Assembly: GCA_964351995.1 (NCBI GenBank)
Contig: CAYGQE010000006.1
Coordinates: 65,045-129,044 of the forward strand
Length of the DNA stretch: 64,000 nt
Direction of reading: 5' to 3'
Source of the DNA: an uncultured Acidimicrobiaceae bacterium
GTDB lineage: Bacteria; Actinomycetota; Acidimicrobiia; Acidimicrobiales; SZUA-35
A program made the translations under genes and the position numbers. This document shows positions 1 through 64,000 of this stretch, piece after piece. The number at the start of each line of letters is the position of its first letter. Position 1 is the first letter of the stretch. The notes beneath the pieces were generated by a model, which did not search any database, had not been told where the DNA came from, and saw only the letters and a program-made list of their open reading frames with translations.

Positions 1-1
1 G

Positions 2-964
2 ACCATGCTGTACGTCCTGGTCTTGATGTCGATCGTGCGTTGGCTTCCGTACCGATGGTGGCGTTGGTCGCACAAGCTGCTCGGAATCCCGTTTGTGTTC
101 GCGTGCTGGCACTTCTTCACCGCTACCAAGTCGTACGCCAACGGCTCGGCGTGGGGTTGGTACTTCGGCACGGTGATGGTCGCCGGTATTGCTGCCTTCG
201 TCGCCAGGGTTTTGGTCCGAGACCCGTTACTGAAGGGATCGAAGCATCGAGTCGCATCAGCTGCCGTCCACGGTGACACCCTCGAGCTCGTCCTCCAACC
301 AACGGGCTCGCCCCTCGGTCATCGCGCCGGGCAGTTCGCAGCGATCAAGGTGCAAGAGCGGGGCATGACCGAACCTCACCTCTTCACGATTGCGTCCGGC
401 CCATCCGAGGGGGTGTTGCGGTTCTTCATCAAGGACCTCGGTGACTGGACGGCCAAGCTCGTCGCTCGTGGATCGGATCTCGTCGGAAGTGAGGTCATCG
501 TCGAAGGGCCGTACGGGCGGTTCCGCCCCCTGCCGAAGAAGCCAGCGCCAACTGTCTGGGTGGCTGGCGGTGTCGGAATCACGCCATTCCTGGCCGCAAC
601 CGCCGAACTCGAGCCTCGGCCGCCGGGTGAGCGGCCCGTCCTGTACTACGCCGTTCGAGATGAGCGTGGAGCGATGGCGATTGACGTCTTGCGAGCCGCC
701 GCCGACCGCGGAGCGATCGATCTCGAGGTCTGCTCATCGACGGAAGGGCGCCGCTTCAGCGGAGAGTTGCTCACCGATCGATTCGGTCCTGACGGTCTGG
801 GAGGCGCCCACCTTGCCGTCTGTGGCCCGGCCGGCTTGGTGGCGAGCGTGCGCCAGATCGGCGACGCCGTGGGCGCCGGAGAGGTCGAGCACGAAGACTT
901 CGACATCCGTCAGGGTTTCGGACCCGACCTGTCGAAGCCAATCGCCGAGCTGCTCGTTCGCTGA
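2..964 (+). CDS. Ferric-reductase-like membrane / FAD- and NAD(P)-binding oxidoreductase, 5' end cut by window edge
   Basis: ORF 5..964 stays open to the window edge. It has N-terminal hydrophobic helices (HKLLGIPFVFACWHFF) followed by ferredoxin-reductase-type motifs HLFTIAS, EGPYG and WVAGGVGITPF. Confidence 0.7.
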   Translation, partial: TMLYVLVLMSIVRWLPYRWWRWSHKLLGIPFVFACWHFFTATKSYANGSAWGWYFGTVMVAGIAAFVARVLVRDPLLKGSKHRVASAAVHGDTLELVLQPTGSPLGHRAGQFAAIKVQERGMTEPHLFTIASGPSEGVLRFFIKDLGDWTAKLVARGSDLVGSEVIVEGPYGRFRPLPKKPAPTVWVAGGVGITPFLAATAELEPRPPGERPVLYYAVRDERGAMAIDVLRAAADRGAIDLEVCSSTEGRRFSGELLTDRFGPDGLGGAHLAVCGPAGLVASVRQIGDAVGAGEVEHEDFDIRQGFGPDLSKPIAELLVR

Positions 965-997
965 GCTGGCCGAACGATGAGGTGCGACACTGCTGCC

Positions 998-1309
998 ATG
1001 ATTGATCGACGAACACTGCTCACCGAAGAACAGATCGCCGCTGGGTTGCGGGAGCTCGATGGTTGGGCTGTCGGCGAAGGCGGAGATCGGATTCGGGCTC
1101 AGTTTCGCTTTCCCGACTTCGTGCGAGCATTTGGGTTCATGGCCAGCGTGGCCATCCTGGCCGAGAAGCTCGATCATCACCCCGAGTGGTCCAACGTGTA
1201 CGGCAAGGTCGACATCGAGCTGACCAATCACGACTCGGGCGGCCTGACCGAACTCGACCTGCATCTCGCTGAGAAGATCAGCGCCCTCGTGATCGCCGAG
1301 GTTTCGTGA
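998..1309 (+). CDS. 4a-hydroxytetrahydrobiopterin (pterin-4-alpha-carbinolamine) dehydratase
   Basis: Translation contains LTEEQI..L..LDGW and HHPEWSNVYGKVDIELTNHD, typical of the PCD family. ATG at 998 gives the usual length of about 100 aa; the ORF could start at 977. Confidence 0.85.
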   Translation: MIDRRTLLTEEQIAAGLRELDGWAVGEGGDRIRAQFRFPDFVRAFGFMASVAILAEKLDHHPEWSNVYGKVDIELTNHDSGGLTELDLHLAEKISALVIAEVS

Positions 1310-2025
1310 CGAGCTTCTACGACGACGAGCATTCGCTCGATGCCTACCTCGCTCACCGGCACGCCGACGTCACCAGCCCGAACCTGGTCATGGAAGATCC
1401 AGCATTCCGGGCTGAGGTCGGTGAGGTCGACGGTCTCGACATCCTCGACCTCGGCTGCGGCGACGGTACCTACGCTGCGAAGTGCCTGGCTGATGGCTGC
1501 GCCTCGTTCATCGGCGTCGACGCTGCCAGCGGAATGATTGACCGAGCGAAGGTGACTGCGCCTGGTGCGACGTTCTCGGTTGCCTCCATGGAAGCGCTCG
1601 AACTCGACGCCGACGCTCATGACCTCGTGGTCTCACGCATGGCGCTGCACTATGTCGCTGATCTGGACCCGGTCCTCCGTGAGGCCCGGGCGGGGTTGCG
1701 ACCCGGAGGTCGCTTCGTGTTCTCCGTGATCCACCCCGTCCTCACCGCTTCGCTCAACGTCGCCGAGGGGCAGCGAACCAGCGTCACGGTCGACAACTAC
1801 TTCAACCGGGGCGACCGAAACCGGTCCTGGTTCGGGTCGTCGGTGACGTGGCAGCACCGCAATGTCGAGGACTACGTCGCCGCCGTGCTGGACGCCGGTT
1901 TCGAGCTGTCGGCACTTCGCGAATGCGAACCGGTGGAGGCCTTGTTCGACGGTGACATCGCCGAGCTCGAACGTCGACGCCGCGTTCCGGTGTTTCTTCT
2001 GCTCGCCGGGAGGGCTGTCGACTGA
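1306..2025 (+). CDS. Class I SAM-dependent methyltransferase
   Basis: SAM-binding motif I ILDLGCGDGTY. There is a 4-nt overlap with the upstream gene. Confidence 0.8.
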   Translation: MTSFYDDEHSLDAYLAHRHADVTSPNLVMEDPAFRAEVGEVDGLDILDLGCGDGTYAAKCLADGCASFIGVDAASGMIDRAKVTAPGATFSVASMEALELDADAHDLVVSRMALHYVADLDPVLREARAGLRPGGRFVFSVIHPVLTASLNVAEGQRTSVTVDNYFNRGDRNRSWFGSSVTWQHRNVEDYVAAVLDAGFELSALRECEPVEALFDGDIAELERRRRVPVFLLLAGRAVD

Positions 2026-2102
2026 CCGAGGCCGACGAGGAGTTCACGTGCTCGTCACACCCAGGGAGTCGCTGCTGCACCACTTCATGGGAGCATCACT
2101 CG

Positions 2103-2492
2103 ATGATAGAAATCATCAGGCACCTGGTCGACGGCGGGCCGGAGACTGTCGGACCCTTCCAACACGCTGTGTCTGCTGGCGACTTTCATTTCGTCACCGG
2201 TCAGATGCCGACCCTGCCGACCGATCCGAGTCGAGTCGTCGACGGCGGCATCGAGGAGCAGACCCGACAAGTCATGGAGAACCTGAAGCTGGTTCTCGCC
2301 GGTCTCGACAGCAGCCTCGACCGAGTCGTGTTCGCAAGGGTCTACCTGGTCAACTTCCAGGACTTCGATCGCATGAACGAGGTGTACACGAGCTACTTCG
2401 CCGAAGGTGGCCTTCCGGCTCGAACATGCATCGGGGTTACGGGTCTTGCGGTTGGCGCTCTTGTCGAGATCGATCTGGTCGTCGCTCGCTGA
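2103..2492 (+). CDS. RidA/YjgF family reactive-intermediate deaminase
   Basis: 129 aa with GPFQHAV..GDFHFVTGQ and ARTCIGV..L..GALVEIDLV, the characteristic RidA ends. Confidence 0.85.
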   Translation: MIEIIRHLVDGGPETVGPFQHAVSAGDFHFVTGQMPTLPTDPSRVVDGGIEEQTRQVMENLKLVLAGLDSSLDRVVFARVYLVNFQDFDRMNEVYTSYFAEGGLPARTCIGVTGLAVGALVEIDLVVAR

Positions 2493-2982
2493 AGGCCTCG
2501 TACTCGACCTCGCCGAGTTCGGTGCCTGGCAACGGATCGTCGAAATGGAGATGGAGGGTTCGGGCGTACTGCAGCCCGATCCGCTCCATGACCGACCTCG
2601 ATGGTTGGTTGACTGCCATGGTCTGAGCGAAGACTCGCGTCGCCCCCGTTGCGAACAATGCGTCGACGAGGGCGCTGGCGGCTTCGGTGGCAAATCCGCT
2701 TCCCCACGCTGCCTGCCGGAAACGCCAGCCGATGTCGAACTCGGACCGGTCAGCGTTAGGCACCGCTCCGACCCACCCAAGGAAGGTGTCTGCGTGATCG
2801 AACACGAGCCACCTCGTGCCGAGCGTGCTCTCGAGCTCAGAGCGAACTGCCTCGGCAGGGCTCGCCCGCCCGGTGATGTAGCGCATGACCTCGGCGTCGC
2901 CGTCGAGTTCGATCAGACGGTCGACATCCTGCGGTCGAAGCGGGCGGATCAGGAGCCGATCGGTTCGGAGCCCATCGATCAC
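2437..2982 (-). CDS. GNAT family N-acetyltransferase
   Basis: RLLIRPLRPQDVDRLIELDGDAEVMRYI N-terminus and a WGSGFATEA acetyl-CoA loop. Its 3' end overlaps the convergent RidA gene by 56 nt. Confidence 0.75.
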   Translation of the reverse strand: MIDGLRTDRLLIRPLRPQDVDRLIELDGDAEVMRYITGRASPAEAVRSELESTLGTRWLVFDHADTFLGWVGAVPNADRSEFDIGWRFRQAAWGSGFATEAASALVDALFATGATRVFAQTMAVNQPSRSVMERIGLQYARTLHLHFDDPLPGTELGEVEYEAFSERRPDRSRQERQPQDP

Positions 2983-3566
2983 CGTCGGGTGTTCGTCGAT
3001 CGGTAGAGGTCGCGCAGCAGCCCGATCTCCGCGCCGTGGTGCACCAGTTCGCTACTTGCGTGGATCACCATGTCAGCCACGCAATGTTGCGCCCACGGAC
3101 CCCAGGAGTCGCCCAGCTCGCTCCACCAGTCGAGTCCGGCGACGAGGCTGCGGTAGGTCTGCCACTTGCGCACCAGAATGTCGATCGCTTCCCCAGGATC
3201 CAGTGTCCAGTGGGCAAGGGAGTTGCTTTGATCGCCACCGAAACGGCGGGCGTAGTCGTCGAAGCAATCGATCGAGATGTGCCAGAGGCGCCAGGCGATG
3301 GTCGTCATCGGAGCCGGGTCGATCTCGCGAACACCAGCGCCGTCGACGACGACACGACCGTCGGGTCCGCTGCGCACCGACCATGTATCGATCGCCGGCT
3401 CCCACAGATACTCCTCGTTGGTCAGCCCGTCGAGCCGGCTTATGAGCTGACTGAACATTCCGTCCATCGAGTGGAGAATGACGTCCCGAATCTCGGTCGT
3501 CGGTCGAATTCCGGGATCATCCATCCGGCATCTTCGCGCTCTCTCGGCTGTGCCGTTCGGCTGCAA
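2979..3566 (-). CDS. DinB-family (DinB_2-like) protein
   Basis: LDGLTNEEYLWEP and WRLWHI..D motifs on a four-helix-bundle-like profile. The stop overlaps the GNAT start by 4 nt. Confidence 0.6.
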   Translation of the reverse strand: MQPNGTAERARRCRMDDPGIRPTTEIRDVILHSMDGMFSQLISRLDGLTNEEYLWEPAIDTWSVRSGPDGRVVVDGAGVREIDPAPMTTIAWRLWHISIDCFDDYARRFGGDQSNSLAHWTLDPGEAIDILVRKWQTYRSLVAGLDWWSELGDSWGPWAQHCVADMVIHASSELVHHGAEIGLLRDLYRSTNTRR

Positions 3567-3616
3567 GAGATTTGGAAGGATCAGGCGATGAAGGATCAGG
3601 CGCTCGTGATCGCTGA

Positions 3617-3970
3617 TCAGTGCTGTTGTACGACGCAGAACTCGTTGCCGTCGGGGTCGGTCATGATCGTGGTGCGGTAGTCGCCGTGGTGCTCTGCGGC
3701 GATGGAGGCCCCGAGCGCTTGCAGGCGGTCGACCTCTGTCTCGAGATCGGTGACGAACAGATCGAGATGGGCTCGATTCTTGGTGGACTTGGCTTCGGGA
3801 ACCCGTTGCAGCGTGAGGTGATGGAGGCCTTCAGACGGCGAAACCAGGGGGTGGAATTGCGCGTCATCCGTCAGTTCGACTGGTTCGTCGTAGCCGAGCG
3901 CTTCCTTCCAGAACGCAGCGGCTGCCTTCAGGTCTGCACAGTCCAAGGTCATGCCGATCGTAGCGGTCAT
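3617..3970 (-). CDS. VOC/glyoxalase family protein
   Basis: MTLDCADLKAAAAFWKEALGY ... HLDLFV ... MTDPDGNEFCV. The internal ATG at 3970 is preferred over the 4018 start, which would leave only 7 nt to the divergent TetR gene. Confidence 0.8.
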   Translation of the reverse strand: MTATIGMTLDCADLKAAAAFWKEALGYDEPVELTDDAQFHPLVSPSEGLHHLTLQRVPEAKSTKNRAHLDLFVTDLETEVDRLQALGASIAAEHHGDYRTTIMTDPDGNEFCVVQQH

Positions 3971-3980
3971 CGCTATCTCC

Positions 3981-3993
3981 CTAACGCTGTTAG
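3981..3993. promoter_or_regulatory. Candidate TetR operator palindrome CTAACgctGTTAG
   Basis: 5-bp inverted repeat in the short AT-richer divergent region between the VOC gene and the TetR gene. Confidence 0.35.
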
Positions 3994-4025
3994 ATTTCCT
4001 AGTGCCGTAAGAGTACAACGAAACG

Positions 4026-4658
4026 ATGGGGACCGAAACGATGGAGACCGAAACCCGCCGAGAGCGTCACCGGCGCACCCTCATCGAGGAGATCCTGGCT
4101 GAAGCCCGATCGCTGCTCGAGCAGGGCGGTCCGTCCTCGGTCAGCCTGCGAGCGATCGCTCGAGCCGTCGGGATGAGCGCACCCTCGCTCTACACGTACT
4201 TTCCCAGTCTCAACGACCTTTTCACCGAGCTCATCGTTCGTAGCTATGACGCACTGGCCAGCCACGTCAGTCGTGACCTCGATGCATTGGGTGATGCGCC
4301 GGTGGGCGATCGGCTCGTCGCTGGTCCCTTGGCCTATCGGTCGTGGGCGCTCGAGAATCGTCAGCAGTTCAACCTGGTTTTCTTCGATCAGATCGCTGGC
4401 TACGAGGCTCCGGCCGATGGGCCGACCGTTGCGGCGCAGACCTCGGTGTTGCGCCCGATGGCGGTCGACTACGCGGCGGCGCACGGCCAGAGCCTCGAAG
4501 TGCTTCTGGAACCCGGCGACCTGCTCGATGACTTCCTCGGCTGGTGGGGCTCGTTTCACGGCCTCGTGGTGTTGGAGGTCAACCATCACCTGGACTGGGT
4601 CGATGCGAGCGCTGTGTTCGAACGCCGCCTTCGTCGGGAGATCCGTCAAATGTCTTGA
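4026..4658 (+). CDS. TetR/AcrR family transcriptional regulator
   Basis: N-terminal HTH region RRTLIEEILAEARSLLEQGGPSSVSLRAIARAVGMSAPSLYTYFPS. Confidence 0.85.
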   Translation: MGTETMETETRRERHRRTLIEEILAEARSLLEQGGPSSVSLRAIARAVGMSAPSLYTYFPSLNDLFTELIVRSYDALASHVSRDLDALGDAPVGDRLVAGPLAYRSWALENRQQFNLVFFDQIAGYEAPADGPTVAAQTSVLRPMAVDYAAAHGQSLEVLLEPGDLLDDFLGWWGSFHGLVVLEVNHHLDWVDASAVFERRLRREIRQMS

Positions 4659-4659
4659 G

Positions 4660-5493
4660 TCAGCGGAAGCTCTCGAGTTGTTCGAAGACGAGCACGCCAT
4701 CGCGGGTCGAGTCCATCACGTGACCCTCGCCTTCGAAGATGGTCAGTTCGACGTCGCCTCCGAGCGCTTCCAAGGTGTTGGCTGCTTGTTCAGCAGGGCC
4801 GATCCAGCTGGTGTCGGTGCCGCCGACGTAGAGCCGGATCGGCACGCCGGCGAGTTGTGCGAGTGCGGCCTGATCGTCCTCGGATCGCGGGAAGCCGGGG
4901 AAGACGGTGAGCGACAACAGGCGGTCGGGATTGAGCGCGGCGTAGCGGAAGGTGCTGATGCCACCGTTGCTGATGCCAGCGACATGGGGTGCTCCGCCCT
5001 CGGGAGTCACCCACGTCTCGACCCAGTCGAGGAGGCCGGGAACCAGCCGTTCGCTTCCTTGGAAGAACAGTTCTCCGTCCGGGGCGGCGGGGCTCACCAC
5101 GACCCACCCGAGCCGTTGAGCTTCGGGTGCGTACGTGCCCTCGACCAGTGAACGCGTGAGCGCGAGGTCCTGGCCGCCGGCCGGAAAAGCCAGGAGAAGC
5201 GGTGCCTCGTCGCCGGCCACGAATTCAGCTGGTGTCGACACGACATAGTCGATCGTGACGCCGTCGATCTCGACCGAACCTGCAGCGACACCCCCCGGAG
5301 CGAGTTCCGGTCTGCTGGTCGTATCAGCGGCGAAGACTTCAGTGGTGTCAGGCGAACTGCACGCTGCGGCGAGCATGGCGACAGCGAATGCGAAGGCGAC
5401 AGTGCGAAGGATCATGGGCGTGGAACCGCGCTCGCCGTTCCCGCATTCCGTTGGTCGACCACACCTGTGGTCTGCCACGATGCTGCGATGCAT
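4660..5493 (-). CDS. Secreted alpha/beta hydrolase (esterase-like) lipoprotein
   Basis: Signal peptide with lipobox LAAACSS and nucleophile elbow GISNGG. The start position is uncertain. Confidence 0.7.
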   Translation of the reverse strand: MHRSIVADHRCGRPTECGNGERGSTPMILRTVAFAFAVAMLAAACSSPDTTEVFAADTTSRPELAPGGVAAGSVEIDGVTIDYVVSTPAEFVAGDEAPLLLAFPAGGQDLALTRSLVEGTYAPEAQRLGWVVVSPAAPDGELFFQGSERLVPGLLDWVETWVTPEGGAPHVAGISNGGISTFRYAALNPDRLLSLTVFPGFPRSEDDQAALAQLAGVPIRLYVGGTDTSWIGPAEQAANTLEALGGDVELTIFEGEGHVMDSTRDGVLVFEQLESFR

Positions 5494-5877
5494 CGCGAAC
5501 TCTCACCGGCCGAACTGGCTCCGCCGGCGGCCAACTACGCCCACGCCATCTTGTCGACCGATGTGCGTCGCATGGTGCACACCTCTGGTGTGGTGCCCAC
5601 TCGCCCTGACGGCACGGTGCCCGACGACGTGGGTGAGCAGTCGGTCGTGGTGTGGCAAACAATCACGGCCTTGCTCGAGTCTGCAGAGATGACACCAGCG
5701 AACATCGTGTCCGTGACGACGTATGTGGTGGCCGAGTACATGGGAGAACTGGGCAAGGTGATGGCCGCACGCGACGCGGCGCTCGGCGATCACAAGGCTG
5801 CGTCGACGCTGGTCACTGTGCCGGCGCTGGCCCAAGAGGCCTGGAAGATGGAGATCGCCGTCGTCGCAACCGCCTGA
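5467..5877 (+). CDS. RidA family protein (second copy)
   Basis: APPAANYAHAIL ... VHTSGVVP ... KMEIAVVA, a RidA-like profile. The start could be the ATG at 5488. Confidence 0.75.
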   Translation: MVCHDAAMHRELSPAELAPPAANYAHAILSTDVRRMVHTSGVVPTRPDGTVPDDVGEQSVVVWQTITALLESAEMTPANIVSVTTYVVAEYMGELGKVMAARDAALGDHKAASTLVTVPALAQEAWKMEIAVVATA

Positions 5878-5957
5878 CGATCTCAACTTGGTCCCATTTC
5901 ACCCACCTGTTGGCTGCAATGAGACCAAATTGGGAGAGGGCGGGCGATCGAGCAGCG

Positions 5958-6167
5958 TCAGGGGGCGGCGACGAGTTCGATGCGGATGCCGAATGGGTCA
6001 TCGGTGAAGGTCTGGGTGACACCGTTGATCGTGCCGCCGGAGCGGACGTCGTGGCCAGCTGTGGTGAGCGCTGTCACGAGCTGGCCATAGAACTCGATCG
6101 CCGCTGGCTTTCCGCCGACTGGGATGGCGATCTGCATGTGGTCCAGTCCGAGCACTTCGTAGGTCAT
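5958..6167 (-). pseudogene. Short VOC/glyoxalase remnant (apparent internal deletion)
   Basis: The 69-aa product joins a VOC N-terminal strand (LGLDHMQIAIPVGG..AIEFYGQLV) directly to a VOC C-terminal strand (DDPFGIRIELV). The middle part of a normal 120-130 aa domain is missing. Confidence 0.4.
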
Positions 6168-6345
6168 CTTGGAATTGTCGCATCCAAGCACGGGTTACTG
6201 TCGAAGTACCAGACAGTTGCTACGCGACAGTCGCTCCACCGACTGCAGCGGTCGCGGCCTTCCCCTGGCCCGACGCAATCCCTCGCCGTCTTCCCGGGTT
6301 TCCCCTTCCTGGCAAGATGGCGAGTGTCTTTTTGGCCCTTGTGCC

Positions 6346-6711
6346 TCAGCGAAGACCCTCGGTCCATTCTCGGACCTCGGGCCGAATCTCGACCGGAACT
6401 TCAATGCGAATCGTTGCCGGTTCGCTCTGCAGGCGCAGGTAGCGATGGCCAGAGGTGGCGTCGAGGGCGGAGCGGTCGACCACCCGATTGGGTTTGAGCT
6501 TGTGCCTGACCTCTGCCCGGTCCGGATGCAACTCGACGCGTCGATGCAGCGTGATGGCGGTGGCCAACAGAAGTGGGACAGCGGCGACCAGCGTGAGTGG
6601 GCCGATGCGGTCCCAGAACCCGACGATGATGGCGCCAGCGCTCACCGCGAAGATGAGGGCCTGGAGTCGGCTGCCGACGATGATCAGCGGTTCGCCAACG
6701 GGAACGCTCAT
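6346..6711 (-). CDS. Small two-TM membrane protein, possibly with a bacterial PH-like C-terminal domain
   Basis: Internal ATG at 6711 overlaps the LysR stop (ATGA). Two hydrophobic helices are followed by a soluble tail of about 60 aa. The longer 257-aa ORF is Arg/Pro-rich and implausible. Confidence 0.55.
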   Translation of the reverse strand: MSVPVGEPLIIVGSRLQALIFAVSAGAIIVGFWDRIGPLTLVAAVPLLLATAITLHRRVELHPDRAEVRHKLKPNRVVDRSALDATSGHRYLRLQSEPATIRIEVPVEIRPEVREWTEGLR

Positions 6712-7622
6712 GCGCTGGCGGCGCGGCTGCGCACGTGATCGAGGAAGCGCCGGGCGGCAGGATGCGCCGGCCGGGTTCCTTTCCATGCCAGCCGGATCGG
6801 CTGGCGCACTTCGAGATTTCGCAGCCGTAATGCGACGAGGCGGTTGTTGGCCACGTCGTCTGCAACCGCCGGCGCGGGTAGGAGCGCAACTCCGTTGCCG
6901 TTCATCGCCGACATTCTGGCGGCTCCGGTGCTCGACACCTCGGTCGCTCGGCCGACGACGCCCAGTTCGTGCTCGGCCAGGGCCATCTCGATCACGTCGA
7001 GCGTGCCCGAGCCCCGGCGACGCAGGATCAGATCTGAGGCAGCCAGGTGGGCTCCGGTGATGCTCCGCTGTTTTGCGAGGGCGTGGTCGGGGCGACACAC
7101 CGCAACGAGCGGGAACCAATCGACGATCTCGGATCGCAGCGACAGAGGGGCACCCGGCCCGCCGAGCAAGCCGAGGTCGACCTCACCGTGACGGATGAGA
7201 GCAGCAACACTTGCGGTGTCGGCTTCGACCAGATCGATCTCGACTCCCCTTATCGGGCATTCGGCCAGCCAGGTCGGCAGCAGGTGGTTGGCGCTATCGA
7301 CCGTTGCGGCAAGCCGCAGCTTGAGGGCGGTCTGCTGCCGGAGTGACCTGGCGCCCTGGGACAGTGACGCGGCGGCGGTGACGAGCCCTTCACACCAGGG
7401 CAGGAGCTGTTGCCCTTCCGCTGTGACGAATGAACCGGTCGGGCTGCGCTCGAGGAGCTGCACACCCACGACCCGTTCGAGCTTCTGGATGCGAGCGGTT
7501 GCCGACGGCTGTGTGACACCGTGGCGGGCCGCTGCCTTCGACACGCTTCCCAACTCGGCGACGGTCAGAAAGAGGCGGACGGAGGCGACGTCGAGGTCAT
7601 CGGATGAGTCGAACACCCCCAT
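6708..7622 (-). CDS. LysR family transcriptional regulator
   Basis: HTH VRLFLTVAELGSVSKAAARHGVTQPSATARIQKLE. Only the C-terminal 304 aa of the 639-aa ORF are LysR-like; the rest is antisense to the oxidoreductase gene. Confidence 0.85.
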   Translation of the reverse strand: MGVFDSSDDLDVASVRLFLTVAELGSVSKAAARHGVTQPSATARIQKLERVVGVQLLERSPTGSFVTAEGQQLLPWCEGLVTAAASLSQGARSLRQQTALKLRLAATVDSANHLLPTWLAECPIRGVEIDLVEADTASVAALIRHGEVDLGLLGGPGAPLSLRSEIVDWFPLVAVCRPDHALAKQRSITGAHLAASDLILRRRGSGTLDVIEMALAEHELGVVGRATEVSSTGAARMSAMNGNGVALLPAPAVADDVANNRLVALRLRNLEVRQPIRLAWKGTRPAHPAARRFLDHVRSRAASA

Positions 7623-7635
7623 AGCGTATGGCAAT

Positions 7636-7648
7636 GACCTGAAAGGTC
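7636..7648. promoter_or_regulatory. Candidate LysR-type operator GACCTgaaAGGTC
   Basis: Interrupted palindrome in the 72-nt divergent region between the LysR gene and the oxidoreductase operon. Confidence 0.35.
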
Positions 7649-7694
7649 TTTCGACATTCCTGATTCGGCCAGAGTGGGCGAGACTGGAAGGCCT

Positions 7695-8816
7695 ATGGCA
7701 ACCGACGACAGCGCTTCTGAGATGATCCGATACGGGATCATCGGCTCCGGGATGATGGGCATCGAACACATCCAGAACATCAACCAGGTCGACGGGGCAG
7801 TGGTGACGGCTGCATCTGATCCTCACCAGCCGTCGCTCGATGCGGCGATCGCCGAGGCCGGCGGCGACAAACCCATTGCTACGTTCACTGATCACAAGGA
7901 CCTGCTGGCCAGCGGACTGTGTGATGCGGTCGTCCTTGCCAGCCCGAACTTCACCCACGCCGATCTGCTCGTCGACATCTTCGCATCCGGGCTGCACGTG
8001 CTGATCGAGAAGCCCATGTGCATCACGGTCGCCGAGTGCGAGCAGGCCATCGCGCAGGCGGAAGCCACCAAGGACATCAACCCCGATCGCAAGATCTGGG
8101 TTGGTCTCGAGTACCGCTACATGCCGCCTGTGGCTGCGCTGATCAGCGATGTTGCCAACGGTGCTGTTGGCACTCCGCACATGGTCGCCATTCGTGAGCA
8201 CCGGTTCCCGTTCCTGGTGAAGGTCGGCGACTGGAACCGATTCAGTGCCAACACCGGCGGAACGCTGGTCGAGAAGTGCTGCCACTTCTTTGATCTGATG
8301 ACGCTGATCATCGGCGAGAAGCCGGTCCGGGTCTTCGCCTCCGGAGCGCAAGACGTCAACCACCTCGACGAGACCTACGACGGCAAGACACCCGACGTTC
8401 TCGACAATGCGTACGTGATCGTCGACTACCCGAGCGGGCAGCGAGCGCTGCTCGACCTGTGCATGTTTGCCGATGCCACCGAGAACCAAGAAGAGGTCTC
8501 CGTGGTCGGCCCCATCGGGAAGGTCGAGGCCCTCCTGCCGGCGGGCAAGGTCAAGCGTGGTCGCCGCGGCGAGCACTGGATCGGTGAAGTCGAGACCGAG
8601 TTGATCGTTGATGAATCGATCGCTCACGAGGGCCTACATCACGGCTCGAGTTTTGTCGAGCACGTGAAGTTCGCGGCTGCCATTCGGGGAGAGCAAGAGG
8701 TCGAGGTCACCCTCGAGAACGGACTTTGGTCGGTCGCCGTTGGCGCCGCTGCCCACAAGAGTATTGAAGAGGGCCGCCCGGTCCTGCTGAGCGAGATGAT
8801 GGGAACGAACGCATGA
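7695..8816 (+). CDS. Gfo/Idh/MocA family oxidoreductase
   Basis: Rossmann N-terminus IRYGIIGSGMMGIEH and the EKP motif (LIEKPM). The ATG at 7695 is preceded by GGAAGG; the ORF track start is 7674. Confidence 0.85.
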   Translation: MATDDSASEMIRYGIIGSGMMGIEHIQNINQVDGAVVTAASDPHQPSLDAAIAEAGGDKPIATFTDHKDLLASGLCDAVVLASPNFTHADLLVDIFASGLHVLIEKPMCITVAECEQAIAQAEATKDINPDRKIWVGLEYRYMPPVAALISDVANGAVGTPHMVAIREHRFPFLVKVGDWNRFSANTGGTLVEKCCHFFDLMTLIIGEKPVRVFASGAQDVNHLDETYDGKTPDVLDNAYVIVDYPSGQRALLDLCMFADATENQEEVSVVGPIGKVEALLPAGKVKRGRRGEHWIGEVETELIVDESIAHEGLHHGSSFVEHVKFAAAIRGEQEVEVTLENGLWSVAVGAAAHKSIEEGRPVLLSEMMGTNA

Positions 8817-9931
8817 CAGACACACCCCTGAAGACCGAGGTCGCTGCATCGTTGAAGACCGAGGTCTCGTGGTTCAGCGCTCTGTGCGATGACGACTACG
8901 AATTCCTCGGCCAGCCAGACCCGAATCTGTTGAGCACGTTCGAGCATTGCCGCAACATCGTGATGACGGCCGAGCGCTACGGCTTTGACAACGTGCTGCT
9001 GCCGTCGGGCTACGCCCTTGGGATCGACAACACCACGTTCGCTGCCGGCATGGCCCCGCTCACCCAGAACATCCGCATGCTCCTCGCCATCCGCTGCGGA
9101 GAGATGGTCGTGCCCCAGGTCGCCCGCCAGATGGCGACGCTGGATCAGATGTTGGGTGGTCGTCTGACCATCAACATCATCTCCAGCGACGTGCCGGGCG
9201 AGACGCTCGAGAGTGAGCCTCGCTATCGCCGGAGCACCGAAATCATGTACTGCCTGCGTGAGTTGCTCGACGGTCGCCCGCTCGACTTCCAGGGCGACTT
9301 CATCAACCTGAAGGTCGATCCACCCCGAATCAAGACCGTGTCAGGCAAGAGCCCGCTGTTCTATTTCGGTGGTCTTTCACCAGCCGCACGGGAGTGTGCC
9401 GCCGCCGGCGCAGACGTTTTCCTCATGTGGCCTGACGTCACCGAGAAGGTGCTCGAGGTCAAAGCCGACATGGACGCTCGTGCCGCTGCCAAGGGCCGCT
9501 CGTTGAAATACGGGTGGCGCAGTCACGTGATCGTACGTGAGACCGAAGACGAGGCACGCGCCGCTGCCCGTCGCCTGCTCTCCAAGCTCGACGACGACGA
9601 AGGCAAAGCCATTCGCCAGCGCTCGCTCGACTCCGCCTCCGCCGGTGTTGCTCGCCAAGCCGAGCTCCGAGATGGCGCCGACGACGAGGGCTACGCCGAT
9701 CGTCATCTGTGGACTGGCGTTGGTCGTGCCCGCTCTGGTGCGGGTGCCGCAATTGTCGGCGACCCCGATCAGGTGCTCGGCAAGATCAAAGAACTCGAAG
9801 CAGCAGGGATGGGTGCTTTCATCCTGTCTGGCTACCCGCATGCGGCCGAGTGTGATCTGTTCGCTCGTTACGTGCTGCCTCAACTCGACCACGGTCGGCT
9901 CGAGTTCACACCACACCCGGTCGCCGTTTGA
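8813..9931 (+). CDS. LLM-class (luciferase-like) flavin-dependent monooxygenase, SsuD-like
   Basis: FDNVLLPSGY..., LTINIISSD and a TIM-barrel LLM profile. Overlaps the upstream gene by 4 nt. Confidence 0.85.
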   Translation: MTDTPLKTEVAASLKTEVSWFSALCDDDYEFLGQPDPNLLSTFEHCRNIVMTAERYGFDNVLLPSGYALGIDNTTFAAGMAPLTQNIRMLLAIRCGEMVVPQVARQMATLDQMLGGRLTINIISSDVPGETLESEPRYRRSTEIMYCLRELLDGRPLDFQGDFINLKVDPPRIKTVSGKSPLFYFGGLSPAARECAAAGADVFLMWPDVTEKVLEVKADMDARAAAKGRSLKYGWRSHVIVRETEDEARAAARRLLSKLDDDEGKAIRQRSLDSASAGVARQAELRDGADDEGYADRHLWTGVGRARSGAGAAIVGDPDQVLGKIKELEAAGMGAFILSGYPHAAECDLFARYVLPQLDHGRLEFTPHPVAV

Positions 9932-9966
9932 CGGGAAGCACGCCGTCGAGATGCTGGCGGAAGCCA

Positions 9967-10146
9967 TCACACTCGAGAGGGGACGGGGCCGGGCTCGTAT
10001 TGACGGCGGGACGACTTCCGGCTGATGGGTGTGATGAGGCCGTGTCGCTCCCACACGTGCAGCGTCGAGGCGGGCAGACCCGACGCCGCTGTGACGTCGC
10101 CGATGTCGATGGACGCCAGGTCGATCGATGAGTGGTCTCGACTCAT
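9967..10146 (-). CDS. MerR-type HTH-only mini protein (59 aa) or truncated MerR gene
   Basis: IGDVTAASGLPASTLHVWERHGLITP..R...RRQY matches the MerR N-terminal wHTH. No dimerisation helix or effector domain follows. The ATG overlaps the upstream stop (ATGA). Confidence 0.5.
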   Translation of the reverse strand: MSRDHSSIDLASIDIGDVTAASGLPASTLHVWERHGLITPISRKSSRRQYEPGPVPSRV

Positions 10147-10619
10147 GCTGGCCGCCGACCGAACCAGCGTCTGACCTGGTGGGCGTGGCTTTCGTAGTGC
10201 TCGTCGAAGGTCTGTCGCATGAGCCTCTCCTCGAAGGGGATGTACCAACGGTCAGCAGCAGCGAAGAAGATCGCTGGTGCCAAAACGCCTACCCACGATC
10301 CCAGCCCGATGGCCACTCCCGCCAGCAGGATCAGGAATCCGAGGTACATCGGATTGCGGGACCACCGGAAGAGACCGTCGATGACCAACTGGTTCGGTTG
10401 GCCGAAGGTGTTGATGCTGGTGCCTACCGCTTCAAAGCGCTTCGAGCCCCAGACGCTCATCGCTAGTCCGGCGATTGCCATGGGAATCCCGAACAGCCGC
10501 AGCACGTTGGGGACAGACGGCAATCCGAGAGCGAAGTGAAACGCAACGGCGGCGAGTGCGAGCAGAAGGACGAGGGCTGGAGGAAGAAGTCGTTGCATGC
10601 ACCGATCGAAACACCTCAA
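10143..10619 (-). CDS. Isoprenylcysteine carboxyl / phospholipid methyltransferase family membrane protein
   Basis: LVIDGLFRWSRNPMYLGFLILLAG motif and a multi-TM profile. Confidence 0.75.
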   Translation of the reverse strand: MRCFDRCMQRLLPPALVLLLALAAVAFHFALGLPSVPNVLRLFGIPMAIAGLAMSVWGSKRFEAVGTSINTFGQPNQLVIDGLFRWSRNPMYLGFLILLAGVAIGLGSWVGVLAPAIFFAAADRWYIPFEERLMRQTFDEHYESHAHQVRRWFGRRPA

Positions 10620-10666
10620 CCCCAGTTGAGCGCAAGTGTCGGCGTCGGCCTGGCTGCCTCCGTCAT

Positions 10667-12307
10667 CTATCGGAGGGTGACCGTGCCTTCTGGGGCAACA
10701 GCGATCCAGGTCCGGCCCGGTGCCAACAGGACTTCAGCCCCATTTGCGTCGCGGTAGACAATGCGATCGGTGGCCTTCGTTCGGCTCCAGGTGCCTTCGA
10801 TGAGGTTGCCGCCGGTGTAGATGTAGGCCACACCTGATCCGACCGTGATGGCCTCGGGCGACTCAGCATCCGCGCCGCTGATGCCGTAGGGCGTGATCTG
10901 CACGATCACGTTCGGGGGAGCAACCGCGATGCCCGCATCGTCGAAATGGACGGTGCCATCCTGATTGCGGAGCCAACCGGCACCATTCCATCGGTACGTG
11001 ACCTGCGTGTTGCCCCAGTCGATGTCCACGCCAGCCGCACGTTGCCCGGCCGCGGCGGCGCCGACCTCGCGGTATCGCATCAGTTGTGGAGGAGTGTCGG
11101 CAACGCCTGCGCCGTAGCTGTAGAGCGTGGTTGGGCGGGCAAACAAGTTGTGGGGCGCACGCCGGCCGTCGACCCGGAAATAGCCATCGGCCACGAGCGC
11201 ATTGACGTTGACAACAGGGGCGGTGGCCAGGGCATTCAACACGCCGCTGTTGGCGCCGGAAGCGCCGAAGAGCGGAACGTTGAGCTGAGAGATCAGAGGA
11301 ATGTCGCCGGTGCGGGCTGACCGGACCGGGCCCACCTGGGCAGGAATCTGCTCGTGGAACGTGGCGGCCAGGCGGGTGATGGAACCCTCGACGAGTTCCT
11401 CCCACACGATGTCGGCCTGGTTGATGCCCGCCTGCGGACGCGCTCGGGAATGGTTGTCGATCTTGAGGACAAGGGCGGGCCGAGTCACGTCGGATCGGCT
11501 TGCCTCACCGGTCAGAGGCAACGTGGCGGGGAACATTGCCTCGATGCGTTGGCCGTACTCATCAGATTTCAAGAAGTTGGCGATGGCGAGCCCGTAGCCG
11601 GGCCCGTTCTCGATGAAATCGGCCCAGAACACGAGGCCGCCGGGTTCGGGGCTTCGGCGCAGCATGCCGAGGTAGAGCATCGTGGCTCTGACGGTGCCGC
11701 TGGTCTGGGCGACGTATTCAGGTGATTCGGAGAACTCCGCCATCATGGCGCCGCGGCTGAGCCCATTGTTGAGTCGGCGCAGCCAGAACGTGCGGCCTCC
11801 GGCGTCGGCGTTGCGATCGAAAACGTTGCGATAGACGAGGTCGACGAAGGCGTCGTCGGTCAGCGACCCGTAGGTCGCTTCGAACTCCGCCGAGCGTGCG
11901 AACTCGCCGCTGATACCAGCGAGCGGCATGCCGTTGCGGAACTGTCCGGCCCAGAACTGCAAACCGCCGAAGTCAGGGCTGCGTCTGAAGTGGGCGGTAT
12001 AGAGGCGGACGACCGGGGCGACCGAGTCGCCGAACTCGGGTTGCGACACCATGAACTCGACGAGGCCACCGGGGTTGATGCCTGTCCTCAGTCGGTTCGA
12101 CCAGAACTCGAGCCCGCCAGCGTCGGGGTCTCGGGCCAAAAAGTCTCGGTATTGCTGGGTGACGAACTCTTCGGGGTTGGGGAACTCGAGTACATCTTCT
12201 TCCGCGCCGGCGGAGACAGGAACCAGCACAGTGGACAGCAGGCTGGCCAGGAGCGCAACCACGACAAGAGCGGGAACTCGGAGCTGTTGTCGCGAGCTGG
12301 AACGCAT
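10667..12307 (-). CDS. Secreted DUF4214-repeat / DUF3048-domain protein
   Basis: Signal peptide. Repeated Y/F..FLARDPDAGGLEFW-type units (DUF4214-like) are followed by LVLKIDNHSRARPQAGINQADIVWEELVEG (DUF3048-like). Confidence 0.7.
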   Translation of the reverse strand: MRSSSRQQLRVPALVVVALLASLLSTVLVPVSAGAEEDVLEFPNPEEFVTQQYRDFLARDPDAGGLEFWSNRLRTGINPGGLVEFMVSQPEFGDSVAPVVRLYTAHFRRSPDFGGLQFWAGQFRNGMPLAGISGEFARSAEFEATYGSLTDDAFVDLVYRNVFDRNADAGGRTFWLRRLNNGLSRGAMMAEFSESPEYVAQTSGTVRATMLYLGMLRRSPEPGGLVFWADFIENGPGYGLAIANFLKSDEYGQRIEAMFPATLPLTGEASRSDVTRPALVLKIDNHSRARPQAGINQADIVWEELVEGSITRLAATFHEQIPAQVGPVRSARTGDIPLISQLNVPLFGASGANSGVLNALATAPVVNVNALVADGYFRVDGRRAPHNLFARPTTLYSYGAGVADTPPQLMRYREVGAAAAGQRAAGVDIDWGNTQVTYRWNGAGWLRNQDGTVHFDDAGIAVAPPNVIVQITPYGISGADAESPEAITVGSGVAYIYTGGNLIEGTWSRTKATDRIVYRDANGAEVLLAPGRTWIAVAPEGTVTLR

Positions 12308-12439
12308 GGAGACTCGATTCGAACATCGATCGGCGGGGCCACGGACCGTAGTGGCTGACCACCCAACATCAAAGGGAGACCATCACCCGCCAACTTGGGA
12401 GGGGTCAGGAACGGCGAAGCCGTTGCCAGCCTCCCAACC

Positions 12440-13576
12440 TCAGATGCGGAGCGCTCGGAGAGATGCGATCGCCGCGGGGACGGCTGAACAGGCGGCATCG
12501 ACATCGGCGGCTGTCGTTTGCCAGCCAACCGAGAGGCGCAACGAATGGTCGGCGGCCACGCCCATGGCCGCCAGCACCGGTGAAGGTTCGAAATCTTCCG
12601 ATGCACATGCCGAGCCGGAGTGAGCGGCGATCCCTGCTTGATCGAGCGCGATCACAATGGCTTGTGGTTCGACATCGGCGAGTCCAACACACACCAAGTG
12701 GGGGAGCCGGTGGTCGGGGTCCTCGGGGCCGAACACTTCCACGCCCTCGATGGAGGCGAACATCTCTCGAAGTCGATCGGTTGCGACTCGTGCCGCTGCC
12801 ACTTCTGTCTGCCACGTGTCGGCCAGCTCGGCACACGCAGCGCCAAGCCCGACCGCAGCGACCGTGTTCTCCAGGCCGGCGCGACGCGCCCGTTCCTGAG
12901 CACCACCAACGAACAGCGGTTCAACTCGCAGACCCCGCTTCACCAACAGGGCGCCGCTGCCAGCGGGGCCGCCCAGCTTGTGGCCTGACATCGCAACGAA
13001 CGCAGCGCCGGAGCTCTTGAAATCGAAGGCGACTCGCCCGAAGGCCTGTGCGCCGTCGACCAGCAGCGCAACGTTGCGCTCGGTACACAGGCTGCTCACT
13101 GTCTCGATGTCCTGAAAGGCGCCGACTTCGTGATTGCCGATTTGGCACACCACCAAGCTGACCTCGTTCCCGGCGCCGTGTTCGTGGTCGATGGCTTCGG
13201 CGATTGCTGCAGGATCCACCCGGCCGAATCGGTCGATCGGCACCATTCGGTGGGCGGTTCGTTCTGCGGTCAATCGCACCGCTGAGTGCTCCGCAGCGCT
13301 GAAGATGACGACCCCCGGTGTCTGCTCGGTTTGACCCCAGATCGCCATGGTGATTGCCTCGGTCGCCGATGACGTGAAAATCACCTCACGCGGTCGAGCG
13401 CCAACGAAGTCGGCGACCGAGACGCGAGCCAGCTCGAGTTGATGGCGCACCGTGAGCCCCTCGGTGTGCATTCGGCCGGGGTCGGCGGCTGGCACATCGA
13501 GTGACTGTTGCATAGCCAGTCGGGCGATCGGACGCAGCCGTGAGGTCGAGGCGGTGTCGAAATAGTGACGTGACAT
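12440..13576 (-). CDS. Cysteine desulfurase / class V aminotransferase (NifS/IscS-like)
   Basis: PLP-lysine motif SGHKLGGPAGSGALLV. The C-terminal HSGSACAS holds the catalytic Cys. ATG at 13576 is preferred. Confidence 0.85.
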   Translation of the reverse strand: MSRHYFDTASTSRLRPIARLAMQQSLDVPAADPGRMHTEGLTVRHQLELARVSVADFVGARPREVIFTSSATEAITMAIWGQTEQTPGVVIFSAAEHSAVRLTAERTAHRMVPIDRFGRVDPAAIAEAIDHEHGAGNEVSLVVCQIGNHEVGAFQDIETVSSLCTERNVALLVDGAQAFGRVAFDFKSSGAAFVAMSGHKLGGPAGSGALLVKRGLRVEPLFVGGAQERARRAGLENTVAAVGLGAACAELADTWQTEVAAARVATDRLREMFASIEGVEVFGPEDPDHRLPHLVCVGLADVEPQAIVIALDQAGIAAHSGSACASEDFEPSPVLAAMGVAADHSLRLSVGWQTTAADVDAACSAVPAAIASLRALRI

Positions 13577-13699
13577 GTGAGCCTTGCTCTCTCGGCCCGC
13601 GGTTGAGGCCACCACCGGGCAGCTCGGTAGTCTACGCCCACCCCTTCGTCAGAGGCTTGAGCGCGTGCTTCCGGCGGATCGACCCCTCTCAGGAGCACC

Positions 13700-14839
13700 G
13701 TGGCAATCACCAACGATGATGTGATCGAAGTCCTTCGACCTGTGGAAGACCCCGAGCTGCACCGCAGCATCGTGGATCTCGGCATGGTTCGGCGGGTTGA
13801 CATCGCACTGCCTTCGGTGACCGTTGCCATTGACCTCACCATCGCCGGCTGCCCGCTGCGAGCTGAGATCAACAATCGCGTGGCCGGTGCGGTCAAGGCG
13901 CTCGACGGCGTCGAAGACGTCAACATCGAGTTCGGTGTCATGACCGACGAGCAGCGTGCTGCGCTGCGCCAGAACCTCCACGGCGACCCCGGCTCAACCG
14001 CTGGATCCACTCAAGCTCACGGTCACGCTGAAGGCCGAGCTGTTCCGTTCGCCCAGGCCGACAGCAACACGCGCGTCATCTTGGTGGCGTCCGGCAAGGG
14101 TGGCGTCGGCAAGAGCTCGGTCACCACCAACTTGTCGGTTGCGCTCGCCGCTCGTGGCAAGAAAGTCGCCATTGTCGACGCTGACGTCTGGGGCTTCTCG
14201 ATTCCCCGCATGCTCGGCATCGACCGTGATCCCGTGATCATCGACGAGATGATCGTGCCGCCCGAAGCGCACGGCGTGCGCTGCATCTCGATGGGTTTCT
14301 TCGTCGAAGAGAACCAGCCCGTGATCTGGCGTGGCCCGATGCTCCACAAAGCACTCGAGCAGTTTCTCACCGATGTGTTCTGGGACGAGCCCGACTATCT
14401 CGTGGTCGACCTCCCGCCGGGCACGGGCGACATTGCGCTGTCCATCGCACAGTTCTTGCCTCGTGGCGAGATGATTGTGGTCACCACTCCGCAGCCGGCC
14501 GCTCAGCGTGTTGCCCAGCGGGCCGCCTACATGGCGCACAAGGTCAACATCAACGTGACGGGTGTGATCGAAAATATGAGCTGGTTCACCGGCGATGACG
14601 GCAAGAAATACGAGCTGTTCGGGGCCGGCGGTGGTGCAGAACTGGCCGCCGATCTCGACGTGCCGCTGCTCGGCCAGGTGCCGCTGGTCTCTGACCTTCG
14701 CGAAGGCTCCGACACCGGCAACCCGATCGCCGCTGATGTCGAGACCGAGTCGGCCAAGGTGTTCGCTGCGCTCGCCGAGAAGCTTGATGTCGAGATGGCG
14801 CCCAAGCGGCGCTACCGCTCAGAGCTCAAAGTCATCTAG
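13700..14839 (+). CDS. Mrp/NBP35/ApbC Fe-S cluster carrier ATPase with N-terminal DUF59 domain
   Basis: DUF59-like VEDPELHRSIVDLGMV followed by deviant Walker A SGKGGVGKSS. Confidence 0.9.
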   Translation: MAITNDDVIEVLRPVEDPELHRSIVDLGMVRRVDIALPSVTVAIDLTIAGCPLRAEINNRVAGAVKALDGVEDVNIEFGVMTDEQRAALRQNLHGDPGSTAGSTQAHGHAEGRAVPFAQADSNTRVILVASGKGGVGKSSVTTNLSVALAARGKKVAIVDADVWGFSIPRMLGIDRDPVIIDEMIVPPEAHGVRCISMGFFVEENQPVIWRGPMLHKALEQFLTDVFWDEPDYLVVDLPPGTGDIALSIAQFLPRGEMIVVTTPQPAAQRVAQRAAYMAHKVNINVTGVIENMSWFTGDDGKKYELFGAGGGAELAADLDVPLLGQVPLVSDLREGSDTGNPIAADVETESAKVFAALAEKLDVEMAPKRRYRSELKVI

Positions 14840-14966
14840 CAGCACCGTCGTCTCGACGGACGGTCATCCAAGCGACCAGGCCATCTCGCCCTTCAACCAT
14901 TCAGCTCACCGATCGAGATCACGGGCTCGCTAGCCTCACGCCGATCGCAACAACTCAGGAGTCATC

Positions 14967-15200
14967 GTGGACGTAAGAATCGGTATCGCCGACAGCCCCC
15001 AGATCATTGAAGTCGACATGTCGGATGAGACCGATCGAGATGCGCTCAAAGCAACCGTGAATGCGGTGCTTGCCGGCACGACTCCGGTCCTCACCCTGGA
15101 AGATCGCAAGGGCAAAGAGCTCAACGTTCCCGGTAGCCGGGTGTCGTTCATCGAGATCGGTGCGGCGGACGCAGAGCGCAAAATCGGTTTCGGCGCCTGA
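14967..15200 (+). CDS. DUF3107 domain protein
   Basis: MDVRIGIADSPQIIEV....LTLEDRKGKELNVPGSRVSFIEIG matches the conserved actinobacterial DUF3107 pattern. Confidence 0.8.
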   Translation: MDVRIGIADSPQIIEVDMSDETDRDALKATVNAVLAGTTPVLTLEDRKGKELNVPGSRVSFIEIGAADAERKIGFGA

Positions 15201-15296
15201 TCGCTGCTGTCCAACAGCGGGGCCGCTCAAGCCATTCTGCGGTTCGGGCGGCGCTGCGATCCGACAATTCAGCGGCGCTGACGTCATGATCTTGCC

Positions 15297-16157
15297 GTGC
15301 TGAGACCCCTCACGATCGTCGCAGGAAAAGGTGGGGTCGGCCGATCGACCACGGCGGCGGCGCTGGCGTTGAACGCTGGCGTAGCCGGGAAGAAGGTGTT
15401 GGCCGTCGATGCCACCAGCGATGGTGGCCTTCGTGCTGCCTTGGCCACGGCGCATGCGGCCGAGCGCAGCACCGTAGAACTCCTCGAGCTCACCACAGAT
15501 GAGGCGCTCGACGAGTACCTCAAGCTGTACCTGAAGGTCCCGATCCCGCCGTCTCGACTGGGCCCGATCGCTCGGATCTTCGACTACGTGGCCATGGCAG
15601 CCCCCGGCGTGCGGGAGATCCTCACAATCGGCAAGATTGCCAATGAGGTCCGCCGAGGCGGGTGGGACGCCGTTGTGGTCGACGCTCCGGCCACCGGGCA
15701 CGTGATCGAGCTGCTCGCAGCTCCCGAAACGCTGCAAGAACTCGTCAAGGTCGGGCCACTCACCGAGCAGACCCAGTGGATCTCTGACCTGCTCCGGAAC
15801 CCTGCGATCAGCGGTGTCGTCACCGTCACGACGTCGGAAGCCCTGCCGGTCAGCGAGTCGCTCGAACTGCTCGAGCGACTGATCGAGACTACGCAGGTCG
15901 ACCCCATCGGGTTCGTCGTCAACCGGCTCCCCGATCTTCTCGACGAGGCCGGTTATGCCGAGGCCGAGCGACTGCTCGACACCCTGTCGGCCGATGATCC
16001 ACTGGCCCGGGCGGTTGGCACCGTTGCCCACCGATCAGCGGCCGCTGTCACCGAGCTCGATCGGTTGTCTGATCTCGATCTGGGGCTGACCTGGGTACCA
16101 GAGTCAGCCGAGCCATTGGCCGCCGTTCGTTCGGCTCTCGCCGAGGTCGACGCATGA
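15297..16157 (+). CDS. ArsA/Get3-like P-loop ATPase (first of pair)
   Basis: P-loop AGKGGVGRST and DAPATGH switch motif. Confidence 0.75.
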   Translation: MLRPLTIVAGKGGVGRSTTAAALALNAGVAGKKVLAVDATSDGGLRAALATAHAAERSTVELLELTTDEALDEYLKLYLKVPIPPSRLGPIARIFDYVAMAAPGVREILTIGKIANEVRRGGWDAVVVDAPATGHVIELLAAPETLQELVKVGPLTEQTQWISDLLRNPAISGVVTVTTSEALPVSESLELLERLIETTQVDPIGFVVNRLPDLLDEAGYAEAERLLDTLSADDPLARAVGTVAHRSAAAVTELDRLSDLDLGLTWVPESAEPLAAVRSALAEVDA

Positions 16158-17209
16158 GCAAGAAGAAGCCCAAGAACGAGACACAGAGTTCGGTTGACGA
16201 ACTTCTCGCCACTGCCAGCGTCTTGTTGGTGGCCGGTCCCGGGGGAGTGGGCAAGACCACGCTGTCGGCATCGCTTGCGGCCCGGGCCGCTCGGGACCAT
16301 GGCCGACGGGCCCTCGTGGTCACGGTCGACCCCGCCAGGCGCCTCGCCGATGCGCTCAGCATTTCGGCCTCCGACGAGGCCATGTTGGTGCCTGTGGGCG
16401 ATGGCGACGGCAGGCTCTGGGCCCGCATGATCGACATGTCGTCGAGCTGGGATGAGCTCGTGGAGCGGACCGCTCCCGATGTCGAGACAGCGGATGCGCT
16501 GCTGCGAAATCGTCTTTACCGTACGCTCACGCAACGGTTCGTGCAGAGCCACGACTACATCGCGCTCGACCATCTCGTTGACCTTGCTGCTGATCGTCGC
16601 TACGACCTTGTCGTGGTTGACACGCCGCCGTCGGTGCACGCCCTCGACATCCTCGATGCGCCCGACAAGATGGCCGACTTCTTCGGCAGCCGCCTGCTGC
16701 GCTGGTTGATTGCCCCCTACGGCAGCCGAGTGGTGCAGGTCGCAGCCAAGCCGTTCCTCAGCGTTGCTGAACGCTTGCTCGGTGGGCCGTTCCTGTCTGA
16801 GATCACTGAGTTCTTCTGGTTGTTCTCCAAGTTGCAGGACGAGTTCGCCGACCGGCTCGATGTTGTGCGGCGCCAGCTCGCCGACCCGTCCACCAGCTAT
16901 CTCGTTGTGCACACGCCCGAGGCCATCCCGACCCAGCGAGCCGATGCCCTCATCGCCGAGCTTGCCCGCCGCGGTCACGCCGCATCGCTGCGATTGGTCA
17001 ACCGAGCGCTCGATCGGGACATCGCTGATCTCGATGGCCGACTCGACGAGATCGAGAATCCTGACTTGCGAGACGCCGTGGCCGACATCTCCGCTGCTGC
17101 CGCCCGCCAACTGGCCGATCGCGATGGGGCAGTGCCGTCGTTCTACGTCGGCAACAGCGACGTGCCGATCGAGAACGTGAACGTTTTGGCCGATCTTCTC
17201 GATTCCTGA
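16154..17209 (+). CDS. ArsA/Get3-like P-loop ATPase (second of pair)
   Basis: P-loop GPGGVGKTT and VVDTPPS motif. Overlaps the first ATPase gene by 4 nt. Confidence 0.75.
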   Translation: MSKKKPKNETQSSVDELLATASVLLVAGPGGVGKTTLSASLAARAARDHGRRALVVTVDPARRLADALSISASDEAMLVPVGDGDGRLWARMIDMSSSWDELVERTAPDVETADALLRNRLYRTLTQRFVQSHDYIALDHLVDLAADRRYDLVVVDTPPSVHALDILDAPDKMADFFGSRLLRWLIAPYGSRVVQVAAKPFLSVAERLLGGPFLSEITEFFWLFSKLQDEFADRLDVVRRQLADPSTSYLVVHTPEAIPTQRADALIAELARRGHAASLRLVNRALDRDIADLDGRLDEIENPDLRDAVADISAAAARQLADRDGAVPSFYVGNSDVPIENVNVLADLLDS

Positions 17210-17240
17210 CCGCCTCGCTGGGGTTGTGGCCGGGACAAAA

Positions 17241-17271
17241 AGGAGTCGCAAAGCGCTCCGGTCTGACTCCT
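17241..17271 (-). terminator. Putative intrinsic terminator after the hydrolase gene
   Basis: AGGAGTC/GACTCCT inverted repeat. On the minus-strand RNA it is followed by UUUUUGUCC. Confidence 0.45.
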
Positions 17272-17286
17272 CCCAAGTTGGCGGGG

Positions 17287-17943
17287 TCAGTCGTCGTGTT
17301 CGATGCGGGAGAACGCGGTCAACACCGCGACGAACGGCTCGAGGAAATCGGCGAAGGCGTCGTCGGTCGGCTCGGGGCTACCGCCGACGAGGATGGCGTC
17401 GGGAATGATGTCGAGTAACTCGAACACCGTTGCTCGCTGGTGAACCTTGTTCTCGGGAAGCGAGGGATAGATCACGACCTCGTGCGCGAGATCGGCGAGC
17501 TCGTCGCCCGTGGCCCCGCGGATGGGAAAGCCTTCCAGAAGCGCAACGGCGGCATCATCGTCGTGGGTGTCGGCGATGATGACCCTGGCGAGCTCATCGA
17601 CGACCGGGTCGCCAGCCGTCGCTGGCCAACACAGCATGGTTCGAGCCACGAGCTCGGGTCGATCCAGCACGAGGCGCATGGCTGCGCTGCATCCGTTCGA
17701 CCCAGCGACAAGGGCAACCCGTTGAAGGCCCGCAGTCTCGATTGTTGCTGCGAGAGCTTCGGCTTCTCCAATCCACGACGTGGGCTCGGCGGGCCGCTCG
17801 TGCACGACCACCTCGACGCCGCCCTTGCTCAGAGCGCCGGCAACACCCGTAGCGACCCAGAAGTCCGCAGCGGTCATGAGGGGGTCGTCGTACAAGCCGC
17901 CGGGAACCAGAACGATCGGCAGCAGCTCGGGCAGGTGCATCAT
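17287..17943 (-). CDS. Alpha/beta-fold hydrolase-like protein
   Basis: LVPGG...VALVAGSNGC nucleophile-elbow-like motif. The internal ATG at 17943 is preferred because the upstream part of the 300-aa ORF has low complexity. Confidence 0.6.
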   Translation of the reverse strand: MMHLPELLPIVLVPGGLYDDPLMTAADFWVATGVAGALSKGGVEVVVHERPAEPTSWIGEAEALAATIETAGLQRVALVAGSNGCSAAMRLVLDRPELVARTMLCWPATAGDPVVDELARVIIADTHDDDAAVALLEGFPIRGATGDELADLAHEVVIYPSLPENKVHQRATVFELLDIIPDAILVGGSPEPTDDAFADFLEPFVAVLTAFSRIEHDD

Positions 17944-18031
17944 GTCCGGATTGTCGCAGGGCCCAGTCGTCCCCAGATGGATGCCTCGAACTGGGCCGAC
18001 GGCTGCGTTGTCTGCATCCCGGCTCGGTGCC

Positions 18032-18409
18032 ATGCTGGCGCCGATGCCAGACGCCCCGACCTCCTCGCTGCTCGAATGGTTTGCTGAACACGAACCCGAG
18101 CACACACATCGCGCTGGGTCGCTTGTCTTTGTCGACCTGGCAGCGATCGGGCCTGTCATCGACCGCGCCGAAGCGGCGGGAATGTCCATCCGGCAGGCTC
18201 GAGGCTTCGCTGTCGTTGACGACCTGGCCCGACCCGTCCAGGGTCAGCAGCTTGAACCAACGGTCGACGCCCTGCTCGACTGCGAGACGCCCAGCGGGTC
18301 GACCTGCGGCGCCGTCCGACGGGCATTGCGCGGCGTCTGGGCGGCCAACCCGCCAAGCGTCGGGCGCCACATGGTGTTGCTGACCTTCGATGACAACGGC
18401 GCCGTTTGA
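18032..18409 (+). CDS. Hypothetical protein (125 aa) translationally coupled to the PdtaS-like kinase
   Basis: Coding-like third-position GC bias. The TGA stop overlaps the ATG of the kinase (TGATG). I recognise no family. Confidence 0.5.
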   Translation: MLAPMPDAPTSSLLEWFAEHEPEHTHRAGSLVFVDLAAIGPVIDRAEAAGMSIRQARGFAVVDDLARPVQGQQLEPTVDALLDCETPSGSTCGAVRRALRGVWAANPPSVGRHMVLLTFDDNGAV

Positions 18410-19869
18410 TGGCATCGTTACGTGATCTGGTCAGGCAACACGGCCACCTCGAAAGCGAGCAGGTCCAGCATCTTCGCAACCTCGTTGCGTCGTGGGCACT
18501 TCTGGCCGACCTCAGCTTTGCCGACCTCTCGCTCCTTGTGCCTGCCGCCCAGTCGAGCGAGCATCGCTTCTTCGTGGCCGGCCATGTGCGTCCGGCCACG
18601 TCGCAAACGCTCTACCGAGATGACCAAGTGGGCCGCTTCCTGGGCACGGGCGAACGTCCGATCGTCGCCGAGTGCTGGGAGACGCAGCGACCAGCGGAGG
18701 GCATCAGCGAAGTTGACGGCGTGAGATTCTCGGTGCAGGCCATCCCGGTGTGTCACGACGGCAAGATCATCGCCGTCCTCGCTGCTGATGCTCCGGTTCG
18801 AGCCGATGCTGAACGAAGCGAAGTCGAGCGGGCCTATCGCTCGGTCTTCGAGTCGTTCGCCTTGATGGTGGGCGACGGCAGCTTCCCTTACGAATCGGAT
18901 CAGCGCTCCGAGCCCTCCGTGCGGGTCGGCGACGGTGCCATCGTGATGGATCGTGCCGCCCGGATCCAGTTCACGTCACCGAACGCCGTCAGCGCGCTCC
19001 ACCGGCTTGGTTTCCACTCCAACGCCGTTGGTCGGAGTGCCGATGACATCGGTATCCAGGCCGACGTCATCCGTACGGCCTTCAGTCTGCTCGTGCCCGT
19101 CACTCAAGAGCTCGAGCGGGGATCGGCAACCGCCATCCACGCCAGGGTGCTGCCCTTGATCGAGGGCAACCACGCCTCGGGCGCGCTTGTGCTGTTGCGC
19201 GATGTCTCTGACCTGCGGGAACAGGAGCGCCGGTTGGTCTCGATGGATGCCACCATCCGCGAGATCCATCACCGGGTGAAGAACAACCTGCAGACGGTTT
19301 CGTCGCTGCTCCGTCTCCAGGGGCGACGGCTCGAGTCTGGCGAAGCAAAGTCGGCGATCGACGAGTCGGTGCGCCGCATCCGATCGATTGCGCTGGTCCA
19401 CGAGATCCTGGCGCAGGACGGTGGCGACGACGTCCGCTTCCTCGACGTCGCCGTGCCGATCACCCAGATGGTCGAACAAGCGCTGGTCTCTCCCGATCGT
19501 CCGGTCACCATCCGGTTTGTCGGTGACGGCCCCACCCTGCCCGCTTCGGTGTCTTCCTCTCTGGCCGTCGTCCTGACCGAGCTGCTCCAAAACGCCGTCG
19601 AGCACGGCTATCCGCCAGGAAGCAACGGGGGGCGGGTCACGATCGAGTTGCAGAGCACCGCTCGAGGCATCACCGTGCGTGTGCACGACGATGGCGTTGG
19701 TCTGCCGCCAGGTTTTGACCTGTCAGCCTCTGACGGGCTTGGCCTGACCATTGCGCAAACGCTGGCGTCGGGTGATCTCGGGGGAGAGCTGTCACTGCGA
19801 CCTGCTGCCCACGGCGACGGCACGATCGCTGAGATTCGCGCTGAGTTCGACGACCAAGACACCGTCTGA
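18406..19869 (+). CDS. pdtaS: PdtaS-type sensor histidine kinase (GAF/PAS, HisKA_2, HATPase)
   Basis: LLADLSFAD N-terminus, SPNAVSALHRLGF, and H-box DATIREIHHRVKNNLQTVSSLLRLQ. It lies next to a WhiB1-like gene, as pdtaS does in mycobacteria. Confidence 0.8.
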   Translation: MMASLRDLVRQHGHLESEQVQHLRNLVASWALLADLSFADLSLLVPAAQSSEHRFFVAGHVRPATSQTLYRDDQVGRFLGTGERPIVAECWETQRPAEGISEVDGVRFSVQAIPVCHDGKIIAVLAADAPVRADAERSEVERAYRSVFESFALMVGDGSFPYESDQRSEPSVRVGDGAIVMDRAARIQFTSPNAVSALHRLGFHSNAVGRSADDIGIQADVIRTAFSLLVPVTQELERGSATAIHARVLPLIEGNHASGALVLLRDVSDLREQERRLVSMDATIREIHHRVKNNLQTVSSLLRLQGRRLESGEAKSAIDESVRRIRSIALVHEILAQDGGDDVRFLDVAVPITQMVEQALVSPDRPVTIRFVGDGPTLPASVSSSLAVVLTELLQNAVEHGYPPGSNGGRVTIELQSTARGITVRVHDDGVGLPPGFDLSASDGLGLTIAQTLASGDLGGELSLRPAAHGDGTIAEIRAEFDDQDTV

Positions 19870-19895
19870 TGTCGTCGGTGCGTCGTGGACGCGAA

Positions 19896-19922
19896 CGAGC
19901 CGGCCTCATCGAGGCCGGCTCG
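19896..19922. terminator. Bidirectional hairpin between convergent pdtaS and the whiB1-like gene
   Basis: Perfect 12-bp stem CGAGCCGGCCTC / GAGGCCGGCTCG with a 3-nt loop. Confidence 0.55.
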
Positions 19923-19953
19923 CTTCCGTTCAGTTCGTTCAGATCGTGAGGTG

Positions 19954-20262
19954 TCAGACAGCGGTGCGGCGACGACGGCCAAGGTAGGTGCGACGCAGCT
20001 GGCGGCGCTCCTCTTCGGACGTGCCTCCCCAGATGCCGGTGTCCTGATTCGTTCGCAGGGCGAACTCGAGGCAGGCGAGTTGCGCTGGGCAGCTGTTGCA
20101 GACCTGCTTGGCTTCATCGATCTGCTCGAGTGCGCTACCTGTGGTGCCGACCGGGAAGAAGAGATCGGGATCGGTGTCGCAACACGACGCCGTGGAGCGC
20201 CAGCTGAGGTCACTCGTGGTGTTCGGAGTGTTCGCAACCTTCTGAGCGATGCGCTCGGCCAT
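19954..20262 (-). CDS. whiB1: WhiB1-like Fe-S transcription factor
   Basis: CCDTDPDLFFP...AKQVCNSCPAQLACLEFAL...GIWGGTSEEERRQLRR. The start is uncertain: the ORF extends to 20370, but homology favours the ATG at 20262. Confidence 0.85.
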   Translation of the reverse strand: MAERIAQKVANTPNTTSDLSWRSTASCCDTDPDLFFPVGTTGSALEQIDEAKQVCNSCPAQLACLEFALRTNQDTGIWGGTSEEERRQLRRTYLGRRRRTAV

Positions 20263-20453
20263 TGCGGGAATGGCACCCGTCATCGTCATCTGGTTGGCGA
20301 TGATCCGGTGTTTTTCCGCAATCAGTCGATCGTGTCCAACGTCGTCGGTGGGGGTATCGAATGTGGTCACGCGGCCTCCAGATCATGTCGATGGCGGCGG
20401 TGCCGTCGACGGGAAGACAGTACCGAGTACTTCGACTCTCGTAAAGAGTATGG

Positions 20454-20467
20454 GAAAAGATCTTTTC
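20454..20467. promoter_or_regulatory. Perfect 14-bp palindrome GAAAAGATCTTTTC in the whiB1/GDPD divergent region
   Basis: Read directly from an AT-rich patch in a GC-rich genome. CTGACTgacgaAGTCAG lies 24 nt further on. Confidence 0.35.
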
Positions 20468-20551
20468 GATTCCCTTACCCCTGACTGACGAAGTCAGTGC
20501 GACCGAGTCCGAGGTCAGCGCAAGCGAGTCAAGGTCTGACAGACTCTTCCG

Positions 20552-21271
20552 ATGTCAGAGGATCCGATCGAGTTTGAAGCGCGAGCAACCAAGGTGATCG
20601 CTCATCGCGGTGCATCCGCTGACCACCCGGAAAATACCATCGAAGCGTTCGTGGGTGCCCGTGAGCAGGGGGCCGATGGCATCGAGCTCGATGTGCGTCT
20701 GTCTGCCGACGACGTTCTGGTGCTCTGCCATGACGCGCACCTGCCTGACGGGCGAATGGTGCGGGAAGTGCAGTCGGCCGATCTGCCTTCCTCGGTCCCG
20801 AGCCTGGCCGAAGCGCTCGAAGCGACCGATCCTCTGTTCACCAACATCGAATTGAAGAACCTTCGCAGCGACCCCGACTTTGACGCAGCCGAGGGTCTTT
20901 CCATCGCCGTCGCGGGTCTCATCACTGCGTTCGACGCCCACGATCGCGTGCTGGTGTCTTCTTTCGACATCGATGCCGTTCTCCGCATCCGAGCGACCGA
21001 CTCCACCGTGGCCATCGGCTGGCTTGTATGGGGCCAAGCCGACCCCGTTCAGCTCATCGGCCGGGTGGAGGCCCACGCCATGCAGGCGATCCACCCGCAC
21101 GATCTGCTGGTCGATGCTGCGTTTGTTCGCCGTGCGCACGACATTGGTGTCGAGGTCAATGTCTGGACCGTCGACGACCTGGACAGGGGCCGGGCCCTGG
21201 TCGAGATGGGTGTTGATTCGATCATCACCAACACCCCAGCCCTCATGATCAACGCCATCCGCAAGGGTTGA
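20552..21271 (+). CDS. Glycerophosphodiester phosphodiesterase
   Basis: IAHRGASADHPENTIEAF and ELDVRLSADDVLVLCHD motifs. Confidence 0.85.
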   Translation: MSEDPIEFEARATKVIAHRGASADHPENTIEAFVGAREQGADGIELDVRLSADDVLVLCHDAHLPDGRMVREVQSADLPSSVPSLAEALEATDPLFTNIELKNLRSDPDFDAAEGLSIAVAGLITAFDAHDRVLVSSFDIDAVLRIRATDSTVAIGWLVWGQADPVQLIGRVEAHAMQAIHPHDLLVDAAFVRRAHDIGVEVNVWTVDDLDRGRALVEMGVDSIITNTPALMINAIRKG

Positions 21272-21302
21272 TCAACGAGCCGCTGATCGCACTCGTTGAT
21301 CA
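21269..21302. terminator. Bidirectional terminator hairpin containing both convergent stop codons
   Basis: Perfect 11-bp arms TGATCAACGAG / CTCGTTGATCA with a 12-nt loop. The TGA of the + gene and the TCA (TGA) of the - gene lie inside the arms. Confidence 0.6.
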
Positions 21303-22220
21303 GCTCGGGACGACCACTCGAATCGCCTCCGGCCGGTGGTCGATGCGCAATCGCCGGACAGGTGCCTGTGGTTCGCCGTCGAGTTGATACCGAAAGGGTC
21401 GCTCCGACTGGAACACGACGCCGTGCACCAAAGGCCAGTGCCGGGTGGCCCCTCGATTGGGAATTCCGGCCGGGTCGTTCGCTATCGCCGATCGTGCCGC
21501 TGGCAGGAGTCGCCCGCCTGACAACGACGTCAGTGCAACGATTGACAGCGGCGACTCGAGCGTGGCTTCTGGGGCCAGGTCGAGCGGTCGATTCCCGAGG
21601 AACGTGTACGGGTTCACGTTCAGCGCCACTGCCATCTGTGCCCCTCGAACGATCCGCCCATCGTCGGTGCGGATGTCAAAGCGCAACGCCTTTCGCTCTG
21701 ACGATGCCCATGTCTTGAGTCCCGCTGCGATGAACCATGGATGCCCGGCGTATTTCTTCAGTGCCGAGCGTTCTTCCACACGATGCACCACCGCGGCATC
21801 GAACCCGGCGCCGACGTGAAACAAGAATGCCCGGTCGCCCGCCATGCCGACGCTGGCCAGCTTCGTGCTGTTGGCGGCAAGTGCGTCGAGGACGACTCGA
21901 GTGGCCTCGACCGCAGAATTCGGAAATCCGAGGGCTCGGGCGAACACGTTCGTTGACCCGCCGGGCAGGGGAGCAAGCGCACAGTTGTGGGTGCCCAACA
22001 GTCCGTTCGCTGCCTCGTTGGCGGTGCCGTCTCCACCCAGTGTGAGCACGACGTCGGCGCCTTCCCTGCTTGCTCGGTGGGCCAATCGCGTCGCATGACG
22101 CTGCCGACTGGTCTCTTGGACGTCCAGGTCGTGGCCGGTGCCGAGCAACTTTTCGATCAGCACTCGAGAGCGACGAGACACCGAAGAAGCGGTCGGATTG
22201 ATGATCAGGGCCAGCTTCAC
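21300..22220 (-). CDS. Diacylglycerol/lipid kinase family protein (YegS-like)
   Basis: GGDGT motif (TLGGDGTANEA) and a DAGK catalytic-domain profile. Confidence 0.85.
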   Translation of the reverse strand: MKLALIINPTASSVSRRSRVLIEKLLGTGHDLDVQETSRQRHATRLAHRASREGADVVLTLGGDGTANEAANGLLGTHNCALAPLPGGSTNVFARALGFPNSAVEATRVVLDALAANSTKLASVGMAGDRAFLFHVGAGFDAAVVHRVEERSALKKYAGHPWFIAAGLKTWASSERKALRFDIRTDDGRIVRGAQMAVALNVNPYTFLGNRPLDLAPEATLESPLSIVALTSLSGGRLLPAARSAIANDPAGIPNRGATRHWPLVHGVVFQSERPFRYQLDGEPQAPVRRLRIDHRPEAIRVVVPS

Positions 22221-22301
22221 AGTGAGCAGTCTGCCTCAGTCGTCCGACGTGATTGCTCATGATTGACTGGTCGGTCAAGTTTTGACCTACCATTCGCCGC
22301 C

Positions 22302-23081
22302 ATGAAGGTCGTCGTCTGTGTCAAACAAATCCCTGATCCTGCCGATCCCGGCGCACTGGATCCCGAAACCCGCACGCTCAAGCGTGACGTCAAGCTGATC
22401 CTTGACGACTCCGACACGTTCGGCGTCGAAATGGCTCTCCAGCTCGTCGATGCTGCCGGAGAGGGCGAAGTCCATCTCGTCTCGATGGCGCCGAACAACG
22501 AACGCTCCGGTCTTGCCACTGCGCTCGCTATGGGTGCTGCATCGGCCACGCTGATCAGCGACCCCGAGCTCGTTGGTTCAGATGCGCTCACCACAGCCAA
22601 ACTGCTGGGTGCCGCAATCGCCGAGCACTCACCCGATCTCGTCATCGCCGGCTCCGAAAGCTCCGATGGGTACACGGGCACCGTGCCAGAGCAGATCGCA
22701 GCGGTTCTGGATCTCCCGTCGGTCACCGCCGCCAAAGAGGTGGAAGTCGATGGCTCCTCGTTGAAGGTCAAGCGCCAGACCGACGCTGGCTATGACAGCG
22801 TCGAATGCCCGATGCCTGCCGTCATCAGCGTCACCGCCGGTGTTGTCGAGCCTCGCTACCCCTCGTTCAAGGGGATCATGGCGGCCAAGAACAAGCCGGT
22901 CGACGAAAAGACCGCCGCTGATCTCGGGTTCGCATCCGACGCCGTTGGCTGGGCTGGCTCCGGCCAGGAAATCGTCGATGTTGCTGAAGCACCCGCGCGT
23001 GAAGCCGGCGAAGTCATTGAAGACGACGGTGAGGCGTACCTCAAGATCGTCGAGTTCCTCGAAAATCTCAAAGTCATCTAG
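22302..23081 (+). CDS. etfB: Electron transfer flavoprotein subunit beta
   Basis: MKVVVCVKQIPD N-terminus. It is directly followed by etfA. Confidence 0.9.
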   Translation: MKVVVCVKQIPDPADPGALDPETRTLKRDVKLILDDSDTFGVEMALQLVDAAGEGEVHLVSMAPNNERSGLATALAMGAASATLISDPELVGSDALTTAKLLGAAIAEHSPDLVIAGSESSDGYTGTVPEQIAAVLDLPSVTAAKEVEVDGSSLKVKRQTDAGYDSVECPMPAVISVTAGVVEPRYPSFKGIMAAKNKPVDEKTAADLGFASDAVGWAGSGQEIVDVAEAPAREAGEVIEDDGEAYLKIVEFLENLKVI

Positions 23082-23093
23082 GAGTCTGATCAC

Positions 23094-24062
23094 ATGTCAC
23101 TCGACACCATTTGGGTCTACGCAGAGGCAGTCGACGGAGAGGTCACCACGACCACCCTCGAACTGCTCACCAAAGCACGCGATCTGGCCGACACGGTCGA
23201 ATGCGTCTACGCCGGCGATGACGCCGACGACATCGCCGAGAAGCTCGGTGAGTACGGAGCGGAGACCATCCACGCCGTCACCGATCTCGACGGAGCGCTC
23301 CTCGGCGTCCCCGTCGCTGCAGCCATCGCTGCTGCGGTCGACGCTGGAGACGGCCCCGACGCCATCATCCTCGGCACCTCCTACGACGGTCGCGACATCG
23401 CTGCTCGCCTCTCGGTGAAGCTCGATCGCACCGTCATCACCAACGTGGTCGACATCGAAGTCGACGGTGACACCCTGGTCGGCACCGAGCCGATCTTCGG
23501 TGGTGCGACCGACATCAAGACCAAGTTCACCGGTGAAGGTCCGTTCATCGCTCTCGTGCGTCCGAAGTCGTTCACCGCTGAGGCCAGTGGCGGCGGCGAA
23601 GCCGGCGTAGAGGATCTGGACGTCCCCGAGCTCGGAGCCAGCGGGGGTGCCAAGGTCGTCGACCAGTTCATCGAAGAGTCCGATGGTCCCAAGCTCGACG
23701 AAGCAGCCCTCGTGGTTGCCGGCGGTCGTGGCCTGGGCGAGTCCGAGAAGTTCGAGATGATCACGAGCCTGGCCAAGCAGCTCCACGGCGCAGCTGGCGC
23801 CTCTCGTGCCATCGTCGATGCCGGTTGGGTGCCCTACTCCCAGCAGGTCGGTCAGACTGGCAAGGTCGTCAAGCCCGGTGTCTACATCGCTGCTGGCATC
23901 TCCGGCGCTACCCAGCACCTCGTTGGCATGAAGGGTTCCAAGAACATCATTGCCATCAACAAGGACCCCGAAGCTCCGATCTTCGCCGTTGCCGACCTCG
24001 GCATCGTCGGCGACGTGCACAAGGTCCTCCCGGCGCTCATCGAAGCCCTCGAAGGCCGCTAG
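23094..24062 (+). CDS. etfA: Electron transfer flavoprotein subunit alpha
   Basis: FAD-binding C-terminal motifs [16 protein letters not shown] and [13 protein letters not shown]. Confidence 0.9.
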
Positions 24063-24078
24063 TCACTCGCTTTCCCAA

Positions 24079-24122
24079 CTGCCACCGTGATCCGTTGCTC
24101 AAGCAACGGATCACGGTGGCAG
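24079..24122 (+). terminator. Intrinsic terminator after etfA
   Basis: Perfect 20-bp stem CTGCCACCGTGATCCGTTGC / GCAACGGATCACGGTGGCAG with a 4-nt loop. A T-run (GTTTTGGGG) follows a few nt downstream. Confidence 0.75.
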
Positions 24123-24167
24123 TTGCAGTTTTGGGGTGGGGCTTGGGGGAGCAAGTAGTGTCGAGCA

Positions 24168-25532
24168 ATGTCTGCTGATGCGTCCACCATCGACCGTTTG
24201 ACCGGGGAGACCGTCGATCTCCTCCAGGCCATGATCCGCAATCAGTGCGTGAACGACGGTCGTCCAGAGTCTGGCGACGAGGACAAGACGGCCCGGCTGC
24301 TGCGGGACGAACTCGAAGGCACCGGGGTCGACATGGAGCTGTTCGAGCCCACGCCCGGTCGTACCTCGCTGATCGCCCGGCACAAAGGAACTGATCCCAA
24401 CGCTCCCGCCCTCTGCCTGATGGGCCACACCGATGTCGTGCCCGTCTCGCCCGCTGGTTGGGACCGTGATCCCTTCGGCGGCGAGGTCGTTGGCACCGGC
24501 GACAGTGCTGAGATCTGGGGTCGGGGTGCTGTCGACATGCTCAACCTCACCAGCTCGATGGCCGTGGCGTTCAAGCACATCGTGAGCTCAGGTCAGCGGT
24601 ATCCCGGCGATATCATCTACTTCGCAGTCGCCGATGAGGAAGCGGGTGGCTATCACGGCGCCCACCCCCTGATTCGTGACCAGTGGGACCACCTCAAATG
24701 CGACTTTGTCCTCACCGAGTTCGGCGGCTTCGCCTATGAGAAGCCTGAAGGCTCCACGCTGCTGGTCACCACCGCCGAAAAAGGGGTCGGCTGGCGTCGA
24801 CTGATCGTGAAGGGAACCCCGGGCCATGGTTCAGCCCCACTCGGTGCCGACAACGCGCTGATCAAAGCCGCCGAAGTGATCCGCCGTATCGCCGAATACG
24901 ACCCCAAGGCCAAGCTCGACGATCTCTGGCGGGCAAAGATCGACGCCATCGGCCTGACCGGCGATCTTCGAGACCGGTTGCTCGACCCGCTCGCCGTCCG
25001 GGAGGCAATCAACGAACTGCCCAAGGGCCTCGCCGCCAATCTGCACTCCTGCTCGCACATGTCTTTCAGCCCAAACGTCATCCATGGTGGAGTCAAGACC
25101 AACGTGATCCCCGACGAAGTGATCATCGATCTCGACGTTCGCACGCTTCCAGGAGAAACCAGTGCCGATGTCGAAGCCAACCTCACCGAAGCTCTCGGCG
25201 ACCTTCGCAGTGAAGTCACCTTCGAGGTCATCGGCGAAAGCCCGAGTTCAGCATCGCCTGCCGAGGGGCCGTTGTGGGACGCGCTGACGGATGCGATGCA
25301 CGTGGCCTATCCAGAGGCTGCCATCATCCCCAGCATGGTCACCGGGGGCACCGACAGCCGCTTCTTCCGTGAAAAGGGCGTCACCTGCTACGGCGCTGGC
25401 CTTTTGAGCTCATCGATCAATGCCAATGAGTTCTTCAAGCGCTTCCACGGTCACAACGAACGGATCGACGTGGCGTCGCTCCGGCTCACGACCCGCCTGT
25501 GGCTCGATGTGGTGGATCGCCTCTGGGTGTGA
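24168..25532 (+). CDS. M20/M25/M40 family metallopeptidase
   Basis: GHTDVVP, ADEEAGG and a dimerisation-domain profile. Confidence 0.85.
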   Translation: MSADASTIDRLTGETVDLLQAMIRNQCVNDGRPESGDEDKTARLLRDELEGTGVDMELFEPTPGRTSLIARHKGTDPNAPALCLMGHTDVVPVSPAGWDRDPFGGEVVGTGDSAEIWGRGAVDMLNLTSSMAVAFKHIVSSGQRYPGDIIYFAVADEEAGGYHGAHPLIRDQWDHLKCDFVLTEFGGFAYEKPEGSTLLVTTAEKGVGWRRLIVKGTPGHGSAPLGADNALIKAAEVIRRIAEYDPKAKLDDLWRAKIDAIGLTGDLRDRLLDPLAVREAINELPKGLAANLHSCSHMSFSPNVIHGGVKTNVIPDEVIIDLDVRTLPGETSADVEANLTEALGDLRSEVTFEVIGESPSSASPAEGPLWDALTDAMHVAYPEAAIIPSMVTGGTDSRFFREKGVTCYGAGLLSSSINANEFFKRFHGHNERIDVASLRLTTRLWLDVVDRLWV

Positions 25533-26721
25533 AGGGTGTGCGGTCGATCGTCAGGTCCAGGATGTCCTCGACCACGACGGTCAGCGCTCGAGCCGTCAAT
25601 CCAGCCACGGGCCAGTCGAGATGAAGGCGCAGCGACGCTTCGGTGCCGCGAATCTCGATCGAGCCAGACGGATGCACGCTCATCAGGGGAAACGGCCCCA
25701 CTCGTTCGGGAATTCGTAGTGCTGCATCAGCGAGGACGATGTCCTCGCCGTCATTACCCGTCGTTGACCTCTGCAAGATCAGCGGTGCTCCACCGAAGCT
25801 GATGTGTGTGCCGACCGGAGCCACCGTCGGCGAGGCGTCGGTGGTCGTCCACCTCCCGGCAGGCCGAATGACCTGCTGTTCCAGACGAACGTCGAGCGTT
25901 GGCCAACCGGAGCGAAAATCGGCCACTCGGTCGAGGTGTTGCATGCCGCGCACGACGATCTCGCTTGCTGGCCCCGGGGCCTCGTGCAACGTCGAAGCAG
26001 GGAACCGTTCGTTGATGAACTTCGTGAACGTCGGGTGACCAGCGCCAGACCCGGAGACGACGATTTCGGCGACCGATGCAGACAGTACCGACCACGGCAC
26101 GGGTGTCACGTCACTGGCTGACCCATACGAAGCCTCGAGGAGGCGTCGAAGTACCAAGGTCGCTTCGAACGGATCGGGAATTGATGTCGTGGTGATCTGT
26201 GCCTCGGCAAGGACCAGGCATCGGGCAATGTCGACGACGAGAGCCGAGACCCGTCCACCATCGTTGTCGAGCACGAGGGTCTTGCCCCGAGGCAGCCCGA
26301 TGCGGCGGTGCCCGTCGACGGCCAGCCAGTAACCGAGCACGGCGTAGGGGCGGCCCACCAGATCGTGGTCGTCAGTGACGAACCCTGCGTTGACAAAGGC
26401 GGTTCTCAGATGGGCCCGATGCCCTGGTGATGCAGTCAGCGGCACCGCAATGCGGAGCCGACGCTCCTGATCGTGCGGGGTGGGGATCAAGCCGGACAAG
26501 CACTCGGCGATCGCTCCGGCCGTCTCTGCTGCTCCGCGCACGTTGCCGGTCGAAACCAAGCGATCGAGGCGATCGTGCAGCCGCTCGGCGGGGCGGCCGT
26601 CTTCGCACCAGCGGATGATCAATCCGTCGCCATCAGCACCAAGGGGCACCAAGGAGCCGGACGGGTCGGCGAGCGCGGCGAAGGCCTGATGATGGCCGAG
26701 ATCGATTGCCGTGCTGCTCAC
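25486..26721 (-). CDS. Degenerate Hsp70/actin-fold ATPase-like protein with C-terminal beta-rich domain
   Basis: Order and spacing of AIDLGHH (phosphate-1-like), IAVPLTASPGHRAHLRTAFVNAGF, LVLDNDGGRVSALVVD (phosphate-2-like) and VVSGSGAGHPTFTKFI (adenosine-like) mimic an Hsp70 nucleotide-binding domain. Key residues are substituted. GTG start. Confidence 0.45.
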   Translation of the reverse strand: MSSTAIDLGHHQAFAALADPSGSLVPLGADGDGLIIRWCEDGRPAERLHDRLDRLVSTGNVRGAAETAGAIAECLSGLIPTPHDQERRLRIAVPLTASPGHRAHLRTAFVNAGFVTDDHDLVGRPYAVLGYWLAVDGHRRIGLPRGKTLVLDNDGGRVSALVVDIARCLVLAEAQITTTSIPDPFEATLVLRRLLEASYGSASDVTPVPWSVLSASVAEIVVSGSGAGHPTFTKFINERFPASTLHEAPGPASEIVVRGMQHLDRVADFRSGWPTLDVRLEQQVIRPAGRWTTTDASPTVAPVGTHISFGGAPLILQRSTTGNDGEDIVLADAALRIPERVGPFPLMSVHPSGSIEIRGTEASLRLHLDWPVAGLTARALTVVVEDILDLTIDRTPFTPRGDPPHRATGGS

Positions 26722-26796
26722 GACGATCGACGCTAGCGAACCTGGTCGCGCTTCTGGTGAATGGAGGGTGTCGAGTTCGGTCCCTCGCGGGGAGCG

Positions 26797-27045
26797 TCAG
26801 CCGCAACCAGAGCACGGCGTCGGCCCGAAATGGGTGACATGTGCCGTCCAGCCGTCGCCGTCGAAGTACCGCATGCGATGTTGCGCCTCGGGGTCGTCGA
26901 ACCAACCAGCGACGGTCGGCGCCATGCGGCGCTCGACTGTCTCGGTTGCCGCCACCCGTGTCGCTGCCGGTCGTCGTTCTTCGATGATGGTCATCGTGTG
27001 GTCCCCATGTCTTTGCCGCCTGAGTAGGAAAGGATGTTCGACCAC
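26797..27045 (-). CDS. DUF2510 domain small protein
   Basis: GWFDDPEAQHRMRYFDGDGWTAHV matches the DUF2510 motif. The protein ends in CSGCG. The start may be the ATG at 26994. Confidence 0.7.
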   Translation of the reverse strand: MVEHPFLLRRQRHGDHTMTIIEERRPAATRVAATETVERRMAPTVAGWFDDPEAQHRMRYFDGDGWTAHVTHFGPTPCSGCG

Positions 27046-27158
27046 ATGGGGTAGGCGCTTGAGTCATTGTGCCGATTGTCTCGGGGTCAATGGTTCGAGG
27101 GGATCAGGGCATCACGCCCGTTGTGGGTCATGCGGCCAGTACGTCAGGCACACGTACG

Positions 27159-27995
27159 TCAGGCAACCAGGGCAGCCGCAGGAGCATGTGCGTGCAGCGT
27201 GCCCGCCGCCTGTCGCCTCGCCAGTTCGGCGTGGCCCTCGGGACACTCGGCTGCGAACGGGCACCATCCGCACAGCACACCGGGTTTTGCTTCGAAGGTG
27301 TCAGCGGCACACGCTGCGTTGATGGAGGACCAGGTTTCGCCGATCTGACCCGTTGCTTCTTCGAGACGGCGATCGGTGACGGTGACGTCAAGGATCTGCT
27401 GGCCGAGGTAGAGCAGACGAGCTCGCTCGGGTTGCTCATCGCCCATGACGTCGAGAGCGGCGGCGTACAGCATGACCTGCTGGATCTTGTCGTCCCGGAA
27501 ACGGACACCTGGCAACGTGCCCGACTTGTAGTCGCTGACCACCAGCTTGCCGTCGATCCGATCGACACGATCGATGATGCCGAGGAAGGGAACCTCACCG
27601 AGATTGGCGGTGACCTTCTGCTCGGTGGACACGACGTCGACCGCTGCGGGGTCTTCGAGATCCCAGAGCCCGGCGATGGCGAGCCAAGCCTTCCACCGAA
27701 AAGCCCGGGCTCCCGCTTCGTCCAAGTCGAGCTCTTGGTAGTCACCGGTGGTTTCGAGATCGGGCCACAACTGGCGAGCGAGCGCCTTGGCTTGTTCGAG
27801 CGTGCGGTGTTCGGCGCCGAGGCCACACAGGTGCTCGAGGACCTCGTGGGCGAACGTTCCAACCACGGCTGCTTCACCCGAAGGTTCACGTCGGCGATCG
27901 ACGTACTTGAATTTCCAGCGCCGCGGGCACCCGTCGAACGCCGATGCCGAACTGGGTGAGAGGTGTGTGGGGAGATCCGCCATGGCGAACATCAT
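27159..27995 (-). CDS. PD-(D/E)XK (RecB/Cas4-like) nuclease family protein
   Basis: N-terminal SPSSASAFDGCPRRWKFKY, core IIDRVD...VVSDYKSG, and a C-terminal Cys cluster CGWCPFAAEC typical of Cas4/AddB-type Fe-S nuclease domains. Confidence 0.75.
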   Translation of the reverse strand: MMFAMADLPTHLSPSSASAFDGCPRRWKFKYVDRRREPSGEAAVVGTFAHEVLEHLCGLGAEHRTLEQAKALARQLWPDLETTGDYQELDLDEAGARAFRWKAWLAIAGLWDLEDPAAVDVVSTEQKVTANLGEVPFLGIIDRVDRIDGKLVVSDYKSGTLPGVRFRDDKIQQVMLYAAALDVMGDEQPERARLLYLGQQILDVTVTDRRLEEATGQIGETWSSINAACAADTFEAKPGVLCGWCPFAAECPEGHAELARRQAAGTLHAHAPAAALVA

Positions 27996-28015
27996 GACAT
28001 GCGGGGTGTGACAAT

Positions 28016-28049
28016 CACACCGTTGTCATTTGCACACCGTTGTCATTTG
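28016..28049. repeat. Perfect 17-bp tandem duplication CACACCGTTGTCATTTG x2 upstream of the nuclease gene
   Basis: Read directly. It is preceded by the palindrome GTGTGAcaaTCACAC (28006..28020). The repeats lie 21-54 nt upstream of the nuclease start codon. Confidence 0.8.
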
Positions 28050-28059
28050 GCAAGCACCG

Positions 28060-29379
28060 TCATGTGCGATCTTGCGAGCGAAGCACGCCACCACCGATGC
28101 CGCCGCCGGAGAACCCGCCACCAGAGCTGCGACGTTGTGTGCGGCGGCTCCCGCTTCCGGCGCTCAGGCCACCGCCCAGCAGCATCTTGATGACCAGGCT
28201 CAGCAGACCCGTCTTGGCCAGACCCCCGACCATGCTGCCGAGTCCGCCGCCGCCGCTGCGGCGCCGAGGCGCCTGTTGGCGGCGCCGGCTCGAACGCCCA
28301 CGGGACGGGCCGTCGGGAAACAGGGACTCGTCATCGCCGAGTGCCGGCCGATCATCGCCGAGGGACCGACCGGACCGACCGGACCGGCCAGACCGAGGCG
28401 CCGGCGGGGGAGGCGTTCCGCCACCCAATGGGGGAACCGGCTGGCGGCCTGATGGCCGGCCGATTGGCCCGTCGCCGATGGTTGGTTCGGGTGGAGGCGT
28501 ACGCCCATCCAGCCGAGCCTCGATTGTTTCGAACTGCCACTCGGCCCGATCGAGCCGATCGTCGAGTGCATCGATTTCGATCGCCGTCGCCGCATCTTCC
28601 AGGCCCATGCTCACGTCTTGGAACGTCTGCGCGGCTTCTTCGTACATGCGGCGGAGATCGTCATCGGCCTGTGCGATGCGGTCGCCGAGGTCGATGACGT
28701 GATCTGCGTTGTTGCGGAGCTGCTCGCGGATCTCGGCTCGGTCTTCGGCCAGCGCAGCTTCGACTGCCGCAGCCTTGCGCTTGCGGCCAGCGAAGAAACG
28801 GACGGCGAGAAAGACAGCCAGACCCAGGAACAGGATCAGTAGCCAGGGAACACTGCCACCCGAGCTGGCAGCGCTGGACGATGCCTCTGGCGCCGATGTC
28901 ACGGCTCCGCTGCCCTCGCTGCTGTCGCCGGCCTGGGCTGGCGCAGCGTCGCCGCTGAGGACCCCGAGCACCGTGTCGATCCCGCCGGCGACTGCACCGG
29001 TGGCGAATTGTGGGAATGCCGCATCTGCTGCGCCCGTGGTGTCGCGGTCGAGCGATTCGACCCATGCGCCGCTGGCGTCGAGAACGATCAGCGTCCGGTA
29101 AGAGGAGCCAAGCCCGTCGAGACGCTGAAGCAAGCCGCTGGTGAGAATCGGGAGGTCGTCGGCGTTTTCCTGGTCGAGATACACGAACCCGACGCCGTCG
29201 GCGTTGGCCCGGTCGACGGCATCGCTGGCCACGCCCTGTAGTTCCAGCTCGAGATAGCCGCCGTCGCGGTCGATGGCGACGGCGATGTCGTCGAGGCTCT
29301 GCGCCCCGGCCGGTACCGCCGTGGCGGTGAGCCCGAACAGCAAAACGAACAGAGAGAGGAGGAATCGCAGGTGTCGCAC
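28060..29379 (-). CDS. Secreted, single-pass membrane protein with coiled-coil and Pro/Arg/Gly-rich tail (TPM/YgcG-like architecture)
   Basis: Signal peptide (AVPAGAQS), an ectodomain of about 150 aa, and a TM helix VPWLLILFLGLAVFLAVRFF. These are followed by an acidic helical region, a GRSGRSGRS repeat and a GGGFSGGGIGGG tail. Confidence 0.55.
   Translation of the reverse strand: MRHLRFLLSLFVLLFGLTATAVPAGAQSLDDIAVAIDRDGGYLELELQGVASDAVDRANADGVGFVYLDQENADDLPILTSGLLQRLDGLGSSYRTLIVLDASGAWVESLDRDTTGAADAAFPQFATGAVAGGIDTVLGVLSGDAAPAQAGDSSEGSGAVTSAPEASSSAASSGGSVPWLLILFLGLAVFLAVRFFAGRKRKAAAVEAALAEDRAEIREQLRNNADHVIDLGDRIAQADDDLRRMYEEAAQTFQDVSMGLEDAATAIEIDALDDRLDRAEWQFETIEARLDGRTPPPEPTIGDGPIGRPSGRQPVPPLGGGTPPPPAPRSGRSGRSGRSLGDDRPALGDDESLFPDGPSRGRSSRRRQQAPRRRSGGGGLGSMVGGLAKTGLLSLVIKMLLGGGLSAGSGSRRTQRRSSGGGFSGGGIGGGVLRSQDRT
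28363..28398. repeat. In-frame 9-bp microsatellite (GGACCGACC-like, 4 units) inside the CDS
   Basis: GGACCGACC GGACCGACC GGACCGGCC AGACCGAGG encodes the RSGRSGRSGRS tract on the minus strand. Confidence 0.7.
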
Positions 29380-29457
29380 CGCCCGAAGGTTACTGCGAAG
29401 CCTCGGGCTCGGCCGCCGAACACGATCAGTCCAACCGGCTGAACCAAGCAGAGCGCG

Positions 29458-30762
29458 TCAGGCGAAGACGTCGAGTACCTCGGGCTCGCTCGGAAGCACC
29501 GAAGCCGCCTCGACCCCCAGCCACGATTCGGCCAGGGTTCCCAAGTAGCGATCGAACGGCACCGTGACTCTGAGGTTGTCGTCATCGTCGAGGTCGTCGA
29601 GCGGTGATGGCTCGCCGAATCGACCGGAGGGAACAGCCCCGGCCAGAAGCATCGAGGATGCAGAGCCGTGGTCGAGACCCCGCCCGTTCTCGGGAACCCG
29701 GCGCCCGAACTCGCTCGTAGTCGCCACCAACACATCGTCCGCTCGACCGGCTGTGTCCATGCGTTCGAGAAAGCCATCGATGGCGGCGTCGACCTGGCTC
29801 ATCAGCTGAGGATGTTCCCACTGATGGCCGTCGTGGGTGTCGAAACCGCCGATGCGGGCGTACACGATGCGCATACCCAGGTCGGCTTCGATCAGATCCG
29901 CAGCCAAGAAGAGTTGCTGTCCGAGCTCGCCGCCTTCGGAGAGCATTGGCTGCTCCCAGTCGATCTCGTCGTCGCTTTCGTCGGGTAGGGCCGCCGCAAG
30001 GTCGAGGAGCTGCCGGTGGCTCTGGCTGATCAACCCCGCTCGTCCTTCCCGGTCTTCGCCCAAGCGGCGAAGGCCTGCTTGAAACGCCGCCGCCTCATTC
30101 CAGTCGGTGGGTTGGAGGAACCAAAGATCTCCTCGGCCGCCGAGCGACAGCGTCGCCGCCGTTGCGTTCGTGAGCCAAGACGTGGGCCCGCCCATCGAGG
30201 CGCCGACCAACGGTGAGCCATCATCGAGCGTGTCAGCCAGCCGGCCGAGAAAGCCCGTGCGTAGGGCGTTCTGACCGTCGACGTCGCCTCGCTCCCAGCG
30301 AGCTGCCATTGCGAAGTGCGACAAGTCCCCGTCGACAGGACCGACGCCTTCGACTGTCGCAACGCCTCTGGCATGAAGCCGTGCGAGGTTGGGGTGGAGG
30401 CCGACCTCGTCGTCGATCGTCAAAGCGTCCTGCACCGCGAGATCAGGTCGAAGGTCGTAGTAGCGCCCTGACCCAGCGGGCACCACGGTCGACAGCCCGT
30501 CGTTGCCGCCCTGAAGGTCGACCAGGACGAGGATGCGGCTGTCGATCGCTCCGTCGAGTCGTCGGCCGGTTTCGTTCGTGGCCACCGACTCTTCGGCGCC
30601 TCCGAACGCGGCGAGGGAAGTCGGCGGGGCAAGACTCGCCGTTTGGCCGTTCGAACAGGCTGCGATCAGCGGGCCAGCAGCGCCAGAGGCCACGAGCCCT
30701 TGGACGATGCGGCGGCGACGGTTGAAGAACTGTGCCGTTTGGATGGATGGGAGGGTGGTCAT
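29458..30762 (-). CDS. DUF1501 domain protein (sulfatase/alkaline-phosphatase-like fold), Tat-exported
   Basis: Twin-arginine signal FFNRRRRIVQGLVASGAAG and the GGFDTHD motif. Confidence 0.8.
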   Translation of the reverse strand: MTTLPSIQTAQFFNRRRRIVQGLVASGAAGPLIAACSNGQTASLAPPTSLAAFGGAEESVATNETGRRLDGAIDSRILVLVDLQGGNDGLSTVVPAGSGRYYDLRPDLAVQDALTIDDEVGLHPNLARLHARGVATVEGVGPVDGDLSHFAMAARWERGDVDGQNALRTGFLGRLADTLDDGSPLVGASMGGPTSWLTNATAATLSLGGRGDLWFLQPTDWNEAAAFQAGLRRLGEDREGRAGLISQSHRQLLDLAAALPDESDDEIDWEQPMLSEGGELGQQLFLAADLIEADLGMRIVYARIGGFDTHDGHQWEHPQLMSQVDAAIDGFLERMDTAGRADDVLVATTSEFGRRVPENGRGLDHGSASSMLLAGAVPSGRFGEPSPLDDLDDDDNLRVTVPFDRYLGTLAESWLGVEAASVLPSEPEVLDVFA

Positions 30763-32009
30763 GTGAGGTGGAACTCCGGTGCGTTGAGGGCAAGGCGCCA
30801 GCGCAGACGGCCCTGTTGGTCTTCGGCGACTTCAGAGCTGTTGCCGGCCTGCTGCAGCGCCCGTCGCGTGGTGGCGGTGACACTTTCGAGTGCGCTGGCG
30901 CTGAGGATCTCATCGGTGGTGCGGCCGGGAGCTTCGTCCAGGCCGACCGAGCCGAGGAACACTGCCCGATGCACGAGCGAGCCGGGTCGGAGCCAGCGAT
31001 CACCCTTGGGCCATCCGGCCACGTTGGGCGGGTAGTAGGGCATCTGACCAAGCGACTCGAGCTGCCATTGACTCTCGAAGGGCAGTCCGGTCGTGGCCTT
31101 GACCGCCAAGTACCACTCGAGCCCCGTCCTCGCTCTGGTGTAGCGAGCGTCCCGTGCCTCATCACTGCGGAGCAATCGTTCCACCAGCGGCAAGATCTCG
31201 AGGTCGGCGTCTTGCCACCAACGGCCCAGGTCGACGGCATCCTCGGCCGACAATTCGGTGCCGATCAGCTCGAACCACAGCCTGGAAGCGACGTTCACCG
31301 CTGTTCCGGGATGATCACACAGCCGGTCGACCAGACTCTCGGTGGTCCAGTCGGCCTGCTCGCCGAGAAAGATCATGGGGGCGATGAAGGCATTGCGCCG
31401 GTCGAATCGCACAACGGGATCGTCCTCGCGGTCCTCGTCATCGTCGACCCACCAGCCGGCGAGGGCCCGAGCGGCGGCCCGGACATCGTCTTGTGTGTAA
31501 TTGCCGCGACCGATCGTGAAGAGCTCCATGAGCTCCCGACCGAGGTTCTCGTTGGGGTTCGACGCATCAGACCCGTCGCCGTCGAGGAATCGCAGCAGGG
31601 CGCCGTCGACCACGAACGCCTGCAGCAGATCTCGGTAGTTGCCCATCGACATCGAACGCAGCAAGGTCATCTGGCGAGGAATCAAGATCTCGTTGCCAAC
31701 GCTGTCCCAATTCGTGGTGAGGAAACCGTGCCAGAACCACATCATCTTGTCGACAATGCCGTTTTGAGGGCCGGTCATCTCGTCGATCCACCAGGCCAGG
31801 ACCTCTCCGAGGTCATTGTCTTGGGGCACGGGAGTCTCGACTGCGGTCTGCATGGCATCGATGTCGAGGACGATGTCGACCATGTCACCCCACGAGCGCC
31901 CGGCCAGCTCGTCGATCCGTTCTGGCCGCGGACCCAGTGTCGATCTGCGGAGCAGCGCCGCCGCTGTTGCTCGGTCTGGATTCGCTTCTTGGAGGTCGGC
32001 CAACGTCAT
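30759..32009 (-). CDS. DUF1800 domain protein
   Basis: MWFWHGFLTTN (FWHNHF-like) motif. The stop overlaps the DUF1501 start by 4 nt, the usual DUF1800-DUF1501 pairing. The ORF extends to 32087, but ATG 32009 is preferred. Confidence 0.75.
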   Translation of the reverse strand: MTLADLQEANPDRATAAALLRRSTLGPRPERIDELAGRSWGDMVDIVLDIDAMQTAVETPVPQDNDLGEVLAWWIDEMTGPQNGIVDKMMWFWHGFLTTNWDSVGNEILIPRQMTLLRSMSMGNYRDLLQAFVVDGALLRFLDGDGSDASNPNENLGRELMELFTIGRGNYTQDDVRAAARALAGWWVDDDEDREDDPVVRFDRRNAFIAPMIFLGEQADWTTESLVDRLCDHPGTAVNVASRLWFELIGTELSAEDAVDLGRWWQDADLEILPLVERLLRSDEARDARYTRARTGLEWYLAVKATTGLPFESQWQLESLGQMPYYPPNVAGWPKGDRWLRPGSLVHRAVFLGSVGLDEAPGRTTDEILSASALESVTATTRRALQQAGNSSEVAEDQQGRLRWRLALNAPEFHLT

Positions 32010-32023
32010 GACCGCACTGTGAA

Positions 32024-32070
32024 TGAAGCGCCGTGAAGCGAACATGAAGAGCACCTTCATGGCTTCTTCA
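32024..32070. promoter_or_regulatory. Phased array of five TGAAG/CTTCA pentamers (candidate response-regulator sites)
   Basis: TGAAG at 32024, 32034 and 32045; CTTCA at 32055 and 32066. Spacing is 10-11 bp. The central pair forms the palindrome CATGAAGagcacCTTCATG. Confidence 0.4.
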
Positions 32071-32095
32071 TGGAACAAATGCGACACTGTGCGCC

Positions 32096-32773
32096 TTGCG
32101 CTTGCTCCTCGTGGAAGACGACCCCTCCCTCGCCAGGGTGATCGAGCGCGGTCTGACCGAGGAAGGGCATGCGGTCGACCACGCTCCGACGCTCGCCCGA
32201 GCCTCTGAAGCCACCGCTCTCAACGACTACGACCTCCTGGTTCTCGACCTTGGCCTGCCCGATGGCGATGGCACCGAGCTGTGTCGCGAAGTTCGGGCCA
32301 GCGGTTCGGGCACGCCCATCCTCATGCTCACCGCCCGCGATGGCATCTCTGACCGAGTGCGCGGCCTCGACGCCGGCGCCGACGACTACCTGACCAAGCC
32401 GTTCGCCTACCCGGAGCTGGCCGCTCGAGTTCGAGCCCTCCTCCGCAGGCCGAAGGCGACCGCTTCGCCCATTCTCGAAGCTGATGACGTGCGCCTTGAT
32501 CCAGCCGCTCACACGGTGTGGCGGGGCGCCATCATGGTGCCGCTCACGCCACGAGAGTTCAGCCTGCTCGAGTACCTCTTACGCCATCCTCGTGAGGTGT
32601 GTCGGCGTGAGGATCTCCTCGAACACGTCTGGGATGCCAACTACGACGGGCTGTCGAACGTCGTGGATGTCCACATCGCCAATCTCCGCCGCAAGCTCGA
32701 GATGCCGGGCAGCAGCGACCCCATCGAGACGATCCGTGGCGTTGGCTACCGCATCGGCGGAGGCCCAGCGTGA
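32096..32773 (+). CDS. OmpR/PhoB-family response regulator
   Basis: MRLLLVEDD, DLLVLDLGLPDGDG, and the winged-helix LTPREFSLLEYLLRHP. TTG start. Confidence 0.9.
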   Translation: MRLLLVEDDPSLARVIERGLTEEGHAVDHAPTLARASEATALNDYDLLVLDLGLPDGDGTELCREVRASGSGTPILMLTARDGISDRVRGLDAGADDYLTKPFAYPELAARVRALLRRPKATASPILEADDVRLDPAAHTVWRGAIMVPLTPREFSLLEYLLRHPREVCRREDLLEHVWDANYDGLSNVVDVHIANLRRKLEMPGSSDPIETIRGVGYRIGGGPA

Positions 32774-33963
32774 CCAGCGGCAACCAAGAACAGCGCGTTC
32801 GGCTCTTGCAGTCTGCGGCGGTTGGTCTGTTCGTCTTCGTGTTGGTCGCGCCGCTCTGCTTCATCGGTGCTCGTCGGTCGGCGGAGGTCGCTCGGGATCG
32901 AACCGAGGCTGACGCTGATCAGCGCATGACCGAAACGCTTGCTGCATGGCGAACCGACGAGATCGACTACCCCGAGAACGTCTGGCTGGTCAACATCAAC
33001 GGCGATTGGTTCGACACGTTCGGAGAGAACACGATCGAGCCGCCGCTCTTCGCCCTCGCGGAGGTTGCCTTCGAAGAACCCAACACTCGGGAGTTCGACT
33101 TCGACGGTCAGTGGCTGGCCCAGGCCGAGTGGGTCGGGGGCGAGGATGTCGTGGTCGCTGTGGTGGATCGTTCCGGTCAAGATGACGCCATTGCTGCTGC
33201 TCGGCGCTGGTGGTCACTCGGTGCGGTCGCCGCTGCTCTGGCTGCTGCTGTTGCCGCTTGGTACGCACTCACTCGCATGGCTCGACCGGTCGAGCGGGCT
33301 CACGAGGTGAATCGCGACTTCATCGCCGACGCAGCCCATGAGTTGCGCACGCCGCTGGCCATCGTTCAGGCCTCCGCCAGTCATGCGCTTTCACGCGAGC
33401 GGCCAGCCGAGGCGTATCGCGAATCGCTCGAAGAGATCTTGGGAGCAACCGAGCGAGCAGGTGCCAGCGTTGGTGAACTTCTCGAGTTCGCCAGGCTCGA
33501 AGCAGGTCAAGCGTCGCTGAGGCTCGCCCCTCTTCGCCTTGACTTGCTCGTCGAGGAAGTCGCGAGCTCGATTCGAGTCGACGGGGTTTCGGTCGAGGCC
33601 ATTCCCGGCGAAGCCGTCGTGGTCGAAGCCGACTACAACTTGATTCGCCAAGTGGTCGACAACATCGCCAGGAATGCGGCCGCTCGGGCGGGCAAAGTCA
33701 GCCTGACCACTGCCCTCGAGACCCAGTCGGCTCGCATCGAGATCTCTGATGACGGACCGGGCTTCGACCCTGGTGTGCTCGACACCGTCTTTGTTCGGTT
33801 CCGTCGTGGCGACGAGAGCGGCTCGGTTGGTCTGGGTATGTCGATCGCTCGGACCATCGTCGAGATGCACGGCGGCTCGTGCGAGGCCACCAATCAAGCG
33901 GCCGACGCCGACGGCAACCCGGCGGGTGCGCTCGTGCTCGTTCGGCTGCCGTTCAAGCAGTAG
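32770..33963 (+). CDS. Sensor histidine kinase (two TM helices, extracytoplasmic domain, HisKA, HATPase_c)
   Basis: H-box FIADAAHELRTPLA, and N/G boxes NIARNAA and GLGMSIAR. Overlaps the response regulator gene by 4 nt. Confidence 0.85.
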   Translation: MTSGNQEQRVRLLQSAAVGLFVFVLVAPLCFIGARRSAEVARDRTEADADQRMTETLAAWRTDEIDYPENVWLVNINGDWFDTFGENTIEPPLFALAEVAFEEPNTREFDFDGQWLAQAEWVGGEDVVVAVVDRSGQDDAIAAARRWWSLGAVAAALAAAVAAWYALTRMARPVERAHEVNRDFIADAAHELRTPLAIVQASASHALSRERPAEAYRESLEEILGATERAGASVGELLEFARLEAGQASLRLAPLRLDLLVEEVASSIRVDGVSVEAIPGEAVVVEADYNLIRQVVDNIARNAAARAGKVSLTTALETQSARIEISDDGPGFDPGVLDTVFVRFRRGDESGSVGLGMSIARTIVEMHGGSCEATNQAADADGNPAGALVLVRLPFKQ

Positions 33964-33972
33964 CGCAAGCGT

Positions 33973-35673
33973 TCAGGTCAACGCCTCGAGCCAGAGGCTG
34001 TCGTAGGGAGCGAGCGTGGTCGACGGTTGCTGTTGGTCACCAATGCACCGCCAGGCCTGCACAGGTTCGAGCGTGGTGCTGATGTCGACTGCGGTCGGCC
34101 CGAGGTTGACGACCACGAGGGCACGATGGGTGCCGGTGCCACGTTCGATGGCGAACACTCCGTCGGGGCTCGGCACGATCTTGGACGCAGCTTCGGGATG
34201 GAAAGCGGCAGAGCCTCGCCGCTTTGACACCAAAGAGGCGAGGCCGTCGAATATCCGGCGAGCCCGGGTGCCGTCGCTCTTGATGTGGGCCACGAGCCCG
34301 GCCCGATCAGCGAAACGAGCTCGGTTGATGTCTCTGGCGTGCCCTGTCTGCTCGACTGCTGCATGATCGTTGTCGGCGCCGAAGAAGGACTGGGCATAGA
34401 TCGCCGCGATCCCTGGCAACGCCAGCATCACTGCGTGGGTCGCCAGGTGACGCTGGATGGCGACGGCCTCGGTGGTGTCGGCAGCCATCAGCTCGAACCA
34501 TGTGGTGTTGAGCTCATACGGTGCGGTGGACCCGTCGGCCAGTGTTCGCTCGTTGACGTGGCCGCCAGCAGTTCGACAGGCATCGATCAACACACCGAGC
34601 TGGTCGGTGTCGAGCAGTCCCTCGGCCGGTCGTACCCCGATGCCGTCGTGACAGGCCAAGAAGTTGAGGAACGAACGGCCCGGTCCGACGTATTGGTTGA
34701 TGCCGACGGCCCAAGTCTCGAGCACCGTGGTGTCGCCGGTGAGGGCGGCATGGGCGACAAGGGGAGCGAGGGGGAACTGATAGACGGCGTGCACCTCTGC
34801 CGTCGTCTCGGCCCCCAAGTACGAGACGTTCTCGGCGTGGGGGACGTTGGTCTCGCTGATCAGAATCGTGCCGGGAGCGACCTCGTCGATACAGGACCGC
34901 ATGAGCTGGATCAATTGATGGGTCTGGGGGAGGTGGATGGACGCCGTGGCCTCGTCCTTCCAGAGAAAGCCGATGGCGTCGAGTCTGATCGCTGCAGCAC
35001 CCCGTTCGCAGTAGCCGAGGAGCACCTCGAGGACACGCAGGAGAACTGCAGGCTCGGCGTAGTCGAGATCGACTTGGTCGGGAGAAAACGTGGTCCACAC
35101 ATGGACGGTGTCGCCGTTCGTCTTCTGGAACGGGGTGAGCAGGGGGTGGGTACGGGGCCGGACGACCGTGTGGTGGTCGACGGTCGGGTCGCTCGTGCGA
35201 AAGAAGCCACGAAGCGCCGGGTCGCCAGCGAGGAACTTCTGGAACCACGGGCTCTGCGCCGACAGATGGTTGATCACGGCATCGAACATCACTGGCCGTG
35301 TCCGCCCGAGTGCTTCGATGTCGTCCCATGTGCCGTAGCGATCGTCGACGGCCTCGTAGTCGATGACCGAGAAGCCACCGTCGGAACTCCACGGGGCGAA
35401 GGGCAAGACGTGGACGCCGTCGACGTGATCCGCCAGGTGAGTGTCGACGAAGTCGTGGAGTGCAGCGATGGGTGTCGCCCCCGCGGTGGGGAAGTGGTCG
35501 GCGTAGGTGATCAGCCACACCGAACGCTGCGACCAGGGCTCGATGGTGGCGGCTCGCGACCGGGTCCGGCATCGGTCGAGGAGTTCCTCGACCGCAACGG
35601 TCAACTCTGACGCGACCTCGGCGCCGTAGACGGCGCCGAGGAGTGCATTGCGATGATCAGAACCTGAGCTCAA
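33973..35673 (-). CDS. GH13_18 sugar phosphorylase (sucrose-phosphorylase family; glucosylglycerate/glucosylglycerol-type possible)
   Basis: VWLITYADHF, the nucleophile region IRLDAIGFLWK, acid/base ISETNVPH, and FLACHDGIG. No in-frame ATG is available, so a TTG at 35673, 5 nt after the permease stop, is proposed. The 869-aa ORF is a frame-shadow fusion. Confidence 0.8.
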   Translation of the reverse strand: MSSGSDHRNALLGAVYGAEVASELTVAVEELLDRCRTRSRAATIEPWSQRSVWLITYADHFPTAGATPIAALHDFVDTHLADHVDGVHVLPFAPWSSDGGFSVIDYEAVDDRYGTWDDIEALGRTRPVMFDAVINHLSAQSPWFQKFLAGDPALRGFFRTSDPTVDHHTVVRPRTHPLLTPFQKTNGDTVHVWTTFSPDQVDLDYAEPAVLLRVLEVLLGYCERGAAAIRLDAIGFLWKDEATASIHLPQTHQLIQLMRSCIDEVAPGTILISETNVPHAENVSYLGAETTAEVHAVYQFPLAPLVAHAALTGDTTVLETWAVGINQYVGPGRSFLNFLACHDGIGVRPAEGLLDTDQLGVLIDACRTAGGHVNERTLADGSTAPYELNTTWFELMAADTTEAVAIQRHLATHAVMLALPGIAAIYAQSFFGADNDHAAVEQTGHARDINRARFADRAGLVAHIKSDGTRARRIFDGLASLVSKRRGSAAFHPEAASKIVPSPDGVFAIERGTGTHRALVVVNLGPTAVDISTTLEPVQAWRCIGDQQQPSTTLAPYDSLWLEALT

Positions 35674-35678
35674 GTCGG

Positions 35679-36656
35679 TCAGCCCTTGACCGAACCGGCC
35701 AGGATTCCTCGGACAAAGAACCGCTGGAGGCTGAAGAAGACCACGAGCGGCACGAAGGCCTGCACGAACGCCGCCGAAGCGAGCAGGTGTTCGTTTCGGC
35801 CGAAGTCGCCGGCGAGATTGGCGACTCGAATGGTGGTCGGGAACGCATCTTGGCTCGACAACAGCATGACGACGGCGATGAGGTAATCGTTCCAGGTCCA
35901 GAGGAACTGGAAGATGGCAAATGCTGCGAGCACCGGCACCGACAGCGGCAGCACGAGGCGCCAAAAGATGGTGAAGTGGTCCGCCCCGTCGATGCGAGCG
36001 CTCTCGAACAAATCCTTGGGCAAGCCACTGATGTAGTTGTGCAGCAAGAAGATCGCGAAGGGCATGGCGAATCCGGTGTGGGTGAGCCACACCGCTGTTG
36101 CGGTACCGGCCAAGTCCAGATCGGGGAAGACCGTGATGGTCTTGTCGAGGAAGGGAAGCGTGAGGTGTGCGCCACGGTCGTACATCTGGAGCAACGGAAT
36201 GAGTGCGACCTGCAGTGGGATCGCCAGCAGCGACACGACCACGATGAACATCTTCTCGCGGCCCTTGAAGTCGATCCAGGCAAAGCCGTAGGCCGCAAAT
36301 GCAGCGATGGCGATGGGGATGATCGTTGCCGGGATGGCAATGGCGAAACTGTTGATCACCGAGTCGGTGAGTTTGGCGGTCGAACTCGCTGAGAGGACGT
36401 CGGCGTAGTTCTCGAGTGTGAGGTTCTCGAGATTGACCGCGCTCTGTTCGGCTGCAGTCAGTTCTTGGTTGCCAGCCGTGAGTGCCTGCCACCAACCCAG
36501 ACCGCGCTGACCTGACTTGGGTCGGAACGAGTTGACGAACAAGCCAAATGTGGGGATGACCCAGATGATGACAATGCCCCACAACGGAACCCGCCGAAGA
36601 GCGTTGTAGATGCGGTTGGAAAGCGAACCGGTGGGGGTGGTGTTGGAAGCAGTCAT
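35679..36656 (-). CDS. Carbohydrate ABC transporter permease (MalG-like)
   Basis: EAA-loop ESARIDGADHFTIFWRLVLP and a six-TM profile. Confidence 0.9.
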   Translation of the reverse strand: MTASNTTPTGSLSNRIYNALRRVPLWGIVIIWVIPTFGLFVNSFRPKSGQRGLGWWQALTAGNQELTAAEQSAVNLENLTLENYADVLSASSTAKLTDSVINSFAIAIPATIIPIAIAAFAAYGFAWIDFKGREKMFIVVVSLLAIPLQVALIPLLQMYDRGAHLTLPFLDKTITVFPDLDLAGTATAVWLTHTGFAMPFAIFLLHNYISGLPKDLFESARIDGADHFTIFWRLVLPLSVPVLAAFAIFQFLWTWNDYLIAVVMLLSSQDAFPTTIRVANLAGDFGRNEHLLASAAFVQAFVPLVVFFSLQRFFVRGILAGSVKG

Positions 36657-38788
36657 CAGGCTGCCGCCTCCTTCTGCATGCGACGAATATTCAGGATCAT
36701 GACGGGGAGCACGGAGAGGAACAAGATGATGGCGAGTGCCGCACCGGTGCCTGTTCGACTGAACTGGAAGGACTGGTTGATCATGCGGTTGGCCAACACG
36801 TCAGTGTCGAAGTTGCCGCCGGTCATGACCTTGACGATGTCGTAGACCTTGGTGACTCGAACCACGATGGTCGTGACCACCACGCCGATCGTCGGGGCGA
36901 TCTGGGGGATCGTGATCCTCCAGAACACTTGGGTGTCATCAGCACCGTCGATCTTGGCTGCTTCGATGTACTCGGCGGGAACTGCCTTGATGGCGGCGGA
37001 GAGAATCACCATCGCGAAGCCGGTCTCGATCCACAGCAGCACGACCATCAACCAGAAGTTGTTGAAGGGGCCGGTTTCCAAGAAGGTGATGGGCCTCGGG
37101 ATCACCGTGCCGGTGGCGACACCGTTCTCGTCGGTCAAGATCTCGTAGCCGCCGATGCCCTCGACGCCGGTGCGGTAGGCGAGGTAGGCAGGGATCAAGA
37201 ACGCCAGGCCCCAGCCCACGTTGCCGGCGAGACCGTGCTTGGCGCCCGAGGTTGCTGCCTTGAACAAGAAGAACGCAGCCATCGCAGCAAAGACCGCCAC
37301 GAACAACCACTTCGCTGGGAAGTTGAAGATCTCGAAGTCGAGGATGCCAACACCGAGGTTGGTGAACCGTTCGGCGTCGTAGTCATCGACATCACCGCTG
37401 GTCGGCGCGGCACCTGCGGTCTTGGAGCCGAGCCAAGCCCAGATCGAGTTGAGCACGCCGGTCTGAGGCTTGCTCTGGTCCTGGCTGCGATACATGAAGC
37501 GCCAGATGATCGAGGCACCAACGAACGAGATGGCCATCGGCATGAAGATCAAGCTCTTGGCGATCTTCTCGCCCTTTGCCCCGTCGGACCAGGCTGCGAC
37601 CGCCAAGCCCATGCCGGTGGCGAACACGGTGACTGTGACGACCCACCAGAGGTTGTTGAAGATCGTTCCTCGGAGCACCGAGAAGGCGCCGAACGTGAGG
37701 AGGACACCACCGAAGAGTGCGATGAACCCGCTTTGCGGCGACCAGGAACGGGCCCGGCCCGTTTGCTTGCCTTCGACCATGGCCACGATGAGGCCGATGA
37801 CGAGGAGCGGCAGGCCGATGAGGAACAATCGGCTGGTGAAGAAATTCGTCCAGTTGTCGAGATCGAAGTTGTCGGTGTTCCAACCGCCACCGACTCGAAC
37901 GACACCCGAGTAGTTGTCGCCAGCGACGAAGCCCTCGCCATCATCGTCTCGGAACGACAGGATCGCCGTGATGATCGTGGGCAGAATCAGTGTGGCGGAA
38001 ATGAACAGCAGTGCCGGAGCCATGAAGATCCAGGCTCGGGACTTCTGATCGAGGACGGTTCGTGCGTTTGCATCGGGGTGTTGGGTCGAGCCGATGGCGA
38101 AACCAATGAGTACTGCGGGAACAACAGCGGAGATCAGTGTCTCGACCAGGGGCCCACCACCCAAGTTGGCGGCACCAAAGCTGCCGCAGATCCAGCCGAT
38201 GGCCACGAACACCGCAAGTGTGGGAAGAAGGTTTTTGCTTCGGAGCGTGGCCCAGGCAGCACCGAGCAGGCCGAAACCTACGGGCCAACCAATGAGCGGA
38301 CCCGTCTGCAGCCGCGGCATGTAGGCGGTCTTGAGGGTGAAGCCAACGATGAGACCAACCGCCAGACCAACGCCGAGGCCGATGACCATTCGTTGTTTGG
38401 CTTCGGTCGCTTTCGACAGGGCGTAACCAACGCCAGCGCCAATGGCAGCACCGGGAATCGCCCACCACATCAGGGCAACGATGTTGGCAACGAAGTCAGC
38501 GGGTTCGCGTTCACTGCCCCAGGTGAGCGCTTCACGAGTCGCTTCCATGCCGCCGGCATGGGTGAGCAGTTGATTGCCGTGGAGAATCGAGAAGAAGACG
38601 AACCCGACGAGGCCGCCAGCCATCGCAGAGAAGCGACTCCAGTTCTTGGTGGTCTGATCGAAGACCAGATTCACCCCCACCCACAACGCCGTGAATACGC
38701 CCACGGCGATGGCGACGCTCAGCACCGTGATGGCCAGCTTGCCCATGTTTCCCCTTTTGATCTGTCCCTCGGCGGGCGAGTATTCCAC
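36656..38788 (-). CDS. Oversized carbohydrate ABC transporter permease (MalF-like core plus extra polytopic regions)
   Basis: EAA-loop EAAKIDGADDTQVFWRITIP near the C-terminus. The canonical core begins near SRAWIFMAPALLF. About 250 aa of additional N-terminal TM helices and further inserted helices bring it to 710 aa. Confidence 0.8.
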   Translation of the reverse strand: MEYSPAEGQIKRGNMGKLAITVLSVAIAVGVFTALWVGVNLVFDQTTKNWSRFSAMAGGLVGFVFFSILHGNQLLTHAGGMEATREALTWGSEREPADFVANIVALMWWAIPGAAIGAGVGYALSKATEAKQRMVIGLGVGLAVGLIVGFTLKTAYMPRLQTGPLIGWPVGFGLLGAAWATLRSKNLLPTLAVFVAIGWICGSFGAANLGGGPLVETLISAVVPAVLIGFAIGSTQHPDANARTVLDQKSRAWIFMAPALLFISATLILPTIITAILSFRDDDGEGFVAGDNYSGVVRVGGGWNTDNFDLDNWTNFFTSRLFLIGLPLLVIGLIVAMVEGKQTGRARSWSPQSGFIALFGGVLLTFGAFSVLRGTIFNNLWWVVTVTVFATGMGLAVAAWSDGAKGEKIAKSLIFMPMAISFVGASIIWRFMYRSQDQSKPQTGVLNSIWAWLGSKTAGAAPTSGDVDDYDAERFTNLGVGILDFEIFNFPAKWLFVAVFAAMAAFFLFKAATSGAKHGLAGNVGWGLAFLIPAYLAYRTGVEGIGGYEILTDENGVATGTVIPRPITFLETGPFNNFWLMVVLLWIETGFAMVILSAAIKAVPAEYIEAAKIDGADDTQVFWRITIPQIAPTIGVVVTTIVVRVTKVYDIVKVMTGGNFDTDVLANRMINQSFQFSRTGTGAALAIILFLSVLPVMILNIRRMQKEAAA

Positions 38789-38848
38789 GGATACCCAATG
38801 GGCGACAGTGGAACGGTCTCACCCGAAAAGGAGCCCTTCACAAAACGC

Positions 38849-38880
38849 GAACAGACGCCGGCCGAAGCCGACGCCTGTTC
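38849..38880 (-). terminator. Intra-operon hairpin (attenuator/terminator) after the binding-protein gene
   Basis: Imperfect 14-bp inverted repeat GAACAGACGCCGGC cgaa GCCGACGCCTGTTC. On the minus RNA it is followed by GCGUUUUGUG. Confidence 0.5.
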
Positions 38881-38935
38881 GTGATCATGTGATCCGCATC
38901 AGCTCAACTCACCGTGGTGAGCAGAGCTGGCGGGA

Positions 38936-40354
38936 TCAGGAAGGCCAGGAGGCCTGGATCTTGTCAGCGGCTTCTTGAGCGGTCTGCTCGCCGTTGATTG
39001 CTGCGGTGCCTTCGGTCCAGAAGGTTCCGGCACCAACGTCGGCAGGCATGAGGTCGGACGCATCGAAGCGAACGGTCTCAGCGCCAACGAGGCTGGCGAT
39101 CATGCTGGCCTCGAGAGGCGCATAGATCGAGGTGTCGAGTCCCTGAACAGCGGTGAGGAAACCGGAGAGGTCGCCACCGTTGAGTTCACGCTGGGCGACC
39201 TGGCGGGCCGCGGCGTACTCGGGGGTCGCCATGTAGTCCATGATGGCCCAGACTTCGGGGCGATCCGAGAAGGCAGCGGCGAGGGTGCCGGCACCGAGGA
39301 CCGGCGCACCGGTGTTGGACGGGAAGTAGAACACGTCAACGGCGTCTTCGGAGCCATCGGCGAAGGCTTGGCCTTCATCGAACTGGTTCGAGAAGAACGA
39401 AGCCTGACGGTGCATCATGCAGTCGCCGGCAGCGAGTGCCGGAGCGTTTGCACCGAAGAAGGTCGAGGAGATGGTGCCGCCCGGGGCGAAGACCATGCCG
39501 TCGGTGTTGAACAGATCAAGCACGGCCTGCATCTGCGCAACGACACGCTCGTCGTTGAAGGGGATCTCGTTGGTGACCCACTGGTCGTAGACCTCGACGG
39601 GCTCGAAGCGAAGCATCATCTCTTCGACCCAGTCGGTGTACGGCCAACCCGTGGCAGTGCCGGACTCGATGCCCATGCACAGCGGGGTGTCGCCATTGGC
39701 GATCATCTCGCCGGTGAGGGCGACGAACTCGTCAAATGTCGTGGGGATCGTGTAGCCGCCAGCCTCGAATGCAGCAGGCTGGTACCAGACGAGCGACTTG
39801 ATGTCGGTCTTGACCGGGATACCGACCTGAGCGCCATCGACGTTGCCGAAGACGGTCCAGGCGTCACTCCAGTTGGAAGCAGTGGTAGCGGCGACGTCGT
39901 CGGGAAGCGGCACGAGGATGCCATCACGAGCGAAGTCGGCAAGCTTGCCGGGCTGCGGGAAGACCGAGATGTCCGGCGGGGCGCCAGCCTCGACCTGGAT
40001 GTTGACTTCGGATTCCCAGTCGGCGGAGCCGGTGTAGGTGACCGTGATGCCAAGGGATTCGCCGTAGGCGCCGAGGACTTGCTGGATTGCTCCAGCTTCG
40101 GGCTCAGAGCGCTCGGGACCGGTGATGTTGACCTCGGTGCCGGAGAGGTCGACTTCTTCCATCGCCTCTTCTTCTTCTTCCATGGCTTCTTCTTCCATGG
40201 CTTCGGTGGTGTCAGAGGACTCTTCCTCGGCGGCAGCCTCGGTGGTGTCGGTCTCTTCGGCCGTATCTGCTTCATCGTCCCCGCTACACGCTGCTGCCAC
40301 CATAGAGAAGGCAAACAAGAGTGCAAGCAGAGTCTTCCATTGCGAAAGTCGCAT
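38936..40354 (-). CDS. ABC transporter extracellular solute-binding lipoprotein (sugar family)
   Basis: Lipobox VAAACSG and an acidic EEAMEEEEEAMEE linker, followed by a family-1 SBP-like profile. Confidence 0.85.
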   Translation of the reverse strand: MRLSQWKTLLALLFAFSMVAAACSGDDEADTAEETDTTEAAAEEESSDTTEAMEEEAMEEEEEAMEEVDLSGTEVNITGPERSEPEAGAIQQVLGAYGESLGITVTYTGSADWESEVNIQVEAGAPPDISVFPQPGKLADFARDGILVPLPDDVAATTASNWSDAWTVFGNVDGAQVGIPVKTDIKSLVWYQPAAFEAGGYTIPTTFDEFVALTGEMIANGDTPLCMGIESGTATGWPYTDWVEEMMLRFEPVEVYDQWVTNEIPFNDERVVAQMQAVLDLFNTDGMVFAPGGTISSTFFGANAPALAAGDCMMHRQASFFSNQFDEGQAFADGSEDAVDVFYFPSNTGAPVLGAGTLAAAFSDRPEVWAIMDYMATPEYAAARQVAQRELNGGDLSGFLTAVQGLDTSIYAPLEASMIASLVGAETVRFDASDLMPADVGAGTFWTEGTAAINGEQTAQEAADKIQASWPS

Positions 40355-40432
40355 TGGTAACCCTTTCCATCAGTTGAGCCCGGCGAGCCAGGCATTCTCC
40401 CCAACATCAGGATTGTCGAACGACGCCCCCGA

Positions 40433-40446
40433 TGTAAGCGCTTACA
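40433..40446. promoter_or_regulatory. LacI/GalR-type operator-like perfect palindrome TGTAAGCGCTTACA
   Basis: Perfect 14-bp palindrome with a central CG, 79 nt upstream of the SBP start. It fits the TGnAAnCGnTTnCA family consensus. Confidence 0.5.
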
Positions 40447-40536
40447 GTCGTAAGCGGTGGCGACGATAGCCCGATGTCACACCTTCTCCGGCGTCGGCCT
40501 CGAAATCGTCATAGAGACAGACGCTGGATCGCGGCG

Positions 40537-40947
40537 TCAGACGGCATCTGACCTGGGGCTTGCTGAAGCCGTCGGTCGCTGCGGCGTCATGTCGCGCCAC
40601 CGATCGGCCTCGAGGCGAGCTTCTGCCTCGGCGGGAATGGCGAGATAGCTGGCGTTCCATGAGCGAGTCGACGGGATCGACGAGAGGAACGACCACACGT
40701 AGCGCGAGCCGAAGCCGATGATGCCCTGTTCGTACCACTGGCGGACATGGACGATCTCGTGAGCAAGCAGGAGACTTCGCCCGTCGTTGGCAACGTCGGT
40801 GGCCAAGAAGACGTGGCGACCGAGCGTGATGCCGACGTACGAGCCAGGGAGGGCAGGGATCTCGTAGACCCGCACCCGAGCGGCCAGAGCACGGGGGATG
40901 TGGCGATAGCTGTTGAGTTCGATGGGGTTCAGCGGACGGCCGGGCAC
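40537..40947 (-). CDS. DUF4157 domain protein (HExxH zincin-like)
   Basis: LLLAHEIVHVRQW matches the DUF4157 HExxHxxQ signature. GTG start. Confidence 0.65.
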   Translation of the reverse strand: MPGRPLNPIELNSYRHIPRALAARVRVYEIPALPGSYVGITLGRHVFLATDVANDGRSLLLAHEIVHVRQWYEQGIIGFGSRYVWSFLSSIPSTRSWNASYLAIPAEAEARLEADRWRDMTPQRPTASASPRSDAV

Positions 40948-41166
40948 ATGACGAAGCTAGCCCGAGGCATCTTCGGTGGTGGTGCGATCCGGGTCGCTGC
41001 CTACCCTCCGACCGTGCCTGATCTTGTGCCAGACCGAACCTCGACCGCCCGTGTGCTCGTGGCACTTGCAGCTGCGGGTCTCGGGGGCGTGGTGATCGCT
41101 CGTTGGTATCCGGTTGCACGGCGGCAGCAACGATCGGCCTCCGGGGGCCCGGTTGCTGGCGGACGC

Positions 41167-42531
41167 ATGTCGATCCGAAACCTTCGTCTGGTCAGGCTCG
41201 GGGCCAAGAGTGGTGGCCGCTACGCAGTTCATCGTGCCCGCCGAACCTTTGCCTCGGCCGAGCGGGCGGCCACGCTCGACACCGAGTTCGAGCTGAAGAC
41301 CGCCGCTGATGTTGCCAACGAGCTCGGCAACATGAAGGGCGCCATGATGAAGATCGGCCAGATGGCCAGCTACATCGACACCGGTCTGCCCGATCATGTG
41401 CGCGACACACTGGCCTCCCTCCAGAGCAACGCCCCGCCGATGTCTGGCGAGCTGGCGGCAGAACAGATCGAACGCGAGCTCGGAAAACATCCATCCGAGA
41501 TCTTCGCCGAGTGGGACCCTGTCCCGATTGCGTCGGCCTCGATCGGTCAGGTGCACCGGGCCATCACCTTTGATGACCGAGCTGTTGCGGTGAAGGTGCA
41601 ATACCCGGGTGTCGCCGAAGCAGTGTCCGCTGACCTCGGCAACGCCGACTGGCTGTTCGGGATGTTGGCGTCGATGTTTCCCGGTCTCGAGCCCGGCCCG
41701 GTGGTCGCCGAGCTCAAGGAACGATTGGTCGAAGAACTCGACTACGTGGCGGAAGCACGCAACCAGCGTTACTACGCCGATTTCTTCGACCGGCATCCAT
41801 TCATCCACGTACCCCAGGTGCTCGATCAATACTCGACGGGCCGAGTGCTCACCACCGAACTCGCCATTGGTTCGACCTTCGCCGAGGTGTGCGAGTGGAG
41901 TGAAGAGGAGAAGAATCTTGCGGCGGAGACATTGTTCCGCTTCTCGTTCGGTTCGATCTACCGACTCCATGCGTTCAACGGCGACCCCCACCCCGGCAAC
42001 TATCTGTTCAACAAGGGTGGCAAGGTCACGTTCCTCGACTTCGGACTGGTCAAGCGTTTCGTCCCGACCGAGACCAAGCTCTTCGAGGACCTGATCCAGC
42101 TCATGGTGATCGATAGGGATCACGCGGGTTTCCGCAAGGTCGTCGAAGATGCTGGGCTTCTCGCCGTTGACGCACCGTTCACTGACGAGCAGGTGGAGGA
42201 GTACTTCATGTTCTTCTACCGCTACGTCATGACCGACGGCTTGGTCACGATCGATCAGGAGTATGCGTCGGCTGGTGTCGGCATGTTGTTCGATGCCAGC
42301 TCAGAACATGGCGAACTCATGCGGACGCTCAACGTCCCGCCGTCGTTCGTCGTGTTGCAGCGCATCACGCTTGGACTCATGGGGCTGTTTGCTCGGCTCG
42401 AAGCCACGGCCAATTGGCGCAAGGTCGCCGAAGAGTTGTGGCCCTTCGTTTCTGGCGAGCCATCGACGCCCACCGGCGTGGCGATCGAGGAATGGCGTCA
42501 GCAGCGAGGTCAGAGCCGGTTCGGCTTGTAG
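41167..42531 (+). CDS. ABC1/UbiB (AarF) family atypical kinase
   Basis: MKIGQMAS, ASASIGQVHRA and FNGDPHPGNYLF motifs. ATG 41167 is preferred because the longer ORF (40747) overlaps the divergent gene. Confidence 0.85.
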   Translation: MSIRNLRLVRLGAKSGGRYAVHRARRTFASAERAATLDTEFELKTAADVANELGNMKGAMMKIGQMASYIDTGLPDHVRDTLASLQSNAPPMSGELAAEQIERELGKHPSEIFAEWDPVPIASASIGQVHRAITFDDRAVAVKVQYPGVAEAVSADLGNADWLFGMLASMFPGLEPGPVVAELKERLVEELDYVAEARNQRYYADFFDRHPFIHVPQVLDQYSTGRVLTTELAIGSTFAEVCEWSEEEKNLAAETLFRFSFGSIYRLHAFNGDPHPGNYLFNKGGKVTFLDFGLVKRFVPTETKLFEDLIQLMVIDRDHAGFRKVVEDAGLLAVDAPFTDEQVEEYFMFFYRYVMTDGLVTIDQEYASAGVGMLFDASSEHGELMRTLNVPPSFVVLQRITLGLMGLFARLEATANWRKVAEELWPFVSGEPSTPTGVAIEEWRQQRGQSRFGL

Positions 42532-42536
42532 CTCCC

Positions 42537-43598
42537 TCAGGTGGGTCGCCCCGCACCTGAGGGGCGGGCGGCAGGAACACAGTGGTTGTCCGGACACATG
42601 TCCGGCCACGGCCCACTATCGCCGAGAAAGAGGCGAGGCTTCTCGTTGATCTGTTCTTCGAGGAGCTCTCTCACCATCGTGACGAAGCGAGGGTGTGCGC
42701 CAACCGTCGCCGCCCTGGTCATGCGCATCGACGCGCCCTCGGCGGCCTCGGCCGCTTGGGTGTCGAGGTCGAACATGACCTCCATGTGGTCACTGACGAA
42801 CCCGAGGGGAACCACCACCACATCGTCGGTCGAGCGACCGTGCAGATCGTGCAGGTGGTCGACGATGTCTGGCTCGAGCCAGGGCACCTGCGGGGGCCCG
42901 CTGCGGCTCTGCCACACAAGATCCCAATCGTCGGAGGTCCCAGCCAGGCCGCTGATGATCGACGCTGCTTCTCGAAGTTGATTTTCGTACTCGCTGGTCG
43001 CTGCCATGGAGAGCGGGATCGAATGTGCGGTGAAAACTACTCGAGGTTCGGCGCCATGGGCCTGGCGATGAGCGTCGACAGCCCGGGCCAGCTTCTCAGC
43101 GGCTGGCTCGCAGAAGCCCGGGTGGTTGTAGAACAGGCGAAGCTTCTGGAGTTCGATGTCGGCCCCGGTGACCGCTTCGCCTGCGGCAATCAAGTTCTCG
43201 CGGTACTGACGGCATCCCGAGTAGGAACTGAACGCCGAGGTGACGAACACGAAGACTTTCGTGATGCCGTCGTCGGCCATTTGCTGCACGGTGTCGTCGA
43301 GGTAGGGGGCCCAGTTGCGGTTGCCCCAGTAGACGGGAATCTCGATGTTGTTGGCAGCAAAATCGGCCTCGATGGCCCACTTCAGCTCACGGTTCTGGGC
43401 ATTGATCGGAGATACGCCCTCGAATTGGTCGTATTGCTTGGCCACCTCGGCGAGTCGTTCATCGGGGACGTTGCGGCCCTTGACGACATTGCGCAAGAAC
43501 GGCAGCACGTCGTCGGGTCCCTCTGGCCCCCCGAAGGACAACAGAAGCAGAGCAGTGGTGGGCGTGGTCACGGGGTCGACTCCGGGTTCGTGCGTCAT
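42537..43598 (-). CDS. hemH: Ferrochelatase (coproporphyrin ferrochelatase type)
   Basis: LLLSFGGPEGPDDVLPFLRNV N-terminus and FTAHSIP motifs. Confidence 0.9.
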   Translation of the reverse strand: MTHEPGVDPVTTPTTALLLLSFGGPEGPDDVLPFLRNVVKGRNVPDERLAEVAKQYDQFEGVSPINAQNRELKWAIEADFAANNIEIPVYWGNRNWAPYLDDTVQQMADDGITKVFVFVTSAFSSYSGCRQYRENLIAAGEAVTGADIELQKLRLFYNHPGFCEPAAEKLARAVDAHRQAHGAEPRVVFTAHSIPLSMAATSEYENQLREAASIISGLAGTSDDWDLVWQSRSGPPQVPWLEPDIVDHLHDLHGRSTDDVVVVPLGFVSDHMEVMFDLDTQAAEAAEGASMRMTRAATVGAHPRFVTMVRELLEEQINEKPRLFLGDSGPWPDMCPDNHCVPAARPSGAGRPT

Positions 43599-43632
43599 TC
43601 CTGGCAGTGTGCCGGTGGATGGACGCGCCTTT

Positions 43633-43658
43633 GCCGGCGCCCGGTGACGGGCGCCGGC
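43633..43658. terminator. Perfect 11-bp GC hairpin between the WhiB-like gene stop and the hemH start
   Basis: GCCGGCGCCCG gtga CGGGCGCCGGC. There is no clear U-tract. Confidence 0.45.
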
Positions 43659-43668
43659 AGGATGGGAT

Positions 43669-44073
43669 TCAGGAAGCGATCAACGCAGATGCGTCGATGT
43701 GCTCGATGCTGACGATTTCGACGCTGCTCTGGCTGTTGAGTTCAACGTCGACGGCAAGTTGTCGGCGAGCGTTATCTCGGGCTTGGATGACCGAGCGGCG
43801 ACTGGGTGAGCGAGGGGCGTATCCGGCGGCGGCGCGCTCTTCGTCGTTTTCGGCTCCCCAAAAGCCGTGTTCCCGGTTGAGGCGGGCGGTGCGGCGGCAC
43901 GGGAGCATCACGGGGCACGAGAGGCAGTAGCTCTTCGCCAGTGCTTCGCGCTCGACGCGTCGCTCGGGGCGCTCAGCCGATGGCCCGAAGAACACTTCGG
44001 TCAGGCCCTTGCACACTGCCTCGTCTTGCCAACTGAGATCAGTATCTGGGTGGGCGGTGAACTCGGTATCCAT
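43669..44073 (-). CDS. WhiB-family protein with about 55-aa C-terminal extension
   Basis: WQDEAVCKG...FFGP...AKSYCLSCPVMLPC...GFWGAENDEER gives four Cys in C-x29-C-x2-C-x5-C spacing. ATG 44073 is preferred because the N-terminus of the 170-aa ORF is hydrophobic and implausible. Confidence 0.75.
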   Translation of the reverse strand: MDTEFTAHPDTDLSWQDEAVCKGLTEVFFGPSAERPERRVEREALAKSYCLSCPVMLPCRRTARLNREHGFWGAENDEERAAAGYAPRSPSRRSVIQARDNARRQLAVDVELNSQSSVEIVSIEHIDASALIAS

Positions 44074-44104
44074 GACAGGTCCTTTGCGGGCTTCGACGAG
44101 TGCG

Positions 44105-44140
44105 TTTAGCACTAAAGGCAGTTTTAGCACTAAGACCGTG
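44105..44140. repeat. Two direct repeats with 18-bp period (TTTAGCACTAA core) 32-69 nt upstream of the WhiB-like start
   Basis: TTTAGCACTAAaggcagt TTTAGCACTAAgaccgtg. The core is an imperfect palindrome (TTAG ca CTAA) in the most AT-rich patch of the region. Confidence 0.6.
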
Positions 44141-44151
44141 AAAAAGGCAAG

Positions 44152-44189
44152 CAAAAGTTGACCCGTTGTGGCGAAGGACACAACTTTTG
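44152..44189 (-). terminator. Terminator-like hairpin inside the long intergenic region
   Basis: CAAAAGTTG...CAACTTTTG arms with inner GTTGTG/CACAAC pairing. On the minus RNA it is followed by CUUGCCUUUUUC. Confidence 0.4.
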
Positions 44190-44473
44190 GGGGACACCGT
44201 GAACGCGTCGGCGCTGTGCGCCTTTGCCGTTCTCAGAGTTCTTCGCTGGCGCTCAGAACTCGCATCCGGAAGGGGAGACGCAGGAACGTTGGCTGCAGGC
44301 TTGTTGTGGGGCTCTTTCAAGGGCGAGTTGAGAGCCCTCGGCGAGCAACTCGGGGTCCGCCCGAGGCCGCTAAGCCGAGGCGGACAGGTTGAGGACTTCA
44401 GCGGATAGGGAGAGCACGCAGTGCGTCAACCCGCTGAATCCAAGGAATAGTCGCGGCGCGCAGCGCCTATCCG

Positions 44474-45376
44474 CTATTCCCCTTGGCCGCCGGTTGAGGT
44501 GGCCGTACCTTGCTGGCGACGAGTGGCGGCGGCGTCGGCAATCAGCTTGGCTGCGGTTCGACTGTCGCTGTGCCAGAGATCAGCGCCGAGCGAGCGAGCG
44601 TGCTCCTCTGAGCAGATTGCCCCGCCGCCGATTGCAATCGGAATGTCGCCAAAGGCCGCTCGCAGGGCGCCGACGGTGTCAGTGGCTGATGCCTCGTGGT
44701 CGGGGCCGGTCAAGGACAAGGCCACGACGCAGTCGGCGAATCGCGTGCCGGCGGCAATGAAGGACGAGATGTCCGGGGACCCGCCGAGGTCGATGACGGT
44801 CACGCCGAAGGAGCGAATCAGGTCAGCGAACATCGCTGACGGAATCGAGTGAACGTCTCCAGGAGTCGCACCGACGACCACGATTCCTCGGCGACGACCC
44901 GGTGTGGCGAGGTGTGTGCCGAGTCTGCCGATGATGCGATGCGCAACGGCGGACGCCTTGTGCTCACTTGCGATCGAGAGTTCCCCGTCGGCCCACCGCT
45001 GGCCGATCGATTTGAGCGCAGGAGCCAACACATCGAGATGGATGCTGACGGGATCGTCATTCGAGGAAATCGATGCCTCGATCAAACGCCACGCTGCTAC
45101 TTCGTCGCCTGCGATCAGCGCCTCTTCGATGGTCATCGTGTCGTCGAGGTCGGTGACGCGTACTGCGTCGTTCTGGAATTCCGCCAAGTCGGCGGCGCTG
45201 ATCACCCACGAGCCCCGCTGCTTCTCGGCGTAGAGCAGCCCGAGTTTCACGTACCGGTACGCGGTCATGTAATGGACGCCGAGGTGGTCGGCCGCTTCTT
45301 GCAGTGTGAGGTCCCCAGTCGGCACGGCGCACACGCTACGAGATCTGCGTGCGGAGCGATGAACCGGTCGGATCAC
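44474..45376 (-). CDS. CarH/LitR-like regulator: excisionase/MerR-type HTH, W-x9-E-H helical bundle, B12-binding domain (paralog 1)
   Basis: HTH LTLQEAADHLGVHYMTAYRYVKLGLL; QRWADGELSIASEH (W-x9-EH); Rossmann VVVGATPGDVHSIPSAMFADL (DxHxx with Pro in place of Gly). Confidence 0.75.
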   Translation of the reverse strand: MIRPVHRSARRSRSVCAVPTGDLTLQEAADHLGVHYMTAYRYVKLGLLYAEKQRGSWVISAADLAEFQNDAVRVTDLDDTMTIEEALIAGDEVAAWRLIEASISSNDDPVSIHLDVLAPALKSIGQRWADGELSIASEHKASAVAHRIIGRLGTHLATPGRRRGIVVVGATPGDVHSIPSAMFADLIRSFGVTVIDLGGSPDISSFIAAGTRFADCVVALSLTGPDHEASATDTVGALRAAFGDIPIAIGGGAICSEEHARSLGADLWHSDSRTAAKLIADAAATRRQQGTATSTGGQGE

Positions 45377-45444
45377 CGATTGCGTTCGGTTTCATGGCAC
45401 CATCCAGCAGGTATGTGCCGAACTCCGATGACGGATGACATTTC

Positions 45445-46281
45445 GTGAGACTCGCAACATGGAATCTCTGGTGGAAGTTTGGGCCATGGGAGGCCCGCCA
45501 ACGCCCGATCGCAAGCGAGATCAACCTTGTTGACGCTGACGTCATGTGCCTCCAGGAGGTCTGGGCAGATGCTGATCATGACCAGGCTGAGTTGCTGGCC
45601 GCCTCGTCGGGAAGACATCTCGCCCGCACGACGAATGCCGACGGTATTGCTCATCCCTTCGGGAACGCCGTGCTGAGCCGCTGGCCGATCCAGCAGCATC
45701 ACACGATTGTCCTTCCCGGCAGCGACGGGGAACCAAGCCATCGCTCGGCGCTCTTCTGTGAGATCGACGTACCCGGGGCTACACATCCCTGGTGGGTGGT
45801 CAGTACCCACCTCGAGTGGCGCTATTCGGCGAGCGTTCTTCGTCAGCGCCAACTCGAAGCGATCGTGGCCGAATGTGCGCGAGTCCGAGCGTTGGTCCCA
45901 GACAGCATCGTGGCGATCGGTGGTGATTTCAATGCTGTAGCGGACAGCGACGAGATCCGTCGGCTCACCGGGCTGTCGGTTCCGTACAGCGAGCGTCTCA
46001 TTTTCACCGACGGATGGGCCGCTGTCACTGACGAACCCGGTCACACTTGGAGTCGAAGCAATCCGCATTCCAGCAATGCTCAGTGGCCGCGGCGCCGGGT
46101 CGATGCAGTCTTCGTTTCTTGGCCGCGCCCGAAGCCAACGGGCAACCCCATCGACGCCGCGCTTTTTGGCCTCGATGCGCTCCCGACGGGCGAGGGCGAT
46201 GCGGAGATCGTGCCGTCTGATCACTACGGCGTTGTCGTCGAACTCGATCGACGGACGACTGCTGACATCGAGGCCTCTTGA
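45445..46281 (+). CDS. Endonuclease/exonuclease/phosphatase (EEP) family protein
   Basis: MRLATWNLWW...DADVMCLQEVW and C-terminal SDHYGVVVEL motifs. Confidence 0.8.
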   Translation: MRLATWNLWWKFGPWEARQRPIASEINLVDADVMCLQEVWADADHDQAELLAASSGRHLARTTNADGIAHPFGNAVLSRWPIQQHHTIVLPGSDGEPSHRSALFCEIDVPGATHPWWVVSTHLEWRYSASVLRQRQLEAIVAECARVRALVPDSIVAIGGDFNAVADSDEIRRLTGLSVPYSERLIFTDGWAAVTDEPGHTWSRSNPHSSNAQWPRRRVDAVFVSWPRPKPTGNPIDAALFGLDALPTGEGDAEIVPSDHYGVVVELDRRTTADIEAS

Positions 46282-47207
46282 TGGGGAACGCTCCACCGCC
46301 ACCGCCGTCGGGAGCGCCCGCACCCGGCCCGCCGCCACCGACGCCGGCGATCGTCGAGCACCCGCCGTTGCTGCTCATCTCTGATTGGCTGACCGATACG
46401 ACGAGGACACTTGTCAAGGGGTTTGGCGACTTCTTCGCTGTTCTCACGGTGCTAGCGATCATCAGCACCGCACTGAGTGCGCCGCTGCTTTGGATCAGTT
46501 CCGCTGATGCTGTTCTGACTCGCGACGACGACAACCTCTTCAACGGCATCGAAGGCATGACGGGAACGCACGGACTCATGGTTGCTGGTGGCTTGCTCAT
46601 CTCAGCTGTTGGTCAGGTTCTGCTCTTCACCGCCGCCACCAATCACATCGATCGTTTGCGCTCCGGTGACTCGCCTCGCTGGCAGGAGACGTTGGGCGCA
46701 CTCGTTGCCCGAGGGCCTCGTGTCGTCGGCGTCGTGGCGCAGGTGGTGTTCGTTGCGTTCGTGATTCTGTTGATCAGTGGTGTGCTCGGCGGCATCGGCC
46801 TTGGCGGAATTGCGATCGCCATTGCGTTCGCTTTGATCGTGCTGCTTTGGGTGCGGGCGGCTGTTGCGTCGACCCATGCTGCGCTTGGCGGGGCCGGAGG
46901 GAGTCTTCGCCACAGTCTTGCCTGGACGAAGGGACTGACCCTTCCGCTTCTGGGCCGACACATCGTCTTGGTGACGATTTGCGTCGGTTTGCTGTTGATT
47001 GGTTCAATCGTGTCCGCCCCCTTTCAGAGCTTGTCCGGGGCGGCGGCGTCGACCGAGGGCGACCTGGTTCTCCGCGACGTCATCGGGAGCAGCCTTTCTG
47101 CCTTTGTCGCAGTGCAGTTCATCAACGCTCTCGTCTCCGGGTTCATCGCAGCGTTGTGGGCGGCCGCCATGCTCTCGCTTTATCGAGGCGAAGCCGCTGA
47201 GCGCTAG
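46281..47207 (+). CDS. Polytopic membrane protein with Pro-rich N-terminus
   Basis: PPPPPSGAPAPGPPPPTP followed by about 6 hydrophobic helices. The ATG overlaps the EEP gene stop (TGATG). Confidence 0.55.
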   Translation: MGNAPPPPPSGAPAPGPPPPTPAIVEHPPLLLISDWLTDTTRTLVKGFGDFFAVLTVLAIISTALSAPLLWISSADAVLTRDDDNLFNGIEGMTGTHGLMVAGGLLISAVGQVLLFTAATNHIDRLRSGDSPRWQETLGALVARGPRVVGVVAQVVFVAFVILLISGVLGGIGLGGIAIAIAFALIVLLWVRAAVASTHAALGGAGGSLRHSLAWTKGLTLPLLGRHIVLVTICVGLLLIGSIVSAPFQSLSGAAASTEGDLVLRDVIGSSLSAFVAVQFINALVSGFIAALWAAAMLSLYRGEAAER

Positions 47208-47221
47208 ATAGTGTCGCCCGG

Positions 47222-49261
47222 ATGGCGGGGGACACCGGAGTCGACCAACAGCAACTCGATCAGGGGCAGCTGGATCGTGCCGCATCGTGCCTCGAGGCAA
47301 TGAGCAATCGGGCAACCAAGATCCACGAGGCTGCACAGACGCGAGCCGAGCAGGAGAAGAGCGTCGATGCTCGGATCGCAGCAGCCAAGATGGAAGAGCG
47401 TCGCGCTGCGATCGATGCCGGCAGCGGACCGTTGTGTTTTGGCCGGATCGATGAAGACGGTCCAAGTCGCAGCCAACGTGACACCTGGTATGTCGGGCGT
47501 CGCCACATCGAGGACGCCGAGGGGAACCCCGTCGTCGTCGACTGGCGGGCACCGGTGTCAGCGCCGTTCTATCGAGCCACTTCGGTCGACCCCTGCGGTC
47601 TGGTCAGGCGTCGACGCTTCAGTATCGATGAGGGCCACATCACCAACGTGTTCGACGAGGATCTCACCGACCCGGACGGAGCGAGTGGCGGCCTGCCCGA
47701 TCCGCTGCTCGCTGAACTCGATCGTGGACGCTCGGGGCAGATGCGAGACATCGTGGCCACCATCGCCGGCGAGCAGGACGAGGTGATCCGCTCCGGCATC
47801 AATGAGCTGCTGATCGTGCAGGGAGGTCCGGGAACGGGCAAGACCGCCGTTGGCCTGCACCGTGCCGCGTATCTGCTGTTTGCCCACCGGGATCACTTCG
47901 CTGACCATCAAGTGCTGGTGATCGGGCCGAACCCGGTCTTCCTCCGCTACATCGCTGAAGTGCTGCCGTCGCTTGGCGAGCGGTCGGTGGCGCAAACCAC
48001 GGTCACTGGGTTGTTGGTAGCGAAGTATCGAGTGCGGTCTGAAGACCCAGCAACCGTCGTGCAGCTCAAGAGCGACGAGCGGATGGCCGAGGTCATTCGT
48101 CATTCGATGCGGCGCCGGATCGTTGCTCCCGTCGATGGTCTCGAACTGCGTTCGGGCGTGTCGAAGGTGCGGTTCGATCGTGACGCCGTCGATCAAATGA
48201 TGCAGCGTGCGCTCGACCGCAATCTCGCCTTGAACACGGCGAGGGACGTGTTCCGCAGCATCGTGTTGCAGGAGGCCTGGCGGCAGTTCGAAGCCCGACC
48301 GGGATCAGATCCCGGTCACCAGCCGGCATTTGTTGCAGCGATTCGTTCTGATCCCGGGTTCAAGAAGGACGTCGACCGGATGTGGCCAGCGTTCTCTCCG
48401 CCGGCGGTGATTCGAGAACTGTTGGGCTCCAAGACCAAACGCCGGGCTGCCGCTGACAGCCTCCTCGACCCAGCCGAACAAGCCTTGTTGCATCGGCCGT
48501 CGGCAAAGAAGGCCAACGAGGAACTCTGGTCGGCCGCTGATCTACCGCTGTTGGATGAGGCAACTGATCTTGCCGTCGGCGTACTGCCGGCGTACGGCCA
48601 TGTCGTGGTCGATGAGGCGCAAGACCACGGGGCCATGGCATTGCGAATGCTTGGGCGCCGAGCGAAGAACCACTCGATGACGGTGCTCGGCGACCTCGCA
48701 CAAGCAACTGCTCCCGGGGCAATCGAAGCATGGGACGAAGCAGCTCGCCATCTGTGCGGTGATCCCGACGGAGCGGTCGTGCGAGAACTCACCGTTGGCT
48801 ACCGCGTGCCGGCTGCCATTCTCGATGTGGCCAACCAGCTCCTTCGTGAGGCGGCGCCCTCGGTGACGCCCGCTCGGTCCATCCGGCCCGGTGGCGAGCC
48901 CCCGAGTCACTTCGATTTCAGCGACGACGAACAGATGGTCGCCGCGGTCGGCGACGCCATTGCGGCAACGACAGATCAACAGGGGCGAGCCTCGATTGCC
49001 GTGATCGCGCCTGTATCCCACCATGATCTGTTGCTCGCAGAAGTCCCTGGTCTGGTCCGCTTCGGAACGGGAACAGCGGTGAACTTGCCTGGTACCGAAG
49101 CCATTGCTCTGCTTGATCCAGATCAGGCCAAAGGGCTCGAGTTCGACGCCGTCGTTGTGGTCGACCCTCCAGCGATCCGTTCGGCCCCGAACGGATCGCG
49201 GCAGCTCTACGTGGCCATGACGCGAGCGGTGCAGACTCTCGCCATGGTCGAACCAACCTGA
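47222..49261 (+). CDS. HelD/HelR-like UvrD-superfamily helicase (RNA-polymerase-associated type)
   Basis: N-terminal FGRIDEDG...WYVGRRHIED..G.PVVVDWRAPVSAPFYRAT, Walker A GGPGTGKT, VVDEAQD, and C-terminal GLEFDAVVVV. Confidence 0.8.
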   Translation: MAGDTGVDQQQLDQGQLDRAASCLEAMSNRATKIHEAAQTRAEQEKSVDARIAAAKMEERRAAIDAGSGPLCFGRIDEDGPSRSQRDTWYVGRRHIEDAEGNPVVVDWRAPVSAPFYRATSVDPCGLVRRRRFSIDEGHITNVFDEDLTDPDGASGGLPDPLLAELDRGRSGQMRDIVATIAGEQDEVIRSGINELLIVQGGPGTGKTAVGLHRAAYLLFAHRDHFADHQVLVIGPNPVFLRYIAEVLPSLGERSVAQTTVTGLLVAKYRVRSEDPATVVQLKSDERMAEVIRHSMRRRIVAPVDGLELRSGVSKVRFDRDAVDQMMQRALDRNLALNTARDVFRSIVLQEAWRQFEARPGSDPGHQPAFVAAIRSDPGFKKDVDRMWPAFSPPAVIRELLGSKTKRRAAADSLLDPAEQALLHRPSAKKANEELWSAADLPLLDEATDLAVGVLPAYGHVVVDEAQDHGAMALRMLGRRAKNHSMTVLGDLAQATAPGAIEAWDEAARHLCGDPDGAVVRELTVGYRVPAAILDVANQLLREAAPSVTPARSIRPGGEPPSHFDFSDDEQMVAAVGDAIAATTDQQGRASIAVIAPVSHHDLLLAEVPGLVRFGTGTAVNLPGTEAIALLDPDQAKGLEFDAVVVVDPPAIRSAPNGSRQLYVAMTRAVQTLAMVEPT

Positions 49262-49271
49262 CCGAACAACG

Positions 49272-49325
49272 CTCGTTCTCGTACTCAACAGGCCCAGAAG
49301 TGGGAATTCTGAGTACCAGAACGAG
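49272..49325. terminator. Bidirectional hairpin between convergent helD-like and topoisomerase B genes
   Basis: 16-bp arms CTCGTTCTCGTACTCA / TGAGTACCAGAACGAG with one mismatch and a 22-nt loop. Confidence 0.55.
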
Positions 49326-49337
49326 TTCGGGGGTTGG

Positions 49338-51359
49338 TCAGACGTCGAGGGCTTCGGAGTCAATGAGCGTGCTGTTGTTGACGATGTAGTCGCGACGGGT
49401 GGCGACGTCGCTACCCATCAGCACCTCGAAGAGCTTTGCTGCTTCGATGGCGTGCTCGGCATCAGCCATGGTGAGTCGCTTGAGCACACGAGTGCTGGGG
49501 TCGAGCGTGGTGTCCCGGAGCTCGTTGACGTTCATCTCGCCGAGCCCCTTGAATCGCTGCCATCGTTTCTCGGCCGAGAAGCCGTGCTCGGCGTGGAGCT
49601 GTTCCCGTTGCTCATCGCTGTAGGCGTAAATCTGCTCACCCCGGTGCTTCACCGCAAACAGCGGTGGCTGTGCGGCGTAGACCATGCCCGCCTCGAGCAA
49701 CGGCCGCATCTGGTGGAAGAGCAACGTGAGGAGCAAACAGCGAATGTGCGAACCATCGACGTCGGCGTCGCACAGGATGATGATGCGGCCGTATCGACAC
49801 GATGCGAGATCGAAGTCTTTGCCGGAGCCGGCACCGATCGAGGTGATCAGGGCTTGGGCCTCGGCGTTGTCGACAACTTGTTTCAGCGTGGCCTTGCCGG
49901 CGTTGACGACCTTGCCCCGCAGCGGAAGCACCGCCATCATCTCGGAGTTGCGACCCTGCTTGGCCGGGCCGGCAGCGGAGTTTCCTTCCACGATGAGAAG
50001 CTCGGAATCGGGCCCATGCAAGCGGCAGTCGGCCAGCTTGTCCGGCATGCCATTGGAGGAAAGGCTCGATGCCTTCCGGCGCGCTTCAAGCTGCTGCTTC
50101 GACAGCACACGGTTCAAAATGGCCTGCGCCATCTTGTCTCGCATGGCGTTGACCTGGTTCTTTTTGCCGCCGCCATCGATCCAGTTGGCCAACCCGGCTC
50201 GGGTGGCTTCGTTCACGATCTTCTGGATCGAGGGTGTGCCGAGCTCTTGCTTGGTCTGGCCCTTGAACTGCGGCTCGGCGAACGTGACCTTGACCGCAGC
50301 TACGAGGCCCTCTTGAGCATCGCTGGGTAGTGCTTTGTCGTTGCCGTCCTTGGCGAGCTTCTTGAGCTTCTTCATGTCGGCAAGCAGGTGCTCGTTGGCG
50401 ATCTTGGTGAGCGCTCGCTCGAATCCTTGGACGTGAGTGCCACCTTCAGAGGTGGGGATCGTGTTGACGAAGCTGACGATGGTCGAGTCGAACCCCTTGA
50501 CCCATCGAGCCGCAATGTCGACCGAACACGGTCGAGCGACGGTGGTCATCTTGCCATCGACGGGCACTCGCTCTTCGAAGCTGTCCTCGGCCCGGATGGT
50601 GATGATGTCGGTGACGTTCTCACCGACCGACAGGTAGTCGACGTAATCGGACAGGCCGCCGGCAGCCACGAACTCTTCAGGCTCGCGGCCAGGGCCGCGC
50701 TTGTCGGTCAGCTTGATGTGCAGACCGGGAACCAAGAAGCAGACACGGGCAACATGGTCGCGAATGCGGTCGTACTCGATGCGGGCGTCGGGATCGAAGA
50801 TGTCGAGATCTGGCCAGTAGCGGACTCGGGTGCCGGTGCGTGACGGCGGAATCGACTTGACCTTGGTCAACTTCGAGCCGGGCTTGAACGTACCATTTTT
50901 CAGGTAGTTGCCAGGCAGTCGCTCGTTGAACACCAGACGCCAGGTGGCGCCGTCACGGTCGACTTCGGCGACGACCTTGGACGCCAATGCGTTGACCACC
51001 GAAGCGCCGACACCGTGCAGGCCTCCCGAGGCGCTGTAGGCGCCAGAGCCGAACTTGCCGCCGGCATGGAGTTCTGTGAAGACGACTTCGAGCGCCGTGC
51101 GACCATCTGGCTTCTTGCCGACAGGGATGCCGCGACCGTCGTCGGACACCTCGACCGAACCGTCCTTGTGGAGCGTGACTTCGATGTGGGAGGCAAAGCC
51201 AGCGGCCGCCTCGTCGACGGAGTTGTCGATGATCTCCCACACAAGGTGGTGGAGGCCATCGTTGCCGGTGCCGCCGATGTACATACCTGGCCGCTTGCGG
51301 ACCGCGTCGAGGCCCTCGAGGACCTGGATCTTTGATGCGTCGTACTGGTCTTTTGCCAT
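49338..51359 (-). CDS. Type IIA DNA topoisomerase subunit B (ParE/GyrB family)
   Basis: VLEGLDAVRKRPGMYIG, GGLHGVGASVVNALS, the Toprim EGNSAGG, and PLRGKVVN motifs. Confidence 0.9.
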   Translation of the reverse strand: MAKDQYDASKIQVLEGLDAVRKRPGMYIGGTGNDGLHHLVWEIIDNSVDEAAAGFASHIEVTLHKDGSVEVSDDGRGIPVGKKPDGRTALEVVFTELHAGGKFGSGAYSASGGLHGVGASVVNALASKVVAEVDRDGATWRLVFNERLPGNYLKNGTFKPGSKLTKVKSIPPSRTGTRVRYWPDLDIFDPDARIEYDRIRDHVARVCFLVPGLHIKLTDKRGPGREPEEFVAAGGLSDYVDYLSVGENVTDIITIRAEDSFEERVPVDGKMTTVARPCSVDIAARWVKGFDSTIVSFVNTIPTSEGGTHVQGFERALTKIANEHLLADMKKLKKLAKDGNDKALPSDAQEGLVAAVKVTFAEPQFKGQTKQELGTPSIQKIVNEATRAGLANWIDGGGKKNQVNAMRDKMAQAILNRVLSKQQLEARRKASSLSSNGMPDKLADCRLHGPDSELLIVEGNSAAGPAKQGRNSEMMAVLPLRGKVVNAGKATLKQVVDNAEAQALITSIGAGSGKDFDLASCRYGRIIILCDADVDGSHIRCLLLTLLFHQMRPLLEAGMVYAAQPPLFAVKHRGEQIYAYSDEQREQLHAEHGFSAEKRWQRFKGLGEMNVNELRDTTLDPSTRVLKRLTMADAEHAIEAAKLFEVLMGSDVATRRDYIVNNSTLIDSEALDV

Positions 51360-51415
51360 GGGGGAGAAAGGTGCTGCGTTCGTGTTCGGCGGGCGGTGGT
51401 GTTGCTGGGCGCGGG

Positions 51416-53851
51416 CTACCAGCGAAGCGAGCCAATGGCGAGGATACGCCTTGGGGCTGAGCTGCTCGGGCCATCCCGTCGAGTTGGGCGAATGGCCACA
51501 GGCTCGGGGGTGTTGTCGTGCTTGGTTGGGGCGTCGGGCTGGCCGACGAGGGCAACGATGCGTTCGGGATTGCCGATCCAGGCAAAGTCGAGACGGCTCT
51601 CGTCTTTGAACTTGGTGATGCGAACACCGCCGGCGCCACGACCCTTGCTGGGCACCTCGGCGGCGTCGGTCGACTTGACCGTGCCGAGGTCGGTGACGGT
51701 GATGATCACGGTGTCGCCGGTGATGGGACCGGCGGCCAACACCCTGGCGTTGCCCTTCACACCAACGCCTGCGACACCCTTGGCGGCAGCGCCCTGCACG
51801 CTGATGCCTTCGGCGGGTGTGCGGAGGGCCTGAGCGTCGTTGGTGATGAACACGACGTCGAGGGACGGGTTGATCAGCTTGGCGGATACTACGGTGTCAC
51901 GGTCGGCCAGCTTCATGATTGGCTTGCCATCGCTGACTTCGGTCAGCACCGAGCGCTCGATTCGCTTGGCTGCGCCACCTGCAGTGGCCACGAGTAGTTG
52001 GTCGCTCGAATCGTCGGCGGATGCACTGACGATGGCGATGATGTTCTCGCCTCGCTCGGCTCCGAACGTCTCGGATGCATCGCGGCCTCGGCTACGGCCG
52101 CCGACTTCGGCCAGATCGAGCGCTCGGCGACGCAGCAATCGGCCCTTGTCTGTGATGGCCAACACGTCGCTGGCCAGGCTTCCAACGGCAACGGTATCGA
52201 TGACGTCGTGGCGGCCTGGGGTGTAACTCCGGGAGGTGCCGAGTGGCTCACGGCCGACGACACCGGAGGCCGAGAGGCTGATGAGGCAGGGCTCGTCGGC
52301 GGTGGCGAGATCGATCTCGGGAGCGGCTTCGTTGAGCGTCTTGATCTCGTCCGGGGAGATGATGCGGGTGCGACGAGGCGTCGGGTACTCCTTGACCAAC
52401 TCGCCGAGTTCGCGAATGACGATGGTCCGGCGCCGCTGCTCCGACGCAAGAATCTTCTCGAGATCGTCAATCTCTTCGAGCAGCAGTGTTCGCTCCTCGA
52501 CGAGGTCGGTGTAGGCAAGTGCGGTCAGGCGACGGAGTCGCAGTTCGAGAATTGCTTCGGCCTGGATCTCGCTGAGGCTGAGGGCTTCCATCAAGCCGGT
52601 GCGAGCGGCTTCGGAGTTGGCAGCGTTGCGAATGATCGACACGACGAGGTCGATGTTGTCGATGGCGATCAGGTAGCCCTCGACCCTGTGCAGACGTTCT
52701 TGCCGCTGACGGAGCCGGTACTCGGATCGTTTCACGACCATGTCGAGGCGGTGGTCGATGTAGTACTGGCAGAGGTCGTAGAGGCCGAGGGTGGTGGGCA
52801 CGCCATCGACGAGGACGACGTTGTTGATGCCGAAGGTCTCTTCGAGCGGTGTGAGTCGGTAGAGCTTCTGGAGAAGTACCGCCGGGTCGACGCCGGTCTT
52901 GCATTCGATCACCAGGCGCAAGCCAGAGTTGTGATCCGACAGGTTCTTCATGTCGGAGATCCCTGAGACCTTGCCGGCGATCACCAACTCCTTGACCTTG
53001 GCCATGACCCGCTCGACACCGATCATGTAGGGCAGTTCGGTGATGACGATGCCCTTGCGTGCTCGGGTGATGTCGACGATCTCGGCAGTGGCCCGGAGAC
53101 GAACCGAACCTCGACCGTGTTCGTACGCATCGTTGATGCCATCGTCGATCATGGTGCCGCCGCTCGGGAAGTCGGGGCCGGGCACGAGCTCACGCAGTTG
53201 CTCGAGTGTGGGCTTCGGTCGACGTTGACTCATCACGAGCTTGATGGCTTCGTAGATCTCGCCGAGGTTGTGCGGAGCCATGTTGGTGGCCATGCCGACG
53301 GCGATGCCCGTGGTGCCGTTGACCAACAGGTTTGGCAGCAGTGCAGGGAGGTATTGCGGCTCGACGTTCTCGCCGTCGTAGGTCGGGCGGAATTCGACGG
53401 TCTCTTCGTCGATCTCGGCCAGCAGGTGCAGTGCGGCGTCGCTGAGCCGGGCCTCGGTGTAACGCATCGCAGCTGGGGGGTCATCGAGGCTGCCGAAGTT
53501 GCCTTGGGGGTGGATCAGCGTGATCGACCGGGCGAAGTCTTGGCCCATGCGGACCAGGGTGTCGTAGATCGCACTGTCGCCGTGGGGATGGAACTTGCCC
53601 ATGACCTCGCCGACGACGCCGGCGCACTTGCGGTGGGGGCGGTCGGGAAAGAGGCGCATCTCGCGCATGGCGAACAAAATGCGCCGCTGAACGGGCTTGA
53701 GGCCGTCACGCACGTCAGGGATGGCACGCGAGGTGATGACAGACAGCGAGTACGCGAGAAACGACTCGCCGAGCTCTTCAGAGACCGGGACGTCGATGAC
53801 TTCTCGAGCAAAGGGCAGCAATTCACCCTGTGATGACATGGTTCGTTCCAT
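51416..53851 (-). CDS. Type IIA DNA topoisomerase subunit A lacking a GyrA box (ParC-like)
   Basis: [17 protein letters not shown], and the active-site AAMRYTE. No QRRGGKG-type GyrA box appears at the start of the C-terminal domain (the region reads [17 protein letters not shown]). Confidence 0.9.
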
Positions 53852-53853
53852 TT

Positions 53854-53925
53854 CTTCCGGCTGGCCGAGATCTTCTGGCTGGCCGAGTGCTTCACGTTGG
53901 CAGAGTGCTTCACGTTGGCAGAGTG
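53854..53925. repeat. Four tandem 18-bp direct repeats between the B12-regulator stop and the topoisomerase start
   Basis: Plus strand: CTTCCGGCTGGCCGAGAT CTTCTGGCTGGCCGAGTG CTTCACGTTGGCAGAGTG CTTCACGTTGGCAGAGTG. The last two units are identical. The array ends 3 nt from the ATG at 53851. Confidence 0.85.
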
Positions 53926-53953
53926 ATACTAGCCAGCTCCGAACGTCTGTTCG

Positions 53954-54799
53954 TCACGCCGGGCGGGTGTGTGATGGTGCGAGCTTGTCGAATTGGTCGA
54001 GCAGACCTTCGACATCTGGCGCCCAGATGGTGGCACCGGCAGCCTCGGCTTCCACCCGGCCGGGCACGCCTGCCCCGCCGAGTGCAACGTGAGCGTTTGG
54101 TCGGCGAGCACGAATCGCCGTGATGGTGTCCTTGGCCTGAGCGAGACTCGCACTGGTGGTCGAAGAGATGACGACACCGATGAACGGGCGGTCAGCCGAG
54201 CCCATGTCCATCACTTCGAGGAATGACTCGGCAGGAGTGTCGGCCCCGAGGTCTGTGACCTCGAAGTGGCGGCCCCGGAGGAGGTCGGCGATGATCGCGG
54301 TCGTCAGCGCGTGGGCGTCACCGGAGACCAAGCCGACCACGATGTGGCCGCGGCCAGTACCGCGGCGATGAAAACGAGGTCCGAGTCGGGCCGTGATCCG
54401 AGACGCAATGGTGGTCGCCTGGTGTTCGTCGAACACTTCGATCTCGTTGTTGGCCCACCGTTGACCGATCGAGCGCATGGCAGGGATGAGCATCCGGAGG
54501 TGGATCTCGGCTGGCTCGGCACCGGACGTCAGCGCTTGGGAGACAACGGCCCAGGCGCCAGGCTCGTCAGCAACGAGGAGTCGGTCTTCGAGCTGCGCAG
54601 CGGCTCGAGTGCGTACGCCCTCGCTGGGCTTTGAGTCGTTGCCGTTGGCAAGTGCTTCGATGTCTGCCGAGTCGACAAACCATTGACCGCCTTCTTTGGT
54701 GGCCGCCAAGCGCCCCGTTCGCACATAGCGGTACACGGTCATGTAGTGCAGTCCGAGGTTCTCGGCTGCAGCCCGAAGGCTGATCGAATCCGCCGGCAT
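53954..54799 (-). CDS. CarH/LitR-like regulator: excisionase/MerR-type HTH, W-x9-E-H helical bundle, B12-binding domain (paralog 2)
   Basis: HTH ISLRAAAENLGLHYMTVYRYVRTGRL; QRWANNEIEVFDEH (W-x9-EH); Rossmann IVVGLVSGDAHALTTAIIADL. Confidence 0.75.
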   Translation of the reverse strand: MPADSISLRAAAENLGLHYMTVYRYVRTGRLAATKEGGQWFVDSADIEALANGNDSKPSEGVRTRAAAQLEDRLLVADEPGAWAVVSQALTSGAEPAEIHLRMLIPAMRSIGQRWANNEIEVFDEHQATTIASRITARLGPRFHRRGTGRGHIVVGLVSGDAHALTTAIIADLLRGRHFEVTDLGADTPAESFLEVMDMGSADRPFIGVVISSTTSASLAQAKDTITAIRARRPNAHVALGGAGVPGRVEAEAAGATIWAPDVEGLLDQFDKLAPSHTRPA

Positions 54800-54884
54800 C
54801 AGGGGATGATCTCATACTGGCGACGCATGCTGTGGGATTCACCGGGAAGGATTCATGAGCCCGGTGGGCCCGTCGTCGAAGGGA

Positions 54885-55121
54885 TCAGCGGCGACGGCGA
54901 CGACGGTGGGCGTCAATCTTGCGCGCTGACTTGATGACACCCTCGAGGCGCTCGGTGAGTTCGGCCGGCTCTTCTCGGGCTTCGGTATCGAGTTCAGGAG
55001 CCAAGGCTTCGAGGATGGCGCTGACGCTCACGCCCTGTTCGGCGGCGAATCCGTGCCACTGATCGTGGGCGTCATCGCTGACATAGGCATGCAGGGCCTT
55101 GCGGCCATTGTCTTGAGACAT
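54885..55121 (-). CDS. Small hypothetical protein, possible ribbon-helix-helix fold with poly-Arg tail
   Basis: ALHAYVSDDAHDQWHGFAAEQGVSVSAILEAL resembles a strand-helix-helix unit. The protein ends in HRRRRRR. Confidence 0.4.
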   Translation of the reverse strand: MSQDNGRKALHAYVSDDAHDQWHGFAAEQGVSVSAILEALAPELDTEAREEPAELTERLEGVIKSARKIDAHRRRRRR

Positions 55122-55229
55122 GGTGTCGTTCTCTCTGTTCGCATCCTTGCGGATATCACTCTTCGCGGCGGTGCCAATACTTCCGGCGTCATGTTTGTAT
55201 CACGATCTTGCACCGGAGCGTTGCAACTC

Positions 55230-55568
55230 TCAGCCCAGTCTCTTGAGCATTCTTCCCAGGGGGCCTGGTTCTGTCACCGATGCCATTTTGTTCGCTTGCG
55301 ACGGATCGACCCTCGCCACGGCGGCTGCGACTTCTTTGGCCGAGGGATTCACCATGAACTCGTCGCCTACGCGAACTGTCGGAACGGTCTCGTTGCCGTT
55401 GGCGACCGACCGTACGAACGCTGCGGCGTCGGGGTCTTCCCAGATGTTGTGCTTCTCGAGCGGGATCTCGATGCCCTTGAGCGACCGATCGAGACTCATG
55501 CAGAAGGGGCAGCCGGGTCGCCAGTAGAACTGGATGGCTTCGAGGGTTTGGTGGTTCGTGCTGCTCAT
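55230..55568 (-). CDS. Glutaredoxin/mycoredoxin-like thiol-disulfide oxidoreductase
   Basis: IQFYWRPGCPFCMSL (CPFC active site) and TVPTVRVGDEFMVNP. Confidence 0.75.
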   Translation of the reverse strand: MSSTNHQTLEAIQFYWRPGCPFCMSLDRSLKGIEIPLEKHNIWEDPDAAAFVRSVANGNETVPTVRVGDEFMVNPSAKEVAAAVARVDPSQANKMASVTEPGPLGRMLKRLG

Positions 55569-56749
55569 GAAGGCTCCAACCGGTCATGGTCGTCAGTTGT
55601 TCCGGAAACATCGGGTTCATCGATTTCAACGACCCTCCCGACATCAAAGCTCGCGCCTTCGACCTCGAGTTGATCCTCGACAAGATCGTGGCGCGCGATG
55701 TAAGCGGCAAAGAAGCCGCTGGCGGTAGCGACGAAGGGGAGTGCCATGAGCGCACCCGCTGCACCGAACAAGGTGGTGCCAGCGAGAACGGCTCCGATCG
55801 AAACTGCAGGGTGGAGGTCAAGGGTCTGCGCAGTGATCCTCGGCTGCAACAGGTAGTTCTCGATCTGTTGGTAGGCAACGACGGCCACGATGACCCAGAT
55901 CGCTTTGGTCGGGTCATCGCCAACGGCAACCAGTGCAGGCAACACGCCAGCAAGGTAGGTGCCCAGCGTGGGAATGAATTGTGAGATCACACCGACCCAC
56001 AACGCCAGGGCAACAGCCGATGGCAGGTCGAGTACCGCAAACACGACCCAGTGAAAGACACCCGAAATGATCGCCAGCACGAGGCGAGAAGAGATGTAGG
56101 CGCCAGTCTTGTCGGTCGCGAGGTCGAGAACGCGAAGCACCTCGACTTGACGGGTCGGCGGCAACACCGAGCAGATCAGGCGGCGGAGTCGAGGCCCGTC
56201 GGCGGTCAGGTAGTAGGTGAACAGCAAGATCGTCAGCGCTTGGAACAGCACGCCTGCGAGCGTGGTGCCGATCGAGAGGAGGTAGCGCGAAGCATCGTTG
56301 GCGAAGGCGGTGACCTGACCGCTCTCGATCTGGTTGATCAGATCGTTCGGGTCGATCTCGGCGCCGAAACGCTCGTTGGCCCACGTTGCACCGGAACTGA
56401 CGTAGCCCGGAAGCTCTTCGACAAGATCCGTCAGCTGCGTGGCAATCAGCTGTCCCATGAGGGCAACGAACACACCGAACGCCACGAAGACACCAAGCAA
56501 GCTGAGCAGCGTGGCTCGACCTCGTTTCACGCCGCGATTGACGAAGAAGCCGACGGCTGGTTCGAGTGCAAACGACAAGAACACCGCAACGGCGACCTGG
56601 ACCAGCAGGCTGCGGAGCTCGCGGGCAACGATCAGGGTCAGCCAGAGGCCGACGAGAATCGACCACCAGAAGACGATGGCCCGACGCACCCACGGGGGCA
56701 TCGCCGTCGACTCATCTTCGGGGGCAGTCGCACTCGCTGACTCGGACAC
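55565..56749 (-). CDS. AI-2E family transporter (PerM-like permease)
   Basis: Eight-TM profile and a QIENYLLQPRI motif. The stop overlaps the glutaredoxin-like gene start by 4 nt. Confidence 0.85.
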   Translation of the reverse strand: MSESASATAPEDESTAMPPWVRRAIVFWWSILVGLWLTLIVARELRSLLVQVAVAVFLSFALEPAVGFFVNRGVKRGRATLLSLLGVFVAFGVFVALMGQLIATQLTDLVEELPGYVSSGATWANERFGAEIDPNDLINQIESGQVTAFANDASRYLLSIGTTLAGVLFQALTILLFTYYLTADGPRLRRLICSVLPPTRQVEVLRVLDLATDKTGAYISSRLVLAIISGVFHWVVFAVLDLPSAVALALWVGVISQFIPTLGTYLAGVLPALVAVGDDPTKAIWVIVAVVAYQQIENYLLQPRITAQTLDLHPAVSIGAVLAGTTLFGAAGALMALPFVATASGFFAAYIARHDLVEDQLEVEGASFDVGRVVEIDEPDVSGTTDDHDRLEPS

Positions 56750-56770
56750 GATGTGACTGTACTGCTGGGG

Positions 56771-57964
56771 TCAGAGCGGAGTCGGGACCTTCGTTGGTGG
56801 CGGTGGTGGTGCTGCCGACACACCCCACGGATTCGGGGGAGTGAAGAGCGGATCGAGTTGCGAAGGCGTGAGCGTGCCGATCGGGAGCCCAGTGGCGGGG
56901 TCATGAACGACGATCACAACGGCTGCGTCGAGGGTGCCTTCGGGGGACCGATCCATGAAACCCGAGATGCTCTCGGTGCTCCACGCTCGGATGACCTGAT
57001 CGACCGGGATCATCACCGACGCAATCGTGGTCCAGGACCGTTCGGGGCCGGGCATGGTCTGGCCCGCCTTGGGGCTGACGTAGCCAATGGGGGCGGCACC
57101 CCAGTGCACGACTGGGCGACCGATGGCCGGACCTGTTGCCGTCGACCGGAGGAACCCATCGATCGAGAGATCGCTTGGCACCGACGCTGGTCGAGCCGTC
57201 ATCACATCACCGAGTGAGGCGCCGGACAGCCGAGAGCGGATCACTGCACCGATGATCTCTCGCCATGCGGCATGGGCGATGAACGCCCCCGTGAGCGCAG
57301 AGAGAACGAACAGCCACCAGCTGAGAATGTCGGCGAAAACGAAGACTCCAGCGGCAATCAACACAAACGTGATGCCGGCGACGAGCCCGGCCCGAGCGCT
57401 GGTGAGTCGAGCCTGTTCTGCGTTGTTTGACAATCGCCACAATAGTGCGGTGAGTACGCGTCCTCCATCGAGGGGAGCAATGGGAATCAGGTTGCTGACG
57501 CCAAGGAACGCATTGGTGATCGCCAACCAGCTCGCGGCAGAGGCCGCCAGGCCCCAGGTCGACCAACGGTCGATGCTGAGAGCGGCGACTGCAAAGAAAG
57601 CCCCGAGCCCCAACGACACCGCGGGGCCCGCGAAGGCAATGTCGAACTCGGCCCGAGGTGTGGGTGCTTGCCGCCGAAGTTTGGCGATCCCGCCCAGTAC
57701 CCACAGCGTGATGCCGTCGACCTCGATGCCATGGCGGTGCGCTGCAGCGGCATGCCCGAGCTCATGTCCGAGAATCGAGGCGAAGAACAGAAAGGTGATG
57801 CTGCCGCTGGTGATGAGCCGGGCCTGGAGGTCTGCCGATGGCCACCAGATCGGTAGTGCGCCGTACGTCAGGCTGACGACGAGATACACCGCAACGGCGA
57901 GAATGCTCCAGTTGATCCCGATGGGGATGCCAGCAATACGCCCGAGGCGGATGGTGTCACGCAC
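56771..57964 (-). CDS. M50 site-2 protease family protein with C-terminal CBS-like pair
   Basis: HELGHAAAAHRHGIEVDGITLWVLGGIA (HExxH) and NLIPIAPLDGGRV. Confidence 0.85.
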   Translation of the reverse strand: MRDTIRLGRIAGIPIGINWSILAVAVYLVVSLTYGALPIWWPSADLQARLITSGSITFLFFASILGHELGHAAAAHRHGIEVDGITLWVLGGIAKLRRQAPTPRAEFDIAFAGPAVSLGLGAFFAVAALSIDRWSTWGLAASAASWLAITNAFLGVSNLIPIAPLDGGRVLTALLWRLSNNAEQARLTSARAGLVAGITFVLIAAGVFVFADILSWWLFVLSALTGAFIAHAAWREIIGAVIRSRLSGASLGDVMTARPASVPSDLSIDGFLRSTATGPAIGRPVVHWGAAPIGYVSPKAGQTMPGPERSWTTIASVMIPVDQVIRAWSTESISGFMDRSPEGTLDAAVVIVVHDPATGLPIGTLTPSQLDPLFTPPNPWGVSAAPPPPPTKVPTPL

Positions 57965-58085
57965 CCGCCCATTGTGCCCGCCGTTCGTCGATCATCGGGG
58001 GTCAGGCCCCCTCAACGACATCTGACGTGGCTGGGAGTTGAGAGCCCCAGAGAGCAACTCCGTTCGTGAGCGAAGCGGACGGCGG

Positions 58086-58883
58086 TCAGCCTCGGAAGGA
58101 GACGAGACCGCCACCGTCGAGGACCATGTGCTGGCCGGTCATCCAGCTGCCGGCATCCGAGGCGAGGAACAGGGCGGCATTCGCGATGTCCCAGGTCTCG
58201 CCAAGGCGCTCGAGCGGGTAGTTCTTGGCCACTTGGTCGCCAGCCTCACCCTCCCACAGCATGCGGGCGAAGTCGGTCTTGATCAGGCCCGGGCAGATGG
58301 CATTGACGCGCACCTTTGGACCGAGTTCGGCGCCGAGTTGCTCGGTCATGTGGATCATCGCCGACTTGGTGAGGTCGTAAACGCCTAACACGGGGCTGGT
58401 CATGAGACCGCCGACTGATGAGATGTTGATCACGACGCCGCCGTTCTCCTTCATCCAACCGTTCCAGGCTGCTTGGGTGAGGAGCAGCGGGCCGGTCAGA
58501 TTGACAGCGATCGTCTTGTCCCAGCGACCGAGGTCGACATCGATCATGGGGCCGGCGTACGGGTTGGTCGCAGCGTTGTTGACGAGGATGTCGATCGCTC
58601 CGAAGTGCTCGATCGTGCCGTCGACCAAGGCCTGGGCTGCCTCAGGCTGTCCGGTGTTGCCCACGAGCCACGCACAGCCGGGGTTGCCGGAGTCTTCGTC
58701 GATCTCGGCGGCAGCGGCTTCGAGCGCTTCGGCTTTGCGGGCAGCGATCATCACCTTGGCGCCATGGGCTGCGAAGGTGGTCGCGATCTGCTTACCGATT
58801 CCTCGGGAGCCACCGGTGACGAGCGCCACCTTGCCCGTGAGGTCCATCGTGGTCATGCCGGTCTGCTTTGCTACGTCTTCCAT
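58086..58883 (-). CDS. SDR family oxidoreductase (FabG-like)
   Basis: TGGSRGIGKQIA cofactor motif, NNAA, and catalytic YDLTK. Confidence 0.9.
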   Translation of the reverse strand: MEDVAKQTGMTTMDLTGKVALVTGGSRGIGKQIATTFAAHGAKVMIAARKAEALEAAAAEIDEDSGNPGCAWLVGNTGQPEAAQALVDGTIEHFGAIDILVNNAATNPYAGPMIDVDLGRWDKTIAVNLTGPLLLTQAAWNGWMKENGGVVINISSVGGLMTSPVLGVYDLTKSAMIHMTEQLGAELGPKVRVNAICPGLIKTDFARMLWEGEAGDQVAKNYPLERLGETWDIANAALFLASDAGSWMTGQHMVLDGGGLVSFRG

Positions 58884-58961
58884 GGCGGCCGAACGTAGTC
58901 CTGGGTTGGAGCGCCGTCACGTTGTGGGCTGATCGGAGGACGTTTTCGGTAGCGTCGCCGA

Positions 58962-59750
58962 GTGGAACAGCGGCGGTTTCTCGACGTGCCGGGAAGGTCG
59001 AGCGTTGGTTTCGATGGCGACCGAGACGATGTCGCCGTGTGGTGTCGCGGCCCAATCGAGCGACACTCCAGTGCCGTGCTCTTGGTGCACGACCGCCTGA
59101 GCAACGCTCGCTCGTGGGATCTCGTGATGGGCCGGCTGCCTGCGGGTGTAGCCGTCGTGGCCGTGGACCTTCGCGGTCGAGGTTCGGCGTGGCGGCAATC
59201 ACCGTCTCTCGGTCTCGGCACCCACGTTGCCGACCTCGTTGATCTTCTCGTCCGCCTCGACTTCGACGAGGTGCTTGCCGTTGGGCATGGGTTCGGAGCG
59301 ACGGTGGTGCAGGCGCTCGCAACGACGTCGCCGGACCGCGTTGCCCTCACGATCGGCGTGCTTGGCCAGGTCAGTGATGATCCGTTCGAGTCTGTGCTGG
59401 GCTTGGCTTTTCCCGATCGGGACGAACACCTCCGCTTCTGGAAGCTCCACCCTCGCTTCGCCTCGGCCGATGCTCGCGCCATCGACGCATTCGTTGCCCA
59501 CGGGATTGCGGGTCCGCAAGATCACCATCGATGGCGGGTCGACCTTCGCTCGCTGGTCGCCGACGATCACGACGCCGCGACGGGATCGGCGTCGAGCTTT
59601 TCTCGGACCATCACCATTGGCAGCGACATGCAGGCGCCGACGTTGGTTGGCACCACGACGCAGCTGCCCCATCTCGATCCTGCCGTGGGATTGCTGACCA
59701 CGATCGGAGCAGACGCGATCGCTGCTCAGATCCTTCCGTTCCTGGTCTGA
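58962..59750 (+). CDS. Alpha/beta-hydrolase-fold protein with Gly in place of the nucleophile Ser
   Basis: LLVHD, DLRGRGSA, and an elbow that reads LAVGHGFGATV where GHSxG is expected. Confidence 0.7.
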   Translation: MEQRRFLDVPGRSSVGFDGDRDDVAVWCRGPIERHSSAVLLVHDRLSNARSWDLVMGRLPAGVAVVAVDLRGRGSAWRQSPSLGLGTHVADLVDLLVRLDFDEVLAVGHGFGATVVQALATTSPDRVALTIGVLGQVSDDPFESVLGLAFPDRDEHLRFWKLHPRFASADARAIDAFVAHGIAGPQDHHRWRVDLRSLVADDHDAATGSASSFSRTITIGSDMQAPTLVGTTTQLPHLDPAVGLLTTIGADAIAAQILPFLV

Positions 59751-59756
59751 AACCAG

Positions 59757-60566
59757 CTACGCAGCGAGCAAGACCATCACCAGAAGCATGGCAGCGATGA
59801 ACCCGACGAACAGCCACTCCATACGGCTTCTCGTCAGGCGCTCGTTGCGCAGGTAGGTCTCGAGGATCTCGGATCGACCGGCGGCTTCGAGCAACTCTTG
59901 TTCCATCTCGCTGAGGCGGTGTTGACGGCCGGCGTTTGCCCGTCGAGCCAGAGCAAGTTGGCTGGTGAGAGCCTCTTGCTGGCTCTTGAGATCGGAGAAT
60001 GCTGTCTCGGTGTCGCTGAGTTGCTGCTCCAGCGCCACTCGATCGACATCGGGAGCGGTCGCGTCGTCGCCGGTCGGAAGGGGGTTCTTCAAACGAGCGC
60101 GGATCTTGCGGAGATCACTTGCCGAGTCAGGCTCGACGGGAGCGAGGATCCGTTCGATGGCAAGCAAGATGCTCTCGAGGTAGGACGTGTCGTCTGGGAG
60201 GTTGAAGTGAGCCCAGAGGTTTCGAGCCTCGATCAACTGCTCGACCAGTCGCCGCAGGTCTGCAGTGAACGTGTTGCTGAAGACTGGGCCCCAAAAGCGG
60301 CGAAGTACGAGGAGCTGGAACAGCGGATCTGTCGCACCGTGCTCGGCTGGACGGCCCATGCGGTTGGCGGCCGCCTCGGTCCAGGAGACCTCGTCTGCGA
60401 AGTGTTCGTGCATCTGTTCGTCGATGAACGGACCCATTCCGAGCGCGAAGATCTCGAAGGCCTCGGCCATCTGGCCGTGCCTGCTCACTCTCAGATCGGG
60501 GCGAACGGATGTCATGGGTGGCTCGGTACTGCTTTCCACGTCGGGCGTCGATCTGATTATCGGCAC
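59757..60566 (-). CDS. Swt1-like HEPN domain protein with coiled-coil and C-terminal membrane anchor
   Basis: FEIFALGMGPFI...DPLFQLLVLRRFWGPVF...LIEARNLWAH gives R-x4-H. An Ala/Gln/Glu/Leu-rich helical segment of about 100 aa follows, then the terminal TM WLFVGFIAAMLLVMVLLAA. GTG start. Confidence 0.6.
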   Translation of the reverse strand: MPIIRSTPDVESSTEPPMTSVRPDLRVSRHGQMAEAFEIFALGMGPFIDEQMHEHFADEVSWTEAAANRMGRPAEHGATDPLFQLLVLRRFWGPVFSNTFTADLRRLVEQLIEARNLWAHFNLPDDTSYLESILLAIERILAPVEPDSASDLRKIRARLKNPLPTGDDATAPDVDRVALEQQLSDTETAFSDLKSQQEALTSQLALARRANAGRQHRLSEMEQELLEAAGRSEILETYLRNERLTRSRMEWLFVGFIAAMLLVMVLLAA

Positions 60567-60595
60567 GAAATGGCGCTGGCTGAGAAGAATCTTTC

Positions 60596-60623
60596 AGCGG
60601 GAACAGTCTTCTGACTTCCCGCT
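60596..60623. promoter_or_regulatory. 8-bp inverted repeat AGCGGGAA-N12-TTCCCGCT in the HEPN / GGDEF-EAL divergent region
   Basis: Read directly from the centre of the 99-nt intergenic region. Confidence 0.3.
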
Positions 60624-60665
60624 CGAATCGCTCAAGTTTGGGTCTGAACGGCCGTTCCCACAGTT

Positions 60666-62351
60666 GTGAAGAAAACCCGACTCGCCCTTCATCCAGGGCA
60701 AGTGCTCCTGGCCGGCGTGATCGGCGCGGTCCTTTGGACCGCTGTACTGTCGACCCTGGTCGGCATTTCGTTTCGGGAGACCGTCTTGGCATCGAGCGGC
60801 GGCTTCATGGGCGCCGCAGCGGGAACATGCGGTGCGCTCATCCAGGCCCACCGAGCTCGGGCCGCACGCGACATGTTGGAGCGAGCGGAACACGAAGCCA
60901 ATCACGATGGTCTGACGAACCTGTTGAACCGCAACGCACTCCTTCGCCAGCTCGACGCCTCGATCGTCACCGCTCGGAAGAACGACACCGTCGTCGGCGT
61001 GCTTTTCCTCGACCTCAACCGGTTCAAGGTCATCAACGACTCGATGGGCCATGAAGCGGGCGATGAGCTGTTGCGGATCGTCGCTGAACGATTGCTCTCG
61101 ACCGTTCGAGGCTCGGACATCGTCGCTCGATTCGGCGGTGACGAATTCGTCGTCGTCGTTCGAGGCCTCCTGAATCAGAAGTCGGTCATTGCTGTTGTCG
61201 ATCAGATTCTCCACACCTTCGAGAAACAGGTGTCTCTGTTCGGCGGAGCGCTCGTGGTCTCGACTTCGATCGGTGTCGCCATCACCCGGCCGGGAGAGAC
61301 GCGCAGTGCCGAGGATCTGCTGCGAGATGCAGACGCTGCGATGTACAAGGCGAAGAAGGGGCGCGGCGGCTACGCACTGTTCGACGACCAGCAGCGAGCG
61401 GAGGCCGTCGACCGACTCGACATCGAACGCGACCTCGTTCGGGCGCTCGTCGAAAAGCAGCTCACGGTCTTCTTCCAGCCGCTCGTCGACGTGTCGACCA
61501 AGCGCCTCTACGCCTTCGAGGCGCTGGTTCGCTGGAACCATCCAAAACGTGGCCTGATTGGTCCCGGTGCCTTTCTGGGCGTGGCCGAGGAGACGGGCAT
61601 GATGGCCGAGATCGGCGAGTACGTGCTGCGAGAAGCCACGGCACAAGCTGCGGTCTGGAACCATCTGAACCCGAATGCCCGATCAGTGAAGATGAGCGTG
61701 AACATCGCTGAACAACAGCTGATCGACAAGAACTTCCCGGAGACCGTGCAGAACGTCTTGTTGTGGTCAGGGCTTCCTGCCGACCAGCTGGTGCTCGAGA
61801 TCACCGAGGACGTGATCGTTGACCACCTCGACGGTGTCAGCATCCTCAACCGCATTCGGGACCTGGGGGTGTCGCTGGCGATCGACGACTTCGGTACCGG
61901 CCAGTCATCGCTGAGCTACATCAAGCAATTCGACATGGTGTCCACGTTGAAGATCGATCAGGTCTTCGTCCGTGAAATGAACGATGGCGACTCGAACAGA
62001 GCCATCATCGAGGCCATCGTTGCGATGGCGAAGGCGCTTCACCTGCGGGTGGTTGCTGAGGGCGTCGAGACCATCGAACAGGTCAACCAACTGCGCACTT
62101 TGGGTGTCGACGTCATGCAGGGATACCTGTTCAACGCTCCACTCGCAGCGAATGGCATCGATCCAGCATCGTGGTTTGTGCCTGACGCACCGGTACCAGA
62201 TGCTGCCGAAGGGCTCACGCCGCTCGAGGTTGCCACGGGGCTCGCCACGGCGGCTGCGGTGCCTTCGAGCACAGTTCCTTCGAGCACGGTTCCTTCGGCG
62301 GACGACTCGATCCCGCTCGGTTTGCGTCAACGCCCCGCTCGTCGAGGCTGA
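60666..62351 (+). CDS. Membrane-anchored GGDEF-EAL protein (diguanylate cyclase/phosphodiesterase)
   Basis: RFGGDEFVVVV, FEALVRW and DDFGTGQSSLSYI, with N-terminal TM helices. GTG start. Confidence 0.9.
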   Translation: MKKTRLALHPGQVLLAGVIGAVLWTAVLSTLVGISFRETVLASSGGFMGAAAGTCGALIQAHRARAARDMLERAEHEANHDGLTNLLNRNALLRQLDASIVTARKNDTVVGVLFLDLNRFKVINDSMGHEAGDELLRIVAERLLSTVRGSDIVARFGGDEFVVVVRGLLNQKSVIAVVDQILHTFEKQVSLFGGALVVSTSIGVAITRPGETRSAEDLLRDADAAMYKAKKGRGGYALFDDQQRAEAVDRLDIERDLVRALVEKQLTVFFQPLVDVSTKRLYAFEALVRWNHPKRGLIGPGAFLGVAEETGMMAEIGEYVLREATAQAAVWNHLNPNARSVKMSVNIAEQQLIDKNFPETVQNVLLWSGLPADQLVLEITEDVIVDHLDGVSILNRIRDLGVSLAIDDFGTGQSSLSYIKQFDMVSTLKIDQVFVREMNDGDSNRAIIEAIVAMAKALHLRVVAEGVETIEQVNQLRTLGVDVMQGYLFNAPLAANGIDPASWFVPDAPVPDAAEGLTPLEVATGLATAAAVPSSTVPSSTVPSADDSIPLGLRQRPARRG

Positions 62352-62358
62352 CGGTTCG

Positions 62359-63180
62359 TCACGCCGATGCTGGCGGGGGAGCGACGAAGTCAATGAGTTC
62401 TTCCATTGCGCCGACGAGACCGGGCTCGAGATCGCGGTAGTTGCGGACCCGTCGGAGCATGGTTCCCCACATGACGCCGGACGGCCCATCGAAGCCCAGC
62501 GCCTTGCACACGCCGGACTTCCAGTCGGTTCCTTTGGGGATGACCGGCCAGGCGTTGATGCCAAGTGTCGCCGGCCGGATGGCTTGCCAAACGTCGACGT
62601 AGGGGTGGCCGGTGATCAAGACGTCGGGGTGGTTGACCGTCCTGGCGATGTGGGTTTCCTTCGTGCCATCAATCAGGTGATCGAGCAAGATCCCGAGCCT
62701 CCGCTGTGGATTCGGATCGAACTCTCTGACCACTGCGGCGAGGTCATCGGCTCCGTGGAGCGCCTGCACCACGATGCCCTCGAGCCGCAGGTCAGCTCCC
62801 CACACCTTTTCGACCAGCTCAGCGTCGTGATTGCCCTCGACCAAGATCCGGCTGGGAAGCGCAACGCGAGCCTTGGCCTCGACAGCGACGCTGCCGGAGG
62901 CGGTCATGGTCGACGCTGCTGGAGCATCGGGAGCCTTGGCCTGGACAAGTGTGACGCTCGCACCCTTCACCGAGAATGCTCCTCGTTCGTTTCGCAGCGT
63001 TTGTGACCGGCCCTGTGTGTCGAGGATCGTGACCCAGTCAGGGGTGCATCGCTGCACGGTCCCGACGTAGCCGGTCGAGCGATGGCGAACCAGCAGACCC
63101 TTGGGGGCGGGGATGGAGGGCCAGGTTGGCTTGCGTCGCCGTGGCTCGTTCATGTCGAGGTCGCTCAGAATCCCGCTCAC
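62359..63180 (-). CDS. DUF3097-like actinobacterial protein (Toprim-like core)
   Basis: ILVEGNHDAELVEKVWGADLRLEGIVV...GILLDHLIDGTKE...GHPYVDVWQAIRP fits my recollection of DUF3097. Not verified. Confidence 0.6.
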   Translation of the reverse strand: MSGILSDLDMNEPRRRKPTWPSIPAPKGLLVRHRSTGYVGTVQRCTPDWVTILDTQGRSQTLRNERGAFSVKGASVTLVQAKAPDAPAASTMTASGSVAVEAKARVALPSRILVEGNHDAELVEKVWGADLRLEGIVVQALHGADDLAAVVREFDPNPQRRLGILLDHLIDGTKETHIARTVNHPDVLITGHPYVDVWQAIRPATLGINAWPVIPKGTDWKSGVCKALGFDGPSGVMWGTMLRRVRNYRDLEPGLVGAMEELIDFVAPPPASA

Positions 63181-63189
63181 TGGGTGACC

Positions 63190-63927
63190 TTACTCAGCGC
63201 TGTCCGCGAGTCGGTGCAGGGTGGGGGCCAGTACCGAACGGATCGACCGCACGAACGCATCGGACATGAGTTGATGGCCCAAGTCGTTGGGGTGGAACCG
63301 GTCGTCGGCAACGCGGTCGAACACGCCGCCGGGCCCAGGTTCGCGCCACGGGTCGACGAGAACGAGCGCACGATCCGTGGCTGCCTGCTTGAGTGCTCGA
63401 TTGGTGAGAACCACGCGTGACGAGCTGCCGGCGATGGTCGACATCACAGCGGGGCGCGGAAGCTGATCAGCAAGGTCCTCGACCTGATCGCGCAACTCGG
63501 TGACGTTGGTTCGGCCCCACAGGACATCGTTGGTGCCAACGCACGCCGTGGTCAGCGCGGGCTGATGACCGGCGGCAACGAGTGAGGCAAGCACGGGGGC
63601 GTGCATCTCCAACGAGTCGACGATGCGCGCTCCCGACATCGCGAGATTGATGACACGCCACGTCGGGTCTGACTCGCGAAGTGCTGCCAGCGTGTGTCCG
63701 ACCCACCCCATGTCTGGTGCTGACGCCCCGATGCCGAGGCACGTCGAATCACCGATGGACACCCAGAGCGGGCCATCCGCGGCCACGGCTAGTTGATTCT
63801 GTTCAGACCACCAGTTCGTGTACGGCTCGATCTGCCTGCCGACCCGGCGCACACCGCGTGCGACCAAGCCGATGGCCCGAAGGCCTCGACCGGAGGGTTT
63901 GACGATGAGAGGCGGGATCGAATCCAC
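63190..63927 (-). CDS. SGNH/GDSL hydrolase family protein
   Basis: Block I SIGDSTCLG, block III GTNDV, and block V DRFHPN. Confidence 0.8.
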   Translation of the reverse strand: MDSIPPLIVKPSGRGLRAIGLVARGVRRVGRQIEPYTNWWSEQNQLAVAADGPLWVSIGDSTCLGIGASAPDMGWVGHTLAALRESDPTWRVINLAMSGARIVDSLEMHAPVLASLVAAGHQPALTTACVGTNDVLWGRTNVTELRDQVEDLADQLPRPAVMSTIAGSSSRVVLTNRALKQAATDRALVLVDPWREPGPGGVFDRVADDRFHPNDLGHQLMSDAFVRSIRSVLAPTLHRLADSAE

Positions 63928-64000
63928 CGACAGAGTCTGCCGCGGCCTCTGTGCGGACCGGCTGAGTTCTCGCCCGAGTGCGTGCCCGGAGACCTAGCCT

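Follow-up and report, generated by a model that had tools for sequence, protein, structure and literature searches.

A tail-anchored Swt1-family HEPN protein paired with a membrane GGDEF-EAL enzyme in Acidimicrobiales, with WhiG-type promoter motifs between the two genes

To our knowledge, nearly all HEPN RNases known from bacteria are toxins or immune effectors. They generally need paired domains to form a composite active site, and the comparators for a cyclase-plus-effector arrangement are type III CRISPR systems (Cas10 with Csm6), CBASS and Panoptes. A different type of membrane-bound RNase is RNase Y, the product of a core-genome gene, which combines a single membrane helix, a coiled-coil dimerisation region and an endoribonuclease.

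By sequence, the closest described relatives of the protein presented here are the Ava_2192-type fusions of a Swt1-like HEPN domain to a DUF499 AAA+ ATPase (Anantharaman et al. 2013, PMC3710099); such DUF499-fused proteins are the next-best matches after two tail-anchored clades. Membrane-associated HEPN proteins have also been described, in eukaryotes the KEN domains of Ire1 and RNase L as well as C6orf70, and signal-triggered RNA cleavage at the inner face of the membrane was proposed for such proteins (PMC3710099, section 15). The three bacterial membrane groups distinguished there have an N-terminal WP-helix followed by HEPN, an alpha-helical domain with a TM segment and a C-terminal HEPN, or HEPN followed by two TM segments and a Zn-ribbon. 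In eukaryotic Swt1, a PIN nuclease, the HEPN domain no longer has the motif and is considered inactive, and some HEPN domains have been proposed as RNA sensors (PMC3710099).

The locus studied here lies in a 64-kb window, i.e., the whole stretch of 64,000 nucleotides that was analysed. Its HEPN protein shares with the Ava_2192-type fusions the Pfam family PF18731, the N-terminal position of the domain and the motifs DP.FQL...FW.P.F and RN.WAH. Whereas those are large soluble ATPase fusions in restriction-modification or defence operons, the present protein has 252 aa, a stalk and a tail anchor but no ATPase, and is encoded at a core location beside a c-di-GMP enzyme. Yeast Swt1 (PDB 4pqz) gives the family its name and shows a weak structural likeness, yet here the motif is intact and there is no PIN domain. 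As in the membrane-associated proteins, a HEPN domain predicted to be cytoplasmic is tethered to the membrane, but none of the three bacterial groups places the HEPN domain N-terminally and joins it by a long stalk to a C-terminal tail anchor without an external part. RNase Y is a functional analogue only, since its anchor is N-terminal (the opposite orientation) and its KH/HD catalytic domains are unrelated, with no homology.

The HEPN gene and the architecture of its product

The gene and the parts of its product are located as follows.

59757..60515, minus strand: CDS for the Swt1-family HEPN protein with its tail anchor (252 aa and stop codon, ATG start)
60087..60494, minus strand: HEPN domain, residues 8-143, seven helices (Pfam PF18731; AlphaFold2)
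60207..60224, minus strand: R-N-L-W-A-H, R98...H103, the R-x4-H motif of HEPN RNases (read from the sequence)
60042..60086, minus strand: flexible linker, residues 144-158, variable in length and sequence (pLDDT, alignment)
59826..60041, minus strand: helical stalk, probably a coiled coil, residues 159-230 (AlphaFold2, heptads)
59760..59816, minus strand: C-terminal TM tail anchor WLFVGFIAAMLLVMVLLAA, residues 234-252 (Kyte-Doolittle)

In the program-made ORF list, the minus-strand frame runs from a GTG (59757-60566, 269 aa), and the sequence-only reading had taken over this 269-aa protein. The gene is real, but its start is ATG 60515, which yields 252 aa. This start is used by the homologues and by gene calls on identical contigs (252 aa), the 51 nt 5' of it contain frame-breaking indels in a 92%-identical relative, and GTG 60566 falls within a conserved promoter-like motif. 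With ATG 60515 as the start, the spacer shared with the divergent gene therefore measures 150 nt and not the 99 nt given before. The gene is under strong purifying selection (dN/dS 0.05-0.11), which extends to the HEPN domain, the stalk and the TM module; the linker alone is relaxed.

The initial assignment to the Swt1-like HEPN domains holds, as PF18731 (HEPN_Swt1) scores 52.9 bits against a gathering score of 27.5 (E 5.2e-14). The alignment spans residues 36-142 of the 269-aa form and covers 111 of the 115 profile positions, and the family is present in all 165 homologues. The peptide ARNLWAH is encoded at 60207-60227. Its R-x4-H motif, already noted as intact, has R98, N99, W101, A102 and H103 invariant in 26 of 26 aligned homologues (50-92% identity); R98 is followed by a polar residue, as in the HEPN RNase signature R-x4-6-H, and RN.WAH is also retained in a paralogous tail-anchored HEPN clade. 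Structure comparison gave a less clear answer than the profile. AlphaFold2 modelled the domain alone with a pLDDT of 91, and with both models the top and only notable Foldseek match was the C-terminal domain of yeast Swt1 (4pqz), which is weak: probability 0.99, TM 0.56 by target and E 0.06 for the full model, and probability 0.94, TM 0.47 and E 0.24 for the domain model (TM 0.45-0.56 overall, neither E reaching 0.001). Searching the PDB by sequence, either with the protein or with the profile, returned no match.

The linker has a pLDDT below 50 at residues 148-155 in the AlphaFold2 model, differs in length by up to ~35 residues across homologues and has a dN/dS of 0.17-0.61. Beyond it, the full model (pLDDT 86) predicts a single unbroken helix from residue 159 to 251, TM segment included, with a pLDDT of 86-94 in the stalk, where dN/dS is 0.02-0.09. 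Heptad harmonics at periods 7, 3.5 and 2.3 rise modestly above shuffles (p ~0.03), weak matches to SMC and cortexillin coils were obtained, and R191, A195, Q198 and E205 are listed as conserved polar positions. The coiled coil of ~100 aa envisaged earlier thus stands as a helical stalk with heptads, shortened to ~72 residues (159-230). The RsiG-type c-di-GMP-binding motif E-x3-S-x2-R-x3-Q-x3-D, sought also in a loosened form, occurs in the stalk of none of the 26 homologues.

Residues 234-252 form the only Kyte-Doolittle window above 1.6 in the 252-aa protein. This 19-mer has a mean of 2.71, is preceded by four Arg within 12 residues and is followed by no residue at all. The single C-terminal TM helix that had been read from this protein recurs in 26 of 26 homologues, each with one strongly hydrophobic 19-mer at the extreme C-terminus, a tail of 0-3 residues beyond it and 1-4 Lys/Arg just upstream, on what would be the cytoplasmic side. 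Judged by its sequence, the protein fits the tail-anchored class, with a single C-terminal TM segment and the bulk of the chain N-terminal to it and predicted to be cytoplasmic.

The GGDEF-EAL partner and the shared spacer

The divergent gene and the elements of the spacer are the following.

60666..62351, plus strand: gene of a membrane-anchored GGDEF-EAL protein, 561 aa (Pfam; GTG start)
60557..60584, minus strand: HEPN promoter-like motif, -35 CTCA (60584-60581), 16 nt, -10 GCCGATAA (60564-60557) (consensus match)
60631..60658, plus strand: GGDEF-EAL promoter-like motif, -35 CTCA (60631-60634), 16 nt, -10 GCCGTTCC (60651-60658) (conservation)
60596..60623, no strand: 8-bp inverted repeat AGCGGGAA/TTCCCGCT, loop of 12 nt, flanked by both -35 boxes (sequence)

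The partner protein matches Pfam GGDEF (1.3e-44) and EAL (9.7e-67) and has two N-terminal TM helices without a periplasmic domain. In all of 49 orthologues, GGDEF lies at residue 156 or 157 and the RxxD I-site is retained; EAL is retained in 48 of them. The divergent partnership proved stronger than first claimed: in all 51 loci whose sequence reaches far enough, the HEPN gene has a divergently transcribed GGDEF-EAL gene upstream, and the pair is retained through rearrangements. In L051 and related loci the two genes have been inverted together, in L052 they have moved without the housekeeping block, and at L067 both are absent together from an otherwise intact site. The metagenome scan anchored on DUF3097 yielded mostly unrelated actinobacteria, with L067 and L068 alone being informative. 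More distant members of the GGDEF-EAL family have no adjacent HEPN gene, and the enzyme therefore does not require it.

[quoted passage not shown] The HEPN-side motif, CTCA-N16-GCCGA(T/A), equals the WhiG1 query, with an exact match at 60584-60560, 45 nt ahead of ATG 60515; the motif as a whole ends 41 nt before that codon. The GGDEF-EAL-side motif, CTCA-N16-GCCGTT, differs from GCCGA by one base of the published -10 core (T for A, in the central CGA). Its -10 element ends 7 nt ahead of the GTG start, which implies an mRNA with no leader or almost none. The 64-kb window contains only two matches to the pattern CTCAR-N15-GCCGWT; both lie in this spacer and point outward.

Both motifs are conserved well beyond this genome. 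On the HEPN side, the motif is exact in 35 of 53 loci, against 0.12 in shuffles, and 38 of 53 conform under the mismatch rule of PMC12871210, against 0.62; most of the 15 others show variants such as TTCA-N16-xxCGAAGAG. On the GGDEF-EAL side, it is found in 44-46 of the 53 loci, fixed 8-11 nt from the start codon (0.29-0.4 in shuffles), and 33 loci have motifs on both sides. TAAA-N16-GCCGTT stands equally far from the start codon in related GGDEF-EAL genes elsewhere, and no WhiG motif was found upstream of the paralogous HEPN clade. A conserved AACGGC...TTGAG island was at one point considered an ECF-type promoter facing the HEPN gene. That assignment was abandoned; the island faces the GGDEF-EAL gene because it is fixed 8-11 nt from the start of that gene, and its reverse complement is CTCA-N16-GCCGTT.

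The inverted repeat (arms at 60596-60603 and 60616-60623), to which a place in the control region had been given, does exist. As a control element it was ruled out by its ordinary frequency and lack of conservation: an equally good repeat occurs in 33 of the 426 150-nt tiles of the window and in 2.7% of spacer shuffles, and in relatives at 92% and 88% protein identity it has already decayed. An Rfam search of the spacer at permissive thresholds returned noise only, with no riboswitch or known RNA, and no meaningful sigma-70-type promoters or terminators were found in the region.

In other Actinomycetota, the anti-sigma factor RsiG keeps WhiG inactive only with c-di-GMP bound (PMC7005675, PMC8325347 and the text of PMC12871210). 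RsiG was found in three of four Acidimicrobiales species (PMC8325347), and the text of PMC12871210 states that it always co-occurs with WhiG and that no predicted WhiG targets are more widespread than DGC/PDE genes; its main text mentions no HEPN protein and no Acidimicrobiia target. A tblastn search of 1.78 Mb of locus DNA with an approximate E. coli FliA query found no FliA-like sigma-28 gene.

Distribution and genomic context

The HEPN gene is present as a single copy in each of 53 species genomes, all of them Acidimicrobiales/Acidimicrobiia, and no second HEPN copy was found in the window or the loci. Little studied so far, the Acidimicrobiia abound in soil, freshwater and wastewater. The surroundings form a syntenic housekeeping block (ABC-F, GDSL, DUF3097, SDR, M50 and a GyrA/GyrB-type topoisomerase II pair), which is maintained from 92% down to ~45% identity, and the remainder of the window consists of housekeeping genes as well. 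The immediate neighbours are the divergent GGDEF-EAL gene and either a convergent alpha/beta hydrolase gene or a co-directional SDR gene. The lack of an obvious antitoxin had already been remarked upon, and indeed no MNT or small antitoxin-like partner is adjacent in the eight annotated HEPN-carrying loci (among L001-L007 and L061-L063). The paralogous HEPN clade has the same architecture in a different core context, near biotin genes and without the GGDEF-EAL gene.

PADLOC returned nothing for the HEPN protein beyond a fragment match at E 0.056, and no match for the GGDEF-EAL protein and five neighbours. The PHROGs search with the HEPN protein, the phage tblastn search for its relatives and the BFVD fold search were all empty, and among 72,556 plasmid records tblastn gave one distant match at 24% identity. 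The HEPN gene is specific to one lineage, a subgroup of the Acidimicrobiales, in which it is inherited vertically; it is not a mobile toxin. The proposal of a toxin, abortive-infection or phage-triggered RNase finds no support in the single copy, vertical inheritance, purifying selection, housekeeping surroundings and lack of phage, PADLOC and PHROGs matches. As to the company kept by the homologues, an association with defence genes was not found by PADLOC or synteny, whereas one with a signalling gene was, in the form of the GGDEF-EAL gene at 51 of 51 loci.

Proposed function and alternatives

The other option raised by the sequence-only reading, a membrane-localised RNA-processing factor, remains the best reading, with RNase activity as its presumed part; the features of the protein suggest a membrane RNase under lifestyle control and not a toxin against phages. 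We infer RNase activity, dimerisation, sigma-factor dependence and the biological role, and consider the chances about even that this is a tail-anchored, probably dimeric HEPN RNase whose gene is expressed together with that of a c-di-GMP enzyme through a WhiG-type sigma factor. In such a model, the ~72-residue stalk (roughly 10 nm), following a 15-residue linker, would hold the HEPN domain off its membrane anchor of 19 residues and would pair two chains in parallel, thereby uniting two HEPN domains, while the anchoring may limit cleavage to RNAs near the membrane. The GGDEF-EAL enzyme of this head-to-head module would make and/or degrade c-di-GMP at the membrane, and the 150-nt spacer would drive both genes by promoters of the sigma-28/FliA/WhiG class. 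A drop in c-di-GMP would then release the WhiG-type sigma factor, which would turn on the c-di-GMP enzyme, as feedback, together with the membrane RNase as a post-transcriptional output that reshapes the transcriptome in a lifestyle switch. The full scenario, in which the RNase selectively destroys membrane-proximal transcripts once the sigma factor is freed by the fall in c-di-GMP, drives the lifestyle switch and represents a domesticated, non-suicidal nuclease under second-messenger control, is more tentative, and we regard it as possible but somewhat doubtful.

Two other explanations do not involve defence. It could be a housekeeping RNase for RNA turnover, similar to RNase Y or Ire1, with no functional tie to c-di-GMP; the neighbourhood would then be inherited synteny and the promoter class a feature of the local regulatory landscape. 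The deep conservation of the entire syntenic block agrees with this, as do the paralogous clade with the same architecture near biotin genes and without the GGDEF-EAL gene, and the related GGDEF-EAL genes that retain a sigma-28-type promoter without a HEPN gene. We nevertheless find it unlikely, as the pair survives inversion relative to its flanks (L051) and relocation out of the block (L052), is missing as a unit at L067, and the HEPN gene has a sigma-28-type promoter motif of its own in 35-38 of 53 loci. Alternatively, the HEPN protein may be a regulatory partner whose TM segment and stalk dock on the two-helix anchor of the GGDEF-EAL enzyme and set the balance between cyclase and phosphodiesterase, the HEPN domain serving as an RNA or nucleotide sensor and not chiefly as a degradative RNase. 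The pairing is one-sided, with HEPN always accompanied by GGDEF-EAL, both proteins are membrane-anchored, and the enzyme has no periplasmic or cytoplasmic sensor module of its own; moreover, the stalk and TM segment are constrained as much as the HEPN domain, the stalk residues R191, A195, Q198 and E205 are conserved, and an RNA-sensor role has been proposed for some HEPN domains (PMC3710099). However, the full R-N-x-W-A-H is invariant across both paralogous clades, which favours chemistry over mere binding. With the paralogous clade keeping the same architecture without a GGDEF-EAL neighbour and the RsiG-type c-di-GMP motif being absent, a purely regulatory role appears improbable too.

A defence or toxin module, in which a GGDEF-made nucleotide signal upon infection or stress activates the membrane HEPN RNase and leads to arrest or death, would match the signalling-defence layout of a nucleotide cyclase beside an effector. 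HEPN is also a common abortive-infection effector, and in the closest relatives that lack an anchor it is joined to DUF499 ATPases of restriction-modification-like systems (PMC3710099). Yet the HEPN protein has no CARF, SAVED or other sensor domain, and its partner, with both I-site and EAL preserved, is a GGDEF-EAL enzyme of the ordinary kind. Together with the PADLOC result for both genes and their neighbours, the lack of phage and PHROGs relatives, the single plasmid match at 24% identity, the single-copy, vertically inherited core-genome gene and its dN/dS of 0.05-0.11, this makes a defence function very improbable.

In the preferred reading of a regulated membrane RNase, an intact-looking HEPN domain belongs to a core gene that is stable and inherited vertically; it has a membrane-anchoring architecture of its own and is tied to a c-di-GMP enzyme and to sigma-28/WhiG-type promoter motifs. 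A HEPN domain by itself should thus not be taken as a marker of defence. If the reading is true, the protein would be a bacterial counterpart of membrane-tethered eukaryotic HEPN nucleases such as Ire1, membrane-level regulated RNA cleavage would join the outputs of c-di-GMP/WhiG signalling, and the Acidimicrobiia would gain a concrete, testable set of WhiG targets.

Gene model and architecture of the HEPN protein

The minus-strand ORF at 59757-60566 is present in the window, but the gene starts at ATG 60515 and not at GTG 60566, where the sequence-only reading had placed it. Contigs identical to the window carry a gene call of 252 aa from this ATG, and of the 165 homologues found, nearly every one above 80% identity has a length of 251-255 aa. 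In addition, the 51 nt at 60516-60566 hold frame-breaking indels in a relative with a 92%-identical protein, and GTG 60566 itself falls within a conserved promoter-like motif. The protein is therefore 252 aa long and the spacer to the divergent gene 150 nt instead of 99 nt. At the other end, the HEPN stop codon (59757-59759) is separated by 6 nt from that of a convergent alpha/beta-hydrolase gene (59748-59750), with no terminator-like hairpin found between the two stop codons. The interval between the HEPN and SDR genes is a variable slot, since this hydrolase is found in only some relatives.

The proposed Swt1-like HEPN assignment is borne out by the Pfam profile HEPN_Swt1 (PF18731), which matches the product of ORF 59757-60566 with an E-value of 5.2e-14 and 52.9 bits versus a gathering score of 27.5; NCBIfam and PADLOC profile searches of the protein returned coiled-coil noise and nothing more. 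In an alignment of 26 homologues (50-92% identity), residues R98, N99, W101, A102 and H103 are invariant, as are the block DPLFQLLV.RRFW.P.F and R12-H13 near the N-terminus. The R-x4-H motif is thus intact, as had been read from the sequence:

60207-60224, minus strand: R-x4-H signature, R98-H103 in the alignment of 26 homologues

In the AlphaFold2 model built on this alignment (pLDDT 86), residues 8-143 form a seven-helix domain, 148-155 a disordered linker and 159-251 a single unbroken helix. Foldseek against the PDB gives the yeast Swt1 C-terminal domain (4pqz) as first match, both for the full model (probability 0.99, TM 0.56 by target, E 0.06) and for a domain-only model of pLDDT 91 (probability 0.94, TM 0.47, E 0.24); the other matches are helical-bundle noise. 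This predicted fold is consistent with HEPN_Swt1 but weak evidence, so that assignment to the family relies on profile score and motif. Such proteins already bear the name 'Swt1 family HEPN domain-containing protein' in the source databases, and the assignment itself is thus not new.

The only strongly hydrophobic 19-mer of the protein is its last one (WLFVGFIAAMLLVMVLLAA). The single C-terminal TM helix noted earlier is a clear tail anchor, with the same layout in all 26 homologues: 0-3 residues after the TM segment and 1-4 Lys/Arg within the preceding 12. By this layout the HEPN domain lies on the cytoplasmic side. In the stalk (159-230), hydrophobicity recurs with periods of 7, 3.5 and 2.3 residues (3.4% of shuffles reach a higher power at 3.5); this segment is probably a coiled coil, as suggested before, although of about 72 residues instead of the approximately 100 first supposed. 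Compared with relatives of 81-92% identity, the whole protein has a dN/dS of 0.05-0.11; the HEPN domain, stalk and TM segment are comparably low and only the linker is relaxed (0.17-0.61), all ratios being approximate because dS is near saturation. The three structured modules are under strong purifying selection. The predicted architecture is thus a HEPN_Swt1 domain with an intact catalytic-type motif, followed by linker, stalk and membrane anchor.

Divergent GGDEF-EAL partner and shared control region

The pair occurs head to head without exception: wherever the sequence reaches far enough upstream (51 of 53 loci), the GGDEF-EAL gene directly adjoins the HEPN gene in divergent orientation, at a spacing of mostly 100-270 nt, so that the partner named in the sequence-only reading is kept in 51/51 informative cases. 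This pairing exceeds the synteny of the surrounding block. In locus L051 and related loci both genes have been inverted together with respect to DUF3097/GDSL and M50, and L052 retains the pair while lacking all genes of the block within 10 kb. In the metagenomic locus L067 (8001-9648), GDSL-DUF3097 is followed directly by SDR-M50 (71% and 40% identical to the window proteins), with about 90 nt at the site of the pair and both genes missing together; the pair has therefore been gained or lost jointly.

The partner forms an orthologous family with GGDEF at residue 156 or 157 and an RxxD I-site in 49/49 orthologues, EAL in 48/49, two N-terminal TM helices and no sensor domain. Two more distant relatives (56-61% identity) adjoin isocitrate dehydrogenase without a HEPN gene. 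The dependence is one-sided: the HEPN gene always occurs with GGDEF-EAL, the GGDEF-EAL family also without HEPN. In these HEPN-less loci (L147 5960-6003; L148 5950-6003) the enzyme gene is divergent from the monomeric type of isocitrate dehydrogenase.

The 8-bp inverted repeat reported in the spacer exists. As a special element it was rejected, since an equal one is present in 33 of 426 150-nt tiles of the window and it is degraded in the 92% and 88% relatives. Conservation is seen instead in two motifs of the same class, both facing outward:

60631-60658, plus strand: GGDEF-EAL promoter-like motif CTCA-N16-GCCGTTCC, ending 7 nt before the start codon
60584-60557, minus strand: HEPN promoter-like motif CTCA-N16-GCCGATAA, 41 nt before ATG 60515

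The GGDEF-EAL motif is fixed at 8-11 nt from the start codon in 44-46 of 53 loci (0.3-0.4 expected from shuffles), so close to it that the mRNA would be leaderless or nearly so. Upstream of the HEPN gene, exact CTCA-N16-17-GCCGA is found in 35/53 loci and in 38/53 with one mismatch (shuffles 0.12 and 0.62), while 15 loci have the motif in variant form only. Within the 64-kb window, CTCAR-N15-GCCGWT matches these two sites only, versus 0.21 expected. According to PMC12871210, the actinobacterial sigma-28-family consensus is CTCA-N16-17-GCCGAACT (WhiG1) or T(A/C)AA-N16-GCCGATAA (WhiG2), the most widespread predicted WhiG targets are DGC/PDE genes, and RsiG always co-occurs with a WhiG homologue. 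The spacer motifs agree with this published consensus, exactly so for WhiG1 on the HEPN side, but GCCGTT on the GGDEF-EAL side breaks the central CGA. In the HEPN-less relatives a classical sigma-28 motif, TAAA-N16-GCCGTT, stands 8-11 nt from the ATG. The sigma-28-type leaderless promoter, including the odd GCCGTT -10, is therefore a feature of this family of enzymes, to which the HEPN gene has been added. In Streptomyces and Rubrobacter, RsiG sequesters WhiG only with c-di-GMP bound (PMC7005675; PMC8325347), and RsiG is present in three of four Acidimicrobiales species (PMC8325347). No WhiG gene was found in the 1.78 Mb of DNA examined.

Distribution and genomic setting

A scan with one genome per species gave 53 loci, one per genome, all in Acidimicrobiales/Acidimicrobiia metagenome-assembled genomes. 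Complete Acidimicrobiales chromosomes such as OZ245048.1, OZ244195.1 and CBDCGK010000004.1 carry the pair. An exhaustive profile search restricted to the HEPN domain, over 1.84 billion representatives, returned 434 relatives at E up to 0.001. Only eight of them lie below 1e-30, before the score drops from 162 to 96 bits (leaving out a 119-bit fragment), which marks a narrow family. Of the best 150 relatives, 146 were newly returned representatives (P0121-P0266), and in these a tail anchor occurs in three places only: the window clade, a second clade of about 306 aa and two isolated sequences. The second clade (439 database matches) is paralogous, also belongs to Acidimicrobiales, including Rhabdothermincola sediminis, and is homologous over the full HEPN-stalk-TM length (hhalign probability 99.9, E 1e-34) with a stalk about 55 residues longer. 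After these tail-anchored clades, the closest relatives have an N-terminal HEPN domain joined to a DUF499-type ATPase and correspond to the R-M-associated Ava_2192 group of Anantharaman et al. (PMC3710099).

Paralogous HEPN genes (proteins P0286, P0309, P0332, P0136) and nearby exact matches to the WhiG1 query CTCAA-N-GGCCGA
L064 8001-8924: paralogous HEPN gene; match at 11598, minus strand
L065 8001-8927: paralogous HEPN gene; match at 10161, minus strand
L066 8001-8927: paralogous HEPN gene; match at 10699, minus strand

The paralogous genes have another core setting, adjoined by bioD/bioF/bioA-like (biotin-synthesis) genes and a B12-binding MerR regulator. They lack a GGDEF-EAL neighbour, and a WhiG-type motif is absent upstream of the HEPN gene. 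The recurrent match lies 1.2-2.7 kb downstream and faces an uncharacterised gene convergent on the paralogous HEPN gene, possibly a further WhiG regulon member.

The block around the window gene is conserved from 92% down to about 45% identity in the order glycosyltransferase, aminotransferase, ABC-F, GDSL lipase, DUF3097, GGDEF-EAL (divergent), HEPN, optional hydrolase, SDR, M50 peptidase, glutaredoxin, a 78-aa ORF and a GyrA/GyrB-type topoisomerase II pair; the remainder of the window is likewise housekeeping. Phage, PHROGs-family and viral-fold searches with the HEPN protein found nothing, 72,556 plasmids yielded a single match of 24% identity, and PADLOC returned nothing for the partner or the neighbours. 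No antitoxin-like gene adjoins the HEPN gene, as already noted. The locus is not a defence island and the gene is unlike a mobile toxin, contrary to the toxin or defence role first considered.

Several other genes of the window deserve mention. The ORF of 78-79 aa (window 54885-55121, minus; L001 15395-15631) has no Pfam family, lies between glutaredoxin and a B12-binding regulator (or an AAA ATPase gene) and is kept in all six HEPN-carrying loci annotated that far downstream. A LitR/CarH-like MerR regulator with B12-binding domains, of a light-responsive class, is located a few genes from HEPN (53954-54799, minus) and also near the paralogous clade (L064 1-797, beside carotenoid genes; L065 6236-7102); this may reflect coincidence, an old segmental duplication or shared light regulation. 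Tandem ArsA/Get3-family ATPases (15297-16157 and 16154-17209, plus) lie with a PdtaS-like histidine kinase (18406-19869, plus) next to WhiB (19954-20370, minus), an arrangement resembling the Rv3679-Rv3680/whiB4 region of mycobacteria. In eukaryotes and archaea, Get3 is the insertion factor for tail-anchored proteins, and by analogy the window ATPases could be relevant to membrane delivery of a bacterial tail-anchored protein.

Proposed role and alternatives

HEPN RNases typically form a composite active site from two HEPN domains. We infer RNase cleavage, parallel dimerisation and WhiG-type transcription of the pair: the stalk would pair two chains in parallel, the two HEPN domains would build a composite site and RNAs near the membrane would be cleaved. 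A WhiG-type holoenzyme, its availability governed by c-di-GMP, would transcribe both genes. In such a lifestyle switch the RNase would act as the post-transcriptional arm and the GGDEF-EAL enzyme as a feedback element. An RsiG-type c-di-GMP-binding motif is absent from the HEPN stalk.

The HEPN protein might act mainly as a regulatory partner of the sensor-less GGDEF-EAL enzyme via membrane-helix contacts, a reading compatible with the constant pairing and the constrained TM segment; given the invariant catalytic-type motif, we regard it as unlikely. A housekeeping membrane RNase with merely inherited synteny would suit the conserved block, and is rather improbable beside the joint inversion and joint absence of the two genes. 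A cyclase-plus-effector defence module, to which a HEPN domain beside a c-di-GMP enzyme could point, is the least likely on present evidence and very improbable in this housekeeping setting.

The preferred reading is a c-di-GMP-linked membrane RNase. The three membrane-associated bacterial HEPN groups described in 2013 differ in architecture from the window protein, and our literature search found no paper that joins HEPN with 'tail-anchored' or connects it in this way with GGDEF; neither HEPN nor Acidimicrobiia is mentioned in the main text of the paper predicting WhiG regulons (PMC12871210). The observation on the HEPN gene is solid. Its head-to-head partnership with a membrane GGDEF-EAL enzyme is obligatory, conserved promoter motifs of sigma-28/WhiG type precede both genes, and the link to regulation is specific. 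With its putative activity, sigma dependence and role, the product would be a domesticated HEPN protein with a tail anchor, placed under c-di-GMP and sigma-28-type control.
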